A DNA stretch of 64,000 nucleotides from Escherichia coli (lineage in GTDB: Bacteria; Pseudomonadota; Gammaproteobacteria; Enterobacterales; Enterobacteriaceae). Below are positions 1 to 64,000 of the stretch, one piece after another; positions within the stretch are counted from its first letter, which is position 1; each line of letters starts with the position of its first letter. The stretch is from the NCBI RefSeq assembly GCF_036507355.1, contig NZ_AP027877.1; one strand, written 5' to 3'. The translations under genes and the position numbers were made by a program. Under the pieces are notes generated by a model. The model saw only the letters and a list, made by a program, of their open reading frames with translations. It was not told where the DNA came from and did not search any database.

Positions 1-483
1 AAACACTGTCCGCGTCCGATCGTGATGCCGCTGTCTAACCCGACGTCACGCGTGGAAGCCACACCGCAGGACATTATCGCCTGGACCGAAGGTAACGCGC
101 TGGTCGCCACGGGCAGCCCGTTTAATCCAGTGGTATGGAAAGATAAAATCTACCCTATCGCCCAGTGTAACAACGCCTTTATTTTCCCGGGCATCGGCCT
201 GGGTGTTATTGCTTCCGGCGCGTCACGTATCACCGATGAGATGCTGATGTCGGCAAGTGAAACGCTTGCACAGTATTCGCCGCTGGTCCTGAACGGCGAA
301 GGTCTGGTACTACCGGAACTAAAAGATATTCAGAAAGTCTCCCGCGCAATTGCGTTTGCGGTTGGCAAAATGGCGCAGCAGCAAGGCGTGGCGGTGAAAA
401 CGTCTGCCGAAGCCCTGCAACAGGCCATTGACGATAATTTCTGGCAAGCCGAATACCGCGACTACCGCCGTACCTCCATCTAA
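1..483 (+). CDS. maeA: NAD-dependent malic enzyme, C-terminal part (gene runs off the window start)
   Basis: ORF in frame from base 1, no start in window; C-terminal sequence recalled as MaeA/SfcA; synteny with adhP. Confidence 0.8.
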
Positions 484-616
484 GCCTGCGCCCGGTAGTG
501 AAGGCTACCGGGCAATTTCCCTCTCCCTTTTTCAGATCTCATCCATACTGGGTAGTGGCGAATAAATCTCATTTGCCTCACCTGCTATGCAGAACATCAT
601 CCGAAAAGGAGGAACT

Positions 617-1627
617 ATGAAGGCTGCAGTTGTTACGAAGGATCATCATGTTGACGTTACGGATAAAACACTGCGCTCACTGAAACATGGCGAAGCCCTG
701 CTGAAAATGGAGTGTTGTGGTGTATGTCATACCGATCTTCATGTTAAGAATGGCGATTTTGGTGACAAAACCGGCGTAATTCTGGGCCATGAAGGCATCG
801 GTGTGGTGGCAGAAGTTGGCCCAGGTGTCACCTCATTAAAACCAAGCGATCGTGCCAGCGTGGCGTGGTTTTACGAAGGATGCGGTCATTGCGAATACTG
901 TAACAGTGGTAACGAAACGCTCTGCCGTTCAGTTAAAAATGCCGGATACAGCGTTGATGGCGGGATGGCGGAAGAGTGCATCGTGGTCGCCGATTACGCG
1001 GTAAAAGTGCCAGATGGTCTGGACTCGGCGGCGGCCAGCAGCATTACCTGTGCGGGGGTCACCACCTACAAAGCCGTTAAACTGTCAAAAATTCGTCCCG
1101 GTCAGTGGATTGCTATCTACGGTCTTGGCGGTCTGGGTAACCTCGCCCTGCAATACGCGAAGAATGTCTTTAACGCGAAAGTGATCGCCATTGATGTCAA
1201 TGATGAGCAGTTAAAACTGGCAACCGAAATGGGTGCAGATTTAGCGATTAACTCACGCACCGAAGACGCCGCCAAAATTGTGCAGGAGAAAACCGGTGGC
1301 GCTCACGCTGCGGTGGTAACAGCGGTAGCTAAAGCTGCGTTTAACTCGGCAGTTGATGCTGTCCGTGCAGGTGGGCGTGTTGTGGCTGTCGGTCTGCCGC
1401 CGGAGTCTATGAGCCTGGATATCCCACGCCTTGTGCTGGATGGCATTGAAGTGGTCGGTTCGCTGGTTGGCACGCGCCAGGATTTAACTGAAGCCTTCCA
1501 GTTTGCCGCCGAAGGTAAAGTGGTGCCGAAAGTCGCCCTGCGTCCGTTAGCGGACATCAACACCATCTTTACCGAGATGGAAGAAGGCAAAATCCGTGGC
1601 CGCATGGTGATTGATTTCCGCCGCTAA
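617..1627 (+). CDS. adhP: Zn-dependent alcohol dehydrogenase (propanol-preferring)
   Basis: 336-aa ORF starting MKAAVV at ATG 617 with GGAGG-like RBS upstream; GHEGIG and Cys-rich Zn motifs of MDR family. Confidence 0.9.
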
Positions 1628-1772
1628 GAGGCCTTTGCTGCGACTGCCATGTTCGGGTCGCAGCATCGCACACTCTCCAACATGAAATGGCTAAATGGAT
1701 TATTGTTGCGTAGGAAGGAACAATAATGATAGTGTTCCCAGAGAAGGAACGCTACTGAGAGTAAAGACACTA

Positions 1773-2057
1773 ATGAAAATGGCCAATCATCCCCGCCCGG
1801 GGGACATTATTCAGGAATCACTGGACGAACTTAATGTCAGCCTGCGCGAGTTTGCCAGAGCAATGGAAATTGCTCCCTCCACGGCAAGCCGATTGCTGAC
1901 CGGAAAAGCAGCTTTGACGCCAGAAATGGCAATTAAACTTTCCGTGGTGATCGGCAGTTCGCCGCAAATGTGGCTGAATCTGCAAAACGCCTGGAGTCTG
2001 GCAGAGGCTGAAAAAACGGTGGATGTGTCGCGATTACGCCGTCTGGTTGCGCAATAA
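1773..2057 (+). CDS. yddM: XRE/HigA-family HTH DNA-binding protein
   Basis: 94-aa ORF from [11 protein letters not shown]; matches K-12 YddM by recall and by position between adhP and fdnI. Confidence 0.75.
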
Positions 2058-2085
2058 AAAATGGCGCCTTTTACAGCGCCATTTT
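2056..2085. terminator. Bidirectional hairpin terminator between convergent yddM and fdnI
   Basis: AAAAATGGCGC-loop-GCGCCATTTT perfect inverted repeat flanked by A/T runs on both sides. Confidence 0.5.
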
Positions 2086-2106
2086 CAGCTTAAAGTTCAA
2101 AAGAGA

Positions 2107-2760
2107 TTATATCCCTTCTTCACTCTCTTTTTTCGCTTCTGCCTTCTCGATTTCACGATACCAGCGTGGATGGTGTTTCTTAGCCCAGCGACGGCTCACC
2201 TTCCCTTCGATCATCCCTTTAATCGATCCTTTCACCCAGAATGCCATATACATATGGATCAGGATGGCGTGGATCAGGATGATACCCGCAGCCGCGTGGA
2301 TCAGCAGGCTGTAGCGAACAACCTGCATCGGGAAGTACTGCGCAAAGTACGGACGCCAGATAATCACCCCGGTCACCAGCAGCACGAAAATCATGCTCAT
2401 GATCGACCAGAACATCATCTTTTGCCCGGCGTTGTACTTACCAACATCCGCCACTTTATGCTCATTGCCTTTCAATACTTCGACAATGTTCAACAGCCAC
2501 GGAATATCTTTCTTATCCGGGATGTTGTGATGCACAAAACGCACAAACATAAACATCAGTGCGACGAAAATCGCAATGCCGAAGAATGGGTGCAAAATGC
2601 GTCCCATCTGCGGCGTACCGAAGGTTTGCGTCAGCCATTGCAGCGTCGGGAAGAAGAACGAAATCCCGGACAGCGCCACCAGGAAGAAGCAAATCACCAC
2701 GGTCCAGTGACAGGCGCGATCAATAAATTTGGTGCGCACAATCATTTTCGACTTACTCAT
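2107..2760 (-). CDS. fdnI: Formate dehydrogenase-N gamma subunit (cytochrome b556)
   Basis: 217-aa membrane protein from [12 protein letters not shown]; overlaps fdnH stop by 8 nt. Confidence 0.9.
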
Positions 2761-3637
2761 GATGATCCTCCTCGTCATCGTCCACTTCCTTATTCGGGCC
2801 AATACCGATGTAGTGGAAAATCAACCCGGCAAAAGTGGCAATAAAGCCAGCCGCTGCCAGCGGTTTCAACGCGCCTTTCCACAGGCTTACCGAGGTGTCG
2901 ATCTTCGGATCTTTCGGCAGACCGTGATACAGCTCCGGCTGATCGGCGTGATGCAGCACGTACATAACGTGCGTACCACCGACCCCTTCCGGGTTGTAGA
3001 CGCCAGCATGTTCGTAACCACGCGCTTTCAGTTTCGCCACGCGCTGTTCCGCCAGCTCCAGCATCTCCTTCTTGGTGCCGAAGTGGATAGCCCCGGTCGG
3101 ACAGGTTTTCACACAAGCCGGTTCCTGGCCGACGCTGACGCGATCGACGCAGAGCGTGCATTTATATACCCGGTTATCCTCTTTGTTGAGGCGCGGAATA
3201 TTAAACGGACACCCGGCAATGCAGTAACCACAGCCGATGCAGTTTTCCGACTGGAAATCGACAATCCCGTTAGCGTACTGAATGATTGCACCAGCAGACG
3301 GGCACGCCTTCAGGCAGCCGGGATCTTCACAGTGCATACAGCCGTCTTTACGGATCAGCCACTCCAGCTTGCCGTTCTGTTCGGTTTCGCTAAAGCGCAT
3401 CACCGTCCAGGACTTGGCGCTCAGATCGGCGGGGTTATCGTAAACCCCGACGCAGTGCCCCACTTCATCACGGATGTCGTTCCACTCCGAACACGCCACC
3501 TGACAGGCTTTACAGCCGATACAGGTGGAAACGTCGATAAGTTTTGCGACTTCTGCTTTGTAATCACGCACCTGAGAAGGCGGCGTGATGGAGTTAGTTG
3601 CGGACCTTTTGATAATGTCCTGCGTTTCCATAGCCAT
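2753..3637 (-). CDS. fdnH: Formate dehydrogenase-N beta subunit (4Fe-4S)
   Basis: 294-aa ORF with multiple CxxCxxCxxxCP ferredoxin motifs; synteny. Confidence 0.9.
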
Positions 3638-3649
3638 CTGTTCGCCCCC

Positions 3650-6600
3650 TTACGCCTTCTCGATGTTGACTAAGAACGCTTTATATTCCGGCGTTTGCGA
3701 GTTTGCATCACCGACATTCGGCGTCAGAGTGTTAGCGATATAACCTTTACGCGCGACACCCTCAAAGCCCCAGTGGATTGGAATACCCACCGTTTCAACC
3801 TGCTGACCATTTACATTCAGCGGTTTCAGACGACGCGTTACCACAGCCACCGCGCGGATAAAGCCACGCTTGCTTGAGACAGTGACACGATCGCCATTAT
3901 TAATGCCTTTCGCCGCCGCCAGCGTTTCGCTGATTTCCACAAACTGTTCCGGCTGAGCAATTGCGTTGAGCAATGCGTGCTTGGTCCAGGTGTGGAAGTG
4001 CTCGGTCAGACGATAGGTCGTACCCACATACGGGAACTGCTCTTTTTTACCCATCCGCAGTGCGTCTTGTTCATACAGACGAACAACCGGGTTAGACACC
4101 ACGTTCGGATGCAGCGGGTTAGTGCCCAGCGGCGTTTCAATCGGCTCGTAGTGTTCCGGGAACGGACCTTCCGCCATTTTGTTGATGGCAAACAGGCGTC
4201 CCATCCCTTCCGGCTGCATGATAAACGGCCCGGTTGGCGTACCCGGTGCGGCATTGCCGAAGTCAGGAATATCGTTACCCGTCCACTTGCTGCCGTTCCA
4301 CTGGATCAGCATCCGTTTCGGATCCCACGGTTTACCGTTGATATCCGCCGAAGCACGGTTGTACAGCACGCGACGGTTGAGCGGCCACGCCCAGGCCCAT
4401 CCCAGCGTATTCCCCAGACCGGACGGGTCGGAGTTATCGCGGTTAGCCATCTGGTTGCCCTGCTCTGTCCAGCTACCGGTGTAGATCCAGCAAGAAGATG
4501 CGGTTGTACCGTCATCACGCAGATGCGCAAAGCTACTCAGCAACTGACCTTTCTTCGCAATCAGCACGCCATTAGCATCATAGAGATCTTCCAGCGCATA
4601 GCCGTTGTTCTCTTTTGCCACTTCGTCAGATTGCGGTTCGTGCGGCTGCTTGTAGTTCCAGCTCATCTTCATCAGCGGTTCTACGCCTTTACCACCTTCG
4701 GCCTGGTACAGCTCGCGCAGATGATGGTAGATACCCGCCAGAATTTCGCCGTCGTTACGCGCTTCGCCCGGCGCGTCCTGACCTTTCCAGTGCCACTGCA
4801 ACCAGCGACCGGAGTTAGCGATAGAACCATCTTCTTCGGCAAAGCAGGTCGAAGGCAGACGGAATACTTCAGTCTGAATAGACGCCGGATCGACATCGTT
4901 CGACTCGCCGTGGTTCTGCCAGAAGGTAGAGGTTTCAGTCACCAGCGGATCGATAACCACCATGTACTTCAGTTTGCTCAGGCAGCTCACCACTTTGTTT
5001 TTGTCCGGGAAGGACGCAACCGGGTTAAAGCCCTGGCAGAAATAACCGGTGACTTTGCCTTCGTCCATCATGTTGAAATACTTGATGACGTCGTAGGTCT
5101 GGTCCCACTTCGGCAGCCAGTCATAGCCCCAGTTGTTCTCTTTCTGCGCGGCATCGCCATAGAAAGATTTCATCAGGCTAACGAAGAACTTCGGATAGTT
5201 GCTCCAGTAGTTCACCTGACCAGCCAGCGTTGCTTTCGGCGTGTTCGCTTCCAGATACGACTGCAAATCAACCTGTTTTTCTGACGGCAGCGTCAGATAA
5301 CCTGGCAGGCTGGTAGAGAGCAGGCCTAAGTCAGTCAGCCCCTGAATGTTGGAGTGACCACGCAATGCGTTCACGCCGCCACCGGCCATACCCATGTTAC
5401 CGAGTAGCAACTGGATCATCGCCATAGTACGGATGTTCTGCGCACCCACGGTGTGCTGCGTCCAGCCCAGCGCGTACAGGAAGGTGGTTGTGCGATCCGG
5501 TGCGCTGGTGGAGGCCAGCACTTCACACACTTTCAGGAAGTCGGCTTTTGGCGTACCGCAGATGTTTTCAACGACGTCCGGCGTGTAGCGGGAAACGTGC
5601 TCTTTCAGCAGGTTCCACACACAGCGCGGATGAGTCAGTGTTTCATCGCGTTTTGCATAGCCGTTTTCATCGAACTGATAGTTCCAGGACGATTTATCGT
5701 ATTGCCGTTTTTCAGCGTCGTAGCCGCTGAACAGACCGTCTTCGAAAGCAAAATCATCACGCACCAGCAAGCTGGCGTTGGTGTAATGCTTAACGTATTC
5801 AGCGTTGATTTTGTTGTTTTCGATCAGGTAGCGCAAAACGCCAGACAGGAACGTAATGTCCGTACCGGAACGAATAGGTGCGTAAATATCCGCTACAGAA
5901 GCGGTACGCGTAAAACGGGGATCGACAACGATCAAGGTTGCATCGTTGTTGTTTTTCGCTTCCATCGCCCAGCGGAAACCGACGGGATGCGCTTCAGCAG
6001 CGTTACCGCCCATTACCATTACGACGTTAGCGTTTTTGATATCCACCCAGTGGTTGGTCATCGCACCGCGACCAAATGTTGGAGCAAGACTTGCTACCGT
6101 TGGTCCGTGTCAGACGCGCGCCTGGTTGTCTACCGCCAGCATCCCGAGGGAGCGGGCAAATTTCTGGGTCAGCATCCCGGTTTCGTTGCTGGCACCGGAA
6201 GCACACAGCATACCGGTAGAAAGCCAACGGTTTACCGTTACGCCCTGCTCGTTCTTTTCAATAAAGTTAGCGTCACGGTCAGCTTTCATCAGCTTCGCAA
6301 TACGGGAGAATGCTTCTTCCCAGCTAATGCGCTGCCATTTGTCAGAACCTGGCGCACGATATTCCGGGTAGCGCAGACGGTTTTCGCTGTTGACGTAATC
6401 CAGCAAACCGGCCCCTTTCGGGCACAGCGCACCACGGCTTACCGGATGATCCGGGTCACCTTCAATGTGATAAATCGCTTCTCTGGCGTTTTTCGCGCCA
6501 TCACCCAGGCTATACATCAATAGCCCGCAACCTACGGAACAGTATGTGCAGGTGTTACGGATCTCTTTAGCGCGTAATAATTTGTAGTTTCGCGCCTGAG

Positions 6601-6697
6601 CCAGTGCTTGCTTCGGGGCAAAGCCCAATGCCGCTACTGTTGTTCCAGCCATACCGCCCGCGCAGATTTTAAAAAATTGTCTGCGACTGACGTCCAT
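3650..6697 (-). CDS. fdnG: Formate dehydrogenase-N alpha subunit, selenocysteine-containing (in-frame UGA at 6110-6112 read as Sec)
   Basis: Two same-frame ORFs (6697-6110 and 6061-3650) separated only by a TGA; Tat signal MDVSRRQFFK; total 1015 codons as in FdnG. Confidence 0.9.
6065..6112 (-). promoter_or_regulatory. Selenocysteine UGA codon plus downstream SECIS-region of fdnG mRNA
   Basis: In-frame TGA at codon 196 of fdnG; bacterial SECIS elements lie immediately 3' of the UGA (fold not computed). Confidence 0.6.
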
Positions 6698-6761
6698 TGC
6701 TTTCCTCTTTTTTCAGGGGTATTACTGCGCGAGGAAACTAACAGTAAAATTCTGAATCTTT

Positions 6762-6775
6762 TTGCGCGAAATCAA
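6762..6775 (-). promoter_or_regulatory. Putative FNR binding site of the fdnG promoter
   Basis: On the fdnG strand reads TTGATttcgCGCAA, a near-consensus FNR half-site pair (TTGAT-N4-ATCAA), about 70 bp upstream of the fdnG start. Confidence 0.5.
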
Positions 6776-6928
6776 AAAGAACACGTGTTTGCCACAAAAT
6801 AATCCGCCTTCGCAAATTGACCTACCTCAATAGCGGTAGAAAAACGCACCACTGCCTGACAGGCCAGTTAAAAAAATGCTATAAAATTCAGCTTAATTTT
6901 TAACGGCAAAAGAGACAAAACAGCGAGC

Positions 6929-7810
6929 ATGACACGACAAAAAGCAACGCTCATAGGGCTGATAGCGATCGTCCTGTGGAGCACGATGGTAGGATTGATT
7001 CGCGGTGTCAGTGAGGGGCTCGGCCCGGTCGGCGGCGCAGCTGCTATCTATTCATTAAGCGGGCTGCTGTTAATCTTCACGGTTGGATTTCCGCGTATTC
7101 GGCAAATCCCGAAAGGCTATTTACTCGCCGGGAGTCTGTTATTCGTCAGCTATGAAATCTGTCTGGCGCTTTCCTTAGGGTATGCGGCGACCCGTCATCA
7201 GGCGATTGAAGTGGGTATGGTGAACTATCTATGGCCCAGCCTGACAATTCTCTTTGCCATTCTGTTTAATGGTCAGAAAACCAACTGGCTGATTGTACCA
7301 GGATTATTATTAGCCCTCGTCGGCGTCTGTTGGGTGTTAGGCGGTGACAATGGGTTACATTATGATGAAATCATCAATAATATCACCACCAGCCCATTGA
7401 GTTATTTCCTGGCGTTCATTGGTGCGTTTATCTGGGCAGCCTACTGCACAGTAACGAATAAATACGCACGCGGATTTAACGGAATTACCGTTTTTGTCCT
7501 GCTAACGGGAGCAAGTCTGTGGGTTTACTATTTTCTTACGCCACAACCAGAAATGGTATTTAGCACGCCCGTCATGATTAAACTCATCTCTGCGGCATTT
7601 ACCTTAGGATTTGCTTATGCTGCATGGAATGTCGGTATATTGCATGGCAACGTCACCATTATGGCGGTAGGTTCGTATTTTACGCCCGTACTTTCCTCAG
7701 CGCTTGCAGCCGTGCTGCTCAGCGCCCCGCTGTCGTTCTCATTCTGGCAAGGCGCGCTAATGGTCTGCGGCGGTTCCCTGCTCTGCTGGCTGGCGACACG
7801 TCGTGGTTAA
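6929..7810 (+). CDS. yddG: Aromatic amino acid exporter (DMT superfamily)
   Basis: 293-aa polytopic membrane ORF; synteny next to fdnG. Confidence 0.85.
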   Translation: MTRQKATLIGLIAIVLWSTMVGLIRGVSEGLGPVGGAAAIYSLSGLLLIFTVGFPRIRQIPKGYLLAGSLLFVSYEICLALSLGYAATRHQAIEVGMVNYLWPSLTILFAILFNGQKTNWLIVPGLLLALVGVCWVLGGDNGLHYDEIINNITTSPLSYFLAFIGAFIWAAYCTVTNKYARGFNGITVFVLLTGASLWVYYFLTPQPEMVFSTPVMIKLISAAFTLGFAYAAWNVGILHGNVTIMAVGSYFTPVLSSALAAVLLSAPLSFSFWQGALMVCGGSLLCWLATRRG

Positions 7811-8068
7811 AATAATTGCCGGGTCTACGGCCTGGCAGTTAATCAGATAAATTCCGACAATATTAAAAAATAAATTTCGAATACCAGTAATTCACTTTAT
7901 ATCTCATTTCGACTTCGATCACATATCGATAAATAATATTATTTCATCTATTTTTCTCATTGTTTTTAATCACCATTCTATTTTAAAAACAGTATGTCAT
8001 TTATAAATGACGCCGTTTAAAATTCGTTTAGAAAATACGTTTAACGATAATTAAAAGGATTCTGTTAA

Positions 8069-9169
8069 ATGAAATTAAAAATAGTTGCGGTGGTTGTAAC
8101 TGGTTTGTTAGCTGCGAACGTAGCACACGCTGCCGAAGTCTATAACAAGGATGGTAATAAACTCGACCTTTATGGCAAGGTTACCGCTCTACGTTATTTT
8201 ACTGATGATAAGCGTGACGATGGTGATAAAACTTATGCCCGTCTCGGCTTTAAAGGAGAAACGCAAATCAATGATCAAATGATTGGTTTTGGTCACTGGG
8301 AATATGATTTTAAAGGCTATAACGATGAAGCCAACGGCTCGCGCGGCAACAAGACCCGTCTGGCCTATGCTGGTTTAAAAATTAGTGAGTTTGGCTCTCT
8401 GGACTATGGTCGTAACTACGGTGTCGGCTATGACATTGGTTCATGGACCGATATGTTGCCAGAATTTGGTGGCGATACCTGGAGTCAGAAAGATGTCTTC
8501 ATGACATACCGTACCACCGGTGTAGCAACCTATCGCAACTACGATTTCTTTGGCTTAATTGAAGGGCTGAACTTTGCCGCGCAATATCAAGGCAAAAATG
8601 AACGTACTGACAACAGTCATCTTTATGGTGCAGACTACACGCGTGCCAACGGTGACGGTTTCGGTATCTCCTCAACTTATGTTTATGATGGCTTTGGTAT
8701 CGGTGCGGTATATACCAAATCCGATCGGACAAATGCGCAGGAAAGAGCCGCTGCTAATCCTCTTAATGCCTCCGGTAAGAATGCAGAACTGTGGGCCACA
8801 GGTATAAAGTATGATGCCAACAACATCTACTTTGCAGCTAATTACGCTGAAACATTAAACATGACCACCTATGGCGATGGTTATATCTCGAACAAAGCAC
8901 AAAGTTTTGAAGTGGTGGCGCAATATCAATTCGACTTCGGCTTGCGCCCATCACTCGCTTACCTGAAATCGAAAGGCAGAGATCTGGGCCGCTACGGCGA
9001 CCAGGACATGATTGAGTATATCGACGTTGGTGCGACGTATTTCTTCAACAAAAATATGTCGACCTATGTTGATTATAAAATCAACCTGATTGATGAAAGC
9101 GACTTTACCCGTGCCGTAGATATTCGCACCGATAACATCGTCGCAACGGGCATTACCTATCAGTTCTAA
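8069..9169 (+). CDS. yddL: General porin of the OmpC/OmpF/OmpN family (intact counterpart of the K-12 yddL pseudogene)
   Basis: 366-aa ORF, signal peptide ending [20 protein letters not shown]-terminal YQF; position between yddG and the LRR genes. Confidence 0.75.
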
Positions 9170-9182
9170 CATCCTCTCCTGA

Positions 9183-9208
9183 CCAGCCCTTCTCTGGGCT
9201 GGTTTTTG
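9183..9208 (+). terminator. Rho-independent terminator after the porin gene
   Basis: CCAGCCC-ttctct-GGGCTGG stem followed by TTTTT. Confidence 0.55.
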
Positions 9209-9338
9209 ATTTAAGTGCTGCTGTATGACTCCTTAAGTAAAAATGAGCAATTTTTGATATTTCTGGTCATTCACCTCAATTAATATTATTCCATACCCTC
9301 CGGGGACATCTTACTATAATATTTATTGATGAGTGATT

Positions 9339-10598
9339 ATGACCAATATTAATACAGCTTGTGTAAAAAATAATGCCAGTTATCAATTTAATAACGCATC
9401 AACTAACAAAGAAACCATCTCCAGCAATTTTTGTGAACGACTAGAACAATGGGGTAATAAGTCGATTAATAATGGTGAAGAAAGAGCAATTGCCGTGGAG
9501 CGAATTAAAGAAGCTTACAATTCGAACATGGCATCTCTTGATTTGTCATATCTTGATTTGAGTGAGTTGCCGCCTATCCCTTCGACAGTTAATACGTTAA
9601 ATCTGGAAAACAATTGTCTAACTTGTCTTGACTTTGCTGACAATGCTAGTCTCGTCAATATCAACCTCAGCTTTAATAAAATTAACACGATAACCTTTCC
9701 AAATGAATCAAATCTGGAAAACATTTATATTGATCATAACAATCTGGAAAGTTTAGATTTAAAAAATCAGCATTCATTGGTTAATCTGGAAGCGCAAAAT
9801 AATAACCTAAAAAAAATTAATATTTCTGATAGTCATAAACTGAAATTTCTTAATCTTGATTATAACAAACTATCATCACTGGATGTCTCCCGGCAAGAGT
9901 CTCTGATTGAGTTAAGTGCCCATCACAATATGATCACTGACCTTATATTACACAATCATCCCAGGATGAAAACAATCACTTTAAACGACAACCATATTGC
10001 ACATTTAAACACCAAAACCACTACAAAACTTGAATATTTAAACTTAAGCAATAACAATTTATTGCCAACCAATGACATTGATCAACTAATATCATCAAAA
10101 CATCTTTGGCATGTATTAGTTAACGGCATCAACAATGATTCACTTGCACAAATGCAGTACTGGACTGCAGTAAGAAATATAATTGATGACACTAATGAAG
10201 TGACCATTGATTTATCTTATAATCTGGCAATCACAAATATCGATACCAGTGATGAACATCTTGTAGAAGTAAGCGATAATTCCGAAGGTAATTATATAAA
10301 AGACAATGACTCAATGTCTATTCGTTATAGATCCAAATATTATTCCAGAGAGTATACCTTAATAGAAGAAGAAACAATATTTTCTGACGCAGAATTAAAA
10401 GCTATTCTGCCTATGCGTCGCATGTACGGGGTTGGTGACTATAAGTCAAATTCCTCTTCTCTATCCTCACACTCGGGGCTCAAGGACCCAACGGGCACAC
10501 CCGTCTGTTATTATATTCATAATGAGAGTAAACCTTCCTTAGGTTATGGTCCAACATGCAATAATTGGTTAAGCCAATCCTTTACAACAGAGTTATAA
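9339..10598 (+). CDS. yddK: Leucine-rich repeat protein with IpaH/YopM-like N-terminal cap
   Basis: Repeating LxxLxLxxNxL units of ~20-22 aa; N-terminal W..W...EER..AV.RIKE..........LDLS.L.L..LP pattern; low GC; synteny (start could also be GTG 9333). Confidence 0.65.
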   Translation: MTNINTACVKNNASYQFNNASTNKETISSNFCERLEQWGNKSINNGEERAIAVERIKEAYNSNMASLDLSYLDLSELPPIPSTVNTLNLENNCLTCLDFADNASLVNINLSFNKINTITFPNESNLENIYIDHNNLESLDLKNQHSLVNLEAQNNNLKKINISDSHKLKFLNLDYNKLSSLDVSRQESLIELSAHHNMITDLILHNHPRMKTITLNDNHIAHLNTKTTTKLEYLNLSNNNLLPTNDIDQLISSKHLWHVLVNGINNDSLAQMQYWTAVRNIIDDTNEVTIDLSYNLAITNIDTSDEHLVEVSDNSEGNYIKDNDSMSIRYRSKYYSREYTLIEEETIFSDAELKAILPMRRMYGVGDYKSNSSSLSSHSGLKDPTGTPVCYYIHNESKPSLGYGPTCNNWLSQSFTTEL

Positions 10599-10660
10599 AA
10601 CACATCCTGATTTATCAAGGGTGATAAATCAGAAAAACATTGTATTACTACGGAGCAGTT

Positions 10661-21440: not shown

Positions 21441-22286
21441 TTATTTTCCCGCCTCCGGGTGCGTATCAAACGCCGCCATCACCAGCGCTAACTCATCCAC
21501 GGTAAAGCCATGTTTCGCATCATCCACGCCCAGACCAAACTGTTCTTGCATCACGGCATATAACGACGCCACATCCGGTAGATTTCGCTGCTCCACCGCG
21601 TGCCCATTTTCATAATGGGTAAAATGAAAATTGGGCAGTGTCAGCTTGCCGCCGTCCGGTAAATGGCGGCACATCAGCAAATGATGGCGAAAATGCGACT
21701 GCGGCCAGTGCGCCGACCAGAAATTGCCCATCACATAATCGCTTTGTTGCTGCTCGCAGAGATCAAAACGGTACATCGACTGCCAGTGCTGATGATGATT
21801 AAACTGCAACACCCAATCATCACCCTCCTGCAACAACCGATACTCTCCGTGTGGCGTGGTCTGCACGAGATCGGGAACTAAACGAATCGGCGCGGTTAGC
21901 GTCTGCCCACCGAAACCGACATCAGCAATCCATTTTTCCTCTTCCAGTTCCACCAACAGCAAACGATGGGTGCGCGGCGGTAATGCTGGCGGATTTGATA
22001 ACACTACGCGCCCTAACAAGCTGCGAACGTTAAACCCCAGCTCGCGTAACACCCGCTCAAACACGCCATTCTGCTCAAAACAGTAACCGCCACGACGGGC
22101 TATCACCAGTTTCTCTTCCAGCGATTGATCATCAAGCTGTATTTCCCTCGGCAGCAAAACGTCAAGGTTTTCAAACGGAATGGTGCAATTGTGTTTCAGG
22201 TGCAATGCACGAAGCGTATCAATATTGACCGCAGCAGCTCCCGACCAGTTAATACGGGCAAAATAGTGATTCAGAATGGGCGTCAT
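21441..22286 (-). CDS. nhoA: Arylamine N-acetyltransferase / N-hydroxyarylamine O-acetyltransferase
   Basis: 281-aa ORF; NAT family with catalytic Cys context GGYCFEQN. Confidence 0.9.
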   Translation of the reverse strand: MTPILNHYFARINWSGAAAVNIDTLRALHLKHNCTIPFENLDVLLPREIQLDDQSLEEKLVIARRGGYCFEQNGVFERVLRELGFNVRSLLGRVVLSNPPALPPRTHRLLLVELEEEKWIADVGFGGQTLTAPIRLVPDLVQTTPHGEYRLLQEGDDWVLQFNHHQHWQSMYRFDLCEQQQSDYVMGNFWSAHWPQSHFRHHLLMCRHLPDGGKLTLPNFHFTHYENGHAVEQRNLPDVASLYAVMQEQFGLGVDDAKHGFTVDELALVMAAFDTHPEAGK

Positions 22287-22458
22287 CAGGCGTTTCCCTT
22301 AGTGGTTTTCTCAACTTATAACCTGGAATAGACGCCGCACCGGCTATTTTGTGCGATCGCGGACATGCATCACGTTCGCAAATCGCCAATCCCGTTAATT
22401 TCGTTACTTATTGCGTTACGGACTACGCTTAAAAAAACCTTCTTCGCGAGGCGATACC

Positions 22459-23028
22459 ATGAGCCGATTCATCCCCATAGAATTACACCATGCCAGCCGT
22501 CTGTTAAATCATGGCCCAACTGTCTTGATCACCAGTTTCGATGAGCAATCCCAGCGGCGTAACATTATGGCTGCAGCCTGGTCAATGCCGGTGGAGTTTG
22601 AACCTCCACGCGTGGCGATTGTGGTAGATAAATCGACATGGACCAGGGAGTTGATTGAACATAACGGTAAATTTGGCATCGTTATCCCGGGCGTTGCAGC
22701 AACTAACTGGACGTGGGCGGTGGGAAGTGTGTCGGGGCGTGATGAAGATAAATTTAATTGCTATGGCATTCCGGTTGTGAGAGGCCCGGTATTTGGTTTG
22801 CCTCTGGTCGAGGAAAAATGTCTGGCGTGGATGGAGTGTCGATTGCTACCTGCGACTTCTGCGCAAGAAGAATACGACACGCTGTTTGGCGAAGTAGTAT
22901 CAGCAGCGGCAGACGCACGGGTATTTGTCGAAGGCCGCTGGCAGTTTGATGATGATAAGCTCAATACATTGCATCATTTAGGTGCTGGCACGTTTGTTAC
23001 TAGCGGCAAGCGTGTTACGGCGGGTTAA
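22459..23028 (+). CDS. yddH: Flavin reductase-like domain protein
   Basis: 189-aa ORF from MSRFIPIELH; synteny. Confidence 0.8.
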   Translation: MSRFIPIELHHASRLLNHGPTVLITSFDEQSQRRNIMAAAWSMPVEFEPPRVAIVVDKSTWTRELIEHNGKFGIVIPGVAATNWTWAVGSVSGRDEDKFNCYGIPVVRGPVFGLPLVEEKCLAWMECRLLPATSAQEEYDTLFGEVVSAAADARVFVEGRWQFDDDKLNTLHHLGAGTFVTSGKRVTAG

Positions 23029-23031
23029 GCA

Positions 23032-23259
23032 TTACATGCTGTAACCAGGTTTCTTTATCAAAGCCTCCATTTGGGGCGCGATTTCGGCATCCCAGATAGC
23101 TTGCCATGATTCTGGTTGAATCTGCTGTAGAGAAATGCTTATCGAGCTATCTTTACTGTTCAGATGGCGAATAATAACGTCGGTAATATCTGCAGCAAGT
23201 GCTGCTTTTTGTTGTTCGTCCAGTTCACGCGGAAAACATTTAATGTCGATGTGCGGCAT
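23032..23259 (-). CDS. pptA: Tautomerase (4-oxalocrotonate tautomerase family)
   Basis: 75-aa ORF beginning MPHIDIKCF with the catalytic N-terminal Pro typical of this family. Confidence 0.85.
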
Positions 23260-23626
23260 GATTGTGCTCCTTTTGAAAGATGTCAGTAAAATTAACACAC
23301 ATTGTGAATGTCGTGTGTCCGGTAATGCGTTTTTACGACAATAATGCCTGCTTGAAATTGTAGATATTTGCACTACACCCTTTTAAATAAAGCACCAACA
23401 AATCTTCAAATTGCAGGACATATTCTTCTGCCAATATACCATTAAGAAAACATCAAGTTCCCGGCTTGCCAATTTATTAACGCCCATTATAGACGCTGAA
23501 ACAAGCCACGGACAAAGAAGATGCCAAAATTACCGGCAATGCAGAAAAACTCAACGAACTGTTAGGTTAAATGGATAATTTTGAATTTTGGTTCAATATA
23601 GTGACACTATAAAATTACTTTGTATC

Positions 23627-23649
23627 GGGCAGGTGCCCTGCCCTTTTTT
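23627..23649 (+). terminator. Orphan rho-independent terminator (perfect 7-bp GC stem + T6)
   Basis: GGGCAGG-tgc-CCTGCCC followed by TTTTTT; overlaps a second CCCTTTTT/AAAAAGGG inverted repeat; no annotated + strand gene ends here. Confidence 0.5.
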
Positions 23650-23712
23650 AGTTAAAAAGGGCTGAAAGAAGAAATACGCATCATTCATGGAAAACTCGCC
23701 GCGATATGGTAA

Positions 23713-24015
23713 TTCGCGGCATGGCAATTAACTTGCCAGTCAGAGGATATTGTTGTCCGTTATGGTAGCGAAGATTTTGCCATCAAACTTTTTAATGCAA
23801 CATTGCCGGAAGCAGAGACGGTAGCAGCCAGAGTGAAACAAGAACTTAAACTGGCAGCTATCCCGCATCAGGCATCTGCTGTTAGTGCGTTCGTTACGGT
23901 TAGTCACGGGATTACCTGGTCTGCTCCCGCCAAAACGGCTGAACAAATTATTTCAGATGCCGACGCCGCGTTATACCGGGCGAAAGCAAGTGGGCGAAAT
24001 CGATGGGCTTTATAA
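23713..24015 (+). pseudogene. C-terminal fragment of a GGDEF-domain (diguanylate cyclase-like) protein
   Basis: In-frame translation ...RYGSEDFAIKL...SAFVTVSHGITW...ADAALYRAKASGRNRWAL matches the C-terminal half of GGDEF domains; no N-terminal part and a stop immediately upstream. Confidence 0.5.
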
Positions 24016-24078
24016 CTATTAGGGGACTGGCTAGATTACGTATCTTCGCTCTTAACAAGGACTGACGGCAGGGCAAGA

Positions 24079-24560
24079 TTACGAAAGCCCGCTCCCCGCA
24101 AGGACTGACGCCAGATAGTTTCTGTCCATGGCTGCTTTTCGCATCTTATGTCTTAACCCTGCCTTGAATACCTTATCATTCGTCAAAATATTAATAGCAA
24201 TGTGCCGTATCCCTGGAAATAATTCTGCTGCATTTCCTCTTCTTATTTTGCAGTCGTCTTCATTCATTACCACGTCCAGACGCCAGTGCAGCTTATTCTC
24301 CACGTGCCAGTGGTTTCGGATTGCTGTGGCGAACTTCTCTGCGGTTAAATCAGCAGAACTGATATAATATCTGACCGTCATTTCTGGCTCTTTCTTTTGT
24401 TCTGCTATTATGGACCGAAAGGAGACTGCCACGCATAATTTCTTCAGCCCTTTCCATTCAAACGTGAAATCAATAAGTTCATCAGGAACATCGCAAACAA
24501 TATGAAGACGGATTTCTTCTCTGCCGTGACTAAAATGCGAATTATTTAGTACAAAAAAAG
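24079..24560 (-). pseudogene. 3' remnant of an H-repeat / ISAs1-family transposase gene
   Basis: ORF 24079-24432 encodes ...[43 protein letters not shown]..., the conserved C-terminus of H-repeat proteins such as YdcC; further matching residues continue upstream in a shifted frame; N-terminal two-thirds absent. Confidence 0.6.
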
Positions 24561-24636
24561 CGGCGCACCTTGTTCTTTCCCAGATTCCTAATATGGCAAC
24601 TTTAAGTTATCGCCGTCTATACTTATAGAAATTTCA

Positions 24637-25092
24637 TCAGGGGTGACATAAATAGAATTTTTTTTCATCCTCAATTGCCCATAACTGATTAATAAAAAAG
24701 TGTTTTTTATCATCTAATAACAAATCATCACATGTAGTAAAATTATTAATATCAAAAAAATCATCAGCACAATTAATTTTTAAATTTAAAAAATAAAGAA
24801 AAATATTATTGATTGATTTGAGTGTAAACCACTTGTCATTAACAAATTTATAGCCAGATGATTTTATAAAATAATAATTATCTCCTGGTATAAAGGCATA
24901 CATATCATTTAAGGTTATACTCAACAAAAAACTACGACCTGGTTTAATAGTATTCCAGCGTTCAGGATTCGTATTAATTTCAAAAGGACATGAACCACCT
25001 AAGTAGTCCAACGTGATATTCCCAGAGTTGATCCTGGATGGTTTTTTGCATATCGCATCATATTCATCTCCTTTTCCATCTTTTACTTTCAT
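24637..25092 (-). CDS. Hypothetical protein (151 aa), AT-rich, translationally coupled to the upstream small ORF
   Basis: Start ATG overlaps the stop of the upstream ORF (ATGA at 25089-25092); no recognisable motif. Confidence 0.4.
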   Translation of the reverse strand: MKVKDGKGDEYDAICKKPSRINSGNITLDYLGGSCPFEINTNPERWNTIKPGRSFLLSITLNDMYAFIPGDNYYFIKSSGYKFVNDKWFTLKSINNIFLYFLNLKINCADDFFDINNFTTCDDLLLDDKKHFFINQLWAIEDEKKFYLCHP

Positions 25093-25379
25093 AGGTAGAT
25101 AATATTTAGAAAAAAATACGTGGTAGAGCTATTGTTAGTAAAGGTTATGTTAGCAAAAATCCTGTTATTTTTTTTACTCATAGCTAATTGAGCATTGACA
25201 TCCGCTATATAATTTATATGATTACATTTTTTCTTACACTCATCATAATTTTCGATAGGATAAATTAATGGCCTTCCTTTGATATCTCTCTCAAGCCCAA
25301 ACCCGTATTTTTTTATTAAAACCATTTCATCCGCAGTCGATTGAAAGGAATAGAAAAATATAATATTTACGATTGTCAT
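25089..25379 (-). CDS. Hypothetical small protein (96 aa), AT-rich
   Basis: ORF only; hydrophobic N-terminus; coupled to the downstream ORF. Confidence 0.35.
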   Translation of the reverse strand: MTIVNIIFFYSFQSTADEMVLIKKYGFGLERDIKGRPLIYPIENYDECKKKCNHINYIADVNAQLAMSKKNNRIFANITFTNNSSTTYFFLNIIYL

Positions 25380-25431
25380 TATTATGATTTTTTTATAGCT
25401 TGCAGCATTAATATATTTCTCGACTTATTAG

Positions 25432-26280
25432 TTAATGGAGAAGTGTTTTTTCTAATTCCGCTATTTTTTTCTTAACTGAATTGCTTAATATTTCATCATT
25501 AATCGAGTCTATCTCACTTTCAATTAATCTTATTTCAAAATATCTTTCTATGTTATATGCATTCTCAAATATTTGATCTTTTTGTTTAGAGATCAGTTTA
25601 GTTGCAATACGGATATGTTCGTCATATGAAACTTCATCCTCTTTGCACGTTGAATATTTATCAGTAGTTGTATAATCCTGTGACCACATACCACCTTTTT
25701 TATTATCCCCATAATACCACTGAATATGAGACATTTCATGACATAAAGTAGCAACATGAGAATCCTTTCCCGTTACTGGATTTTTTTTGCCATCTCTATA
25801 CTCAAATTTTGCGCCTATGTTAATTATATAGGGCATATCCTTACTTGGGCTGACGAATGCTGCAAATTCATTACAACCTGTATAATTTATAAAACTGCTC
25901 ATTGTTAAATCATTAGCTATAATCATTAATCTTCTCACGCCATCCATCATAAGAAATCTAGCATTCATGCGCCTACCTGTATTATGTCCATATTTTCTTA
26001 TATTAACTTCCTTATTTCCTTTAACACCAAAGATCTTACTGAAATAATATTCCTCCTGTGCTCCCCATCTCAAAAGATCATCTGCTCTTTTTATCAAAAC
26101 CAACTTTTGTGCCTTACGAGCCTTATCAATCATTATTTTAAAATGATCAGTTATTTTTTGCTCTTTCACACATTCTTCTGGCTCTGGCTTTGGTTGTCCA
26201 GAAGTTTGATTATTATCGTCCATAGTGTCCTTCCATTGAGAGAAAATCATCATTCGCAAATAGCAACTAAAAAGCAGCAT
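25432..26280 (-). CDS. Hypothetical protein with HExxH motif (putative zincin-like metallopeptidase or toxin domain)
   Basis: Motif ATLCHEMSHIQWYYG; ~30% GC; true start may be the internal MDDNNQ (26223); function inferred from motif only. Confidence 0.45.
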   Translation of the reverse strand: MLLFSCYLRMMIFSQWKDTMDDNNQTSGQPKPEPEECVKEQKITDHFKIMIDKARKAQKLVLIKRADDLLRWGAQEEYYFSKIFGVKGNKEVNIRKYGHNTGRRMNARFLMMDGVRRLMIIANDLTMSSFINYTGCNEFAAFVSPSKDMPYIINIGAKFEYRDGKKNPVTGKDSHVATLCHEMSHIQWYYGDNKKGGMWSQDYTTTDKYSTCKEDEVSYDEHIRIATKLISKQKDQIFENAYNIERYFEIRLIESEIDSINDEILSNSVKKKIAELEKTLLH

Positions 26281-26410
26281 TACTTGACCTTTCCCTGCAT
26301 AACAATATTTATAAAATAATACGTTTTATGATCTCACCTTGGGCTCCCAACAAGATAATTTCAGTTTTAAAGACTTTCACGAAAAAAATATAGAAATACC
26401 TCACCACCCT

Positions 26411-26701
26411 TCACTTACCAATTAATCTCACAGGAAATCCAACTTCCTTACCACAAATACAATCCCAAGTAACACCTCCCAAAATTTTTGATACTTTAGG
26501 CTGCAATGGCATTATTGACATTATAAATTTATCAAGTTCTTCGCTATATTTAATTCCCTTTATATTTCTTATTATTGATATTCTAGCAGTAAAGATAGCC
26601 GTCTCTCCATCTACACTAAAAGTGTAATTACAATTTTTTGTAATCTCATCAAATTCAACCGATAACAAATCAATATTATGGTTTGTAAACACTATGCCCA
26701 T
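26411..26701 (-). CDS. Putative immunity protein for the upstream effector
   Basis: 96-aa ORF whose start overlaps the effector 3' end by 26 nt; call rests on position and size only. Confidence 0.4.
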   Translation of the reverse strand: MGIVFTNHNIDLLSVEFDEITKNCNYTFSVDGETAIFTARISIIRNIKGIKYSEELDKFIMSIMPLQPKVSKILGGVTWDCICGKEVGFPVRLIGK

Positions 26702-28115
26702 TCCATACCTCCTTAAATTCCTGTTCAGTCATCAGATATCGACTCCCTTGATATGGATCATATATTATCACATTCCCAGCATCATCAACACCCTTAACAA
26801 GTACCCAATGCCCTACTTTACTTCCAGAATCCCACATCATTGCTCCCCATGAACCAGTATTACTGAGGGCATATAAACTAGATTCGCTCACTGCATTCCC
26901 TTCCCAGCCGACATCAAATTTATTAAGCTTGTTTGCCAGCGACGTCATAGATGTTAATTCTGTTCCAATTACATTTTGCGTGACAAAAATATACCTATCC
27001 CTAAGCAACATTTCCCCACAGGCCGCTCCACAGCCTGTTAAAGTCAATTGCTTTATTACATTTGAATCTAAAACCTCATCAAATACTGTCCAATTGCCAC
27101 CAGCACCACCTTCTAAAACTACCGGCTCTACAAATACTTTCCCAGAGATATTTTCTTCTGGTATTTTTGCGGGTATCATAAAGCCCCATAAAAAGCTGGC
27201 AAAATGCTCCAGAGCAATCTGATCACCATTATTTGCATCCATTATCATTTTTTTAAGTGCATCCCATGCTTGCCCATTTATCAATGAATCACTAATATTA
27301 AATAAAGCCTGTTCTTTTTCGTTTAAATTTATATTTGCCTGTTCACATAACCCATCTTCGCCTATCGGGCAAGCAACCGTTGCCGTTGCCGTATCTAACA
27401 GAGCATCGAATGTAACTAAGGCTAAATCCGCCACACCATGTAAAGTGGTGATTGCTCCATTCCCCATTTGAGTAAGTGTGTTCTCTACAAACCATTCTCT
27501 AATTTGAGATTTATCTCCTTCAATATCATTCCTGAGAGATTCTCTGATATTCTTTATTGAAAAAAACTCCCCCCATGATTGGTCAGGATCTTTTATTTGG
27601 AATAAATCATTTTTAACCTCAGGTGAAATATCTCCGTCAAAAATATTACCAACAGAGAGGAGATCCTTCAGAAGCAGTAAATCGTGTATTACTTCAGCAG
27701 TCCTTTCATAATTAAAAGTTCTATCAATGACAGAAATCATTGGTGATTTTATTTTGGTATATAATTTACCAAGGCAGTTATGGTTATTAATCCCAACAAC
27801 TGAACCATGATAAGCGACAGGTCTCCCCTCTATTGTTACAGTCGGACTTCCCGTTAAAATAACGCAGTCACCTGTTCCTTGAGATGTACCAGATATGACA
27901 CCTTTACCGGCATTACTTTGAGTTCCAGCAATCACTGAACCAACATTTAAAGCTCTGCATCCACGCGCCCATACCGTTGAACTGTACTGCCTTTCACTAT
28001 CTAAAGTCTGGTAACTGTCAAAAGGAACCTTGTCACCTCCTACTTCACATACATCTGGTGAAGAGCACACGACTTTAAATCTACATTCACCATCCCCGAT
28101 ATGATAGCTACCCAT
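26676..28115 (-). CDS. Putative T6SS effector: N-terminal DUF4150-type PAAR-like domain, C-terminal C39-like papain-fold Cys peptidase domain
   Basis: N-term SPDVC...VPFDSY...GKGVISGTSQG...TVTIEGRPVAYHGSVVGINNHN resembles the DUF4150 pattern; C-term GCGAACGEML and GHWVLVKGVDD...IIYDP resemble Cys and His motifs of C39/papain-like peptidases; downstream of vgrG. Confidence 0.6.
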   Translation of the reverse strand: MGSYHIGDGECRFKVVCSSPDVCEVGGDKVPFDSYQTLDSERQYSSTVWARGCRALNVGSVIAGTQSNAGKGVISGTSQGTGDCVILTGSPTVTIEGRPVAYHGSVVGINNHNCLGKLYTKIKSPMISVIDRTFNYERTAEVIHDLLLLKDLLSVGNIFDGDISPEVKNDLFQIKDPDQSWGEFFSIKNIRESLRNDIEGDKSQIREWFVENTLTQMGNGAITTLHGVADLALVTFDALLDTATATVACPIGEDGLCEQANINLNEKEQALFNISDSLINGQAWDALKKMIMDANNGDQIALEHFASFLWGFMIPAKIPEENISGKVFVEPVVLEGGAGGNWTVFDEVLDSNVIKQLTLTGCGAACGEMLLRDRYIFVTQNVIGTELTSMTSLANKLNKFDVGWEGNAVSESSLYALSNTGSWGAMMWDSGSKVGHWVLVKGVDDAGNVIIYDPYQGSRYLMTEQEFKEVWNGHSVYKP

Positions 28116-28698
28116 AATATTTTTTTCCTATACATTCAGGAATAATACAACTCAGCACTCCTTCTTTCATTCCAAAAAAATCAGGTATTGTCAATCTCCA
28201 GGTAAGGTATATTTCCTGTCGATTTAAATCGATAACCATTGTATCCGCAACAGGTAAGAACATATGAGATGTATTATGCTTGGTTTTTAATATAAGTACA
28301 GGTCGTATACCTGGCAATTTTGTCTTAACAACCTGTTCAAATTTAAAAAAACCTTCAAGAGTGATGTTTTCATCGCCAGAGAGAAACCCCGCGTATATCA
28401 TATCCGGATGAGCACTATTGTAGAACCTCTCATCAAAATCATCCGGCAAATAGGGATAGCGCTTTTCACGCCATACTTCATTGTAGGTTCCTGCATACTG
28501 GAGGCGACTTTTCCACCATCGAGATACAGGGCCAACGCCTTGAAAAAAGTCAGATTCCCCATTAAAAATGGTAGCGTTTTCTGACAAAGCAGAGCTGGTT
28601 ATTTGTGGGAGTTTATATTGACAACTTGTATTAAGTTGGGAAATATCAGGATAATATCCACAACCTACAGGGTTTGCTGAAAAAACCAATTTTCCCAT
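28108..28698 (-). CDS. Hypothetical protein in adaptor/chaperone position between vgrG and the effector
   Basis: 196-aa ORF; stop overlaps effector start by 8 nt; adaptor role (DUF2169-type by analogy) inferred from gene order only. Confidence 0.35.
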   Translation of the reverse strand: MGKLVFSANPVGCGYYPDISQLNTSCQYKLPQITSSALSENATIFNGESDFFQGVGPVSRWWKSRLQYAGTYNEVWREKRYPYLPDDFDERFYNSAHPDMIYAGFLSGDENITLEGFFKFEQVVKTKLPGIRPVLILKTKHNTSHMFLPVADTMVIDLNRQEIYLTWRLTIPDFFGMKEGVLSCIIPECIGKKYYG

Positions 28699-29560
28699 AC
28701 CATCTGGTTGCCAAATACCACCGTAAGCAAGCTCATAGCGTAGAGGAATATTAATAATTTTATCGTGAGATGCTGATCGTTCGCTACCACAATCTTCTGA
28801 TCATGACTGCCTTCCTTCTTACTCCCAACATTCACCGTCTGACCCACACCCACCGTAATTTTCTGGTTATTGGTTATGGTTTCCGTGTGGTCGTGTTTCA
28901 CCGTCGTCGTCCGGTCATTCAGCACCTCCGTATCCATGTTCTTCTGCGCATGGATATACACCTGCTCATTACTGGTGGCGTCTTCAAACCGCAGCTCGTT
29001 AAATCCGCTTCCTTTATAGGTTTTTGACCGGATGGTCATCTGCGTCTTCGTTCCCGGCAGGTCGCCCGGCGAACGGTTGTCCTCATGGTAGGTCCGCCCC
29101 ATGATTATCGGCTGGTCCGGGTCGCCGTTCAGAAAATCAACAATCACCTCCTGGCCCACCCGCGGTATCGCCAGGTTACCGAACCCCGGCCCCGCCCACG
29201 CCTGCGATACCCGCACCCAGCATGAACTCGCCTCCGTCATCCCGTGATAACGGTCCCAGTGGAACTTCACCCGTACCCGGCCATGTTCATCGCAGAAGAT
29301 TTCCTCTCCCGCAGGCCCGGTGACAATGGCACTCTGCGGCCCGTCCACCTTCGGTTTGCTTTGCAGCCGTGGACGCCACGTCCGGTCCGCCGGTATCACC
29401 TCTAACTGATTTCCCAGCGTGGTTCCTCTCCCTTGGCTGCCGTGCAGCGCCTGCGGCTGGTTTCCTGACAGAATGCTCTGTACCACCTGCCATTCACGGT
29501 TCAGCATCTTCTGCGGATGAGGTGTACTGGCAATAGCGGACACTACCATTTGTTCTTTTT

Positions 29561-30379
29561 TTAAGCAGCCATCTGATGATATTTTTCCCTGAAGGCTGCC
29601 GGGGAGATATTCCCCAGACGAGAGTGACGACGCTGACGATTGTAGAAAATCTCAATGTATTCCCGTATTACTGAGATGGCTTCATCCCGGTTATTAAAAC
29701 GATAGTGGCTCAGGCTCTCATTTTTCAGCGTTCCCCAGAAGCTTTCCATCGGAGCGTTGTCGTAACAGTTACCTTTACGCGACATTGATGTTTTCAGACC
29801 AAACTGCTCCTGTATGACCCGGTAATCGTATGCGCAGTACTGTGAACCTCGATCAGAGTGGTGGATTAGCCCGGCAGGTGGGCGCTGTCTCCTGAGCGCC
29901 ATAAACAGGGCTTTACCTGTCAGCTCTTTTGTCATGCGCTCTCCCATGGCGTAGCCGACAATTTCGCACGTATAAACATCTTTGATGCCAGCGAGGTACA
30001 ACCATCCCTCCTGTGTGGCAACATACGTCAGGTCCGCCACCCAGACCTGATTTGGTGCTGTAGGAGCGAACGTCTGGTTCAGCAGATTTGGCGCAACTGG
30101 CAGATTGTGGTTCGAGTTCGTAGTCGCTCTGAACTTGCGTTTCTGCTTACAGCGTAGCCTTAGCTCCTTACGAAGACGTGCCAGTCGGTCACGACCAACG
30201 ATGATGCCATTCTCTGCCAGCTCCGTCTGGAGCCGCCGGGTTCCATATGTTTCGCGAGTGCGGATATGTGCCACCTTAATCTCCAGTTTTAGCCGCTCAT
30301 CACTTTGTTTTCTGTCTGAGGGTTCATGCTGTACCCAGTTGTAATAACCGCTCCTGGATACACCAAATACCTGACACAT
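29561..30379 (-). CDS. IS600-like transposase OrfB (DDE integrase core)
   Basis: 272-aa ORF with IS3-family OrfB sequence; normally expressed as an OrfAB fusion by -1 frameshifting. Confidence 0.8.
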   Translation of the reverse strand: MCQVFGVSRSGYYNWVQHEPSDRKQSDERLKLEIKVAHIRTRETYGTRRLQTELAENGIIVGRDRLARLRKELRLRCKQKRKFRATTNSNHNLPVAPNLLNQTFAPTAPNQVWVADLTYVATQEGWLYLAGIKDVYTCEIVGYAMGERMTKELTGKALFMALRRQRPPAGLIHHSDRGSQYCAYDYRVIQEQFGLKTSMSRKGNCYDNAPMESFWGTLKNESLSHYRFNNRDEAISVIREYIEIFYNRQRRHSRLGNISPAAFREKYHQMAA

Positions 30380-30414
30380 CGCTTCAATGGGAAATTGTTG
30401 TCGCCATTGTTCGA

Positions 30415-30717
30415 TTAACGCGTATTTTTCAGCGACTCCTGTGCAAAATACGCTGTTGCTTTTTTTAATATATCTCGCTCAAGGCGAGCTTCATTTAACG
30501 CCTTACGCAGTTGCAGAATTTCAGATTCCAGTTCAGCCACCGTGCGGGAACCAGGAGTACCGAGCCCTTTTCTGGCGGCGGTAACCCATTGTCCTAAAGT
30601 GCCTTCAGGAAGAGATAATCGGGAAGCGCCTTCACTGATCGAAAGTTGATTTTCAAGAACCGTTCTGACAGCTTCGGCTTTGAACTCTTTAGAGTAACGT
30701 TGGGTTTTTCTGCTCAT
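30415..30717 (-). CDS. IS600-like transposase OrfA (HTH)
   Basis: 100-aa ORF MSRKTQRYSKEFKAEAVR... typical of IS3-family OrfA. Confidence 0.8.
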   Translation of the reverse strand: MSRKTQRYSKEFKAEAVRTVLENQLSISEGASRLSLPEGTLGQWVTAARKGLGTPGSRTVAELESEILQLRKALNEARLERDILKKATAYFAQESLKNTR

Positions 30718-31725
30718 TATTAGCTCCTTCTGATGCCATTCTATTTCAGGAAGGAGTGTCCGTTAAACTCAGGCTACCTCAGGATGCCCCGTCAGCGTAA
30801 ACCGCGTTCCCGGCCACAGCCTCGGCGAATTACTCTGCCCTGTGGCCTTTTCCGCATCACTGCGCAGGCTCTCCATCTGGTACAGCGTGAAATCCTTGCC
30901 GTGCTGCTCATCCTTGAACCTTCCCGGATAATCAAATATTTCATACTGCGCCAGCTGTCCGTTCAGGTTCTCACCCTGCTGCTCATACATCCCCGGCCAG
31001 TCCGGCACCTTAAACGTGTAATCCTGGCTCTGCACCGACGACGGGCGGACATGCGCCTCATAACGGAACATACTGAGACACTCCGTCTCCGCTCCTGCCG
31101 ATGTGTCCGGGTTAAACGGAAGCTCTCCCGCCTGTGACAGCCCCGCCACATCGTCGCACAGCGTCAGCTTCTGCTCCGGACTGTCCGCCGCAAACCGCTC
31201 AAAGAAGAAAATTCCCTCCTCCGCCCACAGCCGGGACAGAAACGCCAGGTCGCTTTCCCCGTACTGGACACAGAACTCCCGCGCCGGATGGTCCTCATAA
31301 AACAGCGGCGTCCACTCCGTGACGCCGTTCTCGTTCAGTAACGTGGCCGATATCGTCCGGATATCCTGCTGCTGGAAGATACGGAAGTTCTGCCGCAGCC
31401 CGCACCGCCATAACGGCGGCTCAATACGCAGGTGATAACGCATCTGCCAGCCGTTATTCTCCTGCATACCAAAACCCGCCACCACGCCGGTGACATAACG
31501 CTGCGCCACTGCGCCCTGCCAGATGGTCAGCGTCGCCTTCTTCTCCAGCAGCATCTCCGCCGTCTGCATAAAAGAGTCGCTGGCAACATCCACACTCATC
31601 ACAAACGGATATGACTGGCTCTGGATTAACCGGAAGCTCACCACTGCAAAGGTGTCCGGCTCCTGGCCGTCAACCTCCAGCGTAAAGCGAAGACCTTTTA
31701 ATGACATAAATACCTCTCAGACATA

Positions 31726-32010
31726 TCAGCCTATATTTACCGTGCCGCCACCGATAACCACGCCGCCGCAGTCAACAGCATCACCGCTTCTGGCGGCGGG
31801 CAGACCGTCAATAAAGACGGTTGAAGAACCTCTGGCGATTTTTCGGGGATGAGGGGGATGCTTCGGTTTAGCATGCGGCGTCAGCGGATCTCCCTGACGG
31901 GCTGCGGGAAGACCATCGATAAAGACGGTGGATGACCCGGCGGTGATGACGGTCTCGTAATAACCGTCGTGCTGGGTGCCTTTGTCGGTGAGTTTGGCTG
32001 CTAAAGGCAT
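31726..32010 (-). CDS. PAAR-repeat protein (T6SS spike tip)
   Basis: 94-aa ORF containing GLPAARQGD and GLPAARSGD; immediately upstream of vgrG on the same strand. Confidence 0.8.
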   Translation of the reverse strand: MPLAAKLTDKGTQHDGYYETVITAGSSTVFIDGLPAARQGDPLTPHAKPKHPPHPRKIARGSSTVFIDGLPAARSGDAVDCGGVVIGGGTVNIG

Positions 32011-32340
32011 AATTCCTCCTGTTCAGAATTTCTACAGCAGCAGGTTTCAAAAATCCGGAGAAATATTCAACGAAATATTAATCACTTCACCGGATATTCT
32101 GATACGTACCTTCACTGGTCTATTTAAGTAATACAAATTGTTGGCGTGTATTAAGTTCCATTTTGTTCTCCTTAATTATGTAAGGAGTATTTGATCATGT
32201 ATAAGCAATAAAAACAGCTTCAGGAAATAAGGAATATCGCAATTTTTAAACATAAAATGCGAATCGTTCAATACAAAAAAGCAGCGTTGCGTAATCTTTC
32301 CCTGATTAAATACGCTACCGCCCTACTCTGATGACATGAT

Positions 32341-32397
32341 CTGCACTGCACTGCACTGCACTGCACTGCACTGCACTGCACTGCACTGCACTGCACT
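32341..32397. repeat. Pentanucleotide tandem repeat (CTGCA) x 11.4
   Basis: Perfect direct repeat read from the sequence; intergenic, ~330 bp upstream of the PAAR start. Confidence 0.95.
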
Positions 32398-32594
32398 ATC
32401 ATATCGACATGTTTCTCTACATGCGAAGAGATGTTTTATTTTCGGATTATATTAAATTGATATTTCATATAAAAAACGAAATTACATCAATCATATAAAT
32501 AATTGTATCAACTTTAATTACTATTCATAGCAAACAAATGGATATCCAGTTAACTACGCCAGTGATTCATTAACATTAACCTCCGGCATTATTG

Positions 32595-33212
32595 TTAAAT
32601 AATGACATTCCTTTTTAATACTTCTTGTAATTTCGGTAACTGACATACAGCATCAGCAATCGCACTGATATTCGTGGCATTATCCTGAAACCATTCATGC
32701 CCAGGCCCCCATGTGCGCATAGTGCAAAGATAACAGTCCACCAGCGTTAGTTGCTCACCAAACGCATAAGGTTCAGCGGTCAATTGTGAATTCAGCCAGA
32801 TATAAAGCGATTTACGATATTCAATAACATTCTTCTTTAACTGTTCGGGTGCGTCAGGAGCCCAACGCTCAGGGTAATCGGCGAAAGTGAATGTTGGATA
32901 GACATTAGCAACCAGCCAGACCAATAGCCGTTGAAACTGCTGACGTTCGGCGCGCCCAACCGGTGGCGCAAGGTCCGGGCGACGATCGAGAACCATCAAT
33001 GCAATCGCCGCTGTCTCCGTCATAATCTCGTCATTTTCCAGCGCCAGTGTCGGAATCTGACACAACGGGTTCAGGGTTTTCAATAACTCGCGTGAAGTTC
33101 CCTCGTGGTCAAAACCACTGACATCAACGAACTGATAAGGAATATCAGCCAGTGTTAGCATCAGCTCACTGATTGTAGAGCCCCATCCGGGTACGCCATA
33201 CACCTTAATCAT
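32595..33212 (-). CDS. yncG: Glutathione S-transferase-like protein
   Basis: 205-aa ORF; synteny next to ansP. Confidence 0.8.
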   Translation of the reverse strand: MIKVYGVPGWGSTISELMLTLADIPYQFVDVSGFDHEGTSRELLKTLNPLCQIPTLALENDEIMTETAAIALMVLDRRPDLAPPVGRAERQQFQRLLVWLVANVYPTFTFADYPERWAPDAPEQLKKNVIEYRKSLYIWLNSQLTAEPYAFGEQLTLVDCYLCTMRTWGPGHEWFQDNATNISAIADAVCQLPKLQEVLKRNVII

Positions 33213-33478
33213 ATGCCCCTCACAATCTTTTAAAGATTAAGTGTAGGACAGTACACAGGTTAACCAGCAAAAGGATTTGTCATTTTTTCGTCAGTTGTAT
33301 TAATCCCCTTCAGGATTGTAAGGGGATGTTTTGCATCGTTTATCGATAACGGGTAGGATGCTGCGCCGATAGTTTTATACCCATAAAGAATAATGGTGAT
33401 AACTATCATCGCCAGGATGAATAAACATTGTTCATGGCAACTTATATGACTTTTTCATTAAAGCAATCAGGGAGAGCA

Positions 33479-34978
33479 ATGAGTAAACACGACACCGACA
33501 CTTCAGATCAACACGCCGCGAAACGCCGCTGGCTTAATGCCCACGAAGAGGGGTATCACAAAGCGATGGGCAATCGCCAGGTACAGATGATCGCCATTGG
33601 CGGCGCGATTGGCACCGGCTTGTTTTTAGGTGCAGGAGCCCGACTGCAAATGGCGGGTCCAGCACTGGCACTGGTTTATTTAATTTGTGGCTTGTTTTCG
33701 TTTTTTATTCTGCGTGCATTGGGTGAGCTGGTGCTACACCGCCCTTCCAGTGGCAGTTTTGTCTCTTATGCCCGTGAGTTTTTGGGTGAGAAAGCCGCTT
33801 ATGTTGCTGGCTGGATGTACTTCATCAACTGGGCGATGACGGGGATTGTTGATATTACCGCCGTCGCTCTGTATATGCATTACTGGGGTGCGTTTGGCGG
33901 CGTGCCGCAGTGGGTCTTTGCGCTCGCTGCGCTGACCATCGTTGGCACCATGAATATGATCGGTGTGAAATGGTTTGCGGAGATGGAGTTCTGGTTTGCG
34001 CTTATTAAAGTGCTCGCCATTGTGACCTTTTTGGTCGTGGGTACAGTGTTCCTCGGTAGTGGTCAGCCGCTGGATGGCAACACGACTGGCTTACATTTAA
34101 TTACCGATAACGGCGGCTTCTTCCCCCACGGTTTGCTGCCTGCTCTGGTATTGATTCAGGGCGTAGTGTTTGCTTTTGCCTCCATTGAAATGGTGGGTAC
34201 AGCTGCCGGAGAATGTAAAGATCCGCAGACCATGGTGCCTAAAGCGATTAACAGTGTGATTTGGCGTATTGGCCTGTTTTACGTCGGCTCCGTGGTGTTG
34301 CTGGTTATGTTATTGCCGTGGAGCGCGTATCAGGCGGGGCAAAGTCCGTTCGTGACGTTTTTCTCTAAACTGGGTGTGCCATATATCGGCAGCATTATGA
34401 ACATTGTGGTGCTGACCGCTGCCCTCTCCAGCCTGAACTCAGGTCTGTACTGCACCGGACGTATTCTGCGCTCAATGGCGATGGGCGGTTCCGCACCGAG
34501 TTTTATGGCGAAAATGAGTCGTCAGCATGTGCCGTATGCTGGGATTCTGGCGACACTGGTTGTGTATGTCGTCGGCGTATTCCTCAACTATCTGGTGCCG
34601 TCGCGCGTATTTGAGATTGTGTTGAACTTCGCGTCGCTGGGAATCATCGCTTCATGGACGTTTATCATCGTGTGTCAGATGCGCCTGCGTAAAGCGATTA
34701 AAGAAGGCAAAGCAGCGGATGTCAGTTTTAAACTGCCTGGCGCGCCCTTCACTTCCTGGCTGACATTACTGTTTTTACTGAGTGTCCTTGTGCTGATGGC
34801 GTTCGATTACCCGAACGGGACTTATACTATCGCGGCGCTGCCGATTATCGGTATTCTGCTGGTTATAGGCTGGTTTGGTGTGCGCAAACGCGTTGCTGAA
34901 ATTCACAGCACTGCGCCAGTCGTCGAGGAAGATGAAGAAAAACAGGAAATTGTGTTTAAGCCTGAAACGGCGAGCTAA
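33479..34978 (+). CDS. ansP: L-asparagine permease (APC family)
   Basis: 499-aa 12-TM ORF from MSKHDTDTSDQ. Confidence 0.9.
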   Translation: MSKHDTDTSDQHAAKRRWLNAHEEGYHKAMGNRQVQMIAIGGAIGTGLFLGAGARLQMAGPALALVYLICGLFSFFILRALGELVLHRPSSGSFVSYAREFLGEKAAYVAGWMYFINWAMTGIVDITAVALYMHYWGAFGGVPQWVFALAALTIVGTMNMIGVKWFAEMEFWFALIKVLAIVTFLVVGTVFLGSGQPLDGNTTGLHLITDNGGFFPHGLLPALVLIQGVVFAFASIEMVGTAAGECKDPQTMVPKAINSVIWRIGLFYVGSVVLLVMLLPWSAYQAGQSPFVTFFSKLGVPYIGSIMNIVVLTAALSSLNSGLYCTGRILRSMAMGGSAPSFMAKMSRQHVPYAGILATLVVYVVGVFLNYLVPSRVFEIVLNFASLGIIASWTFIIVCQMRLRKAIKEGKAADVSFKLPGAPFTSWLTLLFLLSVLVLMAFDYPNGTYTIAALPIIGILLVIGWFGVRKRVAEIHSTAPVVEEDEEKQEIVFKPETAS

Positions 34979-35090
34979 TTGCAAAATTGCCCGGCTACGT
35001 GCCGGGCAAATTTAGATTACTGACGAAGGTGCCGCATGCGGCGTGATAAAAGTCAGGCAAGTCTCTCCGTTTTCACCCTCGCCATATCTA

Positions 35091-36152
35091 TTACAGCGCA
35101 ATACGAATCACATCGTCCGGCTGGGTAGCTTCCTGCTGTTTAGTGGATTTTTGTTTCACACTGACATACAGCGTTTTGCCATCGGCAGACAGCGCCAGGC
35201 TGTTTGGATGAGTCGGCGTATCGAACGTTTTCACCACTTTATAGCTTTTCGCGTCAATCACACTGACTTTACCTGCCTGACGATGCGTTACGTAGGCTTC
35301 ATTACGCGCTGAGTTAAACAGCACAGCCAGTGATTCCGGTGCCGCAACCTTCGCCAGAATATTGCCATTACGGGTATCGACCACTAACACTTCTGCGGCT
35401 TTAGAATCGGTGATAAATGCACGCTGCCTGGCGGTATCAAGGCTAATGTTGATAAAGAAGTGCTCTTTGCCGTCATCCAGCAGCTTTTTACGGCTGAGGA
35501 TTTTATTGTCGGCGGTGTCGATGGTAATCAATTCGCCGTCAGCGTTAGTGGTGTAAAGACGTTTGCCTTTGCTATCCAGCGCCAGACCGGTACTCATTTT
35601 ACCGGTGTTCTGGATGGCGGTTTTCAGTTTGATATTCTCGCCATCAACGACCCAAATCACGCTCTCTTTACCAATACCACTGATGTAAACGGTGTTCGTG
35701 GCATCATCAGCTACCAGCTCACGCGGTTGCAGCGGGCGCACCTCTTCCGTGCGCTTACGATCATCCAGCACCAGACGGCCTTTCACTTCGCCCGTTTTGG
35801 CATCTATCGCCGTGACCGCGCTGTTTACGGTGTTACCAAACCACAACGTCTGAGTCGTGTTATTGATGGTGGCACCAAACGGCTTGAGATCGTTATGGAT
35901 CGCCTGCGTCACTTCCAGAGTGACCGGATCAAGACGATAAACCACGCCACCTTTATCCAGTTTGCGGCTTTGCGAAGTGGCGAGCCACAGCGCGTTTTCT
36001 TGCTGGCTATAAGCCATTTCGTAGGCACCTTTACCTACCGCTTTACGCAGCATTTCTTCTGCGGCCTGCGTACTGAATGATGAAGCAACAAGCAATGAAC
36101 CTAACAGTAATGAACCACGCAGGCGCAATGAAAACAGATGACGTAAATGCAT
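35091..36152 (-). CDS. yncE: Periplasmic seven-bladed beta-propeller protein
   Basis: 353-aa ORF with signal peptide ending TQA-AEEM; synteny. Confidence 0.85.
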   Translation of the reverse strand: MHLRHLFSLRLRGSLLLGSLLVASSFSTQAAEEMLRKAVGKGAYEMAYSQQENALWLATSQSRKLDKGGVVYRLDPVTLEVTQAIHNDLKPFGATINNTTQTLWFGNTVNSAVTAIDAKTGEVKGRLVLDDRKRTEEVRPLQPRELVADDATNTVYISGIGKESVIWVVDGENIKLKTAIQNTGKMSTGLALDSKGKRLYTTNADGELITIDTADNKILSRKKLLDDGKEHFFINISLDTARQRAFITDSKAAEVLVVDTRNGNILAKVAAPESLAVLFNSARNEAYVTHRQAGKVSVIDAKSYKVVKTFDTPTHPNSLALSADGKTLYVSVKQKSTKQQEATQPDDVIRIAL

Positions 36153-36237
36153 GACGACTCCCTTTGATGAACCGATATTTTTGCTGCTTCACAATGCTTC
36201 GCTAAGCGTAATCATCGTTACGCTCTTGTTATAAATG

Positions 36238-36257
36238 GGAATGGTAATCATTATTTA
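36238..36257. promoter_or_regulatory. Putative Fur box in the yncE–yncD divergent intergenic region
   Basis: GGAATGGTAATCATTATTTA resembles the Fur consensus GATAATGATAATCATTATC; second weaker match GTAATCATCGTTAC at 36207-36224. Confidence 0.45.
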
Positions 36258-36393
36258 CTCAAATGTGGAGCATTTCTTGCCGTTACGACTACAATTTTCT
36301 CATTTACTTAACGTATTGTGCCGTTTCATTTTCCATAAATTTACAATTTCATTACCATGACGGCGTTTTCCCATTCTTAACCTGGCTTTTTTC

Positions 36394-38496
36394 ATGAAGA
36401 TTTTTTCCGTCCGACAGACCGTTTTGCCCGCACTGCTTGTCCTTTCCCCCGTTGTTTTTGCCGCTGATGAACAGACCATGATTGTCAGTGCCGCGCCGCA
36501 GGTGGTTTCAGAACTGGATACCCCTGCAGCAGTAAGCGTGGTGGATGGCGAGGAGATGCGCCTGGCAACACCGCGCATTAACTTGTCCGAATCACTGACC
36601 GGCGTGCCTGGTTTGCAGGTACAAAACCGGCAGAACTATGCGCAAGATTTACAGCTGTCGATTCGCGGATTTGGCTCCCGTTCCACTTACGGAATTCGCG
36701 GTATTCGCCTGTATGTGGACGGTATTCCCGCCACCATGCCCGACGGGCAAGGGCAAACATCCAACATCGATTTAAGCAGTGTGCAAAATGTGGAAGTGCT
36801 GCGTGGCCCCTTTTCTGCCCTGTATGGCAACGCGTCTGGCGGTGTAATGAATGTCACCACCCAGACCGGACAACAGCCACCAACCATTGAAGCCAGTAGT
36901 TACTACGGCAGTTTTGGCAGCTGGCGCTATGGGCTGAAAGCAACGGGCGCAACGGGAGACGGCACACAGCCCGGCGATGTTGATTACACCGTCTCAACCA
37001 CGCGTTTTACGACCCACGGCTATCGTGACCATAGTGGCGCACAGAAAAATTTAGCCAATGCCAAACTGGGCGTACGCATTGATGAAGCCAGCAAATTAAG
37101 CCTGATTTTCAATAGTGTGGATATCAAAGCAGATGACCCAGGTGGGCTAACCAAAGCAGAATGGAAGGCGAATCCACAACAAGCGCCTCGTGCAGAACAG
37201 TACGACACGCGAAAAACCATCAAGCAAACTCAGGCTGGGTTGCGCTATGAACGTAGCCTGAGTTCGCGGGATGATATGAGTGTGATGATGTATGCCGGAG
37301 AGCGAGAAACGACCCAGTACCAGTCAATACCCATGGCACCACAACTTAACCCGTCACATGCGGGCGGCGTGATTACCCTGCAACGCCATTACCAGGGAAT
37401 AGACAGCCGCTGGACACACCGTGGTGAACTGGGCGTTCCGGTCACGTTCACTACCGGCCTGAACTACGAAAACATGAGTGAAAACCGCAAGGGCTACAAT
37501 AACTTCCGCCTGAATAGCGGCATGCCGGAGTACGGGCAAAAAGGTGAGTTGCGTCGCGACGAACGCAATCTGATGTGGAACATCGATCCCTATTTACAGA
37601 CGCAGTGGCAGCTGAGCGAAAAACTGTCGCTGGATGCTGGCGTGCGCTACAGCTCCGTGTGGTTTGATTCCAACGACCATTACGTTACTCCGGGTAACGG
37701 CGATGACAGCGGTGATGCCAGTTATCACAAATGGCTACCTGCCGGATCGCTAAAATATGCAATGACCGATGCCTGGAATATCTATCTGGCAGCCGGGCGT
37801 GGTTTTGAAACGCCGACGATTAATGAGCTGTCTTATCGCGCTGATGGGCAAAGCGGTATGAACTTTGGTTTAAAACCATCCACCAACGATACAATTGAGA
37901 TCGGCAGTAAAACGCGTATTGGTGATGGGCTGCTTAGTCTCGCATTGTTCCAGACCGACACCGATGATGAAATTGTTGTCGATAGCAGTAGCGGTGGGCG
38001 TACGACTTACAAAAATGCTGGAAAGACCCGTCGTCAAGGTGCTGAACTGGCATGGGATCAACGTTTCGCGGGAGATTTTCGCGTAAACGCGTCCTGGACC
38101 TGGCTTGATGCGACCTATCGCAGCAATGTTTGCAATGAACAGGATTGTAACGGTAATCGGATGCCTGGGATCGCCCGTAATATGGGCTTTGCGTCGATAG
38201 GTTATGTACCGGAAGATGGCTGGTATGCAGGCACGGAAGCGCGTTATATGGGCGATATTATGGCAGATGATGAAAATACGGCCAAAGCGCCGTCTTATAC
38301 TCTCATCGGCTTATTCACCGGGTATAAATACAATTACCACAATTTAACTGTGGATTTATTTGGTCGTGTCGATAATTTATTCGATAAAGAATACGTTGGT
38401 TCTGTCATTGTCAATGAGTCAAACGGGCGATATTACGAACCTGCGCCCGGGCGAAATTATGGTGTCGGCGTGAATATCGCATGGCGATTTGAGTAA
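36394..38496 (+). CDS. yncD: TonB-dependent outer membrane receptor
   Basis: 700-aa ORF with signal peptide, plug domain and C-terminal aromatic residue (AWRFE). Confidence 0.85.
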   Translation: MKIFSVRQTVLPALLVLSPVVFAADEQTMIVSAAPQVVSELDTPAAVSVVDGEEMRLATPRINLSESLTGVPGLQVQNRQNYAQDLQLSIRGFGSRSTYGIRGIRLYVDGIPATMPDGQGQTSNIDLSSVQNVEVLRGPFSALYGNASGGVMNVTTQTGQQPPTIEASSYYGSFGSWRYGLKATGATGDGTQPGDVDYTVSTTRFTTHGYRDHSGAQKNLANAKLGVRIDEASKLSLIFNSVDIKADDPGGLTKAEWKANPQQAPRAEQYDTRKTIKQTQAGLRYERSLSSRDDMSVMMYAGERETTQYQSIPMAPQLNPSHAGGVITLQRHYQGIDSRWTHRGELGVPVTFTTGLNYENMSENRKGYNNFRLNSGMPEYGQKGELRRDERNLMWNIDPYLQTQWQLSEKLSLDAGVRYSSVWFDSNDHYVTPGNGDDSGDASYHKWLPAGSLKYAMTDAWNIYLAAGRGFETPTINELSYRADGQSGMNFGLKPSTNDTIEIGSKTRIGDGLLSLALFQTDTDDEIVVDSSSGGRTTYKNAGKTRRQGAELAWDQRFAGDFRVNASWTWLDATYRSNVCNEQDCNGNRMPGIARNMGFASIGYVPEDGWYAGTEARYMGDIMADDENTAKAPSYTLIGLFTGYKYNYHNLTVDLFGRVDNLFDKEYVGSVIVNESNGRYYEPAPGRNYGVGVNIAWRFE

Positions 38497-38531
38497 TTAC
38501 CTTGATGCCCGGTATTTGCCGGGCATTTACT

Positions 38532-39197
38532 TTAACGATTGTATTGCTGGTATAAAATAGCAATATTTTGTTGCATAATTTCAGCAAGACAATGTCTGCA
38601 TCCCTCTTTGTCTTTTGCTTTTAACGCAGCGAGTAACAGATGATAGTTTTCTATATGCTCCCGTAATTCCGCTGGATTAATCGCTTCATAGAGATAATGT
38701 AAACCAGGTCCCATCCTGACCCACAGTTGCTCAATCATCTCACACAGGATGGGCATATTTGAGCGATGATAAATCGCTAAGCGAAATAGCCTGTTTACAT
38801 TAATGATTTGTTCCATGTCGCCCTTTTCTTGCGCCTGCTGTAATTTCTCGAGCAATTCCTGGAGTTCCGCCAGGTCTTGCGGGGTGAGGTTTTCAACAGC
38901 CAGAGCAACTGCCATTAATTCCAGTTCGTAGCGGATCCGATTGATTTCGTCTAATTGACGTTTCCCCACTTCCGGAACTGTAAATGCTTGCGCTGGTGCG
39001 ACAGAAAGCGCATTCACCGAAACCAGACGTAATAATGCTTCACGCACAGGTGTAATACTCATACCTAATTGCTCCGCCAGATTTTTAGTAATCAGGCGTG
39101 CGCCAGGTTTTAGTGCGCCAATACTAAGCTGATGTTTCAGGTCGTTCTCAACCTGCAGAGTCAAACTGACATGTTTCATTTTTTCCGTTCCAGGCAT
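38532..39197 (-). CDS. mcbR: GntR-family transcriptional regulator
   Basis: 221-aa ORF from MPGTEKMKH; N-terminal HTH; synteny. Confidence 0.8.
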   Translation of the reverse strand: MPGTEKMKHVSLTLQVENDLKHQLSIGALKPGARLITKNLAEQLGMSITPVREALLRLVSVNALSVAPAQAFTVPEVGKRQLDEINRIRYELELMAVALAVENLTPQDLAELQELLEKLQQAQEKGDMEQIINVNRLFRLAIYHRSNMPILCEMIEQLWVRMGPGLHYLYEAINPAELREHIENYHLLLAALKAKDKEGCRHCLAEIMQQNIAILYQQYNR

Positions 39198-39394
39198 TTT
39201 AATTCCTTCGCGTGTTTTCTGTCCAACCCTGCCTGCATGGCAGAAGGAATTCACCTGGTGTATTAAAGTGAATAATCATAAACCACTCACCTTTGTTGTT
39301 ATTAGCAGCAGAACAATGATGTGGTTAGTTAATTAAAGCTGAAAATAAGCTTTTTGCCTGGATTTTTATGGCGGCTTACGCCGCCGTTGAAACT

Positions 39395-40432
39395 TTAATC
39401 ATCACCCGCCACGCGGATCACCACTTTGCCGAAGTTTTTACCCTTCAGCAGGCCGATAAACGTCTGTGGCGCATTCTCTAAACCGTCAGTAATTTCTTCG
39501 CGGTAGTGGATTTTATCCTCTTTCACCCATTGCCCCATCTCCTTCTGAAACTCATGGATGCGGTGACCATAATCCTGAGCGATAATAAACCCTTGCAAGC
39601 GAATACGTTTTTTCAGCACCGTTGCCATCAACAGGGGTAAACGATCCGGACCGGGTGGTAGCTCTGTAGCGTTATAGCTGCTCACTAAGCCACAAACGGG
39701 AATGCGCGCAGATGTATTAAGTAATGGTAGCACTGCATCAAATACCTTACCGCCCACGTTTTCATAATAGATATCAATACCTTTTGGGCACGCTTTCGCC
39801 AGTTGTTCGGCAAAATCGTCCGCGTGGTGATCAAGGCAAACATCGAAGCCTAACACCTCGGTAGCATGGCGGCATTTTTCCGCGCCACCGGCTACCCCCA
39901 CCACTCTGCAACCTTTAAGTTTGCCGATTTGCCCCACCGTCGCCCCCACTGGTCCTGTCGCCGCAGCTACCACCAACGTTTCGCCCTCTTTAGGCTGACC
40001 GATATCCAGTAGGCCCATATAAGCGGTAAAGCCTGGCATCCCTAGCACACCCAGCGACCACGATGGATTTTGCGGATGATCGCCAAGTTTCACCAGATCA
40101 TCACCACTGGATATGTCATAGTCTTGCCATCCACTGTAGCCCAGCACCCAGTCGCCAGACTGATAATCAGGATGATTCGACTCCACGACACGGCTCACCG
40201 TACCGCCGACCATCACGCCGCCAATATCAACCGGCGGTGAATAAGATGGCTCATCGCTCATACGTCCACGCATATACGGGTCCAGTGACAAATAAACTGT
40301 GCGTAGTAACACCTGACTTTCACCCGGTGTGGCGACATCATCTTCTTCAAGACGGAAATTCTCCGGAACCGGCGCGCCATGCGGACGCGAGGCCAGAACC
40401 CAACGTCGATTACGCTTCTTTTGTTGCCCCAT
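39395..40432 (-). CDS. curA: NADPH-dependent curcumin/dihydrocurcumin reductase (MDR family)
   Basis: 345-aa ORF from MGQQKK; synteny. Confidence 0.85.
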   Translation of the reverse strand: MGQQKKRNRRWVLASRPHGAPVPENFRLEEDDVATPGESQVLLRTVYLSLDPYMRGRMSDEPSYSPPVDIGGVMVGGTVSRVVESNHPDYQSGDWVLGYSGWQDYDISSGDDLVKLGDHPQNPSWSLGVLGMPGFTAYMGLLDIGQPKEGETLVVAAATGPVGATVGQIGKLKGCRVVGVAGGAEKCRHATEVLGFDVCLDHHADDFAEQLAKACPKGIDIYYENVGGKVFDAVLPLLNTSARIPVCGLVSSYNATELPPGPDRLPLLMATVLKKRIRLQGFIIAQDYGHRIHEFQKEMGQWVKEDKIHYREEITDGLENAPQTFIGLLKGKNFGKVVIRVAGDD

Positions 40433-40612
40433 AATGCTCTCCTGTGCTTTTGGCATGAATCCATCAATAGTAGCAGGCTCGCAGGATTGGTTTTGTTTGC
40501 AGCCGTCACATCCCCTCTGCAACACGCAATAATTTCATCGAGGAATCCGTTGCTTCGGGCTGTTTTCGATAGTATTGATAACATCATCATCATTATTTTA
40601 TTGAGGCCAGAC

Positions 40613-41131
40613 ATGTCCATCCGTTTTGCCCGCAAAGCCGACTGTGCTGCCATTGCGGAAATTTATAACCACGCCGTGTTGTATACGGCGGCTATCTGGA
40701 ATGACCAAACGGTGGATGCAGATAACCGCATTGCCTGGTTTGAAGCGCGGACCATAGCAGGTTATCCGGTGCTGGTAAGTGAAGAAGATGGCGTAGTGAC
40801 GGGATATGCCTCATTTGGCGACTGGCGTAGTTTCGATGGTTTTCGCCATACCGTGGAACATTCGGTTTATGTCCATCCCGATCATCAGGGCAAAGGTCTG
40901 GGGCGTAAATTGTTAAGCCGATTGATTGATGAAGCGCGGGATTGCGGGAAGCATGTCATGGTCGCCGGGATCGAATCGCAAAATCAGGCCTCGCTGCATC
41001 TGCACCAGTCGCTGGGATTTGTCGTCACCGCACAAATGCCGCAGGTGGGCACTAAATTTGGGCGCTGGCTGGATCTGACATTTATGCAGTTGCAACTCGA
41101 CGAACGCACTGAACCGGACGCGATTGGATGA
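40613..41131 (+). CDS. mnaT: GNAT N-acetyltransferase (L-amino acid / methionine derivative N-acyltransferase)
   Basis: 172-aa ORF from MSIRFARKADCAAIAEIYNH; GNAT motifs. Confidence 0.85.
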   Translation: MSIRFARKADCAAIAEIYNHAVLYTAAIWNDQTVDADNRIAWFEARTIAGYPVLVSEEDGVVTGYASFGDWRSFDGFRHTVEHSVYVHPDHQGKGLGRKLLSRLIDEARDCGKHVMVAGIESQNQASLHLHQSLGFVVTAQMPQVGTKFGRWLDLTFMQLQLDERTEPDAIG

Positions 41132-41577
41132 ATCAGTCGCTCACCCTTACCTTTTTGATTGCCGCCGGAATTGGTCTGGTAGTCCAGAACACGCTGATGG
41201 TGCGCATCACCCAGACATCCTCTACCATTCTCATCGCCATGTTGCTGAACTCACTGGTGGGGATTGTGCTCTTTGTTTCTATTTTATGGTTTAAACAAGG
41301 TATGGCGGGGTTTGGCGAACTGGTGTCCAGCGTGCGCTGGTGGACACTTATACCTGGCTTGCTGGGTTCGTTTTTTGTCTTCGCCAGTATCAGCGGGTAT
41401 CAGAATGTAGGGGCGGCGACAACTATTGCAGTACTGGTCGCCAGCCAGCTGATTGGCGGTCTGGTTCTGGATATCTTCCGCAGTCATGGCGTACCACTAC
41501 GGGCGTTGTTCGGCCCAATTTGTGGCGCAATTTTACTTGTGGTTGGCGCCTGGTTGGTGGCCAGACGCTCATTTTAA
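41128..41577 (+). CDS. ydcZ: Inner membrane protein, DMT-like
   Basis: 149-aa 4-TM ORF; ATGA overlap with mnaT. Confidence 0.8.
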   Translation: MNQSLTLTFLIAAGIGLVVQNTLMVRITQTSSTILIAMLLNSLVGIVLFVSILWFKQGMAGFGELVSSVRWWTLIPGLLGSFFVFASISGYQNVGAATTIAVLVASQLIGGLVLDIFRSHGVPLRALFGPICGAILLVVGAWLVARRSF

Positions 41578-41811
41578 TCACAGGATGGTGCCGCCTTTGG
41601 TTAACTGTTCATGGCGCGCTTCCATATCTTCTTTATGCTTGCGACCGTGATGAGCAATAGCGGTGCGCAAACGCTGCTGCTGGGTGTAGCGATCTTCCCG
41701 ACTTAACTCCGCGTCATCGCTCAGGGCGATTAATAATTCGTTCATATGGGCAATGACGCTCTCTTCAATCGCGGCATCCACGCGCGCGATGACTTCATCC
41801 AGATGCGACAT
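41578..41811 (-). CDS. ydcY: Small uncharacterised protein
   Basis: 77-aa ORF; synteny. Confidence 0.75.
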   Translation of the reverse strand: MSHLDEVIARVDAAIEESVIAHMNELLIALSDDAELSREDRYTQQQRLRTAIAHHGRKHKEDMEARHEQLTKGGTIL

Positions 41812-41896
41812 ACTTTCTCCTTAGCCACTTGTGAAATTTATCGATTCATCCAAATGATATAAGTCTGCGTGGTGACGTCAAGCCAGTGAGTAAGAT

Positions 41897-42070
41897 TTAA
41901 AACAGTGAAAACAACAGCGCCACCGGGAAACTCATCGGCCATGTTGCCCCCACCAGAAAGGCGCTTAAGAAACGGATGCGTTTCTTATCGTGAGAAAGAA
42001 ACCAAGTGATAAGAAATGCGATTGCTGCCATAACCGCATAAAAAACAAGCATGTGTTGATAGAGAGACAT
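41897..42070 (-). CDS. ortT: Small membrane toxin OrtT (orphan toxin related to TisB)
   Basis: 57-aa hydrophobic ORF MSLYQHMLVFYAVMAAIAFLITWF... Confidence 0.75.
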   Translation of the reverse strand: MSLYQHMLVFYAVMAAIAFLITWFLSHDKKRIRFLSAFLVGATWPMSFPVALLFSLF

Positions 42071-42758
42071 GTACGGGCGTCCAGCCAGATGAATAAAACG
42101 CGCGCAAATATGCGTCATTTTTTGACGTGCATCAAGTTTTTTAACCGGTTTGAGAAAAAAACATCAAACAGCAACTTGCCCTTATCCATCTTCAGAATGA
42201 GTATTATTGCGGATTTTCTTAACCCGTACTATACACATAGGGGCAATGATAAAAGGTGGCAAAAATGAATGTTTCCAGTAGAACTGTAGTACTGATAAAT
42301 GTCTTTGCTGCTGGTTTGTTTACTCTTATCTCTATGAGATTTGGCTGGTTTATTTGATGTAGTGATTTTGCACGCAGCACGTACTGTCAGAGAAATCAAC
42401 TCTCTGACAGTACGCAAGATCTTCTCATACTCTCCAGGTTTACAACATTATCCTTAATATTTACTTCTTTTTGCTGGCATCTACATTGAAATGAGTAGAA
42501 AACATCCCCCTACTGTCGTCTATACAAACAGCTTACTGATTCAAAGGGAATCTTGTTTTCACATTTTTCTATCATGAATACTTTATACGCGCGGGAGTCT
42601 ATAAATGCTTTATACTTTCAAGGAATAACGTAAATATAAAAAGATGGCGTGAAGTATATGCATGGCAGGATGTTTGCAACCTCCTTGATGACGCTGCCCC
42701 ATTGAAATTGCAAACCCCGCCCTGGTTATCTTGCCCATTTATCATGCAAAACAGATAA

Positions 42759-43568
42759 TTATAGGCCTCTGAATACCTCAGAAAGATTGAATTTTTTATA
42801 GTCCCTCTCTTGAATATTTCCATTTGATATCAATCGATTCATCTCTTCAACAAAATAATTTATATCATCACACTTGTTATTATCCGGAAGATCTGAGTAG
42901 TTATAATTCCACCATTTTATTCTCAACAGTTCATCAATAACATTTGAATCAAACCTAAATCTGATTATTTTTGCAGGAACTCCTGCAACTATGGCATATG
43001 GGGGCACATCTTTGGTAACAACGGAATTGGCAGCAATAACAGCACCATCACCTATTGCGATGCCACCTTTCAATACAACATCATTTCCTATCCAGACATC
43101 ATTTCCTATAATCGGATTTTCAGGTTTGGTAATGAATGGTTTCAATGTCCAGCTACGTTCAAACTCACTCATAGCAAACTTATCAAATTCACCGTTATAA
43201 GTCATCATGTGAGTAGTAAAACGATTCAAAGGATGATTTCCACCCATTATTTTTACATTTGATGCAATACTACAAAATCGACCTATACGTATATTCCCTG
43301 AAAAATGACAGGTCGGAAATGAAAAAGCGCCGACACTGGAGAAATTTTTTACAGGCATTGTTGAATATTCTTCAGCAATAACATTATCTTCAATTGTTAT
43401 CTTGTCACCTTTTGAGAAAAGAAATAAATTCCTTTCTTTATACGACTTCTTCCCCTTATGATTTAAAAAGATTTTATTATCCATACAAAACTCAAAGTGT
43501 TTTTTCGTCCATCTGAAGGTAAGGGTTTTATTTTTATCTTCCGTGAATTTGTACAATTGAACTTTCAT
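42759..43568 (-). CDS. Hexapeptide-repeat (left-handed beta-helix) acetyltransferase, XAT/Vat-like
   Basis: Repeating [LIV]-G-x-x-x-x units (IGNDVWIGNDVVLKGGIAIGDGAVIAANSVV) and PPY motif; ~33% GC versus ~52% flanks; no gene annotated between ortT and patD in K-12. Confidence 0.6.
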   Translation of the reverse strand: MKVQLYKFTEDKNKTLTFRWTKKHFEFCMDNKIFLNHKGKKSYKERNLFLFSKGDKITIEDNVIAEEYSTMPVKNFSSVGAFSFPTCHFSGNIRIGRFCSIASNVKIMGGNHPLNRFTTHMMTYNGEFDKFAMSEFERSWTLKPFITKPENPIIGNDVWIGNDVVLKGGIAIGDGAVIAANSVVTKDVPPYAIVAGVPAKIIRFRFDSNVIDELLRIKWWNYNYSDLPDNNKCDDINYFVEEMNRLISNGNIQERDYKKFNLSEVFRGL

Positions 43569-43777
43569 TGTTAATACTTCTACTTATAAATTATTAATTT
43601 AATAACGATACTCTAAAGCCTTATGCTAATCAACTGTGACAGGATGAAAAATCGCCATCAAACATTTAGCCTAATTTTTACGCTAGTTATTAATGTAATC
43701 ATTCTAATACTTAACCGCCATTAAACTCAGAACCTAAAACGATAGTGGCCGTCCTATAACAGCCACTAACATCTAAC

Positions 43778-45202
43778 TTAATGTTTAACCATGACGTGGC
43801 GGACGACGGTGTAATCCTCCAGCCCATAAAGTGACATATCCTTGCCGTAACCAGAAAGTTTCTGCCCACCGTGCGGCATTTCACTTACCAGCATGAAATG
43901 GGTATTGACCCAGGTACAACCATATTGCAGCCGTGCACTGACGCGATGCGCCCTGCCCACATCTTTCGTCCATACCGAAGATGCAAGTCCGTACTGGCTG
44001 TCATTCGCCCAGTTTACCACCTGTTCTTCGTTGTCGAAGAGCGTAACACTCACTACTGGACCAAATACCTCTTTTTGCACGATGGCATCGTCCTGTAATG
44101 CGCCAGCCAGCAGCGTCGGCGCATAGTAATAGCCATTACCCTTGCGCTTTTCACCGCCAGTGATCACTTTGATGTGCCCTGTCGCTTTCGCCTCTTCTAC
44201 TGCCTTGCTGACGCGTTCGAGATGCGCCAGCGAGCTTAAAGGCCCAAGCTCCGTAGACTCGTCATCCGGCGCACCCGATTTTAACGTTGCCACCGCAGCA
44301 CCGAGTTTTTCCACCAGCGTATCGTAAATGCCTTTTTGCGCGTAGATCCGACAGGCCGCAGTACAATCCTGTCCGGCATTGTAATAGCCAAATGTACGTA
44401 CACCTTCGACCACTGCTTCAATATCCGCATCATCAAAAACAATCACTGGCGCTTTGCCACCAAGTTCCATATGAGTATGCTTAATGGAGGGCGCGGTATG
44501 GCTGATGATGTGCTCGCCGGTGGCGATAGAGCCCGTCAGCGACACCATCCGCACTTTGGGATGACCGGTCAGCGGATCGCCCACCGTTTTGCCTCTGCCA
44601 AACAGTACGTTAATCACGCCTGCCGGGAAGATATCTTTCGCCAGCTCTGCCAACTTCAACGCGGTCAGCGGGGTAATTTCTGATGGTTTAAGCACTACGC
44701 AGTTCCCTGCCGCCAGCGCCGGAGCAAGTTTCCACGCTGCCATCATCAGCGGATAATTCCACGGTGCGATAGAAGCCACGACCCCCAACGGATCGCGACG
44801 GATCATCGAAGTATGACCTTCAAGATATTCACCTGCCGCCAGACCATTCAGACAGCGCGCCGCACCCGCGAAAAAGCGAAAAACATCGACAATCGCCGGG
44901 ATTTCATCATTGAACGCACTATGCAGCGGTTTGCCACAATTACGGGACTCCAGTTCGGCAAAAACCTGACCATTTTCTTCGATTACATCAGCCAGTTTCA
45001 GCAGACATTCCGCACGCACTTTCGGCGTGGTTTGCCCCCATTCGGCAAATGCTGCATCTGCCGCGCGCACAGCAGCATCGACCTGCTCTGCGGATGCCTC
45101 GGCAATCTCCAGTAAAACGTCCCCCGTTGCCGGATTATAGACAGGCTGTTTTTCCCCTTCGCCGCTAACCAGTTCTCCGTTAATCAGTAACTTATGTTGC
45201 AT
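43778..45202 (-). CDS. patD: Gamma-aminobutyraldehyde dehydrogenase
   Basis: 474-aa aldehyde dehydrogenase family ORF; synteny. Confidence 0.9.
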
Positions 45203-45223
45203 AGCATATTCCTGTATCAGTGG

Positions 45224-46018
45224 TTATTGACCATTGTCGCCTTCGCGGGTTAGCCACCAGGCCCCCAGGATCGGCAAGGTTGTTACCAACATAACCAGCA
45301 GTGCCACCACGTTAGTTACCGGTACATCACGCGGTCGCCCAAGCTGATTGAGCAACCACAACGGTAACGTTCGTTCATGACCTGCCGTAAAGGTCGTAAC
45401 GATGATTTCATCGAACGACAAGGCAAACGCCAGCATTCCTCCTGCCAGTAACGCCGAACTGAGATTCGGCAACACTACGTAGCGGAAGGTTTGCCAGCCA
45501 TTGGCCCCAAGATCCATTGACGCCTCAACCAGACTCCACGAGGTGCGGCGAAAACGGGCGATGACATTGTTAAACACCACAACTACACAAAAAGTCGCAT
45601 GACCGACCACGATGGTGAAAAATCCCGGCTCCAGATTGATGGTTTTAAAAGCGGTTAATAGCGCCAGACCAGTGACAATGCCCGGCAGCGCAATGGGCAG
45701 CAGCAGTAACAGCGAAATGGCGTTTTTGCCGAAAAAGTCTCGTCGCCACAGCGCGGCAGCTGCAAGCGTCCCTAACACCAGCGCGATTAATGTCGCCAGC
45801 GCCGCCACTTTAAGTGACAGTGTCACGGCATCAAGAATATCACTACGCTGTGCTGCCACGCTAAACCAGCGCAGCGTCAGGCCTTGCGGTGGAAAACTAA
45901 ACGCCGCATCTTCAGTGTTAAACGCATAGGCGGCGATAATCAGGATAGGAAAATGTAGGAAAACTACGCCGCCCCAGGCCGCCAGTTTGAGGAAAAACGG
46001 TGCGCGTTCAGAGTGCAT
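45224..46018 (-). CDS. ydcV: ABC transporter permease
   Basis: 264-aa membrane ORF; ydcSTUV operon order. Confidence 0.85.
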
Positions 46019-46949
46019 CGAACGCTCCCAGACGTTTCACGAACGCCAGGTACAGTGCGATGAGAACAATCGGCACAAGGGTGAATGCCGCCGCCATCGG
46101 CATATTGCCAATCGCCCCCTGCTGGGAATAAACCATATTGCCGATAAAATATCCTGGAGGGCCAACCAGTTGCGGGACGATAAAATCACCCAGTGTGAGT
46201 GAGAAGGTAAAGATAGAGCCAGCGGCAATACCCGGGATCGCCAGCGGCAGCACCACATAGCGAAAGGTTTGTCGTGGACGCGCACCGAGATCAGCCGACG
46301 CCTGCAACAATGACGGCGGCAAACGCTCAAGCGCCGCCTGCACGGGCAGGATCATGAACGGCAACCAGATATAGAGAAACACCAGAAAGCGCCCCAGCCC
46401 GGAAGTTGACAGCGTATTGCCGCCCACCGCAGGTAATGTAAGGAACGCAGTCAGCAGTGGTTCCAGCCCAAGATGTTGTAAAAACCACTGCGCCACGCCA
46501 TCTTTTGCCAGCAATAACGTCCAGGCATAGGCTTTAACAATGTAGCTCGCCCACATCGGCAACATTACCGCAATATAAAAAAACGCTTTCATTTTCCCGC
46601 TGGTATAGCGCGCCATATACCACGCCATTGGAAAAGCCAGAATGGCGCTGGCGATAGTGACTGCCACAGCCATAGTCAGCGTGCGGAGAATGATGTCGTA
46701 ATTCGCCGGATTAAACAGCGCACGGATATTCGCCAGCGTCAGTTCCGGCGTTACCGACATGGTGAAATCGTCAAAAGTATAAAATCCCTGCCATAACAGT
46801 GTCAGCAGCGAGCCGAAATAGACAATGCCAAACCACATTAGCGGGCCAAGCAGCAGTAAAAACAGCCCCAGCCCCGGATTACGCCAGAAGAAACCGGACA
46901 CCTTACCCAGACCTGGACGTGAAGGTGATTGCAATACGTTCATCGCCAT
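46008..46949 (-). CDS. ydcU: ABC transporter permease
   Basis: 313-aa membrane ORF; overlaps ydcV. Confidence 0.85.
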
Positions 46950-47963
46950 TCACCTCTCCTCAACCAGCGGCACCATCACATCACGCGACCAGGAAACCAT
47001 CACCTGTTGTCCGGGCGTGAGCGTGGCAGGCAGTTCTTCGCCTGTCATATTGGCCTGACTCACCAGCAGTTTTTCACCGCCGTTCAGTCTCAGTTCAAAA
47101 CGGGTCGCCGCGCCCTGATATTGCACCGCCTGGATCGTGCCATTAGCCTGCACTTCGCCGGGGGTGTTGAAGCGGATATGTTCCGGTCGCAGGGCGAAGC
47201 TTCCCGTCATGCCGCAAAGATTCTCGGCCATTAGCGGATCAAAAACGTTGGATGTCCCGACGAATCCGGCAACAAACGGCGTGCGCGGGCGCATATAGAG
47301 ATCGCGCGGGGAATCGACCTGCTCAATGCGTCCATTATTGAAAACCGCCACACGATCGGACATCGATAACGCTTCGCCCTGATCGTGGGTAACGAAGATA
47401 AAAGTGATACCGAGAGACTGTTGCAGTTTTTTCAGTTCCAGCTGCATCTGCTCACGCAATTTGAGATCCAGTGCGCCGAGCGGTTCATCCAACAGCAATA
47501 CGCGCGGTTCATTCACCAATGCTCTGGCGATAGCAACCCGCTGGCGCTGACCACCAGAAAGTTGTGACGGTTTACGTTGCTGTACAAACCCCAACGCCAC
47601 TTTCTCCAGCGCCTCTTGCGCCATTGCGTGCCGCTGCTTTTTATTCACGCCTTTGACCATCAGCCCATAGGCGACATTGTCAAGAATCGACATATGCGGA
47701 AATAGCGCGTAGTCCTGAAAGACAGTATTCACGTCCCGCTCCCACGGTGGCAGATTGCTGGCGGGTTTACCAAAGATAGAGATAGCCCCGCCGGAAAGCT
47801 GTTCGAAGCCAGCAATCAGGCGCAGGCAGGTGGTTTTGCCGGAGCCGGACGGCCCCAGCATAGAGAAGAACTCACCATCTTTTATCGCAATACTGACGCC
47901 ATCTACTGCGCGCACGTCACCGTACAACCGCGAGACGTTGTCAAACTCCACTGCGTACGTCAT
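46950..47963 (-). CDS. ydcT: ABC transporter ATP-binding protein
   Basis: Walker A GPSGSGKTT, signature LSGGQRQR, Walker B LLLDEP. Confidence 0.9.
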   Translation of the reverse strand: MTYAVEFDNVSRLYGDVRAVDGVSIAIKDGEFFSMLGPSGSGKTTCLRLIAGFEQLSGGAISIFGKPASNLPPWERDVNTVFQDYALFPHMSILDNVAYGLMVKGVNKKQRHAMAQEALEKVALGFVQQRKPSQLSGGQRQRVAIARALVNEPRVLLLDEPLGALDLKLREQMQLELKKLQQSLGITFIFVTHDQGEALSMSDRVAVFNNGRIEQVDSPRDLYMRPRTPFVAGFVGTSNVFDPLMAENLCGMTGSFALRPEHIRFNTPGEVQANGTIQAVQYQGAATRFELRLNGGEKLLVSQANMTGEELPATLTPGQQVMVSWSRDVMVPLVEER

Positions 47964-47980
47964 AAAGCACCCCAGCGAAG

Positions 47981-49126
47981 TTAGCGACCGCCCATAATGG
48001 CAATGTAATCCTGCGTCCAGCGACTGTAGGGAATAAACTTGCCCCCTTCTGCTATAGGCGTTTTCCAGAAGGCGATTTTGTCGAAATAGTTAAAACCGTT
48101 GGTTTCACAACCTTTTTCGCCTAATAACGGACTGGCTTTACACCCTTGCGGCACTACCGGTAACGAGCCAAACCAGGCCGCCACATCGCCCTGCACTTTT
48201 GGCGTTAATGACCAGTTCATCCATTTGTAGGCGCAAACCGGATGTTTCGCTTCGCTATGCAGCATGGTGGTATCAGCCCAACCGGTAACACCCTCCTTCG
48301 GGAAAACGGTAGCAACAGGCTGGCCTTCGGCTTTCAGGGCGTTGGCCTGATAGGGCCAGGCACTGGAAGCAACCACACCCTCGTTTTTGAAATCGCTCAT
48401 TTGCACGGTAGTGTCATGCCAGTAGCGATGGATCAAACTGTGTTGAGCGCGCAGCACTTTCAGCACCGCCTGGTACTGTTCTTCGGTGAGTTGATACGGA
48501 TCGCTGATGCCCAACTGCGGCTGAGTGGCTTTAACGAACAACGCAGCGTCCGCAATATAGATAGGGCCATCATAAGCCTGAACGCGGCCTTTATTGCTCT
48601 TGCCGTCCGGCAGATTTTGCTCAACAAAAACCACTTGCCAGCTATCCGGCGGCGTCGGGAAGGTTTTAGTGTTGTACATCAGCAGGTTCGGCCCCCATTG
48701 GTAAGGTGTGCCGTAAACTTTGCCGCCAACGTTAAACCAGTCGCCTTTAACCACGCGCGGATCGAGCGTTTTCCAGTTGGGAATCAAGGCGGTATTAATC
48801 GGCTGCACGCGTTTACCCATAATCAAACGCAGCGAGGCATCGCCGGACGCCGTGACCAGATCGTAACCTCCTTTGGTCATCAGGCTGACCATTTCATCGG
48901 AAGTCGCGGCAGTTTTAACATTCACCGCGCAGCCTGTCTCTTTTTCGAACTGCGTTACCCAGTCGTATTGTTTATCAGTTTGTCCGCGTTCGATGTATCC
49001 CGGCCAGGCGATAATATCCAGTCGCCCTTCCGGTTTATCTAAATTGGTAGGCGGTTCGGCGGCGTGAGCGGTCATTATTGTCATGCTGAGCGCACACAGG
49101 CTGCTGCGGGCAAATGTCTTGCTCAT
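47981..49126 (-). CDS. ydcS: Periplasmic substrate-binding protein (polyamine-type)
   Basis: 381-aa ORF with signal peptide; operon position. Confidence 0.85.
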   Translation of the reverse strand: MSKTFARSSLCALSMTIMTAHAAEPPTNLDKPEGRLDIIAWPGYIERGQTDKQYDWVTQFEKETGCAVNVKTAATSDEMVSLMTKGGYDLVTASGDASLRLIMGKRVQPINTALIPNWKTLDPRVVKGDWFNVGGKVYGTPYQWGPNLLMYNTKTFPTPPDSWQVVFVEQNLPDGKSNKGRVQAYDGPIYIADAALFVKATQPQLGISDPYQLTEEQYQAVLKVLRAQHSLIHRYWHDTTVQMSDFKNEGVVASSAWPYQANALKAEGQPVATVFPKEGVTGWADTTMLHSEAKHPVCAYKWMNWSLTPKVQGDVAAWFGSLPVVPQGCKASPLLGEKGCETNGFNYFDKIAFWKTPIAEGGKFIPYSRWTQDYIAIMGGR

Positions 49127-49370
49127 AAGGTCTTACTCCTGTCGTAATTAATTGTTCAGCCGCCGTGCCGTAAAAATATCTCCTTGTTTAACCATAGACG
49201 GCGGCTTGCAGGCACACCTTCGCCCCTGAGAAAATTTAATCAGGTTGTGAGCTACCGCGCATTATGCCGTCTGTAAGGTTATCTTCTGGAGTATAGACAA
49301 GGAGTTAGGAAATATGACTGCTATTCGAAATTCATATTACCCAACCTAAGAGGAATTAAATTAAACGCTA

Positions 49371-50777
49371 TTACAGCCGTTCTTGAATAAGTTTGCCTAA
49401 TTGTTTTACCGCCTGTTCTTCACGTTCTCCCCACTGCCACGCGGTATTAAAACGAAAAAAACGTGACCAGTTTTCACCGGTAGAAAACATTTTACCCGGC
49501 GCAATACTGATATGATGCGTCAGTGCCGCCAGGCTTAATTCGCCGGCATCTAACGGCTCGGGGAGCTCCAGCCAGAGAAAATAACCGCTGTCATTATGAT
49601 GAATTTTCACTTCCGCAGGCAGATAACGCAGCAGTGCCTGCCAGGCACGTTGTTTACGTTCCGCAAGCTGGCGACGCAGGCGACGAAGATGGGCGTCGTA
49701 TCGGCGCGTGGAAAGGTAATCCACCAGCGCAAGCTGCATCGGTGAGCTGGTGGAAAGCGTACTCATCAACTGCAATCGTTGAATTTTACGTGCATGTTTT
49801 CCGGCGGCGACCCAACCAATACGAAAACCAGGCACCAGACATTTCGAAAACGAAGAGCAATGCAAAACGCCATCGTGGCGATCCCACGCTTTCGCAGGCA
49901 GCGGTTTTTCCCGTCCAAAATAAAGTTCGCTGTAAACGTCATCTTCAATCAGCGTTACGTTGTACTGATTGAGCAACGCCACCAGTTGTGCTTTTTTTTG
50001 CGGCGTTAAGGTAAATCCGAGTGGATTCTGGCTATTAGTCATCAGCCAGCACGCTTTCACCGGATACTCCTGCAACGCCAGTTCCAACGCCTGAAGATCG
50101 ATCCCTTCTTTAACATCCGTCGCCACCGATAACGCCTTCAGCCGTAGCCGCTCCAGCGCCTGCAACGCACCGTAGAAACAAGGATTCTCTACTATCACCC
50201 AATCGCCCGGTTCAGTTACCGCTTGCAAACTGAGGTTTAATGCCTCTAACGCCCCGGCAGTAATGACAATTTCATCAGGAGAAATGGTGATCCCCTGTAA
50301 GGCATAGCGACGAGCAATAGCCTGACGCAGTTCTGCGTTTCCTGGCGGTAAGTTTTCAATCACGCTCATCGCTGTGGCGGTTTTGCTTACCTGCGCCAGC
50401 GAGCGGTTTAGTTGTTGGAGGGGGAAAAGTCGCGGGTCGGGAAAGGCCGAGGCAAACGGAACGACCGACGGATCGCGACTGGCCTGCAACATATCAAAAA
50501 TATAAGTGTTGATATCGACTGCTTCATCTCGAGTGACTGGAATGACTGGCGCTTTCGGCATTTTTATTGCCTGTGGCGCAACGTAATAACCCGACTGCGG
50601 TCGTGCGATAATATATCCCTGACTTTCGAGCAACTGATAGGCATGGCTGACAGTCATAAAGCTCATGCCAGAAAGCGCCACCTGGTCACGCAACGAAGGC
50701 AAACGATCGCCGGGTTGCCAGATACCCGACGCAATCTGCTCGCGTAATTGTTCTGCAAGCTGCTGGTATTTTTTCAT
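49371..50777 (-). CDS. ydcR: MocR/GntR-family regulator with aminotransferase-like domain
   Basis: 468-aa ORF; N-terminal HTH plus PLP-fold domain. Confidence 0.85.
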   Translation of the reverse strand: MKKYQQLAEQLREQIASGIWQPGDRLPSLRDQVALSGMSFMTVSHAYQLLESQGYIIARPQSGYYVAPQAIKMPKAPVIPVTRDEAVDINTYIFDMLQASRDPSVVPFASAFPDPRLFPLQQLNRSLAQVSKTATAMSVIENLPPGNAELRQAIARRYALQGITISPDEIVITAGALEALNLSLQAVTEPGDWVIVENPCFYGALQALERLRLKALSVATDVKEGIDLQALELALQEYPVKACWLMTNSQNPLGFTLTPQKKAQLVALLNQYNVTLIEDDVYSELYFGREKPLPAKAWDRHDGVLHCSSFSKCLVPGFRIGWVAAGKHARKIQRLQLMSTLSTSSPMQLALVDYLSTRRYDAHLRRLRRQLAERKQRAWQALLRYLPAEVKIHHNDSGYFLWLELPEPLDAGELSLAALTHHISIAPGKMFSTGENWSRFFRFNTAWQWGEREEQAVKQLGKLIQERL

Positions 50778-50855
50778 TATCGAATCGTAATTATGTGCAG
50801 ATGATTCGGCAGTCTATATCAGTTGTTAAAAATGACAACTTTTCGTTAACTGTAA

Positions 50856-51293
<438 letters not shown>

Positions 51294-51317
51294 GTCATTA
51301 ACCTTTTTAATTGGCGA

Positions 51318-51494
51318 TTAACTCAAACCGAGTTGTTTCAGGATTGCTTTACGCAATGGTTCTTTAATCTCATCGCAGGGGTGACGCGGCATGACACTGC
51401 GCCTCCCATGAAACCTGAGTTTCAAATGGTTGCTGCCATTCGCTACATCGACGCCCTGAGATTCGAGCCAACGTCTGAACTCGCTTTGTTTCAC
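51318..51494 (-). CDS. hicA: HicA mRNA interferase toxin (58 aa, GTG start)
   Basis: Hand translation gives VKQSEFRRWLESQGVDVANGSNHLKLRFHGRRSVMPRHPCDEIKEPLRKAILKQLGLS; below the 60-aa cutoff of the ORF track. Confidence 0.8.
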   Translation of the reverse strand: MKQSEFRRWLESQGVDVANGSNHLKLRFHGRRSVMPRHPCDEIKEPLRKAILKQLGLS

Positions 51495-51715
51495 ATCGCC
51501 TCCCTGCCGCTGAGTATATCAACAAAGTAAACATTAGTGTTTACCTCCGTGTGTAATTTGCTCGAAAATAGCACTAAATCGCCGCAACGGCAGAATGCAA
51601 TGCAAAATCAGGAAGGAAGATTCCAGAATTTCTTTGCGCTAATTTGCAAAACTGAATAATAACCTCAAGAAACGATCGGCATCATAGCGGCAAAAGGTAA
51701 GAAAAAGGTGGCAGG

Positions 51716-51946
51716 ATGTTTACGAAGGCGTTATCGGTTGTCTTATTAACGTGTGCGCTGTTCTCAGGACAACTCATGGCAGGGCACAAAGGACATGAAT
51801 TTGTGTGGGTAAAGAATGTGGATCATCAGCTGCGTCATGAAGCGGACAGCGATGAATTGCGTGCTGTGGCGGAAGAGTCGGCGGAAGGTTTGCGCGAGCA
51901 TTTTTACTGGCAAAAATCGCGCAAACCAGAAGCGGGACAACGTTGA
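51716..51946 (+). CDS. yncJ: Small secreted protein
   Basis: 76-aa ORF with signal peptide; synteny. Confidence 0.75.
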   Translation: MFTKALSVVLLTCALFSGQLMAGHKGHEFVWVKNVDHQLRHEADSDELRAVAEESAEGLREHFYWQKSRKPEAGQR

Positions 51947-52037
51947 GTCGTTTGATGCCGGATGCGGCGTGACGCCTTACCCGGCAGGCAATATCATGCA
52001 GATTCAATGAGTGGTGAGTAACCAGAAAACTGGCGTT

Positions 52038-53999
52038 TTACCCTTTTCGCTTCGGCAATGTTTTCAGCAGCTCATCCGGACTTACGGATGCCACTACGCT
52101 TCCCGGTAAAGGCATTTTCAGTATGTGATTTTTGATTTTGCCAATGACGTGCATCTCGCATGGGCGGCAATCAAACTTTAGCGTTAATACTTCATCGCCG
52201 TTAACCAGTTGCATTGGCGTAGCCTTCCAGCTTTTGATATTGCCTTTCGCCTGTTTCGGGCACAAATTAAAGGCAAAGCGCAGACAATGCTTGGTGATCA
52301 TCACCGGGACTTCGCCTTTCTCTTCATGTGCCTCATACGCCGCGTCAATCAGCTGCACACCATAGCGATGATAAAATTCACGCGCTTTCTGGTTGTAAAC
52401 GTTCGCGAGGAAACTCAGATGCGTTTGCGGATAAACCGGCGCAGGATCAGCAACCGGTTTACGGCTGCCGCGCTGGTAACTGGCAAGACGTGCAGCATCC
52501 AGCATGTCGGCGGCTTCGCGGCGGAACTGGTTTAACAGACTGTTTGGTACAAACAGCGCACCCGGCAAATTAATTTGCACATCGCGGGCGTAATAGATGG
52601 TTTGACCCAGTTTTGCCAGACCATCCTTTAGATTGTTCATTGCTTTTTCGGCGTTATTGGCTTCGTCGAACTGCCCGTCCAGCGTATGCGTGATGCTGAC
52701 ACCCTCTTCACTGGTGAGGGTCAGAATCAGTTGTTCCTGCCAGCCGCCCAGTTCAATGTCTACCGCCACCCGACGTTCGCTGGAGGTTTTTGTCAGTGCC
52801 TGCTGCCAGTTATGATCAAGATTACGGTTTAGTGGGTGATGCGGGCGAATTTTGTGCAAATCTGCTGGCATTTCATTGGGCCAGACGCGGTACTGATTTT
52901 CTCCGGTTTTCTCGACCGTATTGGCACGAAAACCGACGACTTCACGTTTAATCAACACGTTCAGGCCATCGCCATTTGCCAGTGGATCGGTAACGGCAAC
53001 ATCGAGATGATCTTTCGCCACTTTCAATACTTCGCCTACCGGCAGGCCGATAAATTTCGGCGAATCGAACGCGCCAATATCGCCTTTACGGGCATTCACA
53101 AAATAATCTGTGCTACCACGGTGGAAAGTCTTTTCCGTCGATGGAACAAAGAAATGTTCAGTACGACCTGATGAAGCGCGCGCCAGATCGCCACGTTCTT
53201 CAATAATGGCATCCAGCATCTGGCGATAATGGGCGGTGATATTCTTCACGTAGCTCATATCTTTGTAACGCCCTTCAATCTTGAAGGAGCGTACGCCAGC
53301 ATCAATCAGCGCGCCGAGGTTGGCAGTCTGATCGTTATCTTTCATCGACAGCAGATGTTTTTCATAGGAAACCACCCGCCCCTGATCGTCTTTCAATGTG
53401 TATGGCAAACGGCACGCCTGCGAGCAATCGCCACGGTTGGCGCTACGCCCTGTTTGCGCATGAGAAATGTAGCACTGACCCGAATAGGCCACGCACAGTG
53501 CCCCATGAATAAAGAATTCAATGGTCGCGTCCGTGGCCTGGTGAATCGCGCGGATCTGCTCAAGATTCAGCTCTCGCGCCAGCACAATCTGCGTGAAGCC
53601 AACATCAGAGAGGAACTTCGCTTTTTCTACTGTACGAATGTCGCACTGCGTACTGGCGTGCAGTTCAATCGGCGGAATATCAAGTTCCAGAATCCCCATA
53701 TCCTGAACAATCAGCGCATCGACACCGGTCTGGTAGAGGTCAGTAATCAGCCGTTGCGCGGGTTCCAGCTCATCATCATGCAAAATGGTGTTAAGCGTGA
53801 CGAAAATTTTTGCACCATAACGATGGGCAAACGGTACCAGCTCGGCAATATCTTTCAGGCTATTACTGGCATTATGACGGGCACCAAAACCAGGGCCGCC
53901 GATATAAACAGCATCGGCACCGTGCAAAATAGCTTCGCGGGCAATGGCGGCATCGCGTGCCGGGCTTAACAGTTCAAGTCGATGAGAAGATACGGTCAC
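52038..53999 (-). CDS. rlhA: U32-family peptidase-like protein (23S rRNA hydroxycytidine synthase, formerly ydcP)
   Basis: ~653-aa ORF; U32 family; start may be GTG at 53999 or ATG at 54041. Confidence 0.75.
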   Translation of the reverse strand: MTVSSHRLELLSPARDAAIAREAILHGADAVYIGGPGFGARHNASNSLKDIAELVPFAHRYGAKIFVTLNTILHDDELEPAQRLITDLYQTGVDALIVQDMGILELDIPPIELHASTQCDIRTVEKAKFLSDVGFTQIVLARELNLEQIRAIHQATDATIEFFIHGALCVAYSGQCYISHAQTGRSANRGDCSQACRLPYTLKDDQGRVVSYEKHLLSMKDNDQTANLGALIDAGVRSFKIEGRYKDMSYVKNITAHYRQMLDAIIEERGDLARASSGRTEHFFVPSTEKTFHRGSTDYFVNARKGDIGAFDSPKFIGLPVGEVLKVAKDHLDVAVTDPLANGDGLNVLIKREVVGFRANTVEKTGENQYRVWPNEMPADLHKIRPHHPLNRNLDHNWQQALTKTSSERRVAVDIELGGWQEQLILTLTSEEGVSITHTLDGQFDEANNAEKAMNNLKDGLAKLGQTIYYARDVQINLPGALFVPNSLLNQFRREAADMLDAARLASYQRGSRKPVADPAPVYPQTHLSFLANVYNQKAREFYHRYGVQLIDAAYEAHEEKGEVPVMITKHCLRFAFNLCPKQAKGNIKSWKATPMQLVNGDEVLTLKFDCRPCEMHVIGKIKNHILKMPLPGSVVASVSPDELLKTLPKRKG

Positions 54000-54071
54000 A
54001 TTCTTATCCAGTAGCTGAAAAATGGCGGCTATTTTAGCCACAAGCGCGACGTTGCGAAATAGTTTTCCCGC

Positions 54072-54608
54072 TTAACTGCGCGGGTAATGGATGAGGGAAT
54101 GAAAATGTACGGTTTGCTCCCCACCATTACGATAGACATGCGTGACGTCTGCAGCAAATCGAGCGCCTTCCCCACAATTAAGGCTCTTCCATTCACCATC
54201 AACGCACAGATCAAGTTGTCCATCAATGACGACGACATGTTCGATTACCCCCTTCTCATGGGGCGTCGATTCGCTTATTGCACCGGGTGCCATCTGAATC
54301 GAGAAGTGTTCAAAGCAGAGTTGTGGATCATAAGGAAACAGCGAAGTGATCACCATCGCCTGCTGTTGTGGATCATAAACTGAAGGCGTAGCGGACTGTG
54401 GCGGAGAAATAAATGTCGAAAATGGCACGTTCAACCCGGTAGCAATTTTCCATAATGTCGCGACCGTCGGGCTGGACTCATTACGCTCAATCTGTCCTAA
54501 CATTGCTTTAGAAACGCCCGTCGCTTCTGCCAGTCGCGAAAGACTCCAGCCGCGCTGCTGACGTAGTTGTTTAAGTGTGGTGGATAAAAAGCGAGCGAGA
54601 TTTTCCAT
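54072..54608 (-). CDS. sutR: HTH (XRE) plus cupin-domain transcriptional regulator
   Basis: 178-aa ORF MENLARFLSTTLKQLRQQRGWS...; synteny. Confidence 0.8.
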   Translation of the reverse strand: MENLARFLSTTLKQLRQQRGWSLSRLAEATGVSKAMLGQIERNESSPTVATLWKIATGLNVPFSTFISPPQSATPSVYDPQQQAMVITSLFPYDPQLCFEHFSIQMAPGAISESTPHEKGVIEHVVVIDGQLDLCVDGEWKSLNCGEGARFAADVTHVYRNGGEQTVHFHSLIHYPRS

Positions 54609-54699
54609 GCGACTCCTCCGGCAAAACGGAAGTTTATCACTTGTGCGTTATAACGGACAAATGCTACGGTGCCTGTACGCTATAACGCACGAGGTGACT

Positions 54700-55872
54700 A
54701 TGCGTCTGTTTTCTATTCCTCCACCCACGCTACTGGCGGGGTTTCTGGCGGTATTAATTGGCTACGCCAGTTCAGCGGCAATAATCTGGCAAGCAGCGAT
54801 TGTCGCCGGAGCCACCACTGCACAAATCTCTGGCTGGATGACGGCGCTGGGGCTGGCAATGGGCGTCAGTACGCTGACTCTGACATTATGGTATCGCGTA
54901 CCTGTTCTCACCGCATGGTCAACGCCTGGCGCGGCTTTGTTGGTCACCGGATTGCAGGGACTAACACTTAACGAAGCCATCGGCGTTTTTATTGTCACCA
55001 ACGCGTTAATAGTCCTCTGCGGCATAACGGGACTCTTTGCTCGTCTGATGCGCATTATTCCGCACTCGCTTGCGGCGGCAATGCTTGCCGGGATTTTATT
55101 ACGCTTTGGTTTACAGGCGTTTGCCAGTCTGGACGGTCAATTTACGTTGTGTGGAAGTATGTTGCTGGTATGGCTGGCAACCAAGGCCGTTGCGCCGCGC
55201 TATGCGGTAATTGCCGCGATGATTATTGGGATCGTGATCGTTATCGCGCAAGGTGACGTTGTCACAACTGATGTTGTCTTTAAACCCGTTCTCCCCTCTT
55301 ATATTACCCCTGATTTTTCGTTTGCTCACAGCCTGAGCGTTGCACTCCCCCTTTTTCTGGTGACGATGGCATCGCAAAACGCACCGGGTATCGCAGCAAT
55401 GAAAGCAGCCGGATATTCAGCTCCTGTTTCACCATTAATTGTATTTACTGGATTGCTGGCACTGGTTTTTTCCCCTTTCGGCGTTTATTCCGTCGGTATT
55501 GCGGCAATCACCGCGGCTATTTGCCAAAGCCCGGAAGCGCATCCGGATAAAGATCAACGTTGGCTGGCAGCTGCCGTTGCAGGCATTTTCTATTTGCTCG
55601 CAGGTCTGTTTGGTAGTGCCATTACCGGGATGATGGCTGCCCTGCCCGTAAGTTGGATCCAGATGCTGGCAGGTCTGGCGCTGTTAAGTACCATTGGCGG
55701 CAGTTTGTATCAGGCGCTGCATAATGAGCGTGAGCGCGACGCGGCGGTGGTGGCATTTCTGGTAACGGCAAGTGGATTGACGCTGGTCGGGATTGGTTCT
55801 GCGTTTTGGGGATTAATTGCCGGAGGTGTTTGTTACGTGGTGTTGAATTTAATCGCTGACAGAAACCGATAA
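54700..55872 (+). CDS. ydcO: BenE-family membrane transporter
   Basis: ~390-aa polytopic membrane ORF from MRLFSIPPPTLLAGF. Confidence 0.8.
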   Translation: MRLFSIPPPTLLAGFLAVLIGYASSAAIIWQAAIVAGATTAQISGWMTALGLAMGVSTLTLTLWYRVPVLTAWSTPGAALLVTGLQGLTLNEAIGVFIVTNALIVLCGITGLFARLMRIIPHSLAAAMLAGILLRFGLQAFASLDGQFTLCGSMLLVWLATKAVAPRYAVIAAMIIGIVIVIAQGDVVTTDVVFKPVLPSYITPDFSFAHSLSVALPLFLVTMASQNAPGIAAMKAAGYSAPVSPLIVFTGLLALVFSPFGVYSVGIAAITAAICQSPEAHPDKDQRWLAAAVAGIFYLLAGLFGSAITGMMAALPVSWIQMLAGLALLSTIGGSLYQALHNERERDAAVVAFLVTASGLTLVGIGSAFWGLIAGGVCYVVLNLIADRNR

Positions 55873-55875
55873 TAA

Positions 55876-55899
55876 AAAGCGCCATCTAACGATGGCGCG
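55876..55899. terminator. Bidirectional hairpin between convergent ydcO and ydcL
   Basis: GCGCCATC-taac-GATGGCGC perfect 8-bp stem. Confidence 0.5.
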
Positions 55900-55906
55900 T
55901 CTGGAA

Positions 55907-56575
55907 CTACTTTTTGTTAACGTCAAACATGGTGGCATCGGTCGCCATGTCATCAATAACTTGTTTAATATTTTCGAAAGCCATTGGCGTACTTTCGTTA
56001 TTCAGGTCTTTACCTTCGCCCTGACGAACGACTTTGATAACCGGTTTATTAGTCGCTGCATCAATCAGCTCACCTTCAAAATACAAGCGAGTATCCATGG
56101 TACGGTGGCCTGTAGCCATTTGCGTCCCCGCAACCACTAATGCAACAGGAACCACTTCATAGAATTGCAGCCCTTCTTTGCTGGTATCTACACCGGTAAT
56201 GGCCCCACGGAAAATCAGACTACGCGGCCCCGCGGTGGTAACCAGTGGTTTACGCTGCGCTATCGCTTCTTTCATTTCGGTGTTGGTATAGTTCAAAATT
56301 TTATCCAGAACTTTCTGCCCTACCTGGGTCGAAGGTTTCGGTACCGGATAATAAGTGATTGGGTTCCAGACGATGCTGTCATATTTGCTTTGATCAAAAC
56401 TCGGGTCTACCCAACGTAAAACCGGTTTACCTGTAGCCGAGGTTGTTTCTTTTAAATCAGAGTAATTGTTTAAAAAACCAGAATATTTATCTGGCTGGGT
56501 GATTTTAGAGGCACAACCAGACAGAGCCAACAAGCCGCATAAAGCTGCAACTTTCGCAAATGATGTGGTACGCAT
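55907..56575 (-). CDS. ydcL: Lipoprotein (DUF3313 family)
   Basis: 222-aa ORF with lipobox LALSGC. Confidence 0.8.
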   Translation of the reverse strand: MRTTSFAKVAALCGLLALSGCASKITQPDKYSGFLNNYSDLKETTSATGKPVLRWVDPSFDQSKYDSIVWNPITYYPVPKPSTQVGQKVLDKILNYTNTEMKEAIAQRKPLVTTAGPRSLIFRGAITGVDTSKEGLQFYEVVPVALVVAGTQMATGHRTMDTRLYFEGELIDAATNKPVIKVVRQGEGKDLNNESTPMAFENIKQVIDDMATDATMFDVNKK

Positions 56576-56878
56576 GAATAGTTTCCTGAGATGATTATAT
56601 TACTTTTTAAGTTATAGCAAAAAGCGCCGCTTCGTGTTGTGGCAAAAAAAGTGTTGGTGAAAATAAATTTTTTTAGCCCCTTTTCAGACGACATAGTCAA
56701 TGCCGAAAAAGGGGCTAAGTCAATCATCAGTAGTTAAATTTCAGTAAGTTAAGCTGCTAAAAAACTTCGACTACCGTGATTAATTTCACATCCCTTCGAT
56801 AAAAAATATGCTTACCGAAAAGAAGGACAGTAAACCATCTCAGCGTGGGGAATTTTCACGCGCTTTGTTCTTACCGGG

Positions 56879-57472
56879 TCATTTTTTACGTGCCAGCATC
56901 GTGGCGAAACGCAGTTTAATACGATTACCGTTGGCGTCGGTGCGGTGCAGCTCGCCGACGTCTTCATTGTATTTCACCATCTCCCAGCCTTCGTAATATC
57001 GACGTAATTCTCTCTCTTTGAAGGCAAACGGGAAGCCGACGGTACATGGATAATCAGCGGTATCCATCGCCGCCACAATCAGGTTGTAACCGCCAGGTTT
57101 CGTGCAACGTTGCATATTGGCAATCAGCCCTGGGATGGTTTTAGCCTCAAGGAACATCAGCACCACAGTCGAAAGAATAAAATCGTACTGTCCAGCAAAT
57201 GTGAGGTTATTCAGATCAACGACCCGAGTGTGTAAATTATCCAGATTTTCAATAGATTTAATGCGCTCGACGTTGGCGATACTCATGGCATTTTTATCCC
57301 ATGCGTCAACATCATAACCATTGGCTGCCAGGTAAAGACTGTTACGACCATTGCCACAGCCCAGATCCAGCGTTTTACCCGGTTTAACCACTTTCACCGC
57401 TTCCAGTACTTCAGAGTGTGTGCGGGTTAATTCATATTTATCAGTAAAATAGTTTTCGTCACGAATGATCAT
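56879..57472 (-). CDS. tehB: Tellurite methyltransferase (SAM-dependent)
   Basis: 197-aa ORF with SAM-binding motif [11 protein letters not shown]. Confidence 0.9.
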
Positions 57473-58461
57473 TCTTTGTCCTCTGCTTTCATTAAAACGG
57501 CGCGCTCGGTTCTGACTAACAATTTTCCCTGCATCAGAAGTGCAAAAGTACGGATGAGCAGTATTGCAATAATAAAATTGGTAAAGATAAACAGCGGCAC
57601 CGCCAGCGTATGGAAAAATCCATTATCGCTGCCACTCCCCAGATGCAAACCGGTGGTTGCCAGTGCAGATACGCCGAACGAGAAACTCCAGAATGAAGCA
57701 TTAAATGGCTGGGAGAGATACCATGGCATCAGACGTAGCATAAACAGCAGTTGCAGCAGTCCATAACCGAAAAGCATTTTCGCCAGCGTGTCACCCTCGC
57801 CGCCGTTGACGCTCAGCCAGGCACTACAGGCCACCAGCGCAGGAGCGAGCTGAATGCCGAGTGATGTCCGCAGTGCCGTGGGTAATTCTCCCGAACTGCG
57901 CAGACGCTGCAAGATCACCGGTTCAAGGCTTAGCCATGAGAAAACGCCTGCGCCTAAAAACACCAGACCGGCGTCGGTGTAGCCCAACGCACCACAGGCC
58001 ATTGCGCTGATAAAGTTGTTGGCAACTGTCGGCAGATACAGTCCAGGCGTGGTAGCTTCTTCAGGGTGAGATCCGCGCCATAATCCCGCAGTTTGCCAGG
58101 CGGCATAAGCCAACTGAACCACGACACCAAAACTGAACAGGCACACCGCCAGTGGGCGAAACCACGGAACAAAACCAATCGCCACCAGCATCGTCGTTGC
58201 CGGAAACAAACTCACAAAACTGCTCAGCACTGGATGGCGAACTTCCGCCAGCACGCTATGCGGAAAGCGTATGAGTCGGGCAATAAATGCGCTAGTCAAT
58301 AATCCCCAGATGATCATCGCCAGAATCACCAGCCCATCCCCTAACCAGTGGCTGACCTGCCAAACCTGGCTGGCATAGCGCCAGGCAAATCCCATCCCTA
58401 TCGTCCCCAACACAATACCAAAGTAGCCTGCCGGCAAATTGAGCACTTTATCGCTCTGCAT
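57469..58461 (-). CDS. tehA: Tellurite resistance / dicarboxylate exporter family membrane protein
   Basis: 330-aa membrane ORF from [15 protein letters not shown]; ATGA overlap with tehB. Confidence 0.85.
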
Positions 58462-58584
58462 CTTCTTACTCATTTTGTTTAATTTATAAAGTATATTTGA
58501 AATGCATTTTATGGAATTTTCTCGAGCATAGCCAGAGCCGCAGAATTTGCTACGGTTATAGTAAGTCACCTGTGGGAAAACGCT

Positions 58585-59565
58585 ATGCGCAAATATCGTC
58601 TAAGTGAAGAACAGCGAGCCTTTAGTTATCAGGAAGATGGCACTAAAAAAAATGTGTTATTACGGCAGATTATCGCCATTAGCGATTTTAACGATGTGAT
58701 AGCAGGAACCGCTGGCGGCTGGATCGATCGCGAAACGGTGTTAGCACAGGAAGGAAATTGCTGGATTTACGACCAGAATGCTATTGCGTTCGGCGGAGCG
58801 GTGATTTCCGGTAATACGCGCATCACCGGCACCAGCGTGCTGTGGGGAGAGGTTTACGCAACGGATAATGTCTGGATCGATAATAGTGAAATCAGCCAGG
58901 GTGCATATATAAGTGACAGCGTCACCATTCATGAATCACTGGTTTGCGGGCAATGTAGAATATTTGGTCACGCCTTAATTAATCAACATTCTATGATCGT
59001 CGCCGCACAAGGCTTAACGCCCGACCATCAACTCCTGCTACAAATTTATGATCGCGCAAGGGTTAGCGCCTCGCGTATTGTTCACCAGGCACAAATTTAT
59101 GGCGATGCCGTCGTCCGGTATGCTTTTATTGAACATCGCGCCGAAGTTTTTGATTTTGCCAGTGTTGAAGGTAATGAAGAGAACAACGTCTGGCTATGCG
59201 ATTGCGCTAAAGTTTACGGTCACGCGCAGGTTAAAGCTGGCATAGAAGAAGATGCCATTCCGACGATTCATTACAGTTCACAGGTGGCGGAATATGCCAT
59301 TGTGGAAGGTAATTGTGTGTTAAAACATCATGTTTTGATTGGCGGAAATGCCGTGGTACGTGGCGGACCGATTCTGCTCGACGAGCACGTTGTAATACAA
59401 GGTGAGAGCCGTATTACAGGTGCGGTGATAATTGAAAACCATGTGGAGTTAACCGACCACGCCGTCGTTGAAGCCTTTGATGGCGACACGGTTCATGTCC
59501 GTGGTCCAAAAGTCATTAACGGCGAGGAGCGCATTACGCGAACGCCGCTGGCAGGGTTATTGTGA
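58585..59565 (+). CDS. ydcK: Hexapeptide-repeat protein
   Basis: 326-aa ORF; synteny. Confidence 0.8.
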
Positions 59566-60096
59566 ATCGATAATACGCGCGTATAAGTTCACATCATCAT
59601 AGGCATCATTCAGGAACTCAGCCTGTTTCAGGCAACCTTCAAGGATAAAACCATTGCGCAAAGCGACCTGGTTGCTTTGCGGATTGTCCACCCGACATTT
59701 GATCACGAAGCGTCTAAGTTCACCAGACTGGGCGTAATGATGAATCAGTGCCTGCAGCGCCTGAGAAATGATCCCCTGCCCCTGATGAGATTCGTCCAGC
59801 CAGTAGCCGATTTCAGCGGTTTTATTCAGTGGTTCAATACGATTAAACGAGATAACGCCGATAAGTTCATCTTCTTTGAAAATCATGAACATTTTGGCAT
59901 AGCCGCGTTGATGCAACATCACATTACCCTGCACCGTTTTTCGCGTGTCCTCTTCAATCTGAACGAACTGCGGCCAGTTTAGCGACTGCTGTAACCAGGT
60001 TTTATTTTTACAGATTAACTGATAAAGAGGAGTGACGTGATTTTCTGCAACAGCATGTAATTCAAGTGATTCGCTTACTTTTATCGTTTCAGTCAT
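59557..60096 (-). CDS. rimL: Ribosomal protein bL12 serine acetyltransferase (GNAT)
   Basis: 179-aa ORF from [16 protein letters not shown]; convergent overlap with ydcK. Confidence 0.85.
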
Positions 60097-60158
60097 CTTA
60101 TCTCCAGTCAATCCATGCAGTTGTTAAAAAAGCCGCCTGGCTGGCGGCTTAGGAAAGT

Positions 60159-60383
60159 TTACACCTCTTTGACGCTCTCATGCTGCAGGATTTTGAGCAT
60201 CTCATCTTTTAACTGTAGCTTTTGTTTTTTCATGCGGACCACTTCCGCATTGTACCCTCGACCGTCGGAACCTTCCTTTCTGGCAATTTCATGATCAAGT
60301 TTATTGTGTTTATCGAACAAGGACATAAAGCGAGGATTTTCGTTTTTCAGACGGGATATTAAATCTCGGTATTCTGGAAACAT
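60159..60383 (-). CDS. ydcH: Small DUF465-like protein
   Basis: 74-aa ORF; synteny. Confidence 0.75.
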   Translation of the reverse strand: MFPEYRDLISRLKNENPRFMSLFDKHNKLDHEIARKEGSDGRGYNAEVVRMKKQKLQLKDEMLKILQHESVKEV

Positions 60384-60522
60384 ACGCACTCCCTGTTAGT
60401 GGCTGACAAGGTGTATCTGAAATACACACCATCAGATTACTCATTTAACTTAGGGAAAAATGCGAGCGGGATCGTGTTTAACCAGACGGCACCTCCCGAA
60501 GAAGGTGCCGAAGAAAAAACGA

Positions 60523-62178
60523 TTAACTCATCACGCGGTCGTCAACATACTGACGTTTATCCGGCGCTGGCGGGAAATACTGATACAGCCATGTTTCACT
60601 GATAGCGTCACCCTGACAACGCAGATACATCCGCATATCGACCGGATCAGTGGAGTCCGAAGTCGGATACCAGTCAAACTGAATACGATAACCATCAATG
60701 GGTTCAATATAGAGAATTTCGATTTGCTTCGCTTCCCCACTGGAAAGCGTAATCACCGGCTCAATGCCTTTTGGTGCGGCAGCTTTCAGATCACCACCAA
60801 CGAAATCGACGGCAAAACGACGCGCCCATTTTTCGGGATAGTGTTCACCTGGTGCCCAACCTTCCGGGAAACCGCCCATGCCGGTACGCGTCGCCATAAC
60901 GCGCGCTAATGGGCAATGAACAGGCGGTTGCGCACTCCAGTACAGACGATACTGGAATGCAAACTCATCACCCGCCTTTACAGCTTTTTCTGGCTGCCAG
61001 AAGCAGACAATGTTATCCAGCGTTTCGCCCGTTGTTGGGATTTCCATCAGGCCGATAGTGCCCTTACCCCACTTGTTACGCGGTTCCACCCACAGACTTG
61101 GGCGTTTGTTATACCAGCCCATAATGTCCTGATAATGGGAGAAATCACGATCCAGCTGCAATAAACCAAACCCTTTCGGGTTGTTGTCGGTGTAAGCATT
61201 GAACTGCAATTTTTGCGGATTATTCAGCGGACGGCAAATCCACTCGCCGTTGCCCCGCCACATGGACAGACGATCAGAGTCATGAATTTGCGGATGAATG
61301 GTGTCGCACATCCGACGTTCATTAGTACCGCAGCTGAACATACTGGTCATCGGCGCAATGCCCAGCTGTTTAATGTCTTTGCGCGCATACAGGTGATTTT
61401 CCACATCCATAATCACCTGACTTTTCTCACAATGGATAGTGAACTTATAGGCACCAGTAATGCTGGCGCTATCGAGCAACGCATAAACGGTAAAGGTAGT
61501 TGCCCCCGGTTTTACCGTATCAAACCAGAAGGCGGTAAAGTCGGGGAACTCTTCTTTACTGTCGGTGTAAGTGTCAATCGCCAGGCCGCGGGCCGACAAA
61601 CCGTATTGATATGTGTCATCAACGGCGCGGAAATAACTCGCTCCGAGGAATGATACTACATCACGGCGCGCCAGTTCGGGGGCTTTAAACACGCGAAAAC
61701 CGGCAAAGCCGAGATCGCTTTGCCCTTCTAATTGTTTGGTATCAACACCTGCATCGTTGTATTTGAACAACTCCGGGCGAAAGTGAATTTCACGCGCCAG
61801 ATGTGTTGCTGGATCTACAGAAAACATACGAACGCGGCGACGGAATCCCATTCCCATATGGAAGAACTGAGCGTCCAGTTGACGGTTCTCAACGTTATGC
61901 CAGAGCGATTTTTCGGCGTCGTATTGAATACTGTTATAAGCCTGCGGCGTCATTGTCGCCAGAGTGTCAGGTAACGGACGAGGCGCACCACGCCACGCTG
62001 TTTGCGCTAAGTCATGCGCCATTGACTGTAGAATGGAGAAGTCAAAACGCTGGGTTTGCCCGTCGGCAATATCAGAATCTGCCGCGAATGCCGCCTGAGA
62101 AAAAAGAGAAGCAATGCCGCTGGTACCGCACACGGCGGCCATAGCCATTGAACCTTTAATAAATCGTCTACGATCCAT
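60523..62178 (-). CDS. opgD: Periplasmic glucans biosynthesis protein D
   Basis: 551-aa ORF with Tat signal [16 protein letters not shown]...AFA. Confidence 0.9.
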
Positions 62179-62402
62179 ACCTGAAAGTGAGTCCTTCTGG
62201 TGTTGTGAATGGTCCCGCGCTGGTCGTTTTCAGCGGCAAGAAAGTGCTTATTTATGACCGCTCACTCTAGACAATATTTATTAATAATCCAATTGTTGAA
62301 CTGAGAGAATATGCATAAATCGGCATTTTTTTTATGTCGATGGGATGAGCCTGATTCGTTTGTAAAATCAGGCAAATTTTTGCAAAGGCGGATGGTCAGA
62401 AT

Positions 62403-63746
62403 TTAAAGCAAACCACAGCGACGTTTACTGCGTTCTTCCGCTTCCTGATAAAGCTGGAACTCATCCAAAACCGGACAACCCAACGCCTGCTCAAATGCTT
62501 CGCGACTGGCATTACCGTGGCTGCGTGCCTGCGTTTCATTACCCAGATTTGACTGGAAGATCCCCGCCGCGCTAACGGGCAAGAAATCTTCATAGGTAAT
62601 GGGTTGCGCCGCGACCCAACCACGTTCAATTAAGGGCTGTGGATCGTCTCCGGGATGAATCGCCTGACGATGCGCCTCACCTGAAGGCGTCAGACGGTAC
62701 CGGAACCATGCCAGTCCTTGCTGACGCATTAAAAACTCACTGTCAGGAAAAGTGCGGAAGGTTTCCTGTAAATGCATTTGGTGAGTGAGATTATCCTGCC
62801 CGGTTCCAGCGTTACGCAGAAGATCATCATACAGTTGTCGACCTTTCGGCGTTAATGCCACGCCACGCTGCTCAATTTCACCAAAGCGCGCAGTATGCGT
62901 GCCCTGTTTCTGCCCCGCAAACAACACCGTCTCTTCCAGTGCTTTAAAGCTGGTCTGGCGTAGTAAAATCGGTACCTCGCGGCGCGGCGGCCCTTCGATC
63001 AGAATTTTTGGTTCAATCCCGCATTCAGGCATCATCGACTGCACCCGGTCAATATCCAGCGTACGTGGCGTCAGGTGGTTGATATGGCATCCAGGGAAAC
63101 AGACCACATCAGCAATCAACCGATGTTCGTTGTGCAAGGCGCGATAGGTTTCTTCATCTACCGTTGCTGACTGGTGCCAACGGAACGTTTCCAGGGCCTC
63201 CTGCACAAACTCCTGTGCCTGTGTTTCGTTAAAACCGCCCCGCTGGTCATACTCCTCTAACAGTTGTCGACAACGTGGGGTGAAGATATCGCGCTGACGC
63301 AGAATCTCCGCCGCTTTCTGGCGCAAAATTTCGTTCTCGATAAGCTCAAGGCGGAGTAATGAAGTAAAAACGCGGAAGGGATTACGCGCCAGAGAAGCAT
63401 CATCAATGGGCCGAAATGCTGTGGAATGTACCGGCACCCCTGCCTGCGAGAGATCGTAATAGCTCACCGGGTACATCCCCATAATGGCAAACATCCGCCG
63501 AAGAGTAGCAAGCTCTTGTGCAGTCCCAACGCGAATCGCCCCATGACGTTCAACATTCAGTCGCGCCAGCTCGTCTGCATTTACCATTTTTTCGTGCAGT
63601 TGAGGATTGTTTTCCAGCACAGCCAGATTCACATCAGCTACCAGTTCCAGCAGCGTGCCGTACTGCGGAACTTCTTGCTGGTACATGGCTGACATTGCCT
63701 GCGAAAACTGTTCCCGAATCTCATCCGCCGTGATGCTGTTCGCCAT
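62403..63746 (-). CDS. ydcJ: DUF1338-family metalloenzyme-like protein
   Basis: 447-aa ORF from MANSITADEIREQF; synteny. Confidence 0.85.
   Translation of the reverse strand: MANSITADEIREQFSQAMSAMYQQEVPQYGTLLELVADVNLAVLENNPQLHEKMVNADELARLNVERHGAIRVGTAQELATLRRMFAIMGMYPVSYYDLSQAGVPVHSTAFRPIDDASLARNPFRVFTSLLRLELIENEILRQKAAEILRQRDIFTPRCRQLLEEYDQRGGFNETQAQEFVQEALETFRWHQSATVDEETYRALHNEHRLIADVVCFPGCHINHLTPRTLDIDRVQSMMPECGIEPKILIEGPPRREVPILLRQTSFKALEETVLFAGQKQGTHTARFGEIEQRGVALTPKGRQLYDDLLRNAGTGQDNLTHQMHLQETFRTFPDSEFLMRQQGLAWFRYRLTPSGEAHRQAIHPGDDPQPLIERGWVAAQPITYEDFLPVSAAGIFQSNLGNETQARSHGNASREAFEQALGCPVLDEFQLYQEAEERSKRRCGLL

Positions 63747-64000: not shown

Follow-up and report, generated by a model that had tools for sequence, protein, structure and literature searches.

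A 96-codon ORF in a disrupted vgrG island of Escherichia coli is almost certainly cpi1, the immunity gene of the overlapping T6SS effector gene cpe1

The closest described system is the effector-immunity pair Cpe1-Cpi1 of strain ATCC 11775. The toxin domain of the effector (Cpe1tox) is a papain-like cysteine protease that cleaves the G101-G102 bond of GyrB and the G97-G98 bond of ParE (PMC12136450). In both proteins the cut falls in the LHAGGKF loop of the ATPase domain, and supercoiling and chromosome segregation are abolished (PMC12136450). Cleavage-resistant GyrB and ParE failed to rescue the cells and, according to the authors, Cpe1 may have more targets (PMC12136450); such targets would concern the toxin and not the immunity function of Cpi1. 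Co-expression of Cpi1 restores viability under Cpe1tox, the two proteins co-purify and Cpe1tox is pulled down by Cpi1, and MG1655 recipients that carry cpi1 are protected against ATCC 11775 delta-hns in T6SS competition (PMC12136450). The structure of the Cpe1tox-Cpi1 complex was resolved at 1.87 A with an interface of 1,050 A², and it reveals that Cpi1 sits next to the catalytic pocket, on an exosite that is concave and hydrophobic, and leaves the pocket itself uncovered (PMC12136450). Binding and protection are both lost in the quadruple mutant of Cpi1 at I47, M61, M64 and K72, and Cpi1 displaces the ATPase domain of ParE from Cpe1(C362A), with a Kd of 8.58 nM by BLI for Cpi1, versus 343 nM for the substrate (PMC12136450). 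The protein TsaP of the ExPEC strain RS218 and the product of its downstream gene (AJM72456.1) are 100% identical to Cpe1 and Cpi1, respectively (Song et al., PLoS Biol 2025, PMC12136450).

A homologue of Cpi1 is represented by StbI (8SSM chains C/D), the CdiI of the C39 peptidase CDI toxin StbD from Citrobacter rodentium. StbI binds off the active site and blocks the binding of GyrB, and the co-crystal of the C39 domain with GyrB is available (bioRxiv 10.64898/2026.05.07.723447). The middle domain of Cpe1 is proposed to be a YajC-dependent cytoplasm-entry domain that is auto-cleaved free at a conserved GG linker (bioRxiv 10.64898/2026.05.07.723447). Both source papers draw a comparison with Im7 and Im9, the immunity proteins of colicin DNases (PMC12136450; bioRxiv 10.64898/2026.05.07.723447). 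This comparison is an analogy of mechanism, as Im7 and Im9 are also high-affinity exosite inhibitors that leave the catalytic centre uncovered, whereas their fold and sequence are unrelated to those of Cpi1 and the toxin that they neutralise is a nuclease instead of a protease.

The locus presented here was detected in a stretch of 64,000 nucleotides (the window) that includes a T6SS vgrG island, located between pptA and yncG on an E. coli chromosome (Table 1). A sequence search of the PDB with the product of the 96-codon ORF of this island recovered chain C of entry 9L5U, named "Cpi1", with 96 identical residues out of 96 (E 4e-62). The same product is encoded by the annotated cpi1 CDS of strain N21, and RefSeq uses the accession number WP_000513317.1 for the identical ORF of other strains. 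WP_000513317.1 is listed in the S1 Table of the original study as the Cpi1 of ATCC 11775, and the effector that this study names Cpe1 is WP_000528852.1 (PMC12136450). In comparison with ATCC 11775 (9L5U chains C/D), Cpi1 displays no substitution and the toxin domain is the same at 100% identity. The four residues of the published interface, I47, M61, M64 and K72, occur at those positions of Cpi1; more generally, every published residue number fits the sequences of the window, in Cpi1 as in Cpe1 (C362, L387, M390, A408, M426, W428 and V434). The 96-codon ORF is thus almost certainly cpi1, the cytoplasmic immunity gene of the overlapping T6SS effector gene cpe1, and we infer from its sequence that it is expressed. 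No observation speaks against this identification. The preliminary description, made from the sequence alone, had seen in the ORF a candidate for the cognate immunity gene of the effector that overlaps it, a proposal supported by the identity to Cpi1 on one hand and by the identity of the toxin domain to Cpe1tox on the other hand. It had also suggested looking for rescue from the toxicity of the effector by co-expression and for a physical interaction with the effector, and both are published for the identical protein, the interaction by pull-down, co-crystal and BLI (PMC12136450). The cpe1-cpi1 pair is already known, and the prior publication is the sole omission of that account.

Table 1. 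Positions of the features of the vgrG island, its cpe1-cpi1 pair and other parts of the window.
Feature	Positions	Strand	Description and basis
SECIS_3 element	6057-6115	-	Rfam, 84 bits, E 1e-18; just 5' of the 803-aa ORF 3650-6061
509-bp segment	23560-24068		beside the ISAs1 remnant; absent from PapRG-04-4
GGDEF-domain fragment	23803-24015	+	C-terminal fragment, inside the 509-bp segment
ISAs1/H-repeat transposase remnant	24079-24432	-	DDE_Tnp_1
Second AT-rich cassette	24637-26280	-	downstream of cpi1
Gene after the M35-like gene, split copy	25089-25379 / 24637-25092		minus strand; 219 aa in PapRG-04-4
M35-like gene	25432-26280	-	282-aa HExxH protein; RefSeq "peptidase M35"
cpi1	26411-26701	-	ATG (at 26701) to TGA, 96 codons; ORF call and translation
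cpe1	26676-28115	-	479-aa T6SS effector, upstream of cpi1 (28115→26676); Pfam, identity to 9L5U_A and homology to 8SSK_A
Shine-Dalgarno AAGGAGG for cpi1	26708-26714	-	6 nt 5' of the ATG, within the cpe1 codons Lys-Glu-Val
DUF2169 T6SS adaptor remnant	28108-28698	-	C-terminal 196 of ~348 codons; Pfam profile positions 137-294 only
796-bp deletion	near 28758-28764		relative to PapRG-04-4 and N21
Central vgrG fragment	28765-29519	-	Gp5/Phage_base_V domains; blastn against PapRG-04-4 and N21
IS600 (IS3 family) in vgrG	29520-30781	-	99.9% identity to "IS3-like element IS600 family transposase" elements
vgrG 5' fragment	30769-31707	-	Phage_GPD, Pfam E 2e-73; collinear with vgrG of PapRG-04-4
Stand-alone T6SS PAAR protein gene	31726-32010	-	island head; NCBIfam NF033420, E 1e-46

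No signal peptide or transmembrane segment was detected in Cpi1, the maximal Kyte-Doolittle mean over 19 residues being 1.0. The N-terminus contains no Lys or Arg in residues 1-10, and acidic residues are found at positions 11, 16, 18 and 19. The lack of an export signal fits a cytoplasmic location of Cpi1, as expected from GyrB and ParE, the targets of the toxin in the cytoplasm. A check for a signal peptide had been recommended at the outset, since a periplasmic immunity protein would imply a periplasmic target; the check, judged on the sequence, is negative.

Concerning the partner toxin, the Pfam matches of Cpe1 are Tox-PAAR-like at residues 15-115 (E 9e-12) and Peptidase_C39 at residues 352-474 (E 3e-6). 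The toxin domain spans residues 337-479, with 100% identity to Cpe1tox (9L5U chain A). The alignment with StbD of C. rodentium (8SSK_A, E 2e-81) covers residues 189-477, and the region comprised approximately between residues 189 and 336 is homologous to the cytoplasm-entry domain of StbD-CT. A GGAGG linker is present at positions 336-340, in the sequence EGGAGGNW (335-342). The residues C362, H436 and D453 are all present in the C39/papain-like domain, where His436 and Asp453 are likely the triad partners of Cys362. Eight substitutions distinguish this Cpe1 from that of ATCC 11775, and all are located at or before residue 294, in the N-terminal part and outside the toxin domain.

The overlap between the effector gene and cpi1 is 26 nt long (26676-26701) and the two frames differ. 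The position of the start, within the effector gene by 26 nt and on the same strand, had been correctly described beforehand; which strand this is, the minus strand for both genes, had been left unstated. The sequence of the minus strand at the cpe1/cpi1 junction, with the Shine-Dalgarno, is GAATTTAAGGAGGTATGGAATGGGC. In the effector frame, this junction reads GAA TTT AAG GAG GTA TGG AAT GGG CAT AGT GTT TAC AAA CCA TAA, the ATG of cpi1 being included in the AATG of TGG AAT GGG. An in-frame stop is found 9 codons 5' of this ATG, which is the earliest start codon past that stop. The gene is small and AT-rich, as had been noticed, with a GC content of 30.6% (GC3 22.7%) compared with 48.4% in the window and 53% in the nar/yddE flank. 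The region of cpi1 contains 15 promoter-like sites, a number not above the expectation from shuffled sequences (10 ± 3.3), and no terminator-like site was seen on the minus strand downstream of cpi1. An internal promoter of cpi1 inside cpe1 was considered and dropped, as the promoter-like sites are not enriched over the shuffles. From the out-of-frame overlap and the Shine-Dalgarno embedded in cpe1, the translation of Cpi1 would most likely be coupled to that of Cpe1. This coupling is a reasonable inference because the overlap between toxin and immunity genes is a trait of the family.

The module of the window resembles the known cpe1-cpi1 locus by the 26-nt overlap and by the gene order vgrG-DUF2169-cpe1-cpi1. 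The two modules differ by their chromosomal site, since the known one ends the main T6SS cluster, near hcp and tssBC, and by the state of vgrG and of the DUF2169 gene, which are both disrupted in the window. The IS600 element, which displays the rve and HTH_21 domains, splits vgrG and breaks the collinearity with PapRG-04-4. From vgrG, the 796-bp deletion has removed the 3'-terminal 300 nt, and from the DUF2169 gene the 5'-terminal 390 nt, together with the intergenic region, so that the truncated vgrG is fused to the C-terminal 196 codons of the adaptor gene. The genes cpe1 and cpi1 are both intact despite these lesions. Proteins with a DUF2169 are generally held to serve as adaptors of PAAR-like (DUF4150) effectors, which they load onto the respective VgrG. 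With vgrG and the DUF2169 gene disrupted, the delivery route of the island for its own Cpe1 looks disabled and an offensive use is doubtful. Among the complete genomes, only two Papio-derived strains cover at least 80% of the region 24000-29000, and neither of them contains the 796-bp deletion.

The window differs further from the ATCC 11775-type system by an extra M35-like cassette, located between cpi1 and the ISAs1 remnant. The M35-like protein displays sub-threshold Pfam matches to Aspzincin_M35 and Peptidase_M91, and a sequence search of the PDB returned no match for it. The next gene encodes in PapRG-04-4 a protein with a hydrophobic, signal-like N-terminus and is split in the window. 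The M35 gene is frameshifted in PapRG-04-4 and in the O145 strain RM9872 and intact in the window, with homopolymer indels that vary by strain. This cassette may be a second effector-immunity pair in decay; alternatively, sequencing errors in homopolymers may account for the indels. The ISAs1 remnant borders the island, and such a remnant is also found where the module occupies its other chromosomal site. The Rfam scan of the whole window gave nothing in or near cpi1; its single match is the unrelated SECIS_3 element, which probably serves for selenocysteine insertion in a formate dehydrogenase and would then be an ordinary feature.

Of 5426 complete E. coli genomes, 332 carry cpi1, and all copies but one (331) are at least 99% identical. 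Each carrier genome contains a single copy, which always adjoins cpe1 or a remnant of cpe1. A full-length cpe1 is present in 300 carriers, whereas about 32 have kept only its last 476 nt. To the latter belong the O145:H28 strains, where a 100% identical cpi1 is located at the pptA–yncG site beside a cpe1 remnant created by a deletion from vgrG to cpe1 (positions 6341-7141 of the RM9872 locus). The ORF annotated in this O145:H28 remnant starts at Met369 and is therefore devoid of the catalytic Cys362. With an identical copy next to a dead cpe1, cpi1 is an orphan immunity gene in O145:H28. In the B2/ExPEC strains (N21, UTI89 and others), the genes hcp-vgrG-DUF2169-cpe1-cpi1 terminate the main T6SS cluster. 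The module is found at the pptA–yncG site in the window, in the two Papio isolates and in the O145 strains.

With its delivery genes broken, the locus can be read in another way, in which cpi1 would be here mainly a defensive, orphan-like immunity gene and/or the antidote of an addiction-like pair. The splitting of vgrG by IS600 and the 796-bp deletion, which hits the 3' end of vgrG and the 5' end of the DUF2169 gene, point in this direction, as do the roughly 32 genomes in which a 100% identical cpi1 adjoins a cpe1 remnant and the relatives found in tandem immunity arrays or behind orphan toxin fragments in CDI loci. However, cpe1 is intact in the window, with its 479 residues and an identical toxin domain; moreover, Cpe1 has its own PAAR-like domain, and a VgrG encoded elsewhere in the genome might carry it. 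We regard this reading as a serious one that falls somewhat short of an even chance. It is a refinement of the immunity explanation and not an alternative to it, and Cpi1 may act in the strain of the window solely as an antidote or as a defensive immunity protein.

As for the function of Cpi1 as an immunity protein, the mechanism published for the identical protein almost certainly applies. The protease Cpe1 cuts GyrB and ParE in their ATPase domains, whereupon DNA supercoiling and chromosome segregation stop. Cpi1, made of a curved five-stranded beta-sheet and two helices, binds with nanomolar affinity to the exosite next to the catalytic pocket of Cpe1. With the exosite occupied and the active site open, Cpe1 is unable to dock onto GyrB or ParE, an inhibition that is competitive, and the producer and its kin are protected. 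Another way of inhibition was considered, since residues 72-77 of Cpi1 are K-I-L-G-G-V and Cpe1 cleaves at GG motifs: Gly75-Gly76 could mimic the GG site of LHAGGKF and occupy the active site as a pseudo-substrate. This is very improbable, because the active site is not occluded in the crystal structure (PMC12136450) and because the GG is not conserved even in close relatives, with G76N in the Cpi1 of PapRG-04-4 and G75V in the relative P0005 (80% identity). StbI has His-Lys at those columns and none of 21 more distant relatives has GG there, so that the pseudo-substrate idea was rejected on the unconserved GG together with the published open active site.

Very improbable as well is the assignment of the small protein as a chaperone or adaptor that would stabilise Cpe1 or load it onto VgrG. 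Small genes beside PAAR-like effectors are sometimes adaptors, and a DUF2169 adaptor gene is located directly upstream of cpe1; but the DUF2169 protein already fills this adaptor role. Furthermore, Cpi1 binds the toxin domain and not the PAAR/loading region, it blocks the binding of the substrate, and it protects recipients devoid of Cpe1 (PMC12136450). The homologue StbI serves a CDI toxin, with no T6SS involved.

As an immunity protein, Cpi1 belongs to a small family. The preliminary description had recognised no motif in the ORF, which was fair, as no match to Cpi1 was found in the Pfam and NCBIfam models. A word-indexed homology search detected just 11 clusters, near-identical or fragmentary, whereas the exhaustive search with HMMER in 1.84 billion representative proteins recovered 33 relatives at E <=1e-3, mostly of 90-101 aa. 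The aligned relatives share the motif LMSxMPxxPxISKxLxxITWxYIxGxxVxxPxxLI, and the full-length homologues, with identities down to 25-48%, keep the length and the conserved motifs. With phmmer, Cpi1 matches StbI (8SSM chain C) over residues 15-94 with 26 identities out of 80 (~30%; E 6e-9). Three of the four interface residues of Cpi1 (I47, M61 and M64) are conserved in StbI, whereas K72 and G75-G76 are not. The AF2 model of Cpi1 was useless when obtained from the single sequence (pLDDT 35.8) and reached a pLDDT of 89.4 with an alignment of 23 sequences; it contains four N-terminal strands, two helices and one C-terminal strand. Foldseek aligned this model with 9L5U_C/D at TM 0.87-0.92 (0.92 for 9L5U_C) and with 8SSM_C/D at TM 0.85-0.86 (0.86 for 8SSM_D), StbI having the same fold with a curved five-stranded sheet and two helices. 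Foldseek found no other fold match in the PDB at E <0.2, in line with the authors, who also report no further structural homologues of Cpi1. Cpi1 is therefore the T6SS branch of the superfamily that contains the StbI/CdiI-type immunity proteins: the partner of StbI is a CDI (CdiA-like) toxin, whereas that of Cpi1 is a PAAR-like T6SS effector encoded in a vgrG island.

The idea that the ORF is non-coding, a chance product of horizontally acquired DNA rich in AT, which its shortness, its low GC content, the empty Pfam and NCBIfam searches and the tiny size of the family would allow, has practically no probability, since an ORF of at least 96 aa occurs in just 77 of 20,000 mononucleotide shuffles of the region 26281-26701 (421 nt), the Shine-Dalgarno is perfect and optimally spaced, distant homologues keep length and motifs, the AF2 model is confident and the protein was purified and crystallised (9L5U), the crystal structure and the functional data refuting it (PMC12136450) and the exact identity of the product to the crystallised protein making the question moot.

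The overlap is kept in more remote members of the family of Cpi1. In locus L005, from an NCBI genome, the toxin domain is 68% identical to that of Cpe1 and the Cpi1 homologue 48% identical to Cpi1, with an overlap of 26 nt; this Cpe1-like toxin domain is an orphan with an internal stop. In locus L008, from a metagenomic contig, the toxin is 56% identical and the Cpi1 homologue, initiated by GTG, is 33% identical, with an overlap of 20 nt. Distant relatives of Cpi1 (29-48% identity) follow orphan fragments of C39 toxins in cdiA (CDI) loci, and the loci of distant relatives (L004/L005, 3586-4288; L007, 42-1265; L008, 2-957) keep a toxin-immunity overlap of 20-26 nt. Tandem arrays of 2-4 Cpi1 paralogues are present in L007 and L008.

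For the biology of the protein itself nothing new is added, as the 2025 paper covers its function, its structure and its mechanism, and an independent study describes the homologous CDI pair. In recent RefSeq records the gene already carries the name "cpi1: cysteine protease immunity protein Cpi1", whereas most records still contain "hypothetical protein". In the annotation, "hypothetical protein" can thus become Cpi1, and "PAAR-like domain-containing protein" can become Cpe1, a protease toxin that cleaves GyrB and ParE. What the window adds is a second chromosomal site of the pair, where the delivery genes are inactivated and the genes of the toxin and of the immunity protein are intact, and the observation that about one tenth of the cpi1-carrying E. 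coli genomes retain cpi1 as an orphan beside a truncated cpe1. We tentatively consider, with more doubt than confidence, that cpe1-cpi1 survives in this wrecked island through defensive selection against Cpe1-armed B2/ExPEC strains that share the niche, or as an addiction module, and that the 32 genomes with a remnant represent later stages of decay. If this is true, the pptA–yncG island would be a natural series in which T6SS effector-immunity pairs are turning into orphan immunity genes.

Follow-up and report, generated by a model that had tools for sequence, protein, structure and literature searches.

A probable decaying copy of the vgrG-DUF2169-cpe1-cpi1 T6SS cassette in an orphan island of Escherichia coli

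In a 64-kb stretch of an Escherichia coli genome (contig NZ_AP027877.1; the window), an ORF of 196 aa lies between vgrG and a gene encoding a PAAR-like effector, close to a sharp fall in GC content. Does this ORF encode a DUF2169-type adaptor that loads the effector onto VgrG, and is the fall in GC content the trace of a recombination that truncated VgrG? The locus belongs to an orphan PAAR-vgrG island inserted between yncG and pptA in a chromosome of the Escherichia/Shigella type, and the flanks of this island show 98–99.6% identity to E. coli. The features of the island, all on the minus strand, are as follows:

31726..32010, minus strand: stand-alone T6SS PAAR gene, 94 aa, intact, first of the island (T6SS_PAAR_dom, 1-94 of 94)
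30782..31707, minus strand: vgrG 5' fragment, codons 1-309, ending at IS600 (Phage_GPD, E 2.4e-73; TIGR03361, 1-302 of 513)
29518..30781, minus strand: IS600 (IS3 family), 1264 bp, TG...CA ends, 99.4-99.8% identity to annotated IS600
30415-30717 and 29561-30379, minus strand: the two transposase ORFs of IS600, orfA (100 aa) and orfB (272 aa)
28758..29517, minus strand: vgrG 3' fragment, codons 309-561 (Phage_base_V, Gp5_trimer_C; TIGR03361, 298-513 of 513)
28665-29549, minus strand: vgrG-derived ORF upstream of the 196-aa ORF, ending in ...DQHLTIKLLIFLYAMSLLTVVFGNQMVWENWFFQQTL
28758..28764, minus strand: deletion junction, one GATAAAA left of the two that form the 7-bp direct repeat (mapped on strain A30)
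28665..28757, minus strand: "hydrophobic tail" of the vgrG-derived ORF, 30 codons and a TAG stop, DUF2169 DNA read in the +1 frame
28108..28764, minus strand: DUF2169 3' remnant, codons 131-348 and stop, frame open upstream to the junction
28108-28698, minus strand: 196-aa ORF (ATG to stop), starting at the internal Met153 of DUF2169
26676..28115, minus strand: cpe1, PAAR-like (DUF4150/PIPY) and papain-like cysteine protease toxin, 479 aa, intact (Tox-PAAR-like, Peptidase_C39)
26411..26701, minus strand: cpi1, immunity gene, 96 aa, intact, 100% identical to WP_000513317.1 of ATCC 11775

A partial DUF2169 gene next to an intact effector-immunity pair

The 196-aa product belongs to the family that had been proposed from its position: in a Pfam profile search, it scores 135.8 bits against PF09937 (DUF2169), well above the curated cut-off of 25 (E 2.6e-39). 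The position itself is also that of an adaptor, with a vgrG fragment upstream and a Tox-PAAR-like ORF downstream, and the resulting order, vgrG-DUF2169-DUF4150-effector, is the one described for Agrobacterium Tde2-type loci (PMC6971182, PMC11883445), to which the initial annotation had compared it. The stop codon of the ORF overlaps the start of the effector gene, as had been noted, and this overlap of 8 nt (TATTATGGGTAG) is the same in intact alleles (A30: 7168-8214 and 8207-9202). The adaptor reading thus stands as far as the family is concerned, but not as a complete gene: the match covers only positions 137–294 of the 294 of the profile, and the conserved sequence corresponds to residues 131–348 of the 348 aa encoded by the two intact E. 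coli alleles examined (97.7% aa identity to ATCC 11775 and 96.8% to A30). Homology to the intact frame begins at 28764, 22 codons upstream of the ATG, and reaches the junction. The ATG at 28698 is merely the first start codon found 3' of an upstream stop and no Shine-Dalgarno-like sequence precedes it (GGCAACCAGATGGTATG). A complete domain of this family, i.e. a single three-sheet fold of ~300–350 aa with its own start codon, is not encoded here. Judged from these alignments, 28108-28698 is a remnant of a DUF2169 chaperone gene and not an adaptor gene. None of the NCBIfam HMMs matches the remnant, Cpe1, Cpi1 or even the intact DUF2169 protein of ATCC 11775, and this library is unusable to assign membership for these proteins.

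DUF2169 proteins are needed for the delivery of PIPY effectors and for VgrG secretion, and adopt one compact fold made of three beta-sheets arranged in a beta-sandwich (PMC11883445). As residues 56–281 of the E. coli protein align to residues 56–266 of the chaperone 8VTH, the residues 56–130 that are missing here lie within the structured protein. Still present in the remnant is the stretch (~residues 209–246) that aligns with the dynamic loop by which 8VTH binds PIPY domains. By analogy, however, it should not work as a chaperone, as it represents the C-terminal ~63% of the protein and lacks a start codon of its own. Compared to ATCC 11775, it carries 7 synonymous and 5 non-synonymous substitutions, too few to show relaxed selection, and the corresponding counts for cpe1 (14:8) and cpi1 (0:0) are likewise too small for such a test.

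The two downstream genes are intact. The effector ORF matches Tox-PAAR-like PF13665 (45.5 bits, cut-off 31) and its N-terminal domain carries KVPF at residues 29–32, i.e. by eye three of the four positions of the P(I/V)P(Y/F) motif of PIPY domains. Over 479 aa, it is 98.3% identical to Cpe1 of ATCC 11775 with the catalytic Cys362 kept, it matches PDB 9l5u with an E value of 2.5e-94, and its RefSeq relatives carry the cpe1 annotation. Together with the identity of its neighbour to Cpi1, this assigns the two genes to the Cpe1/Cpi1 pair published for E. coli ATCC 11775 (PLoS Biol 2025, PMC12136450). A promoter and terminator scan of 26300-29700 yielded 15 promoter-like sites versus 8.8 ± 2.8 in shuffled sequences, an excess of ~2 sd that is uninformative in such AT-rich DNA; promoter-like sites (28317-28289, 10 of 12 matches) lie inside the remnant.

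An 802-bp deletion and an IS600 insertion in vgrG

The boundary between vgrG and the remnant was mapped using A30 as the reference. In A30, GATAAAA is found in vgrG (L001, 6756-6762) and again in DUF2169 (7558-7564), and the 802 bp in between are absent from the window, where one copy remains. The deletion amounts to 803 bp relative to ATCC 11775, and the span measures 2422 bp in 300 genomes with an intact cassette versus 1620 bp here. Both flanks of the junction are collinear with one intact cassette, in A30 as well as in ATCC 11775, and the two breakpoints share the repeat. The last 87–99 codons of vgrG (originally 648–660 codons), the intergenic spacer and codons 1–130 of DUF2169 are deleted. 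The recombination junction suspected in the initial annotation is therefore real and lies just upstream of the ORF, but it is a deletion within the locus, at a 7-bp microhomology, and involves no crossover with DNA of foreign origin.

The hydrophobic tail that had been taken as a sign of VgrG truncation, ...DQHLTIKLLIFLYAMSLLTVVFGNQMVWENWFFQQTL at the end of 28665-29549, finds its source in this junction. Read in the +1 frame, nt 398-490 of intact DUF2169 genes give LL[I/M]FLYAMSLLTVVFGNQMVWRNWFFQQTL followed by a stop codon, which reproduces 28 of the 30 tail residues in ATCC 11775 and 29 of the 30 in A30. No intact VgrG shares the tail; those of A30 and ATCC 11775 continue as ...TIKNDRHKVVNNNQTSKV... 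instead. The 3' fragment aligns without gaps to residues 306–561 of both proteins, and everything beyond residue 561 is replaced by the 30-aa frameshift tail, which confirms the proposed truncation. This C-terminal variable region sets the effector specificity of VgrG proteins (PMC6971182).

The adaptor's own truncation was absent from the initial annotation, as was a second lesion of vgrG: ~750 bp upstream of the junction, the gene is split by an IS600 copy. Its ends and its 3-bp target duplication (TCC at 30782-30784 and 29515-29517, inside codon 309) were read against the uninterrupted A30 sequence, and the elements that it matches are annotated as "IS3-like element IS600 family transposase". 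Its length, its ends, its two transposase ORFs and its duplication are those of IS600. The vgrG 5' fragment shares 97.1% aa identity with residues 1–310 of A30 VgrG. A continuous spike ORF, with gp27-like, gp5 OB and beta-helix parts followed by a cargo-specific C-terminus, is thus no longer found, and the TIGR03361 match is split across IS600. The PAAR gene that precedes it is recognized by NCBIfam T6SS_PAAR_dom (E 1.4e-46) and by Pfam PAAR_motif (E 5.2e-21) and is found at the same position in A30, RM12761 and GPT24-02.

The abrupt composition break reported at the vgrG 3' end does exist, GC content falling from 0.58–0.64 (28900-29500) to 0.36–0.43 (28000-28900), but it is not peculiar to this allele. 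Intact alleles show a fall as well, from ~0.51 to 0.38, around the same codon of vgrG (~561), and overall values are 0.579 for the vgrG core, 0.424 for its 3' end and 0.369 for DUF2169. The deletion therefore did not create the step. On the evidence of these alleles, the step already existed as the border of a conserved, GC-rich vgrG core with an AT-rich cargo-specific module, and does not mark the truncation. The left breakpoint coincides with this boundary.

Among NCBI, ENA and Logan assemblies, 11 independent public contigs match the ORF or Cpe1 exactly, and all 11 share this junction. No complete E. coli genome of the 5,426 searched has it, and an exact-match scan of one genome per species (100,044 species) gave no match. 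When contigs encoding exactly this Cpe1 protein were searched for an intact immediate ancestor, all of those retrieved already carried the deletion. The 150 nt of vgrG just upstream of the junction (28770-28917) reach at most 87.7% identity to any vgrG of the 5,426 complete genomes, hence the immediate intact ancestor is unseen among them. A foreign crossover was considered from the divergence of this segment and rejected as the main explanation: its best matches are Cpe1-type vgrGs, aligned up to the base that adjoins the junction, and its encoded protein sequence is conserved (95.3% over 256 aa).

Origin and fate of the deleted allele

Taken together, the locus is very probably a decaying copy of the known vgrG-DUF2169-cpe1-cpi1 T6SS cassette, altered by an 802-bp deletion and by IS600 through ordinary gene decay. 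The deletion occurred between the two GATAAAA repeats, likely by replication slippage or by microhomology-mediated illegitimate recombination. As it is not a multiple of three, the vgrG frame runs for 30 codons in the +1 frame of DUF2169. The true DUF2169 frame is left without a start, the 196-aa ORF being a mechanical call of the ORF finder from Met153. IS600 inserted separately, at vgrG codon 309.

This reading was weighed against four others. That the ORF is a complete and working DUF2169-type adaptor, loading the PAAR-like effector onto VgrG, would agree with its family, its position and its overlap with the effector gene, but is extremely improbable: only positions 137–294 of the 294-position profile are matched, 300 genomes with the intact cassette are 802 bp longer here (the two examined encoding 348 aa), the homology extends upstream of an ATG devoid of any Shine-Dalgarno-like sequence, and the cognate VgrG is broken twice. 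A partial role, in which the C-terminal 196–218 residues bind or stabilise Cpe1 or in which translation of the fragment merely couples that of cpe1 and cpi1, is improbable in its turn. Retention of the region equivalent to the PIPY loop, the preserved overlap with cpe1, the intactness of cpe1 and cpi1 and the promoter-like sites within the remnant speak for it, but a single compact beta-sandwich should not fold once 130 of its 348 residues are gone, the promoter count is only ~2 sd above that of shuffled sequences, and a related allele present in 32 genomes lacks DUF2169 altogether. The more specific proposal that the fragment would be expressed from its internal start as a minimal Cpe1-binding chaperone or translational coupler is distinctly improbable. 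If true, it would mean that part of the DUF2169 fold suffices for effector binding and that intact Cpe1 is kept, perhaps to be fired on a VgrG from another locus of the genome.

The two remaining readings concern the junction itself. It could be the scar of an illegitimate crossover by which a resident vgrG acquired the AT-rich cargo module from incoming DNA, since the left breakpoint falls at the GC step and the adjacent vgrG segment is divergent. However, the same step is present in intact alleles, in which neither the vgrG 3' end nor DUF2169 is truncated. Moreover, a single cassette type is matched on either side of the junction, and breakpoints that share a 7-bp direct repeat are the hallmark of a simple deletion. 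Such a scar is therefore highly improbable. As for an assembly or sequencing artefact, nothing specific points to it, although vgrG paralogs and IS600 are repeats at which short-read contigs tend to end (29515-29519 and ~28950). The identical junction in 11 independent contigs out of 11 speaks against an artefact, and the chance that it is one is close to nil.

If the locus is such a decaying cassette, Cpe1 would no longer be loadable onto a spike by its own partners, as VgrG is broken twice and the chaperone lacks more than one third of its compact beta-sandwich fold. With cpe1 intact and Cys362 present, the effector could be delivered by a VgrG/DUF2169 pair from another locus of the genome. 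We infer that cpe1 and cpi1 have stayed intact either because the cassette was damaged recently or through the protection that cpi1 would give against Cpe1-armed neighbours. Retention of orphan immunity genes is a known pattern, and the decay of the cassette with cpi1 kept recurs, as two different deletion alleles of this one island, both retaining cpi1, fit this pattern. This also suggests that strains carrying this allele would be protected from Cpe1-armed E. coli but would not fire Cpe1 themselves. For annotation, the ORF should be recorded as a fragment of a DUF2169 pseudogene, and the pieces of vgrG as parts of a single pseudogene, instead of an adaptor and a short VgrG. The locus also adds to the orphan T6SS cargo islands in which decay proceeds from the delivery end and the immunity gene remains identical.

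Comparison with related cassettes

The cassette of ATCC 11775 has the same vgrG-DUF2169-cpe1-cpi1 order and the same overlap of DUF2169 with cpe1, but it is intact and terminates the main T6SS cluster (tssBC-hcp-vgrG), which lies beside yafV, whereas the present one lies in the yncG-pptA orphan island, lacks 802–803 bp over the vgrG/DUF2169 boundary and carries IS600 in vgrG. E. coli A30 harbours the same island with intact PAAR, vgrG (648 aa) and DUF2169 (348 aa) genes. Its effector differs (331 aa, matching Cpe1 over residues 1–317 only, with another end), and its island runs on into another vgrG fragment and an M23 peptidase gene.

The allele of the O145:H28 type (RM12761, GPT24-02; 32 complete genomes) occupies the same yncG...pptA site, with the same PAAR gene and vgrG 5' part, a cpe1 3' end and cpi1 that are 99.9% identical, and the same downstream M35-like and ISAs1 genes. 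In RM12761 and GPT24-02, the two of these 32 genomes whose annotation was examined, Cpi1 is identical and bears the same accession. However, this deletion is larger and has other breakpoints, the equivalent of window position 28967 being joined to that of 27177 (vgrG codon ~491 to cpe1 codon ~313); it leaves no DUF2169, cuts cpe1 to a 111-aa C39 fragment, and the allele is devoid of IS600.

More distantly, the DUF2169 chaperones VP1398 of V. parahaemolyticus, 8VTH of V. xiamenensis and Atu3641 of A. tumefaciens (synteny type B) belong to the same PF09937 family and are likewise encoded between vgrG and the gene of a DUF4150/PIPY-domain effector, whereas only the C-terminal ~63% of such a protein is left here.

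The DUF2169 remnant and its neighbours

The ORF, the overlap with the effector gene, the hydrophobic VgrG tail and the GC drop reported in the initial annotation are all present in the sequence. The 196-aa ORF belongs to the following gene order:

31726-32010, minus strand: stand-alone PAAR gene (full-length NCBIfam match)
30769-31707, minus strand: VgrG N-terminal ORF, 312 aa
29518-30781: IS600, 1264 bp, bounded by TG...CA and flanked by duplicated TCC, within vgrG codon 309
30415-30717 and 29561-30379, minus strand: two IS3-family transposase ORFs
28665-29549, minus strand: ORF with the VgrG C-terminal part, 294 aa
28108-28698, minus strand: the 196-aa ORF, overlapping the next one by 8 nt (TATTATGGGTAG)
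26676-28115, minus strand: 479-aa ORF (cpe1)
26411-26701, minus strand: 96-aa ORF (cpi1)

The proposed adaptor family was the right one, as Pfam assigns the 196-aa ORF to DUF2169 (E 2.6e-39). The alignment pairs its residues 6-168 with positions 137-294 of the 294-position profile, whose N-terminal 136 positions have no counterpart in the ORF. The remnant shares 96.8-97.7% identity with residues 131-348 of intact DUF2169 proteins; its ATG corresponds to their Met153 and is preceded by 22 more codons of open, homologous frame that reach the junction described below. The ORF is a pseudogene remnant within a known cassette.

The upstream ORFs are pieces of VgrG according to Pfam (Phage_GPD; Phage_base_V and Gp5_trimer_C) and match positions 1-302 and 298-513 of NCBIfam TIGR03361. 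The halves of vgrG are separated by an IS600 copy, overlooked in the initial annotation, that is 99.4-99.8% identical to annotated copies. Because, the insertion and the deletion aside, both pieces align to intact genes without gaps or stops, the sequence suggests that the inactivation of vgrG is recent.

The deletion junction and the composition break

Intact versions of the cassette are found in E. coli A30 and ATCC 11775. At the equivalent chromosomal site (yncE-ansP-yncG ...), A30 has PAAR, VgrG (648 aa) and DUF2169 (348 aa), the latter two intact, and a PAAR-like effector. In ATCC 11775, vgrG (660 aa), DUF2169 (348 aa), the 479-aa effector and the 96-aa protein follow tssB-tssC-hcp in the main T6SS cluster. 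Window positions 29519-28758 align to 6001-6762 of the A30 locus (L001) and positions 28764-27164 to 7558-9159. The sequence GATAAAA occurs at both breakpoints and a single copy is left in the window (28758-28764). The missing DNA, 802 bp relative to A30 and 803 bp relative to ATCC 11775, consists of:

vgrG 3' end: last 264 nt, comprising the stop and 87 codons (99 in ATCC 11775)
vgrG-DUF2169 spacer: 141 nt
DUF2169 5' end: first 390 nt, i.e. 130 codons
7-bp repeat: one of the two copies

The VgrG truncation suspected earlier is therefore real, as the match to intact proteins stops after ...ANDQHLTIK (residue 561), where these continue with NDRHKVVNNNQTSKV..., but the same deletion also truncated the adaptor, which had gone unnoticed. 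So had the nature of the hydrophobic tail. Read from nt 398 in the +1 frame, intact DUF2169 genes give LL[I/M]FLYAMSLLTVVFGNQMVWRNWFFQQTL*, which matches 28-29 of the 30 tail residues. The tail is a frameshifted read-through into chaperone DNA and not a feature of VgrG.

When 5,426 complete E. coli genomes were searched by megablast with positions 27900-29560, 300 covered this stretch in two blocks that extend over 2422 bp (only 1620 bp in the query) and none contained the junction as a single piece. It was not found either among 100,044 species represented by one genome each. Eleven distinct public contigs encode either exactly this 196-aa ORF or exactly this Cpe1 variant; every one of them carries the junction, and they break off at the edge of IS600 or around 28950, as repeats would lead one to expect. 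The junction is a genuine allele of a single lineage. A recombination history more complex than a simple deletion is still conceivable. The repeat at both breakpoints and the collinear alignments fit a simple event, but over the ~150 nt of vgrG that precede the junction (28770-28917, minus strand), ~20% of the sites differ from A30 and ATCC 11775, and about as many from every other vgrG in the 5,426 complete genomes, with a conserved protein and flanks 97-99% identical. The 233 nt of vgrG ending at the junction (28758-28990) have no match above 87.7% in the 5,426 genomes and the closest relatives have lost the divergent stretch; therefore, the immediate intact ancestor is unseen.

Across 29000-28700, the GC content falls from 0.58-0.64 to 0.36-0.43. 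The initial annotation took this break as a sign of recombination, but it is ancestral: GC drops from ~0.51 to 0.38 at the equivalent vgrG position of A30 and ATCC 11775, where the vgrG 3' end and DUF2169 are complete. GC is 0.579 in the vgrG core, 0.424 in its 3' end, 0.369 in DUF2169 and 0.373 in the deleted segment. The break is where the conserved core meets the cargo-specific module. It is old in the cassette and was not made by the deletion, whose left breakpoint coincides with the edge of the break by chance.

A second deletion allele and other features of the island

A different deletion at this island is carried by 32 complete E. coli genomes, O145:H28 among them; it joins the equivalents of window positions 28967 and 27177, i.e. 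vgrG codon ~491 to cpe1 codon ~313 (5355/5356 and 6523/6524 in loci L011 and L012, which bear this deletion). The aligned blocks do not overlap at its breakpoint. In these genomes vgrG is truncated, DUF2169 is gone and Cpe1 is reduced to a C-terminal fragment of 111 aa. Cpi1 is an identical protein in the two annotated genomes, RM12761 and GPT24-02. Over the cpe1 3' end and cpi1, identity to the window is 99.9% for these alleles, versus 98.6-98.8% for intact cassettes. These two different deletions indicate that decay at the island is recurrent, and a cpi1 that is maintained as the genes for delivery disappear would fit selection for orphan immunity.

Other features were observed in the island. 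A 720-bp segment (23349-24068), missing from the otherwise collinear RM12761 (O145:H28) and GPT24-02 loci, encodes on the plus strand the C-terminal piece of a protein of the GGDEF type (...RYGSEDFAIKL...DADAALYRAKASGRNRWAL*). An ISAs1-family (H-repeat) transposase fragment (24079-24432, minus strand) lies at the distal end, similarly to the rhsE region in other E. coli. The 96- and 151-aa ORFs at 24637-25379 (minus strand) correspond to one 263-aa hypothetical protein in GPT24-02, from which they differ by changes of one base within a T8 run (row from ~25130) and an A7 run (row from ~24711); this split is an additional decay of the island. A very AT-rich 282-aa ORF (25432-26280, minus strand) with an HEMSH zinc-protease motif is named 'peptidase M35' in RefSeq relatives (only a weak Pfam match, to Aspzincin_M35, E 0.0024); lying downstream of cpi1, it is possibly a second orphan toxin. 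The 331-aa effector of A30 (L001 8207-9202) matches Cpe1 over residues 1-317 only, then has an unrelated end; a further vgrG fragment and a gene for an M23 peptidase come after it.

Cargo and likely consequences for delivery

The effector is 98.3% identical to Cpe1 of ATCC 11775, with Cys362 kept and a toxin domain matching PDB 9l5u (E 2.5e-94), and the 96-aa protein has the same sequence as Cpi1 (100% identity). GyrB and ParE are cleaved by Cpe1, a papain-like T6SS protease for which Cpi1 is a competitive inhibitor (PMC12136450). As VgrG and DUF2169 are both damaged, delivery of Cpe1 by its own module has most likely been lost. The dynamic loop that has been proposed as the PIPY-binding part aligns with a region still present in the DUF2169 remnant, for which a residual role is conceivable. 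DUF2169 proteins have a single compact fold of three beta-sheets (PMC11883445) and, since residues 56-281 of the E. coli protein align with residues 56-266 of 8VTH (a DUF2169 structure from V. xiamenensis), its residues 56-130 fall within the structured protein. Effector specificity is conferred by VgrG's variable C-terminal region (PMC6971182). PIPY/DUF4150 effectors require DUF2169 proteins to assemble with VgrG into a working spike, and in V. parahaemolyticus the lack of the DUF2169 gene abolishes VgrG secretion and sheath assembly (PMC11883445).

Follow-up and report, generated by a model that had tools for sequence, protein, structure and literature searches.

An IS600 insertion and a separate 803-bp deletion in vgrG of an orphan type VI secretion effector island of Escherichia coli

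The spike gene vgrG is broken at two places in an orphan type VI secretion (T6SS) effector island that yncG and pptA flank in an E. coli chromosome. An IS600 element splits the gene, and 803 bp are missing from its 3′ end and the start of the DUF2169 gene that follows. That the spike gene was thus hit twice, by the insertion and by a separate deletion, and that the island is a decayed orphan, is in our judgment very probable.

The window, i.e., the whole stretch of 64,000 nucleotides that was analyzed, carries the island genes in the order PAAR - vgrG - DUF2169 - PAAR-like/C39 toxin - small putative immunity gene, as follows.

31726..32010, minus strand: canonical T6SS PAAR gene, 94 aa, intact, directly upstream of vgrG (Pfam PAAR_motif)
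30782..31707, minus strand: vgrG 5′ fragment, nt 1-926, codons 1-309 (Phage_GPD), collinear with 5749-7319 of the intact locus L001
28758..29517, minus strand: vgrG 3′ fragment, nt 924-1683, codons 309-561 (L001 7315-8076)
28108..28764, minus strand: DUF2169 chaperone gene remnant, codons 131-348 at the DNA level (callable ORF 28108-28698, 196 aa)
26676..28115, minus strand: effector gene, intact, 479 aa (Pfam PF13665 and PF03412)
26411..26701, minus strand: 96-aa ORF, intact, putative immunity gene, overlapping the 3′ end of the toxin gene

The PAAR, PAAR-like/C39 toxin, and putative immunity genes are intact and conserved across the lineage. The PAAR protein matches NCBIfam NF033420 over its full length (156.5 bits, 1-94/94) and is identical to its L001 counterpart at 94/94 residues. 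The effector joins an N-terminal PAAR-like (DUF4150/'PIPY') domain to a C-terminal C39-like peptidase; it is identical to the L001 protein at 469 of 479 residues, and the exact protein is present on 14 contigs. The 96-aa ORF, putatively the immunity gene by its position, matches an L001 hypothetical protein at 95/96 residues and no Pfam family. A scan of 26000-33000 against Rfam returned no RNA family. In the source strain the region bears the locus tags VEE46_22550-22590.

The gene order and domain content are those of synteny type B, the vgrG - DUF2169 - DUF4150 ('PIPY') effector clusters of Sachar et al. 2025 (PMC11883445), and the module is complete in the intact relatives L001 and L002. 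The window departs from that arrangement in that the VgrG tip and the N-terminal 130 residues of DUF2169 are deleted and vgrG is split by the IS. In addition, a canonical PAAR gene lies upstream, which is reported to be rare beside DUF2169 (PMC11883445), and the only DUF4150 motif that a pattern search finds in the effector is KVPF, at residues 29-32, rather than P(I/V)P(Y/F).

The first lesion breaks the vgrG reading frame after nt 926 with 1264 bp of IS600, the features of which are as follows.

29518..30781, minus strand (same orientation as vgrG): IS600 (IS3 family), 1264 bp, 99.9% identity over 1-1264
30755..30781, minus strand: left terminal inverted repeat, transposase-proximal, 5′-TGAGGTAGCC...
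29518..29544, plus strand: right terminal inverted repeat, 5′-TGAGGTGTAC... read inward
30415..30717, minus strand: orfA, 100 aa, HTH_Tnp_1 (Pfam PF01527; NF033516 model positions 1-86)
29561..30379, minus strand: orfB, 272 aa from its ATG, rve DDE integrase core (Pfam rve, rve_2, rve_3, HTH_21)
30460..30466, minus strand: A7 slippery run (TTA AAA AAA G), predicted -1 frameshift site, within the orfA/orfB overlap
30782..30784: target-site duplication copy 1, ending the vgrG 5′ fragment; GGA on the plus strand, TCC on the gene strand
29515..29517: target-site duplication copy 2, vgrG nt 924-926; GGA on the plus strand, TCC on the gene strand

A preliminary description of this DNA had placed an IS600-like element of 1264 bp, with imperfect terminal inverted repeats, at 29518-30781. 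The coordinates and length stand, and the element is IS600 itself: it aligns at 99.9% identity over its full length, 1-1264, to loci annotated 'IS3-like element IS600 family transposase', which supplies the IS3-family match on which that description had staked its reading. In 247 plasmid records there are copies that span 80% or more of the query. The ends of the element, TGAGGTGTACTGGCAATAGCGGACACT and TGAGGTAGCCTGAGTTTAACGGACACT, match at 19 of 27 positions, so the repeats are imperfect as described; each end sequence is unique in the window, against a chance expectation of 0, and the window has only one IS600 copy. The termini, TGAGGT...ACCTCA, end in 5′-TG...CA-3′ and are identical in four other copies. 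At the left end, a promoter-like site lies at 30766-30738. orfB scores 336 bits on NF033516 (model positions 106-369) and lies in the -1 frame, open from 30478, such that an OrfA-OrfB fusion would be 385 aa without an internal stop; a stem-loop folds downstream of the A7 run (z = -2.6).

IS600 is a member of the IS3 group of the IS3 family and was first described in Shigella sonnei. Its ISfinder length we take to be 1264 bp; a literature search for a stated length found none. Compared with the reference element, the window copy shares the length, the termini (TGAGGTAGCC...ACACCTCA), orfA and orfB, the A7 run, the rve DDE core, and the 3-bp duplication, its ORFs and ends being intact. It departs only at IS position 894 (window 29888), where its base differs from that of all four copies compared base by base; this private change gives OrfB R164 instead of S. 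Two of those four copies differ from the window copy at one further position.

The target site can be read directly from uninterrupted genes. Intact E. coli alleles read GGGGCA-TCC-GCAGAAG at the site, with one TCC where the window has two, and the L001 alignments of the two vgrG halves overlap there. Because the intact alleles carry a single triplet, the direct GGA repeat noted earlier on both sides of the element is a true target-site duplication rather than a chance repeat. The 3-bp duplication habit was checked empirically on IS600 copies elsewhere, and two of three independent insertions showed it. As had also been proposed, removal of the IS and one GGA rejoins the halves in frame (1776 nt, 591 aa plus stop, ...RFTLTGHP|QKMLNREWQVV...), and across the site the rejoined product aligns with intact VgrG at 541/561 identical residues without gaps.

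The rejoined protein matches Phage_GPD at 33-328 and Phage_base_V at 385-451, i.e., a gp27-like hub and a gp5-like OB fold, and is 96% identical to a 660-aa protein scoring 601 bits on TIGR03361. As called, the 5′ ORF encodes 312 aa, running 3 codons into the IS (..GHP-EVA*); its product is exactly BED22491.1. In the protein cluster table this fragment is found on one 4.64-Mb chromosome, and an exact look-up of contigs encoding it returned no match. The 3′ fragment holds the OB fold and the first part of a gp5-type β-helix (Phage_base_V; Gp5_trimer_C 1-96/112). The public record lists 'hypothetical proteins' flanking the IS (BED22488.1 and BED22491.1) and at the DUF2169 gene (BED22487.1); these are pseudogene fragments.

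The second lesion is seen when the IS-free sequence is set against intact alleles, in which VgrG has 660 aa (vgrG, 1983 bp) and DUF2169 348 aa (1047 bp). IS-free VgrG matches the intact protein over residues 1-561 and then continues with 30 unrelated residues. Intact loci span 3737 bp versus 2934 bp for the IS-free query, which aligns in two pieces. The missing 803 bp comprise vgrG codons 562-660, a 106-bp spacer, and DUF2169 codons 1-130. vgrG has thereby lost its stop codon and its last 99 codons, and with them the C-terminal β-helix/tip region (residues 562-660 of intact relatives), and it is fused to DUF2169 out of frame. The junction is as follows.

28758..28764, minus strand: deletion junction, one kept copy of the 7-bp direct repeat GATAAAA

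L001 has two copies of GATAAAA, at 8070-8076 and 8873-8879, against one in the window; the probability of a microhomology of at least 7 bp is about 6e-4. The DUF2169 remnant covers Pfam profile positions 137-294 of 294, compared with 7-294 for the intact 348-aa protein, and is identical at 192/196 residues to residues 153-348. The segment 28665-28757 is DUF2169 DNA read out of frame; it supplies the truncated vgrG ORF with a tail of 30 codons. Thus, the earlier span for vgrG, 28665-31707, is correct as sequence, but 28665 is the stop of this tail and not the native end of the gene. Two other origins for the short allele were considered. An IS-adjacent deletion is rejected, since 753 bp separate the junction from the IS end and the deleted segment runs between 7-bp direct repeats, and a natural vgrG variant is rejected because the tail is frameshifted DUF2169 DNA.

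Both lesions can be accounted for by common processes. IS600 would have entered vgrG after nt 926 (His308/Pro309) by the action of its DDE transposase OrfAB, presumably produced by -1 frameshifting on the A7 run, and a 3-bp staggered cut of the target would have left the TCC/GGA duplication. The insertion cuts VgrG in two, the N-terminal fragment being gp27-like and the C-terminal one promoterless. The 803 bp were lost between the GATAAAA repeats, probably by slipped-strand or illegitimate recombination, for which such repeats are typical. The locus is then expected to yield no working spike and no chaperone for it. DUF2169 is needed for DUF4150/PIPY domains to build a functional spike complex with VgrG (PMC11883445). 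Without spike and chaperone, the intact PAAR-like toxin would therefore not be loadable by its cognate partners.

The lesions are shared with other assemblies. GCA_905398585.1 has the identical IS/vgrG junction, reaching 77 nt into the IS, plus the deletion junction. In GCA_016660925.1, GCA_021425525.1, and SRR26926489, contigs with the deletion begin 0-2 bp away from the IS boundary. The insertion is thus common to at least one other assembly and probably to four others; the deletion junction is also present in 13 other contigs. Both lesions appear to be fixed in a small E. coli lineage. Among the assemblies and alleles examined there is no allele with the IS only or the deletion only. None of the 15 cluster members examined has the deletion tail, and scans of the metagenome_contigs and genome_contigs collections for the exact IS junction and the exact deletion junction were empty. 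With the IS-free query, the best 30 matches listed from RefSeq complete E. coli include none of at least 99% and none in a single piece. The insertion had been called recent, which holds in a relative sense, given the perfect duplication and the one base separating this copy from others, although it is already present in other assemblies.

The order of the two events bears on what the IS did. The deletion may have killed vgrG first, with IS600 a neutral passenger in a pseudogene, a course of events to which we give slightly less than an even chance. All contigs with the deletion that reach the site are compatible with the IS, the search brought up no IS-only allele, IS elements can accumulate freely in pseudogenes, and the element is a single base off other copies. 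Against this, the search for deletion-only alleles was likewise without success, the exact 591-aa product does not occur among about 15 billion proteins, the junction scans came back empty, and the reverse order fits the data equally well.

It is improbable that the rearranged locus keeps residual function or has gained a new one. Examples would be an IS-borne ATG (29549) that expresses a 294-aa gp5-like fragment, IS600 read-through driving expression of toxin and immunity genes, or delivery by a paralogous spike. An in-frame ATG in the IS end does open a 294-aa ORF into the vgrG 3′ part, and the toxin, immunity, and PAAR genes are intact across the lineage. But the 294-aa ORF finishes in the nonsense tail, effectors of this class reportedly require their cognate DUF2169 (PMC11883445), and intactness may merely mean that there has been too little time for decay. 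Equally doubtful is the related proposal that the toxin module is maintained, not merely undecayed, by being re-routed to a paralogous VgrG/DUF2169 or by expression through IS600 read-through or the IS-borne ATG; if true, IS600 would be part of a rewired effector locus.

The preliminary description took the IS as the only lesion, a single clean and recent insertion; on that reading, excision would give a functional 591-aa VgrG. The in-frame rejoining, the gapless alignment across the site, the perfect duplication, and the nearly unmutated IS all speak for this, and 'clean' is apt for the IS event. It does not fit the state of the gene, from which the separate deletion has removed the 3′ end: the 592-codon ORF is not a native vgrG, its last 30 codons being out-of-frame DUF2169 DNA, the next gene has lost 130 codons, and the public proteomes searched lack the exact 591-aa product. 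IS600 excision would not repair vgrG, because the deletion also broke the gene, and a single lesion is very unlikely. Least credible is a misassembly of a multicopy repeat that put the IS into vgrG. Many E. coli and Shigella genomes do have IS600 in multiple copies, but the identical junction in the independent assembly GCA_905398585.1 and the breaks at the IS boundary in three further assemblies speak against such an error, and a perfect 3-bp duplication matching the single copy in intact alleles would be unexpected from it.

The doubly broken vgrG can be compared with other cases of IS600 insertion. In STEC O121:H19, IS600 in lacZ is fixed in the lineage and is in principle reversible by IEE-promoted excision (PMC9397093). 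In both cases it is IS600 that inactivates a gene of the E. coli chromosome, but vgrG of the window, unlike lacZ, is not restorable by excision because the deletion removed the vgrG 3′ end and part of the next gene. IS600 is also one of five IS that expanded and inactivated genes in Shigella/EIEC (Hawkey et al. 2020, PMC7373316); the IS-driven pseudogenization is the same, with just one IS600 in the 64 kb here.

The locus exemplifies routine decay by IS insertion and deletion; vgrG is an ordinary pseudogene, broken twice, and the case has little significance beyond annotation. Since the yncG-pptA island is decayed, it should not be credited with delivery of its toxin. For the scanning of genomes there is a caution: rejoining in frame after in silico excision of an IS is no proof that a gene is otherwise intact, and comparison to a full-length allele is needed before an IS-split gene is so called. 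The strain may hold other vgrG/DUF2169 paralogues, outside the window, that service the toxin.

Finally, many short-read contigs end at about 28950, within vgrG, which hints at paralogous vgrG copies.

The window is E. coli chromosome, with the island flanked by nhoA-yddH-pptA and, at its opposite end, by yncG-ansP-yncE-pqqU. Between yncG and pptA, the gene order is PAAR (94 aa), vgrG, DUF2169, a PAAR-like (DUF4150)/C39-like toxin (479 aa), and a 96-aa ORF that is the putative immunity gene. Relative to the intact island of E. coli PapRG-04-4 (L001), the island is collinear at ~98–99% bar two lesions, an IS600 in vgrG and an 803-bp deletion from vgrG into the DUF2169 gene. The other island genes are intact (identities to L001: PAAR 94/94, toxin 469/479, small ORF 95/96). 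Sachar et al. 2025 (PMC11883445) class the vgrG-DUF2169-DUF4150 effector order as ‘synteny type B’ and show that DUF4150/PIPY domains depend on their cognate DUF2169 for a functional spike complex with VgrG. DUF2169 is reported to lie only rarely next to canonical PAAR genes (PMC11883445); this island holds a canonical PAAR gene, upstream of vgrG (31726–32010), and also the DUF4150 PAAR-like effector, downstream of DUF2169 (26676–28115). In the effector, a pattern search found KVPF at residues 29–32 in place of the P(I/V)P(Y/F) motif.

The preliminary description, which saw vgrG as inactivated by a clean IS600-like insertion, is correct in all its sequence-level statements. The inserted segment is 1264 bp long, its ends are imperfect inverted repeats (19 of the 27 first positions match), GGA stands on both flanks, and removal of the segment with one GGA rejoins vgrG in frame, giving a 1776-nt minus-strand ORF (591 aa plus stop; junction ...TLTGHP/QKMLNREW...). 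Each segment end occurs once in the window, versus 0 occurrences expected by chance. On the plus strand, the boundaries read ...TTCTGCGGA/TGAGGTGTACTGGCAATAGCGGACAC... at 29517/29518 and ...GTGTCCGTTAAACTCAGGCTACCTCA/GGATGCCCCG... at 30781/30782. The uninterrupted allele exists in related strains: L001 and FDAARGOS_1254 (L002) have GGGGCA-TCC-GCAGAAG, with one TCC, where the window has TCC-IS600-TCC, and the L001 alignments left and right of IS600 meet at this triplet. Other IS600 insertions made 3-bp duplications in two of three independent cases examined (GTC, GAA). Judged by these alignments, the 3-bp duplication at the vgrG site is real. IS600 follows vgrG nt 926 (codons His308/Pro309) and points in the same direction as vgrG.

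The assignment to IS600, and to the IS3 family, holds as well. Over positions 1–1264, the element is 99.9% identical to loci on E. coli and Shigella sonnei plasmids that are annotated ‘IS3-like element IS600 family transposase’, copies spanning at least 80% of the query are found in 247 plasmid records, and the anatomy is standard for the family:

30415–30717, minus strand, orfA, HTH_Tnp_1 (Pfam)
29561–30379, minus strand, orfB, rve DDE core (Pfam)
30460–30466, minus strand, A7 run (TTA AAA AAA G) within the orfA/orfB overlap

Jointly, orfA and orfB match positions 1–86 and 106–369 of the NCBIfam IS3 transposase model. orfB lies in the −1 frame, open from 30478, and a predicted slip on the A7 run would give an OrfAB of 385 aa with 0 internal stops; a stem-loop is predicted 3′ of the run (z = −2.6). 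The left end contains a promoter-like site. Base by base, the termini equal those of four other full-length copies. A private base at IS position 894 (window 29888) gives OrfB Arg164, where the four others have Ser.

The second lesion changes how the rejoined ORF must be read. A query of the IS-free locus (2934 bp) against complete E. coli genomes matched intact loci of 3737 bp in two pieces, and these loci carry a vgrG of 1983 bp (660 aa) and a DUF2169 gene of 1047 bp (348 aa). Pairwise BLAST placed query 1–2076 on L001 6001–8076 and 2070–2934 on L001 8873–9737. That is, the window is without 803 bp present in L001. GATAAAA occurs twice in L001 (8070–8076, 8873–8879) and once in the window (28758–28764). 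Counting the first repeat copy as retained, the missing parts are:

vgrG nt 1684–1983, 99 codons plus stop
vgrG-DUF2169 spacer, 106 bp
DUF2169 gene, first 397 nt (given the 7-bp repeat, the remnant is equally countable from nt 391, codon 131)

A loss of 803 bp, a number not divisible by three, puts the vgrG-DUF2169 fusion out of frame. The product aligns with intact VgrG without gaps over residues 1–561 (541/561 identical), stops within the gp5 C-terminal domain (Pfam), and continues with 30 residues of unrelated sequence (LLIFLYAMS...QQTL), which are translated from DUF2169 DNA. The downstream 196-aa ORF matches the DUF2169 profile at positions 137–294 only (Pfam). Thus, the 591-aa ORF is ruled out as a restored vgrG, intact alleles encoding 660 aa, and position 28665, formerly given as the vgrG end, is where the nonsense tail has its stop. 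The IS part of the earlier interpretation stands; the lesion is not clean, sole or repairable. Microhomology of at least 7 bp at a random breakpoint pair in the region has a chance of ~6e-4, so the junction looks like the result of a deletion by slipped-strand or illegitimate recombination. Sequence similarity to VgrG proteins of solved structure extends to about residue 535, which makes the lost residues 562–660 the distal, allele-specific spike end. From PAAR-VgrG complexes, we take the distal end to be the docking place of the tip protein, and the lost residues would be where it docks.

The fragments flanking the IS are exactly BED22491.1 (312 aa, VEE46_22590) and BED22488.1 (294 aa, VEE46_22560) of one 4,643,937-bp E. 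coli chromosome. The latter, a ‘hypothetical protein’ of the public record, arises within window 29494–29549 from an ATG (29549) that lies inside the right end of IS600 and shares its frame with the vgrG fragment downstream. The exact 591-aa product is absent among ~15 billion proteins. The 196-aa remnant (BED22487.1) and the exact toxin are each on 14 contigs, and the deletion junction was found in 13 of 13 distinct contigs examined. The GCA_905398585.1 contig starts 77 nt inside IS600, with an IS/vgrG junction identical to the window’s. For GCA_016660925.1, GCA_021425525.1, and SRR26926489, the contig starts lie at window 29515, 29516, and 29519, 0–2 bp from the IS boundary, as expected where a multicopy IS interrupts short-read assembly; all other contigs begin around 28950 or farther downstream, placing the insertion site outside their reach. 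The assemblies differ from the window by ~0.05–0.15% over 4–9 kb, and the shared junctions and low divergence indicate that a small lineage carried both lesions before it diversified. No single-lesion allele was found in the contigs and collections searched, and the data are compatible with either lesion first. Scanning the metagenome collection and the species-representative genome collection for the exact junctions gave no match. Seven independent short-read/metagenome contigs (L004, L006–L010, L012) share a start at ~28949–28954, in the vgrG gp5 region, which suggests that a repeat shared with other vgrG paralogues of the samples has its boundary there; further vgrG copies may thus exist in the lineage.

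IS3-family elements transpose by copy-out/paste-in via a circular intermediate. On the best-supported account, IS600 would have transposed into vgrG, leaving the 3-bp duplication, and an independent microhomology-mediated deletion, before or after, would have joined the 3′ part of vgrG to mid-gene DUF2169 sequence. With both lesions, the locus would make neither spike nor chaperone, while PAAR, the toxin, and the putative immunity gene are retained. Precise excision of IS600 promoted by IEE, as described for E. coli (PMC9397093), would not rescue vgrG. IS600 is known to expand and inactivate genes in Shigella and EIEC (PMC7373316), and the vgrG locus shows no departure from known kinds. A homologous vgrG in E. 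coli NY1601 (H61, NZ_CM135959.1, 3813051–3815994) is split by another IS3-family element, ISEc31; thus, IS insertions recur in this vgrG family.

Elsewhere, approximately 509 bp (23560–24068) are missing from the otherwise collinear L001. Their plus strand reads as diguanylate cyclase sequence of the GGDEF type, C-terminal part (...RYGSEDFAI...DADAALYRAKASGRNRW), and they appear to be a gene fragment adjoining an ISAs1-family transposase remnant. Downstream of the putative immunity gene, the window has an uninterrupted ORF at 25432–26280 (282 aa, without a Pfam match); its L001 counterpart (11413–12203) is annotated ‘peptidase M35, frameshifted’.

Follow-up and report, generated by a model that had tools for sequence, protein, structure and literature searches.

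A variable CTGCA pentanucleotide repeat upstream of a T6SS PAAR-vgrG module in Escherichia coli

Short tandem repeats in bacteria and the CTGCA tract

Tandem repeats with short units form the basis of MLVA typing in E. coli and Shigella, where the VNTR loci in use include the 6-7-bp loci of O157 and the generic CVN loci; to our knowledge, none of the E. coli schemes contains a pentanucleotide locus. Repeats lying upstream of genes can serve as SSR contingency loci, as is the case for the 7-bp repeats of hmw1A/hmw2A and the TA repeats of hifA/B in H. influenzae, the TAAA repeats of nadA in N. meningitidis and the AGAT repeats in the 5'-UTR of uspA2 in M. catarrhalis. At these loci the tract is maintained across the species, it lies within or beside a promoter or leader that has been mapped, and its effect on expression has been measured. 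Pentanucleotide repeats are known from the opa genes of Neisseria, in which CTCTT units inside the signal-peptide coding region switch the reading frame. We know of no use of SSR contingency loci by E. coli. Mutation-rate work on E. coli MLVA VNTR loci is available (PMC3777172), and CTG/CAG triplet repeats propagated in E. coli form hairpins (reviewed in PMC7015867). According to a review that cites Gur-Arie et al. (2000), E. coli K-12 is without pentanucleotide repeats (PMC7015867). In the literature searched, the coverage of which was incomplete, there was no description of the locus reported here or of any pentanucleotide VNTR in E. coli; the combination of pentanucleotide, MLVA and E. coli led only to the general review PMC7015867, and nothing specific was found on strain MS20657 or on yncG plus vgrG.

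The window analysed here is a stretch of 64 kb of E. coli DNA, in which positions 32341-32397 read, with zero deviations, as (CTGCA)x11 followed by CT. Tandem Repeats Finder delimited the same interval (period 5, 11.4 copies, 100% matches, 0% indels, score 114) and placed it by far first among the 16 tandem arrays of the window, the runner-up scoring 51. The perfect eleven-copy repeat reported by the first-pass annotation is thus borne out by direct reading as well as by the program, and eleven perfect copies of CTGCA cannot have come about by chance in 64 kb. The genes yncG, PAAR and vgrG have the minus strand as their sense strand, and on it the tract reads (TGCAG)n. Its GC content is 59.6%, compared with 31.7% for the spacer without the tract and 48.4% for the whole window. 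The short flanking inverted sequences that had also been pointed out are present: CATGAT (32335..32340) on the left pairs with ATCATA (32398..32403) on the right, neither being assigned a strand, to give the 5-bp inverted repeat ATGAT/ATCAT, and both arms are found in two-copy alleles too. Read on the minus strand, the bases of the right arm form a -10-like TATGAT and also contain the start codon (ATG) of an ORF of 44 codons, which is spurious. The locus as a whole can be described by the flank-anchored pattern GACATGAT(CTGCA)nCTATCATATCG. Given the uninterrupted head-to-tail units, within the 1-9 nt of microsatellites, found by Tandem Repeats Finder, and the whole-unit differences in copy number between close relatives with the same flanks, the CTGCA tract is genuinely a hypermutable microsatellite.

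A pentanucleotide repeat of this length had been regarded as unusual in enterobacteria, and this view holds. A scan for (CTGCA)x6 in 100,044 species-representative genomes returned 69 stretches, none of them in Escherichia, and the sole stretch from Enterobacterales belonged to a Symbiopectobacterium. Repeats of (CTGCA)x6 or longer occurred mostly in Betaproteobacteria, Xanthomonadales and Actinobacteria. In addition, three MAGs (isolates Cli_8, Cli_14 and Cli_21) contained many sub-kilobase contigs made up largely of the (CTGCA) repeat, which look like contamination or satellite and not like bacterial sequence.

With the VNTRs used in MLVA the tract shares perfect head-to-tail short units, conserved flanks and whole-unit changes between very close relatives; like them, it can serve to tell clones apart at a fine scale and does not have to be functional. 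It differs from them in its 5-bp unit and in the confinement of expansion to one clone and the window strain, with 99% of carriers unexpanded. The pentanucleotide unit and the whole-unit slippage also recall opa, although no credible ORF is found at the CTGCA tract.

Copy number across genomes and within a blood/CSF clone

The spacer that holds the tract is present in approximately 690 of the 5,426 complete E. coli genomes, and copy number was either read from fetched loci or sized from the match span in the record. More than two copies were found in six complete genomes, all belonging to one clone: MS20657, isolated from blood, carries 11 copies, while N47, N39, N24, N64 and N17, all isolated from CSF, carry 8, 6, 5, 5 and 3 copies, respectively. 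Every other genome read or sized had two copies, a finding that covers the best 60 matches for each of two flank haplotypes, a sample of 60 drawn from all parts of the ranking and another 25 loci taken from assemblies both draft and complete. By reading or sizing, approximately 99% of the spacer carriers are at two copies, including CFT073, Nissle 1917, LF82, ABU83972, 536, MCJCHV-1, O145:H28 and 042. A metagenome scan for the left flank followed by at least three copies yielded two contigs; their tracts have 3 and 5 copies, and each contig shows the haplotype of MS20657. Other lineages carry a degenerate proto-repeat (CTGCACTGCG in UM146, CTGCACGGCG in Ec-U18), which together with its immediate left flank ranks with the least conserved parts of the spacer; the 20 bp adjoining it are among the most variable and contain a 5-bp deletion in Ec-U18. 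The comparison of repeat number across isolates proposed by the first-pass annotation thus gave a variable and not an invariant number within the clone. A long tract, on the other hand, is not maintained across lineages: outside the six-genome clone, all complete genomes with the spacer that were read or sized have two copies, and other lineages have degenerate ones.

The six expanded genomes were found to be very closely related. A 41.7-kb alignment around the tract contained only 6 SNP columns, and the other differences were a few homopolymer indels, a 5-nt narZ indel, a shared 87-bp deletion and a 1,250-bp deletion. The tract occurs in five different states in the same genomes, which implies at least four changes. 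N47 and N39 are sisters, having one SNP and the 87-bp deletion in common, yet they carry 8 and 6 copies. A single locus of 15-55 bp has changed about as often as 40 kb gained substitutions, and by a rough estimate the tract rate would be about four orders of magnitude above the per-site rate. Slipped-strand change of copy number, as had been suggested for this repeat, is supported by the spread of copy numbers (11, 8, 6, 5, 5, 3) among genomes whose flanks show no more than 6 SNP columns over approximately 40 kb, and by the 3-copy and 5-copy metagenome contigs; the variation is likely to be due to slippage. All members of the clone are invasive isolates (blood, CSF), and the clone carries an intact PAAR-vgrG-M35 metallopeptidase module. 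The 87-bp deletion of N47 and N39 lies in narH and the 1,250-bp deletion of MS20657 in pqqU, while yncG is annotated as frameshifted in six out of six clone genomes.

It could be argued that the long tract and its length differences are repeat-resolution errors of assembly or sequencing, given that five of the six variable genomes originate from one long-read project and show 1-nt homopolymer indels typical of sequencing error. However, the differences are exact multiples of 5 bp, amount to up to 40 bp and are found in perfect arrays, and the expanded tract is also present in the finished genome of MS20657, in the window and in two independent metagenome assemblies. Moreover, the tract of 57 bp is shorter than a read on any platform. 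An artefact is accordingly the least credible of the explanations considered here, and we regard it as extremely improbable.

The tract of the window appears to have a history of its own. Its flanks are 100% identical over a 341-bp query to strains such as PS10-3 and A16, in which the repeat is perfect and counts exactly two units. From the expanded clone, the window is distinguished by one SNP 13 bp left of the tract, by another 34 bp right of it, and by a divergence of 3-4% over 3 kb on either side. Since transfer from the clone would need a conversion tract of less than about 105 bp, these sequence comparisons make it much more likely that the window tract expanded independently of the clone than that it was acquired by recombination. 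The best identity of the segment 32600-40600 of the window (yncG-ansP-yncE-pqqU-mcbR-curA) among the 5,426 complete E. coli genomes was only 99.4% over these 8 kb, and the lineage of the window is thus unrepresented among the RefSeq complete genomes of the species. An exact-protein look-up of the truncated VgrG fragment gave no match, and exact look-ups with YncG, PqqU and PAAR returned alleles too widespread to inform on the window lineage, with all tracts at two copies.

Locus layout and possible control of PAAR-vgrG

The spacer (32011-32594) separates two minus-strand genes, yncG and a T6SS PAAR gene. Along the minus strand, the yncG stop codon precedes the tract by 198 bp and the PAAR start follows it after 330 bp, so that the AT-rich intergenic site about 330 bp upstream of PAAR described by the first-pass annotation was located correctly. 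On one side of the locus stands the PAAR module and on the other, together with ansP, yncE and pqqU, yncG (32595..33212, minus strand), which encodes a 205-aa protein of the glutathione S-transferase family. The segment from the yncG stop codon to the tract (32398..32594, minus strand) is AT-rich (27% GC) and contains two minus-strand promoter-like sites. Toward PAAR, a 156-bp remnant of the 5' end of ISAs1/ISEc1 (H-repeat) occupies 32151..32306 on the minus strand; it extends from the end of the element to a point shortly beyond the start codon of the transposase gene, and it points toward PAAR. Its assignment is based on thousands of ISAs1 matches at query positions 141-296, and its extent was judged from the position relative to the transposase CDS in K-12. 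Some 35 bp lie between the IS end and the tract, which is outside the element and belongs to the backbone side of the junction with the island. The remnant is fused to the PAAR leader, which suggests that it is an internally deleted IS at the island boundary; in Ec-U18, this junction is occupied by a complete ISAs1. The PAAR-proximal leader itself (32011..32150, minus strand) includes a GGAGG ribosome-binding site and is common to the second PAAR module of PS10-3, which has no pentanucleotide tract upstream. PS10-3 carries two tandem PAAR-vgrG modules with an ISAs1 pseudogene between them. As both PAAR genes have the same leader of approximately 150 nt, the leader travels with the module.

A PAAR-vgrG operon had been placed downstream of the tract by the first-pass annotation, and for the PAAR gene this stands: the gene (31726..32010, minus strand, 94 aa) is intact and matches NCBIfam NF033420 with 156.5 bits against a cut-off of 124. 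The operon, however, is not intact in the window. The vgrG gene is interrupted by an IS3-family element (approximately 29520..30781, minus strand; orfA 30415-30717, orfB 29561-30379; ends approximate to a few bases), with the 5' part, encoding aa 1-310, at approximately 30778/30782..31707 and the continuation, encoding aa ~306-561, on the far side of the element at 28758..~29519/29525, both on the minus strand. The IS3-vgrG junction was found in none of the 5,426 complete E. coli genomes searched, and hence it is private to the lineage of the window. Downstream of vgrG, a DUF2169 adaptor (28108-28698) and a 479-aa Tox-PAAR-like protein (26676-28115) are encoded on the minus strand; neither gave an NCBIfam match, and the Tox-PAAR-like protein showed weak peptidase-C39 matches. 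In drafts with an identical Tox-PAAR-like effector (e.g., GCA_905398585.1 and GCA_016660925.1) the contigs stop approximately 1.4 kb upstream, short of the tract, which is where they would break off if their vgrG carried this IS insertion too.

The tract had further been proposed to set promoter spacing and phasing, a claim that our analysis does not support. A sigma-70 consensus scan detected the same four sites in the 11-copy and the 2-copy allele, and in neither allele did a site span the tract, i.e., hold it between its hexamers. Four sites compare with 2.8 and 3.1 expected from shuffled sequence, and no excess is apparent. The promoter-like sites include, on the minus strand, one abutting the tract (32427..32398; 9/12 matches, with -35-like TTCGCA and -10-like TATGAT), one lying 45 bp further upstream (32473..32446; 10/12 consensus matches) and one in the ISAs1 remnant (32203..32175). 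Informal inspection of the tract and its flanks by eye revealed no LexA-, Fur- or CRP-like motifs.

A looser form of regulation should also be considered, in which the tract is a tuning element and a change by one 5-bp unit alters transcription or translation of PAAR-vgrG, resulting in heritable and reversible variation of the T6SS spike and effector. Each unit amounts to about half a helical turn, and units could re-phase or distance upstream elements with respect to a downstream promoter, or they could lengthen a 5'-UTR hairpin. The tract is indeed upstream of PAAR on the sense strand, with the -10-like and -35-like hexamers abutting it and the 10/12 site beyond, but the tract is not part of the spacer of any promoter-like site, and such sites are as numerous as expected by chance. 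If the upstream sites were used, the tract would begin a long leader, and any transcript through it would fold strongly (predicted RNA fold of the 131-nt tract region: -55.5 kcal/mol, z = -5.4); yet the 330 bp to PAAR hold the ISAs1 5' end, which brings a promoter-like site and an RBS/ATG of its own, and the 150-nt leader next to PAAR serves another PAAR module without the tract. The hypervariable copy number in one clone with an intact PAAR-vgrG-M35 module and the occurrence of two independent expansions also speak for such tuning. They have to be weighed against the fact that about 99% of the spacer carriers have two copies, that the copies are degenerate in other lineages, and that the window strain combines the longest tract with an IS-disrupted vgrG. 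Since vgrG is inactivated there by the IS3-family insertion, it would matter little to the T6SS of this 11-copy strain whether the operon is controlled. We regard tuning as unlikely; judged from sequence, control of PAAR-vgrG expression by the tract would be a minority possibility, unproven rather than refuted.

Like hmw1A/hmw2A, nadA, uspA2 and hifA/B, the CTGCA tract is a hypermutable short repeat 5' of a surface- or virulence-related operon that could alter distance, phasing or leader structure. In contrast to them, it is not maintained in the species, and it is separated from the gene by an IS remnant. The only reading frame through the tract is not conserved, and consensus scans gave no sigma-70-like site in which unit changes would alter -35/-10 spacing; with its lack of cross-lineage maintenance the tract resembles the upstream contingency repeats in position only.

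Another possibility is that the tract encodes part of a phase-variable small protein, namely the product of a minus-strand ORF (32402..32268, 44 aa, MIVQC(SAVQC)n...) the frame of which is shifted by unit changes. The ATG is placed exactly at the tract edge, but no Shine-Dalgarno sequence precedes it and the ORF runs into the ISAs1 remnant. Copy numbers 2, 5, 8 and 11 share one frame, while 3 and 6 differ; six of the nine expanded alleles (11, 11, 8, 5, 5, 5) are in the two-copy frame, a post hoc count of alleles that are not independent. The length of the ORF, on the other hand, is not conserved, as the stop codon of the window is missing in UM146 (aligned sequences read by hand), the ORF of Ec-U18 has a 5-bp deletion inside it and is frameshifted, and few parts of the spacer are as poorly conserved as this one. 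A protein of this kind is therefore very improbable, and the small ORF through the tract was rejected as not conserved.

Two further candidates were discarded. A Rho-independent terminator for yncG would require a T run, whereas the hairpin present is followed by ATCATGTCATCAGAG, in which there is none, and a minus-strand terminator scan found nothing. A known structured RNA was sought by an Rfam scan of 28000-37000 (E <= 1), which gave one spurious mir-33 match on the tract (21.2 bits, with the gathering score at 50; E = 0.47).

Hairpins and a proposed route of expansion

Each unit contains the palindrome TGCA, and single strands of the tract are capable of forming hairpins. The minus-strand DNA fold of the tract reached -27.7 kcal/mol (z = -7.4), with 4-bp stems and single mismatches and with the flanking arms extending the hairpin, and the plus-strand fold reached -14.2 kcal/mol (z = -2.9), while the two-copy allele gave no signal (z = -0.5). 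Hairpin-stabilised slipped intermediates are an accepted route to repeat instability (PMC7015867). The tract is similar to CTG/CAG repeats in its quasi-palindromic unit, the slipped strands of which fold into mismatched hairpins that promote expansion and contraction; it differs in its 5-nt unit (the TGCA palindrome plus one base) and in being chromosomal and natural, not cloned. With regard to repair, Parker and Marinus are said to have found in 1992 that 5-nt loops are poorly recognised by the MutS-dependent mismatch repair of E. coli.

We consider it probable that the tract is a recently expanded hypermutable pentanucleotide VNTR and a neutral hotspot, not a designed regulatory element. The ancestral state in E. 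coli would be the two-copy proto-repeat CATGAT-CTGCA-CTGCA-CT-ATCATA, situated in a poorly conserved AT-rich spacer where the yncG-side backbone borders on the ISAs1-bounded orphan T6SS PAAR-vgrG module. Rare replication slippage may then have extended the perfect allele beyond its two copies, after which whole 5-bp units would be quickly gained and lost. The TGCA palindrome of each unit would allow the slipped single strand to fold into a hairpin with 4-bp stems and one mismatch, extended by the ATGAT/ATCAT arms, and 5-nt loops might escape mismatch repair and favour instability. No adaptive control of PAAR-vgrG would be involved, and the variation would be selectively neutral.

A neutral hotspot is not the only way to read the distribution of the repeat. 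The sole variable clone has the intact PAAR-vgrG-M35 module and consists of invasive isolates, which would be compatible with selection for variation, and two separate expansions at one site, in a species otherwise without pentanucleotide repeats, could likewise reflect selection and not just intrinsic mutability. The tract is also on the sense strand for read-through from yncG or for transcripts from the two upstream promoter-like sites, and an RNA hairpin could affect expression. In the strongest version, E. coli would have evolved, at least twice, a hypermutable tract at the entry of an orphan T6SS PAAR-vgrG-effector module that stochastically tunes expression within a clone; we consider this quite improbable, and less likely than tuning as such. 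If true, half-helical-turn steps or a growing leader hairpin would tune the spike and effector, possibly aiding invasive blood/CSF lineages. The neutral VNTR remains our preferred reading, and the most likely outcome of expression measurements would be no effect, which would leave an ordinary neutral VNTR in an unusual host.

In either case, the locus is a natural chromosomal repeat of E. coli, a species in which long arrays of short units are very rare; its length demonstrably changes inside a clone, and it arose twice from the same two-copy seed. It could be used as a very fine-scale marker for the blood/CSF clone, and it offers a natural substrate for the study of how a two-copy proto-repeat crosses to instability through hairpin-assisted slippage and 5-nt loops, as well as a candidate, cheap to test, for a T6SS accessory module modulated by a repeat. 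Finally, N39 has lost one copy from a CTGGT CTGGT repeat (5-nt unit, two copies) in narZ; the gene is annotated as frameshifted in this strain, and the loss may be another small slippage event.

Follow-up and report, generated by a model that had tools for sequence, protein, structure and literature searches.

Two stretches of the short region between the divergent genes yncE and yncD resemble the consensus binding sequence of Fur, and one of these genes encodes a TonB-dependent receptor. Which of the two stretches is a Fur operator, and which of the two genes does it serve? The initial annotation took both, a strong GGAATGGTAATCATTATTTA and a weaker GTAATCATCGTTAC, for Fur boxes and proposed that the gene pair is iron-regulated. 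The two strings are indeed present, starting at 36238 and 36208, respectively, and their placement between the receptor gene and yncE is correct, as judged by the list of open reading frames and by matches to NCBIfam equivalogs.

The window, i.e. the whole analysed stretch of 64,000 nucleotides, is E. coli chromosome; out of 5426 complete E. coli genomes, 5413 match the 3.6 kb around the finding with 95–99.5% identity. The regulated gene, yncE (minus strand, 35091–36152, 353 aa), is defined by the open reading frame list, by the NCBIfam NF052280 equivalog (560.7 bits, cutoff 400), and by RefSeq annotation of near-identical E. coli genomes. Its product is a Sec-exported seven-bladed beta-propeller, published as a vaccine-candidate antigen. 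The open reading frame list and annotation likewise place yncD, also known as pqqU, on the plus strand (36394–38496, 700 aa), where it matches the NF041535 PqqU equivalog with 1312.5 bits (cutoff 1200). According to published work, YncD is PqqU, a TonB-dependent high-affinity importer of PQQ. The intergenic region (36153–36393, 241 bp) has a G+C content of 37% vs 48% for the whole window and differs from that of K-12 MG1655 at two positions only, 36257 and 36303. The Shine-Dalgarno sequence of yncE, GGGAG (36158–36162, minus strand), is recognised by sequence and conservation within a conserved block, ATCAAAGGGAGTCGTCATG.

The strong string belongs to a 19-bp core at 36237–36255, which reads GGGAATGGTAATCATTATT on the given strand and AATAATGATTACCATTCCC on the yncE strand. 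When every position of both strands of the 64 kb was compared with the 19-bp consensus GATAATGATAATCATTATC, this core was the sole match at 15 out of 19 positions. A search for the same consensus with up to three mismatches returned no match, since the site carries four. To score the site independently of the consensus, a matrix was built de novo by an expectation-maximisation motif search in 17 Fur-controlled promoter regions of MG1655 (fhuA, fepA-fes, fepD-entS, fepB-entC, fiu, fhuE, tonB, yddA, sufA, cirA, mntH, nrdH, exbB, nfeF-nfeR, feoA, ryhB, and fhuF-yjjZ). The yncE promoter was excluded from training, as was the fecI/fecR region, for which the retrieved stretch did not contain the fecI promoter. 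The search converged on GCAAATGATAATGATTATC (16 bits), and unbiased random seeds led to the same motif in shifted registers.

Scanned with this matrix, the 64 kb have their best score, 15.6 bits, at 36237–36255. The same place yields 13.4 bits in a register shifted by 6 bp (36231–36249) and 10.7 bits in the reverse orientation. We refer to the union of the core and the second register, 36231–36255, as the extended operator; no strand is assigned to it. On the yncE strand it consists of the four adjacent hexamers AATAAT, GATTAC, CATTCC and CATTTA, which match NATWAT at 6, 5, 4, and 4 of 6 positions. The box takes 9th place out of 18 when ranked against the leave-one-out scores of the 17 known Fur promoters, which range from 5.8 to 22.6 bits. 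The PWM scoring proposed for the strong string by the initial annotation thus gave the top score of the window, in the middle of the range of genuine sites. The hexamers and the second register also give the site the arrangement expected of a Fur box, an array of three or more neighbouring NATWAT-type hexamers or of overlapping sites offset by 6 bp.

Could such a sequence arise by chance, with no regulatory role? The low G+C content of the intergenic region, the AT-richness of the Fur consensus itself, and the empty search at up to three mismatches speak for this possibility. However, when AT-rich intergenic regions of the same length (241 bp) and dinucleotide composition were simulated, only about 0.2% attained 15.6 bits, and nowhere in the 64 kb is there a better site.

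Conservation argues in the same direction. A YncE scan with one genome per species identified 80 loci across Enterobacteriaceae, of which the 78 that extended 125 bp or more upstream were used. None of these 78 species lacks the core TAATGATTRYYATTC. Scores of at least 9 bits were found between –125 and –30 in 77 of them, whereas control windows taken from the coding sequence of yncE reached 8.2 at most. The box usually lies 93–106 bp from the yncE ATG. In an alignment of 23 genera with a mean column identity of 60%, 15 of the 36 invariant columns fall inside 36236–36255, and TAATGATT (36246–36253) is invariant. Within E. coli, a 95-bp promoter segment was found in 5411 out of 5426 complete genomes. 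The site is therefore conserved at orthologous promoters, as a Fur box should be, and its retention in 78 species while the flanks diverge is not what a chance match would produce.

Published data show that Fur occupies this site in vivo. The Fur ChIP-exo peak reported for MG1655 (PMC10164565, supplementary tables) spans 1521238–1521250. Peaks were re-mapped by coordinate (NC_000913.2 + 1977 = NC_000913.3), which places this one at 1523215–1523227 in NC_000913.3, within the K-12 equivalent of the extended box (1523204–1523228). Gene labels in the MG1655 sheet are off by one row from P37 to P46, and the mapping rests on correcting this shift, which was checked with adhP. The second-best matrix match in the window (558–576, 15.2 bits) is located 41–59 bp upstream of adhP, and its K-12 equivalent, 1553879–1553897, is fully contained in the ChIP-exo peak published for adhP (1553875–1553902). 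The two intergenic sites at which ChIP-exo detected Fur in this stretch of chromosome are thus the two top matrix matches of the 64 kb. In CFT073, Fur ChIP-seq gave a peak in the yncE/yncD intergenic region as well (summit 845).

Fur-dependent expression of yncE is likewise documented in the literature. Across published fur mutants yncE rises 9- to 280-fold, with log2FC values of 3.10 in MG1655 and 8.14 in W3110. In CFT073 it is up 147-fold in a fur mutant and 18.4-fold in a fur ryhB double mutant, while a ryhB mutant gave 0.93-fold. yncE is a member of the Fur regulon in 8 out of 9 strains and belongs to the Fur-1 and Fur-2 iModulons; a fur mutant overproduces the YncE protein, and iron limitation raises yncE expression 16-fold. 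A Fur box in the yncE promoter was reported by McHugh et al. in 2003, as relayed by papers citing that work, and was found again in 2014 in a scan with the PRODORIC matrix. PMC4145685 enters yncE as ‘Fur, MarA’. The part of the initial annotation that concerned yncE is thus borne out by ChIP peaks on the box and by the 147-fold (CFT073) and log2FC 3.1–8.1 responses. Given peaks that coincide with the site and strong Fur-dependent expression, the probability that the sequence is a mere chance resemblance is negligible. We conclude that the strong string marks a Fur operator that functions at the yncE promoter, on the strength of published ChIP and expression data together with the sequence statistics obtained here.

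The position of the operator relative to the promoter suggests how it may act. The predicted –10 hexamer of yncE, TACCAT (36241–36246, minus strand), lies inside the Fur box and is nearly invariant, reading TACTAT in most genera. Because this –10-like TACYAT is embedded in the box, its conservation is inseparable from that of the box itself. Outside the Fur motif, just upstream of the box, lies the block CTCCACATT (36262–36270, minus strand), whose columns are invariant or more than 90% conserved; a CTCCAC-like block precedes the box in 77 out of 78 species. It contains a predicted –35 hexamer, TCCACA (36264–36269), separated from TACCAT (36246–36241) by 17 bp. TCCACA-17-TACCAT is a plausible sigma-70 promoter for yncE, with a putative start at ~36233, although in a sigma-70 promoter scan no site on the yncE strand reached the threshold. 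A marbox-like sequence, ACGGCAAGAAATGCTCCAC (36265–36283, minus strand), judged against the marbox consensus, is centred at ~36274, which would be –41.5 from a start at ~36233. This position agrees with a RegulonDB annotation of a MarA site at –41.5, which is described as low-confidence and as not recovered in a Reg-Seq assay in a supplementary note, marked as AI-prepared, to a bioRxiv preprint.

A different promoter geometry could be combined with the same operator. Here the –10 element would be TATAAC (36233–36228), a 5/6 match to TATAAT, with a start at ~36221, and Fur would cover the –35 region and the spacer rather than the –10 element. By our own reading, a weaker marbox, GCTCCACATTTGAGTAAAT, centred at ~36262, would then fit the RegulonDB position of –41.5 just as well. 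However, the matching –35 sequence (AAATAA) is poor, the TATAAC block is loosely conserved between genera, and the invariant CTCCACATT block would have no explanation. A start at 36221 would also remove the 5′ arm of a hairpin with seven RNA-covarying pairs, described below. We regard this geometry as unlikely, though it is the most serious of the alternatives considered here. The box overlaps both candidate promoters, each of them predicted. With TCCACA-17-TACCAT as the preferred assignment, the predicted –10 element and the spacer are under the box, a layout that is classical for occlusion, and Fur probably represses yncE through promoter occlusion.

The weaker string calls for a different interpretation. 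Taken in every register and on both strands, GTAATCATCGTTAC (36208–36221) scores at best 0.42 bits with the Fur matrix, most scores being strongly negative, and at orthologous promoters its sequence is not conserved, since the stem sequence to which it contributes varies by genus. The string is the centre of an inverted repeat at 36205–36224, which on the yncE strand encodes a 5′-leader hairpin, AGCGUAA-CGAUGA-UUACGCU, with a stem formed by 36224–36218 and 36211–36205 and a loop at 36217–36212. RNAalifold predicts a 7-bp stem with compensatory double changes at all 7 pairs. The arms differ between genera while the pairing stays: we observed GCGTAA/TTACGC, GGCAAAG/CTTTGCC, GCGCAAAG/TTTTGCGC, and CGCGGTG/CGCCGCG, among others. 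Across genera, 92.6% of cells are paired in the yncE sense strand vs 83.2% in the antisense strand, the sense strand pairing better because of G-U pairs. The covariation score is 0.756, compared with 0.316 for shuffled alignments (none out of 500 attains it) and 0.15–0.22 for controls with slid partners. A search of 35900–36600 against Rfam 15 at E ≤ 1 matched no family.

A variable sequence whose pairing is kept by compensatory substitutions on the transcribed strand is the mark of a structured RNA element. What selection preserves at 36205–36224 is therefore a stem-loop in the RNA, close to where the yncE leader begins, and not a protein-binding sequence. The same contrast between unconserved sequence and conserved pairing led us to discard the palindrome as a protein operator. 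A small upstream open reading frame starting from the ATG in the hairpin loop was discarded too: Salmonella, Lelliottia, Raoultella, and Kluyvera, among others, lack this ATG. Fur is able to polymerise from strong sites onto neighbouring DNA, and the TAATCAT core of the weaker string resembles part of the Fur consensus, so one might regard 36208–36221 as a second, low-affinity site that prolongs repression downstream of the start site. A best score of 0.42 bits and the conservation of pairing rather than sequence, with compensatory changes at every pair of the stem, make this very improbable. What had been proposed as a weaker Fur box is an RNA hairpin.

Directly downstream of the hairpin the yncE leader contains a predicted pairing site for RyhB, GCGAAGCAUUGUGAAGCAGC (36183–36202, minus strand). 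Activation of yncE and of yncE-lacZ by RyhB has been published, and the difference between the CFT073 fur (147-fold) and fur ryhB (18.4-fold) mutants agrees with it. The best local duplex, between nucleotides 41–59 of RyhB and 36202–36183, has an energy of –20.1 kcal/mol, which is equalled by 13% of resampled leaders (P = 0.13) and hence not significant by itself. Block GGAAGCnATGTG within the putative site is conserved across genera. CopraRNA gave yncE a poor rank, 834th. The local scan replaced a whole-molecule RyhB-leader duplex, which was dropped when 35% of shuffles scored equally; a single-sequence minimum-free-energy fold of the leader, involving pairs with the coding region, was dropped as well, as the fold is not conserved. 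We looked in the leader for a conserved structure that sequesters the yncE ribosome-binding site and could be opened by RyhB, and found none. The stretch 36183–36202 is a reasonable candidate RyhB site.

We now turn to the question of whether the operator also controls yncD. The initial annotation reasoned that a TonB-dependent receptor next to a Fur box points to iron, and this reasoning fails: the receptor is PqqU, a PQQ importer, which according to those who characterised it supplies no iron and is neither Fur-regulated nor iron-induced. As for the claim that the pair is regulated by iron, it holds for yncE, while yncD is flat in MG1655 and responds modestly in W3110 and 042. In fur mutants, log2FC of yncD is 0.12 (p = 0.39) in MG1655, 2.95 (p = 2.7e-51) in W3110, and 2.02 in 042, and yncD is a Fur regulon member in only 2 out of 9 strains. 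Its derepression is modest in the two strains, W3110 and 042, where that of yncE is very large.

The layout of the intergenic region points the same way. The box is 139–157 bp from the yncD ATG and lies outside the conserved yncD-proximal blocks. One of these blocks harbours a candidate proximal –10 element of yncD/pqqU, TACCAT (36353–36358, plus strand), which reads TAMCAT across genera and corresponds to conserved alignment columns (ATG.TAA in yncE orientation); the promoter scan found no above-threshold site at 36353–36358. Relative to the implied yncD start, predicted at ~36365, the Fur box would span roughly –110 to –128. From these sequence features, yncD appears to be served by a promoter of its own, located in the half of the intergenic region nearer to it. 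Further, yncD is missing from the 3-kb surroundings of yncE in eight Citrobacter species, some of which have mcbR directly upstream instead. In all eight, the module consisting of CTCCAC, Fur box, hairpin, candidate RyhB site, and ribosome-binding site is intact. The retention of the box without yncD in Citrobacter, the separate conserved blocks of yncD, and the distance of the box from the yncD ATG indicate that the box belongs to yncE.

These data bear on the idea that the region contains one bidirectional Fur operator serving both genes, as in fepA-fes or fepB-entC, which would put the receptor gene and yncE under joint iron control. In favour of it, the two genes diverge from the same 241 bp of intergenic DNA; in W3110 one ChIP-exo peak is assigned to both yncE and yncD, and yncD goes up in the fur mutants of W3110 and 042. 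A review places yncD/yncE among head-to-head pairs co-purified with RyhB. There is also a weak promoter-like sequence on the plus strand, TTCACA-16-AATCAT (36188–36215), whose transcripts would run through the box towards yncD. However, this match is at chance level (1 found, 1.0 expected), and its –10 element reads AGTCAT in most genera. A shared bidirectional operator should be close to both core promoters and evolutionarily tied to both genes. The box is neither: it is distant from yncD and outside its conserved promoter blocks, it persists in eight Citrobacter species lacking an adjacent yncD, and yncD, described as encoding neither an iron transporter nor a Fur-controlled protein, does not change in the MG1655 fur mutant. 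A common operator is therefore improbable. We conclude that any coupling between yncD and the box is weak; given the W3110 and 042 data, the assignment of the operator to yncE alone does not hold without exception.

Where some strains retain a degree of coupling, divergent-promoter effects could be the cause. In Escherichia and close relatives the yncE operator may also block transcription from a weak candidate distal promoter of yncD at 36188–36215, antisense to the leader, by standing as a roadblock in its path, an idea to which we give little credence and put forward as speculation. If true, it could account for the derepression of yncD in the fur mutants of W3110 and 042 but not in that of MG1655, and high-affinity PQQ uptake would be conditionally tied to the iron status of the cell.

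Taken together, we consider it very probable that 36231–36255, already known as an operator, is where Fur controls the yncE promoter. The proposed mechanism is occlusion, extended by a putative RyhB feed-forward arm. When iron is sufficient, Fe2+-Fur dimers would bind the overlapping array of four hexamers on the yncE strand. As the array covers the predicted –10 TACCAT and most of the 17-bp spacer, bound Fur would exclude RNA polymerase. When iron is scarce, Fur would leave the site and yncE would be transcribed from ~36233. The resulting leader would begin close to the stem-loop (36224–36205), followed by the stretch complementary to RyhB (36202–36183), through which RyhB may add a post-transcriptional boost. 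Since RyhB is itself repressed by Fur, the two regulators would form a coherent feed-forward loop on yncE.

Fur control of yncE and the Fur box in its promoter have been known since 2003, going by the papers that cite the original report, and were later confirmed by ChIP in several strains. The modest additions of our analysis are a base-level map of the promoter, a covarying hairpin in the leader, and the evolutionary uncoupling of the box from pqqU. The analysis also corrects the reading of the region by telling the real operator apart from a look-alike RNA hairpin. A TonB-dependent receptor beside a Fur box implies neither an iron transporter nor co-regulation, as PqqU illustrates by importing PQQ. 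The map, comprising the operator, the probable –35 and –10 elements, the hairpin, and the candidate RyhB site, could guide experiments on YncE.

Compared with other boxes, that of yncE is a typical member of the E. coli Fur regulon, with nothing essential different. The 19-bp consensus of these boxes can be read as NATWAT hexamers or as overlapping 7-1-7 units. The yncE box shares with them the level of consensus match (15/19), the 15.6-bit score, the four hexamers and the 6-bp-shifted register, as well as in vivo Fur occupancy and derepression in fur mutants; it would also overlap the core promoter, as predicted here. The closest single box is that of yddA, GCTAATGATAACCATTCCC, a member of the training set; the right half, ...ACCATTCCC, is common to yncE and yddA. 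The left half of the yncE box (GGGAATGG, plus strand) is more degenerate than those of the strongest boxes, e.g. fhuF and cirA.

With respect to RyhB, yncE resembles cirA, which is also Fur-repressed and RyhB-activated: in CFT073, cirA is up 9.8-fold in fur vs 4.9-fold in fur ryhB mutants, compared with 147- vs 18-fold for yncE. The RyhB-activated shiA offers another comparison. What sets yncE apart from this class is that its sole covarying element is a 5′-proximal hairpin upstream of the candidate RyhB site.

In its layout the locus is reminiscent of the enterobactin pairs (fepA-fes, fepD-entS, fepB-entC), where a TonB receptor gene and a divergent partner likewise flank a short AT-rich intergenic region with a Fur box. 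In those pairs both genes are strongly Fur-repressed (274-fold for fepA and 388-fold for fes in CFT073), whereas here the robust response is confined to yncE. Here yncD encodes a PQQ importer, not an iron importer, is flat in MG1655, and can disappear from the locus while the box remains. A functional parallel is btuB, which encodes a TonB-dependent transporter for a non-iron cofactor; pqqU likewise imports a scarce organic cofactor and has been described as lying outside the Fur regulon. Unlike btuB, pqqU has a promoter under strong Fur control as its neighbour and is mildly derepressed in two strains.

The second-ranking match in the window to the Fur matrix, which was learned from Fur-controlled promoters of K-12, is a predicted site of 15.2 bits (GCAAATGAGATTTATTCGC, 558–576, minus strand) lying on the upstream side of adhP (617–1627), 41–59 bp from its ATG. 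When coordinates were mapped, the published adhP Fur ChIP-exo peak was found to exactly enclose the K-12 equivalent of this site. In the published CFT073 expression data, adhP is 5.7-fold up in the fur mutant vs only 1.6-fold in the fur ryhB double mutant. Mapping of published peaks also revealed that, in the MG1655 sheet of supplementary Dataset 2 (PMC10164565), gene labels between roughly P37 and P46 sit one row away from the coordinates of their peaks; the peak in the tonB region, for instance, carries the label acnA, and the yncE peak carries adhP. Peaks from this sheet should be mapped by coordinate in any reuse.

The same source reports an MG1655 Fur ChIP-exo peak labelled 'intragenic' (1520944–1520980, NC_000913.2), which is absent from the earlier data set of Seo et al. 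It maps inside yncD, at about 36502–36538, and Fur matrix scores between 36394 and 36600 never exceed 2 bits. Two overlapping matches (11.5 and 12.4 bits, 12246–12276) lie within the first codons of narU; the open reading frame spans 12177–13625, with the family match running from residue 21 (about 12237), and the MG1655 ChIP-exo table (PMC10164565) contains no Fur peak at these matches. A further sequence, AATAATGGTGATAACTATC (33389–33407), is located in the yncG/ansP intergenic region upstream of ansP, agrees with the Fur consensus at 14 of 19 positions and scores 8.3 bits. Expression of ansP is lowered in the MG1655 fur mutant (log2FC –1.39, P-value = 4.6e-7), and no reduction is seen in W3110.

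The half of the yncE/yncD intergenic region proximal to yncD (pqqU) contains strongly conserved blocks (36308–36358, plus strand), none of them Fur-related, in the upstream alignment of 23 genera. Most genera carry an inverted repeat, TTAAC-N10/11-GTTAA; in the E. coli copy the left arm is TTAACG (36308–36313), and decay of the right arm has left GTTTC. Further conserved blocks are TTTACA and a –10-like TAMCAT (36353–36358). These blocks probably represent the promoter of pqqU and a binding site for another regulator. A block of ~19 bp adjoining the yncD start (AAACGAACCAAATGGAACATG, alignment columns 47–65, window about 36360–36375) is conserved in most other genera and missing from E. coli and E. 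albertii.

On the plus strand, a promoter-like sequence, TTCACA-16-AATCAT (36188–36215), runs antisense to the leader of yncE, and its –10 element falls within the hairpin loop. Transcripts from this predicted site would cross the Fur box towards yncD. Such matches occur at chance level (1 found vs 1.0 expected), and the –10 element reads AGTCAT in most genera.

Among the loci collected in the one-genome-per-species YncE scan, eight from Citrobacter (L026, L027, L029, L030, L034, L036, L038 and L042) lack yncD/pqqU over a distance of 3 kb from yncE, and the yncE control module is intact in all of them; in L027 and L036 an mcbR-like gene of the GntR family is located directly upstream of yncE in the same orientation. 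The yncE leader, upstream of locus position 3001, is shortened in three other loci, from Pseudescherichia vulneris (L047), 'Escherichia sp.' ESNIH1 (L055) and Enterobacteriaceae UBA7338 (L057), with only 52–56 bp separating the Fur box from the yncE ATG. These leaders carry neither the hairpin nor the candidate RyhB site and provide natural variants in which the roles of the yncE leader elements can be tested.

Follow-up and report, generated by a model that had tools for sequence, protein, structure and literature searches.

The gap between the core genes yncL and patD of Escherichia coli holds, in carrier genomes, an AT-rich islet with a single gene, which, as judged from its sequence, encodes a hexapeptide acetyltransferase of the xenobiotic acetyltransferase (XAT) class. 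We propose, with a probability of roughly 0.5, that the product is an acetyl-CoA-dependent acetyltransferase of a small molecule and that the gene forms a transcription unit of its own. As it stands the finding is an ordinary one, of an annotated, uncharacterized accessory gene: RefSeq lists the protein as 'CatB-related O-acetyltransferase', the gene is not a recognized resistance gene, and literature searches on the yncL/patD/ortT locus, on XAT in E. coli, and on the RefSeq name found no study of it.

Extent, composition, and junctions of the islet

Positions are those of the window, the whole 64,000-nucleotide stretch of E. coli DNA that was analyzed. A preliminary description of this DNA had placed an insertion of ∼1.6 kb of low-GC DNA at 42120-43777, between ortT and patD, which were described as adjacent in K-12. 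The low GC content was borne out (34.7% over 42120-43777, with patD at 53.4% and the window as a whole at 48.4%), but the extent had to be revised. Alignments with K-12, O157, and a B2 strain assigned 1,313 bp of 34.2% GC to carriers alone (Table 1), and the length difference between carrier and K-12 was 1,324 bp (∼42464-43787), the sum of those 1,313 bp and a single copy of an 11-bp repeat; in the locus comparison behind this figure, the start of patD falls at 3782 (L001) versus 2458 (L002). Absence from K-12 was thus correct for the islet but not for the left 345 bp of the segment first described, which are conserved core DNA: 42120-42433 is retained in the K-12, O157, and B2 strains and holds yncL together with its hairpin, itself found in all three. 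Nor are ortT and patD adjacent in K-12, where yncL sits within the 386 bp that separate them. The yncL-patD gap of K-12 measures 96 bp, and the hairpin after yncL was the only one seen there. In K-12 yncL is convergent with patD, a pair whose transcripts reportedly overlap (an 'excludon'); in carriers the islet separates the two genes, and yncL is convergent with the acetyltransferase gene.

The flanking direct repeat matches at 10 of 11 positions between its two copies, the right copy overlapping the stop codon and last codons of patD. The acetyltransferase open reading frame (33.3% GC, GC3 of 28.9%) was the only gene found in the islet. Two small open reading frames (42599-42823 and 42610-42738) were judged not to be genes, as they overlap the 3' end of the acetyltransferase gene out of frame and occupy the 325-bp downstream segment, which is less conserved (95.1%) than the gene (97.8%). 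An insertion sequence or transposon was rejected, since the islet has neither a transposase nor terminal inverted repeats, as was an integron cassette, with no attC-like core-site pair (RYYYAAC ... GTTRRRY) 3' of the gene and motif counts at chance level. No Rfam match at E ≤ 1 was obtained for a structured RNA in the non-coding flanks.

Table 1. Coordinates of the islet, its junctions, and the neighboring elements in the window.
Feature	Position	Strand	Basis
AT-rich islet, carrier genomes only	42464..43776	-	Alignments with K-12, O157, and B2 strain
Left copy of 11-bp flanking direct repeat, CTTAATATTTA	42453..42463		Junction comparison
Right copy of flanking direct repeat, CTTAATGTTTA	43777..43787		Junction comparison
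13-bp occupancy-linked block	42434..42446		CCAGGTTTACAAC in carriers versus TACGATCTGCAAT in empty alleles
XAT-class hexapeptide acetyltransferase gene (assigned by sequence), 269 aa	42759..43568	-	Open reading frame; Pfam, NCBIfam, and PDB matches; RefSeq annotation
Candidate own promoter	43605..43633	-	Alignment of copies across genera
Long imperfect hairpin, ∼40 nt after acetyltransferase stop	42664..42721	-	RNA fold
Islet-supplied terminator-like hairpin directly after patD stop	43743..43768	-	Terminator scan and fold
yncL, core gene outside islet, 30-aa variant here	42265..42357	+	RefSeq annotation of near-identical genomes; translations
Perfect 14-bp-stem hairpin after yncL, core DNA	42380..42414		Inverted repeat

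Distribution, age, and selection

Of 5,426 complete E. coli genomes, 1,154 (∼21%) carry the islet at this single site; K-12, O157, and the B2 type strain lack it, a distribution that agrees with the preliminary description in that the gene is not conserved across the species. The gene also occurs in Shigella flexneri, and the exact protein was present on at least 1,000 contigs. Other Escherichia species were considered as outgroups for the direction of change and set aside: a single scan of genome contigs, by which empty sites are not detectable, located the gene in no other Escherichia representative. Carriage of the E. coli allele by plasmids was rejected, the sole near-identical 'plasmid' match being in fact a chromosome of 4.9 Mb deposited under the plasmid label, and so was carriage by phages, all phage matches being below 45% identity.

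Three deeply diverged carrier haplotypes were recognized, with identical junctions, and the synonymous divergence of the acetyltransferase gene (0.20) was close to that of the adjacent patD (0.21). Among E. coli alleles dN/dS was 0.085-0.117, and in comparison to Citrobacter sp. (L003) it was 0.075-0.088, with synonymous divergence reaching 0.20 within E. coli and ∼1.5-1.8 toward Citrobacter. The equal synonymous divergence of the gene and patD, the dN/dS near 0.1, and the shared junctions indicate that the islet is, on sequence evidence, an old and selected resident rather than a recent import and that the presence/absence polymorphism is likewise old. The term 'insertion', which implies gain, finds no support in the shared junctions of the diverged haplotypes or in a synonymous divergence matching that of patD. 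The locus is a clean case of a single-gene AT-rich presence/absence polymorphism that is unameliorated and co-diverges with its core neighbors, and it cautions that low GC content combined with absence from K-12 need not mean recent acquisition.

A functionless, decaying remnant of horizontally acquired DNA, a reading already disfavored, is very improbable. Disrupted alleles do exist, with IS1 insertions at the locus and an in-frame deletion of 30 aa in which the catalytic His is lost; the AT-rich islet is probably silenced by H-NS, and most E. coli live without it at no obvious cost. Decay is nevertheless hard to reconcile with the low dN/dS maintained over these synonymous divergences, with a 269-aa length and promoter elements that are conserved across genera, and with the number of contigs that carry the exact protein.

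Features of the encoded protein

The open reading frame is single and intact, and Pfam Hexapep matches its product at 4.4e-13. An AF2 monomer model was obtained with a pLDDT of 91.6, and its top structural matches were Vat, CatB, and ApmA. VatD, VatA, CatB, ApmA, and PaXAT matched over ∼170 residues including the catalytic loop, whereas sugar and amino acid acetyltransferases matched only the ∼50-residue hexapeptide core. Similarity to Vat and CatB reached E values of ∼1e-30 across the whole catalytic domain; that to NeuO, WbbJ, WcaF, and the maltose/galactoside acetyltransferases was confined to the hexapeptide core, with E values of 1e-10 to 1e-13. The results support the earlier assignment to the left-handed beta-helix acetyltransferases of the XAT class, the best solved relatives being VatD, VatA, CatB, and ApmA and the best match not being a housekeeping sugar or amino acid acetyltransferase.

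The AF2 model and the alignments place an extended loop at residues 112-150, with a helix at 126-136. In the alignment with VatD, the catalytic His82 is matched by His112 and Trp121 by Trp159 (for the roles of these VatD residues, see bioRxiv 10.1101/2025.01.31.635826 and PMC7885111). Both residues were fully or almost invariant across 65 family members, with His112 present in at least 90% of them. The protein exceeds Vat and CatB in length by 60 aa in total, which had been described as an N-terminal extension of that size. This overstates the N-terminal share (∼33-36 aa), the rest being located in the loop and at the C terminus: the excess is ∼36 aa N-terminal, ∼5 aa in the catalytic loop, and ∼18 aa C-terminal relative to the CatB profile, and ∼33, ∼6, and ∼22 aa, respectively, relative to VatD. 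Residues 1 to ∼58 constitute a family-specific N-terminal cap with the motif FRWxKxH. The cap is rare: of 1.84 billion proteins, only 37 cluster representatives match it. With a profile built from residues 1-78, nothing significant was obtained in PDB or Pfam.

Judged by the curated NCBI cut-offs, the protein does not belong to the Vat, CatB, or ApmA families. The scores were 125.3 bits against a cut-off of 300 for NCBIfam Vat (NF000311), 106.3 against 350 for CatB (NF000490), and 83.1 against 550 for ApmA (NF000084, residues 70-230 only); the protein was also not a member of TIGR03308 (130.9 against 201.65, residues 92-228 only). Of the suggestion that the enzyme belongs with those acetylating streptogramin A or chloramphenicol, the class-level part stands, but a place within Vat or CatB does not. 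The six streptogramin A-contact residues of VatD listed in bioRxiv 10.1101/2025.01.31.635826 (P90, N92, L93, P103, L108, and P109) correspond to H120, M122, T123, S134, F145, and I146 by phmmer, with the alignment in the loop being uncertain. As all six are replaced, the known XAT substrates are not predicted for this protein.

A genuine but divergent resistance enzyme, acting on chloramphenicol (CatB-type) or streptogramin A (Vat-type), would fit Vat and CatB being the closest solved and curated relatives, the conservation of the catalytic His and Trp, and the database names 'antibiotic acetyltransferase' and, for one relative, 'virginiamycin A acetyltransferase'. We consider this improbable in view of the Vat and CatB scores, the identity of ∼30-35%, the substituted contact residues, and the N- and C-terminal modules that Vat and CatB do not possess; furthermore, no report tying carrier lineages to such resistance was encountered in the literature searched. 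Still less credence, and indeed very little, is given to an ApmA-like aminocyclitol/aminoglycoside N-acetyltransferase with an added N-terminal domain that reshapes the pocket. An ApmA-like N terminus was rejected when the N-terminal profile did not find ApmA in PDB, and Firmicute relatives were rejected as a bridge to ApmA, their score pattern being the same as that of the E. coli protein.

Putative promoter and hairpins

The candidate promoter comprises a -35 element TTGATT (43633-43628), a 17-nt spacer, and a -10 element TATCGT (43610-43605), and ends 36 nt before the ATG. The segments GTTGAT and TAT..T were invariant in the Escherichia, Citrobacter, Raoultella, Enterobacter, and Cedecea copies, and nucleotide similarity to Citrobacter ended ∼80 nt upstream of the ATG; the promoter scan also gave an overlapping match at 43617-43590. 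On the same strand, the region 42600-42765 folds with -42.9 kcal/mol (z = -2.45), and the long imperfect hairpin within it, which has no adjacent U-tract, may act as a terminator or stabilizer of the acetyltransferase transcript. The hairpin that the islet supplies after patD was calculated at -20.3 kcal/mol (z = -3.06) and was kept in all three of the carrier haplotypes.

Genomic context of the relatives

The gene is solitary, and its neighbors differ among Escherichia, Citrobacter, Cedecea, Rahnella, and Apirhabdus, a setting typical of stand-alone detoxifying enzymes and unlike that of polysaccharide-cluster genes. Relatives with 37-55% identity reside in prophages, beside tail-fiber genes or a GT52 glycosyltransferase. 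One (L058) is situated in a P2-like provirus between the tail-fiber and tail-sheath genes and on the opposite strand, the gap known in P2-like phages as 'moron position 2' (PMC3573123); a Kluyvera relative directly follows tail-fiber and tail-fiber-assembly genes; and in Providencia prophages the relative shares a conserved block of three genes with a GT52 glycosyltransferase, located after a Gp10_C tail protein. Receptor or glycan modification fits these prophage locations as well as detoxification does.

The main alternative is accordingly a surface-glycan O-acetyltransferase of phage origin, which would act on LPS, ECA, capsule, or a precursor sugar; we regard it as possible though unlikely. 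The altered phage receptor or antigen would bring about superinfection exclusion of the lysogenic-conversion type or immune evasion, as for NeuO of CUS-3, and the copy in E. coli would be a moron that had stayed behind in the chromosome or relocated to it. Consistent with this are the prophage accessory positions of the L058, Kluyvera, and Providencia relatives, the detectable relationship to NeuO and OatWY, and the moron design of the islet, in which the arrangement of putative promoter, gene, and hairpin and the AT-richness were both seen; the E. coli copy itself is flanked by core rather than phage genes. Against it, the similarity to NeuO, WbbJ, and WcaF is limited to the hexapeptide core while the Vat/CatB match spans the full domain, and no polysaccharide or glycosyltransferase gene is adjacent in E. 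coli, Citrobacter, Cedecea, or Rahnella. The carriers come from many O serogroups (O8, O91, O103, and O111), so a glycan substrate would need to be conserved across them. Phages also carry bona fide Vat-family genes, and phage location alone thus does not discriminate. Were glycan modification the function, the phage susceptibility or antigenicity of carrier lineages would be affected.

Proposed function

For the small-molecule acetyltransferase that we favor, the islet would represent a self-contained AT-rich one-gene unit, lodged in the convergent yncL-patD gap, that resembles a phage 'moron' in design: the gene would be preceded by its own sigma-70-type promoter and followed by a hairpin. 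The product would be a soluble left-handed beta-helix enzyme, expected by analogy with Vat, CatB, and ApmA to form a trimer and, going by the structures of those proteins, to bind acetyl-CoA between its subunits, with His112 on the extended loop serving as general base for acetyl transfer to the acceptor, at a hydroxyl or perhaps an amine. The acceptor would most likely be xenobiotic or antibiotic-like and not among the classic substrates of either Vat or CatB, given the different drug-contact loop, the N-terminal cap, and the longer C-terminal tail. The match to Vat, CatB, ApmA, and PaXAT across the catalytic loop, the conserved catalytic residues, the low dN/dS, the solitary setting of the gene, and the conserved -35/-10-like elements that travel with it across genera favor this proposal, whereas the scores far below every curated resistance-family cut-off, the replaced streptogramin-contact residues, and the prophage neighbors of the relatives, along with the intrinsic insensitivity of E. 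coli to streptogramins, count against it. If drug or toxin inactivation is the function, the gene would be a chromosomal determinant missed by AMR pipelines, falling as it does below all curated cut-offs, and already present in more than 1,000 sequenced E. coli and in Shigella flexneri.

A broader and decidedly tentative reading, with all its elements taken together, is that the protein founds a fourth branch of function among XAT enzymes, next to those of CatB, Vat, and ApmA. Such a branch would be defined by the rare FRWxKxH cap, would have spread as a promoter-bearing moron via enterobacterial prophages and chromosomes, and would act on a substrate class new to XAT enzymes, either an unrecognized antibiotic or toxin or a phage-receptor sugar. 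It would also make the islet a latent resistance or phage-exclusion determinant fixed in about one-fifth of E. coli, including strains of the STEC-associated serogroups O91, O103, and O111.

Comparison with known systems

Among characterized enzymes, Vat (VatD, 1KHR; VatA, 4HUS) is the nearest, VatD being the best PDB match at 6.6e-30 over residues 61-230. The likeness covers the left-handed beta-helix, the His-bearing extended loop (His112 = His82), the GNDVW motif (Trp159 = Trp121), and a C-terminal helical region with a WW motif; the identity is only ∼32-35%, the loop is ∼6 aa longer, and ∼33 N-terminal and ∼22 C-terminal residues are added. Compared to CatB and PaXAT (3EEV, 6MFK, and 1XAT), ∼59 extra residues are distributed over both ends and the loop, and there is no integron attC. 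The N-terminal module of ApmA (7JM0 and 7UUJ) is 82 aa long versus ∼58 aa here, with no detectable similarity between the two. TIGR03308, 'phosphonate metabolism protein, transferase hexapeptide repeat family', was the top-scoring NCBIfam model (131 bits), also for the Providencia and Firmicute relatives, but is itself a hypothetical equivalog without established function, and the islet gene has yncL and patD rather than phn genes as neighbors. Membership in a defense system was rejected, with 0 PADLOC families matched.

The polysialic acid O-acetyltransferases NeuO and OatWY are likewise soluble hexapeptide-repeat O-acetyltransferases, and both are detectable relatives. NeuO is encoded by a prophage, CUS-3 (PMC3046976), and relatives of the islet gene similarly adjoin phage tail genes. 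The closest parallel in genetic design, and in design only, is neaT of E. coli CFT073, an unameliorated AT-rich acyltransferase moron of a P2-like prophage. NeaT is a membrane Acyl_transf_3 protein (PF01757) that is not homologous to the islet protein, and the E. coli islet lies outside any prophage. neaT has its own regulation, a patchy distribution, and an opposite orientation at P2 'moron position 2' (PMC3573123), and the L058 relative of the islet gene occupies that same P2 position.

Locus, boundaries, and the empty allele

The gap between ortT and patD, near which YdcY (DUF2526) was a further flanking gene identified by domain match, falls to 28-39% GC against a window mean of 48.4% and holds one substantial ORF of 269 aa, so the low-GC segment with an acetyltransferase gene of the preliminary description is real. 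Its limits had been placed at 42120-43777, but in alignments 42120-42433 proved to be conserved core DNA (the ortT-yncL intergenic region, yncL, and a hairpin), and K-12 lacks 1,324 bp that the window possesses. Nor are ortT and patD adjacent in K-12, as had been stated: the small core gene yncL lies between them there, as also in the genome 99.4% identical at the locus. In K-12, ortT and patD are 386 bp apart, and the convergent yncL and patD are separated by 96 bp. The K-12 pair has been given as convergent with transcriptional overlap (PMC12288877). In carriers, the patD-yncL distance is 1.4 kb, patD gains a hairpin of its own, and yncL is convergent with the acetyltransferase gene instead. 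The window yncL encodes 30 aa, compared with 31 aa in K-12, owing to a one-codon in-frame deletion (Val17), and also carries F13V.

An 11-bp direct repeat flanks the segment; its right copy overlaps the patD stop codon. Terminal inverted repeats, an attC-like site, and an Rfam match were all looked for in the islet, and none was found. K-12, BL21-type, O157:H7, and O145 genomes and the B2 type strain JCM 5491 were empty, with the same junction in all. Occupied and empty alleles also differ in a 13-bp block just left of the islet, where 7 of the 13 positions are not shared. Within each class this block is invariant, though patD of those lineages differs by 3-6%; it fits neither clean insertion nor clean deletion. 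The segment is indeed missing from K-12, but to call it an insertion was too quick, as loss in K-12-type genomes is also a candidate.

Locations of features in the window and in comparison loci (L numbers); H numbers denote individual E. coli genomes
Feature	Location	Strand	Remarks
Porin gene and two tandem leucine-rich-repeat protein genes	8069-11914	+	~34% GC; adjoined by EamA-family transporter gene
Transposase remnant	24079-24432		beyond the two low-GC ORFs
Two low-GC ORFs	25432-26280 and 24637-25092		after PAAR-like toxin gene; no Pfam match; window GC minimum, ~29%
PAAR-like toxin gene	26676-28115	-	Peptidase_C39 domain; within 24079-28115
ortT	41897-42070	-	OrtT, PF10753
yncL	42265-42357	+	RefSeq annotation of K-12 and the 99.4%-identical genome
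Hairpin, perfect 14-bp stem	42380-42414		conserved core DNA
13-bp block	42434-42446		
11-bp direct repeat, CTTAAT(A/G)TTTA	42453-42463 and 43777-43787		bounds the 1,324-bp segment
Acetyltransferase gene	42759-43568	-	
Candidate promoter (-35/-10-like)	43633-43605		alignment across five genera
patD	43778-45202	-	aminobutyraldehyde dehydrogenase PatD, TIGR03374, 1035 bits
Decay alleles	L050/L051 2816-3535; H55, H58, H62, H110-H120, H183		
Relative in P2-like provirus	L058 6001-6786	opposite	between tail-fibre and tail-sheath genes
Kluyvera relative	L054 5001-5798		just after tail-fibre and tail-fibre-assembly genes
Relative adjoining endolysin gene	L060 2277-3101		
Providencia prophage relatives	L010-L012 5001-5804		fixed block with GT52 glycosyltransferase

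Judging from a related genome, 24079-28115 (-) belongs to a variable Vgr/PAAR islet of type VI secretion.

Distribution, age, and selection

The flanks were matched in 5,415 of 5,426 complete E. coli genomes, and 1,154 (21%) carried the islet, every copy being chromosomal and at the yncL-patD site. The largest allele group (945 genomes, ≥99% identity to the window) includes O8, O91, O103:H2, and O111 strains and is, we presume, mostly phylogroup B1. Approximately 200 genomes, including 118UI, NMBU-W13E19, and SCU-313, are 95-96% identical to the window; these three were the nearest references of ST69 isolates in a published comparison (PMC7952442), on the basis of which this group is probably phylogroup D. 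Six genomes form a third group (90-95%), the one looked at being strain 2017-02-2CC. The exact window protein occurs on at least 1,000 contigs under names including "CatB-related O-acetyltransferase," "antibiotic acetyltransferase," and "putative acetyltransferase [Shigella flexneri]"; the gene is already annotated in >1,000 genomes yet uncharacterised, and our literature search found no paper on it. Plasmid and phage searches detected the gene on neither, the lone near-identical "plasmid" match being a 4.9-Mb chromosome. A copy 100% identical to that of E. coli, on a 1.5-kb contig of a "Collinsella sp." MAG (L018), is almost certainly binning contamination of this actinobacterial bin.

Both islet junctions are identical across all three allele groups, so its origin is single. 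Between the window and 118UI, the acetyltransferase gene is 97.8% and patD 96.1% identical; for 2017-02-2CC the values are 95.2% and 95.1%, with dS (Nei-Gojobori) of 0.20 and 0.21, respectively. Islet divergence follows that of the neighbouring core gene, and the islet, which is no recent import, either has been resident since the haplotypes split or was carried along with patD in homologous recombination. That the most divergent haplotype has it is a mild argument for antiquity. A mild argument for gain within E. coli is that no representative of another Escherichia species, among 100,044 species genomes, had the gene.

Purifying selection on the gene is indicated by dN/dS ratios of 0.085-0.117 for comparisons inside E. 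coli and 0.075-0.088 for those with Citrobacter sp. (L003). Decay alleles are occasional: several genomes, from both main allele groups, have IS1 inserted inside the gene or next to it, and an in-frame loss of 30 aa takes out the catalytic-His region to leave a 239-aa product. That the gene is at large a decaying remnant seems very improbable.

An end-to-end match to 20000-44900 (25 kb) was found in none of the complete E. coli genomes of the collection. At best, 93% was covered at 98.2% identity, although at the acetyltransferase locus itself other genomes are 99.4% identical, which suggests a mosaic region. In E. coli ET350, the closest genome at the islet locus (L001 1-1578), an IS3-family element truncates ydcZ; the window ydcZ is intact.

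Putative transcription unit and genomic contexts of relatives

At the nucleotide level, the E. coli and Citrobacter loci are similar over the gene and about 80 nt upstream, but not beyond. Inside this upstream stretch, GTTGAT (-35-like) and TAT..T (-10-like), with 17 nt between them, do not vary among five genera. One stable hairpin is predicted 3' of the gene and a second, supplied by the islet, 3' of the patD stop codon. The transferable unit would thus be promoter plus gene, as in the phage moron design.

The gene is autonomous, its neighbours changing from genus to genus. Citrobacter, Raoultella, Cedecea/Enterobacter, and Salmonella have full-length relatives (269 aa, 70-80% identity); those of Providencia, Kluyvera, Apirhabdus, Pectobacterium, Rahnella, Dickeya, and Brenneria are 46-57% identical, and Firmicutes proteins about 40%. 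The Citrobacter copy lies between a GNAT gene and a set of PNP_UDP_1, MFS, and Tsx genes, those of Cedecea and Rahnella have a chemoreceptor gene upstream, and that of Apirhabdus is flanked by unrelated genes.

More distant relatives (37-55%) occupy prophage accessory positions. The copy in the P2-like provirus, frameshifted at its N-terminus, lies in "moron position 2," described for neaT (PMC3573123), an unrelated acyltransferase. Such relatives in tail regions, and the GT52 partner in Providencia, support the main rival reading, in which a surface glycan or phage receptor would be acetylated and which we consider possible but doubtful.

The protein and its proposed acceptor

The protein matches Pfam Hexapep. 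Its best NCBIfam matches were TIGR03308 (131 bits), Vat (125), CatB (106), and ApmA (83), and the sugar and amino-acid acetyltransferases WbbJ, LacA, Maa, CysE, and WcaF scored lower, with matches confined to residues ~150-205. The best solved relatives by sequence were VatD (6.6e-30, residues 61-230), VatA, CatB, ApmA, and PaXAT, in agreement with the enzyme class first proposed. As it fell short by wide margins of every curated cut-off concerned (Vat, CatB, ApmA, and TIGR03308), we place the protein in the xenobiotic acetyltransferase class but in none of its characterised families. Across the whole domain it resembles Vat, CatB, and ApmA, not polysaccharide acetyltransferases, and its gene is solitary in most genomes; for these two reasons we favour a small-molecule acceptor of the xenobiotic type (probability about 0.5).

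A confident AlphaFold model built from 65 relatives (pLDDT 91.6, pTM 0.87) has an N-terminal strand-helix cap (residues ~15-30) and linker, a left-handed beta-helix from about residue 56, a loop insertion containing helix 126-136, and three C-terminal helices. An N-terminal extension of ~60 aa had been described. CatB and Vat are indeed shorter by 59-60 aa, but only about 33-36 aa of this are N-terminal, with 5-6 in the loop and 18-22 at the C-terminus. The N-terminal module has a conserved FRWxKxH motif and no significant match in PDB or Pfam, and its profile retrieved just 37 cluster representatives among 1.84 billion, mostly proteins of 260-360 aa.

ApmA-like activity is remote, given here as one of the lesser readings, and classic CatB or Vat activity is somewhat less so, though still unlikely. 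In alignments, the catalytic His82 and acetyl-subsite Trp121 of VatD correspond to His112 and Trp159, both conserved in the family. All six VatD residues that contact streptogramin A (bioRxiv 10.1101/2025.01.31.635826) are replaced.

Follow-up and report, generated by a model that had tools for sequence, protein, structure and literature searches.

An intact K-12 allele of hicA, below the length cutoff of an open reading frame track, in an Escherichia coli chromosomal window

Identity of the gene

The minus-strand sequence at 51318-51494 of the window is almost certainly an intact K-12 allele of hicA, which encodes the toxin of the chromosomal hicAB operon, a type II toxin-antitoxin system. 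The window is the whole stretch of E. coli DNA that was analyzed, 64,000 nt of contig NZ_AP027877.1. E. coli hicA has been studied experimentally since 2009. It is the founding member of its family, its product has been crystallized and its mechanism studied, and in the window it occupies its normal chromosomal site. The first-pass annotation had described the gene as missed. This is true of the ORF track, which has a default cutoff of 60 aa; since the product is 58 aa long the gene is absent from the track, and it is shown once the cutoff is lowered to 30 aa. It is not true of the state of knowledge, as standard annotation has the gene, under the name HicA, in MG1655 (hicA, b4532) and in thousands of RefSeq genomes.

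Direct reading of the sequence and the ORF listing give the same intact reading frame:

51318-51494, minus strand: hicA coding sequence, GTG start, 58 codons, TAA stop; encodes MKQSEFRRWLESQGVDVANGSNHLKLRFHGRRSVMPRHPCDEIKEPLRKAILKQLGLS

The sequence read directly contains no frameshift or internal stop within this frame, although lesions of this kind are present in other E. coli strains. All 177 nt, including the GTG, are 100% identical to MG1655 b4532 (NC_000913.3, 1509286-1509462). The protein is identical at 58 of 58 residues to chain A of PDB entry 6HPB ('mRNA interferase toxin HicA'). On sequence grounds the match to K-12 hicA is far beyond chance, since both the gene and a crystallized protein are 100% identical. 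The Pfam family HicA_toxin (PF07927) is matched at residues 5-57 and profile positions 3-58 of 58, with 30.9 bits against a gathering cutoff of 27 (E=3e-07), a score that is only modestly over the threshold. The exact HicA sequence is found on at least 1000 contigs under the NCBI/UniRef name 'type II toxin-antitoxin system mRNA interferase toxin HicA'. The proposal of a 58-aa HicA with a GTG start is thus borne out by the ORF listing, the nucleotide identity to K-12, the 6HPB chain and Pfam together.

Two other libraries gave blanks. An NCBIfam scan of HicA and HicB at E<=0.01 matched no family. In a PADLOC scan the HicA model was without a match and HicB had only weak helix-turn-helix-type matches, a result that is neutral on a role in defence. 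These blanks are gaps in library coverage or in sensitivity for a very short protein and do not contradict the assignment. An explanation of the region as a non-coding RNA was also considered, and it was rejected because an Rfam search of both strands of 50000-53000 gave no match within hicA or antisense to it.

Translation start

An in-frame TGA at 51519-51521 lies nine codons 5' of the GTG, and there is no ATG, GTG or TTG between them. The GTG at 51494 is therefore the 5'-most possible start of hicA. The next in-frame candidates are a TTG at codon 24 and an ATG at codon 35, both of which are past His23 and would lose half of the domain. As read, the GTG is the only start that would give a complete domain. 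The features around the start are:

51499-51503, minus strand: Shine-Dalgarno sequence GGAGG, 4 nt 5' of the GTG

51491-51496, minus strand: ATGTGA start context, in which an out-of-frame ATG 2 nt 5' of the GTG is followed directly by TGA, a minimal 'start-stop'

51426-51428, minus strand: codon 23 (CAT), His23, as read from the sequence

The Shine-Dalgarno sequence, the ATGTGA and the first codons of hicA are invariant across six aligned alleles. The gene is among 18 E. coli genes annotated with the GTG start of an ATGTG (Kohl et al. 2022, PMC9841429), and Table 2 of that study gives it the Shine-Dalgarno sequence GGAGG, a DtoStart of 12 and no predicted ambiguity of the start site.

Translation from another start, which would leave no 58-aa product, is very improbable. 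It would have to begin either at the ATG of 51496, which codes for a methionine followed by a stop, or at the internal TTG24 or ATG35. An ATGTG context in principle allows initiation at either codon, with AUG the intrinsically stronger one (PMC9841429), and GTG starts are a minority class. However, the spacing favors the GTG: in the framework of the same study the ATG two bases upstream has a DtoStart of 10, farther than the GTG (12) from the optimum of about 13-14, and its authors predict no ambiguity for hicA. The ATG frame ends immediately at the TGA. The internal starts have no obvious Shine-Dalgarno sequence and would remove His23 and half of the domain that Pfam places at residues 5-57. 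In addition, the 58-aa protein is the form that was crystallized with HicB, and the GTG and its context do not vary in any of the alleles compared. A literature search for start-site profiling of hicA itself found none.

The ATG-TGA start-stop at 51491-51496 could conceivably throttle the translation of the toxin, although this is unlikely. By analogy, some ribosomes would start on the AUG, stop at the UGA, and then either leave or reinitiate on the GUG. If so, toxin synthesis would be low relative to that of HicB, and a translational layer would lie atop the two-promoter control of the operon. Termination-reinitiation at such a start-stop has been demonstrated for narQ, whereas for hicA the same authors predict it to be unnecessary (PMC9841429).

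The operon and its neighbors

The gene order ydcR, hicB, hicA, then the divergent yncJ, then rlhA is common to the window, MG1655 and strain 2013C-4991. Over the 4.8 kb around hicA the window and MG1655 are 99.06% identical, differing by 45 substitutions without gaps. These differences place the window in an E. coli strain other than K-12, and none of them falls in hicA or its leader: MG1655 hicA (b4532, formerly yncN; PDB 6HPB) has the same coding sequence, GTG, 221-bp leader, HicB protein and neighbors. In MG1655 the genes are numbered b1436 (yncJ), b4532 (hicA) and b1438 (hicB), and the b-number series suggests that hicA was added after the original numbering.

50856-51293, minus strand: hicB, antitoxin, 145 aa from the ATG at 51293; the RefSeq/UniProt ATG at 51272 gives 138 aa

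The hicB gene differs from that of MG1655 by two synonymous changes, at 51075 and 51192, and the HicB protein is identical. It carries the Pfam domains HicB_lk_antitox (PF15919) and HTH_3, in line with the E. coli type of HicB, in which a partial RNase H-like domain at the N-terminus is joined to a C-terminal domain that binds DNA. It is identical to the PDB chains named 'Antitoxin HicB', 6HPB_B and 6HPC in the 138-aa form and 6U0I_A in the 145-aa form. The hicA gene had been placed immediately upstream of hicB, and this agrees with the same-strand gap between the hicA stop and hicB, which is 24 nt to the ATG at 51293 or 45 nt to the RefSeq start at 51272.

The start of hicB itself is ambiguous. 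The ATG at 51293 (145 aa, MRETVEIMRYP..) is preceded by AAAAAGG, while RefSeq and UniProt prefer 51272. Both forms have been crystallized, and their database clusters have 1372 and 664 members. The hicA-hicB spacer also contains a sigma-70-like ATGACA-16-AATTAT (9/12) at 51271-51298 on the minus strand, just 5' of the 138-aa hicB start. This match may be due to chance, as the region has four such sites against 2.2 +/- 1.3 in shuffled sequence.

There are further observations on the neighboring genes. The rlhA ORF (52038-54041, minus strand) has 667 aa from a GTG start, and RefSeq gives 653 aa (1962 nt) with the start 14 codons inward. The gene is also among those with the GTG start of an ATGTG, with a weak Shine-Dalgarno sequence UAAG and a DtoStart of 7 (Kohl et al. 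2022, PMC9841429). The yncJ gene (DUF2554) differs from that of both K-12 and 2013C-4991 at 51757 and 51763 in its 5' part, a small divergent patch amid a near-identical stretch. Between yncJ and rlhA, a GC-rich palindromic sequence at 51950-51986 resembles a REP-type element. On the minus strand it gives a sub-threshold Rfam match to naRNA4, with 26.7 bits against a gathering score of 59.5 (E=0.056).

Leader and promoters

The hicAB operon is described as having a toxin-first (reverse) order and two promoters, P1 and P2 (PMC11594946, PMC8138530, PMC6957337). HicB dimers bind the operator hicO, which is an inverted repeat (PMC10865869). The 221 bp upstream of hicA are identical to K-12; therefore, whatever has been mapped in the K-12 leader applies here. 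The leader contains:

51513-51521, minus strand: extended -10-like TGATATACT, found as a pattern match, with its 3' end 18 nt 5' of the GTG; invariant in six alleles

51527-51544, palindromic: perfect inverted repeat GTAAACA-N4-TGTTTAC (7+7), found by a repeat search; candidate hicO

51545-51715, minus strand: rest of the yncJ-hicA intergenic region, K-12-identical and, according to the literature, expected to hold P1 (CRP-S/Sxy dependent)

The arms of the inverted repeat are invariant in the six alleles, and the sole change is in the spacer. From secondary descriptions of the operon, the repeat is a candidate for the HicB operator hicO. The TGATATACT element sits five bases downstream of the repeat, and its first three bases double as the in-frame TGA that bounds the hicA frame on the 5' side. 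It is a candidate -10 element of P2. A transcript starting 6-8 nt past this element would begin 2-4 bases before the Shine-Dalgarno sequence, which fits the description of P2.

The scans of the region were negative. A generic sigma-70 and terminator scan called no promoter upstream of hicA and no terminators, with four promoter-like sites against 2.2 expected. A CRP-S scan of the whole window with three mismatches gave 256 matches against 287 expected, which is the chance level. A local CRP-S scan of the hicA leader gave no convincing site; the best match was 7/10 and was equaled in 75% of shuffles. Cameron & Redfield 2006 does not mention the hicA locus. Since the scans flagged no promoter and no CRP-S site, the assignments of P2 and P1 rest on the literature and on reading of the sequence. 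The sole perfect match to the CRP-S core TGCGA-N6-TCGCA in the 64-kb window is at 2560-2575 (TGCGACGAAAATCGCA). It lies inside an ORF of 273 aa (2023-2844, plus strand) and is probably a chance intragenic match.

Among the diverged alleles the leader (51495-51720) is more conserved than hicA itself, with 5 variable positions in 241 aligned columns against 14 sites in 177 nt in this small sample. All five variable columns are upstream of the hicA start codon. Such conservation might stem from a high density of regulatory elements or from the history of recombination.

Expected function

What the product does can be described from studies of K-12 HicA, which has the same sequence. The 58 residues form a single domain with a dsRBD-like fold, as described for the 6HPB structure (PMC10865869). 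Ectopic production of HicA stops translation and growth, with cleavage of mRNA that does not need the ribosome (PMC11594946, PMC10865869). The ribosome-independent mRNA cleavage and the bacteriostatic toxicity of K-12 HicA were reported by Jorgensen et al. 2009, as cited in PMC11594946. No catalytic residue of E. coli HicA is known apart from His23, which HicB covers in the complex (PMC8138530; also PMC11594946). In the present comparison His23 is kept in all of the diverged alleles. A phmmer search against the PDB at E<=10 for other solved HicAs, and for the histidine column, returned only the identical 6HPB chain. Because the HicA family is too diverged for a single-sequence search, the His23 assignment rests on the literature.

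The enzymatic and regulatory behavior of the hicAB of the window is carried over from these K-12 studies of the same sequence. By analogy with K-12, HicA would cleave mRNAs via His23 and so arrest translation and growth. HicB would bind HicA 1:1 and mask His23, and its C-terminal helix-turn-helix would repress P2 at the inverted-repeat operator just 5' of hicA. The distal P1 (CRP-S/Sxy dependent) would give the full hicAB mRNA. When HicA exceeds HicB, P2 would be derepressed, and the shortened transcript would yield only HicB until the balance is restored.

Toxin loss in other genomes

A survey of 5426 complete E. coli genomes, 5415 of which have the flanks, found a hicA match in 4253. About 1160 of the 5426 have no hicA. 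They carry a 444-bp deletion that corresponds to 51095-51538 of the window (locus L007). The deletion takes in part of the inverted repeat, all of hicA and the first ~200 nt of hicB, leaving a hicB C-terminal pseudogene, and is found in ~21% of genomes. A second lesion (loci L003, L008 and L009), which affects a sizeable minority of the genomes with a hicA match, removes 22 bp between TGCG microhomologies, hicA nt 118-139 (window 51356-51377). The toxin frame is shifted as a result, PGAP labels the gene 'mRNA interferase, frameshifted', and hicB remains intact. Even-step sampling found this allele in 5-6 of 30 rows, which puts its frequency at ~15-20% of complete genomes. An exact 50-nt junction query gave 203 genomes, which is a lower bound; the count is too low because in most deletion alleles an SNP lies 3 nt from the junction and interrupts the 28-nt seed. 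An intact hicA is kept in ~60% of complete E. coli genomes and the window belongs to that majority.

Given these losses, hicA in the window could be a decaying pseudogene or functionally silent, a state found in many other E. coli lineages, and HicA has a very low reported abundance in K-12, 0.021 ppm (PMC9841429). The chance of this is nevertheless very slight, below even that of another start. The allele has neither deletion, and it is identical to the K-12 allele that is reported to be toxic and RNA-cleaving. The hicB gene beside it is intact and the upstream region does not differ from K-12. The low steady-state abundance is what is expected of a tightly controlled toxin.

Coding strand

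The reading frame opposite hicA is the longer of the two:

51333-51530, plus strand: 65-aa antisense ORF, a shadow ORF and not a gene

This ORF had been called antisense to hicA in the first-pass annotation; it does exist on the plus strand and overlaps hicA over 51333-51494. The two frames were compared using the hicA of the window and three diverged intact E. coli alleles (L004-L006) with 94-97% identity. In the hicA frame, 11 of 14 variable sites are at codon position 3. The amino acid changes number 2-3 per allele and are mostly conservative (H29Q, C40S, D41E, S58N). In the frame of the 65-aa ORF, 10 of 12 variable sites are at codon position 1, each allele has 5-6 amino acid changes, and in L006 a stop codon interrupts the ORF in the middle. 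The pattern of codon positions and the stop in L006 therefore indicate selection on the hicA frame, with the longer ORF as its shadow.

The converse, in which the 65-aa ORF is the real gene and the 58-aa minus-strand frame an accidental shadow, is the least probable of the alternatives and is effectively refuted by these data. The 65-aa ORF is the only one of the two that passes the 60-aa cutoff, and it has been deposited as a 'hypothetical protein' in EDL933 (O157:H7; AAG56338.1), SE11 (BAG77043.1) and Shigella dysenteriae Sd197 (ABB61855.1). However, it matches no Pfam family, current RefSeq annotations omit it, and its protein cluster numbers 14 members, whereas that of HicA has 245; the exact HicA sequence is also the widespread one noted above. 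The frame opposite it is that of the crystallized protein. The shadow ORF is also annotated in O55:H7 CB9615 and in 53638; these older records are an error of length bias.

Relation to other systems

The HicA proteins of Burkholderia pseudomallei, Yersinia pestis (HicA3), Sinorhizobium meliloti and Streptococcus pneumoniae belong to the same Pfam family and are likewise small, with a single dsRBD-like domain. They also have a catalytic histidine in the first beta-strand region that is masked by HicB. They have diverged so far in sequence that phmmer does not connect them with HicA of the window, even at E<=10 against the PDB. Their HicB partners are mostly ribbon-helix-helix proteins, whereas E. 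coli HicB is a helix-turn-helix protein. The two-promoter scheme of hicAB has been shown only for E. coli (PMC11594946).

In regulation, hicAB resembles Haemophilus influenzae toxTA and mqsRA, which likewise have the toxin gene before the antitoxin gene and two promoters. Modules of this type share with hicAB a CRP-S/Sxy upstream promoter and an antitoxin-repressed downstream promoter with an antitoxin-only output (PMC8138530, PMC6957337). The protein families of toxTA and hicAB are unrelated, as ToxT is RelE/ParE-like, so this likeness is regulatory only.

Significance

The biological weight of this finding is small, since this copy of hicA is identical to the studied K-12 gene. The case bears on annotation. 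Real small genes, for example the toxins of toxin-antitoxin modules, go unlisted under a 60-aa ORF cutoff. The same cutoff can favor a longer antisense shadow ORF, and several early public annotations of the hicA locus erred in this way. The codon-position test on diverged alleles is a cheap way to settle such sense/antisense cases.
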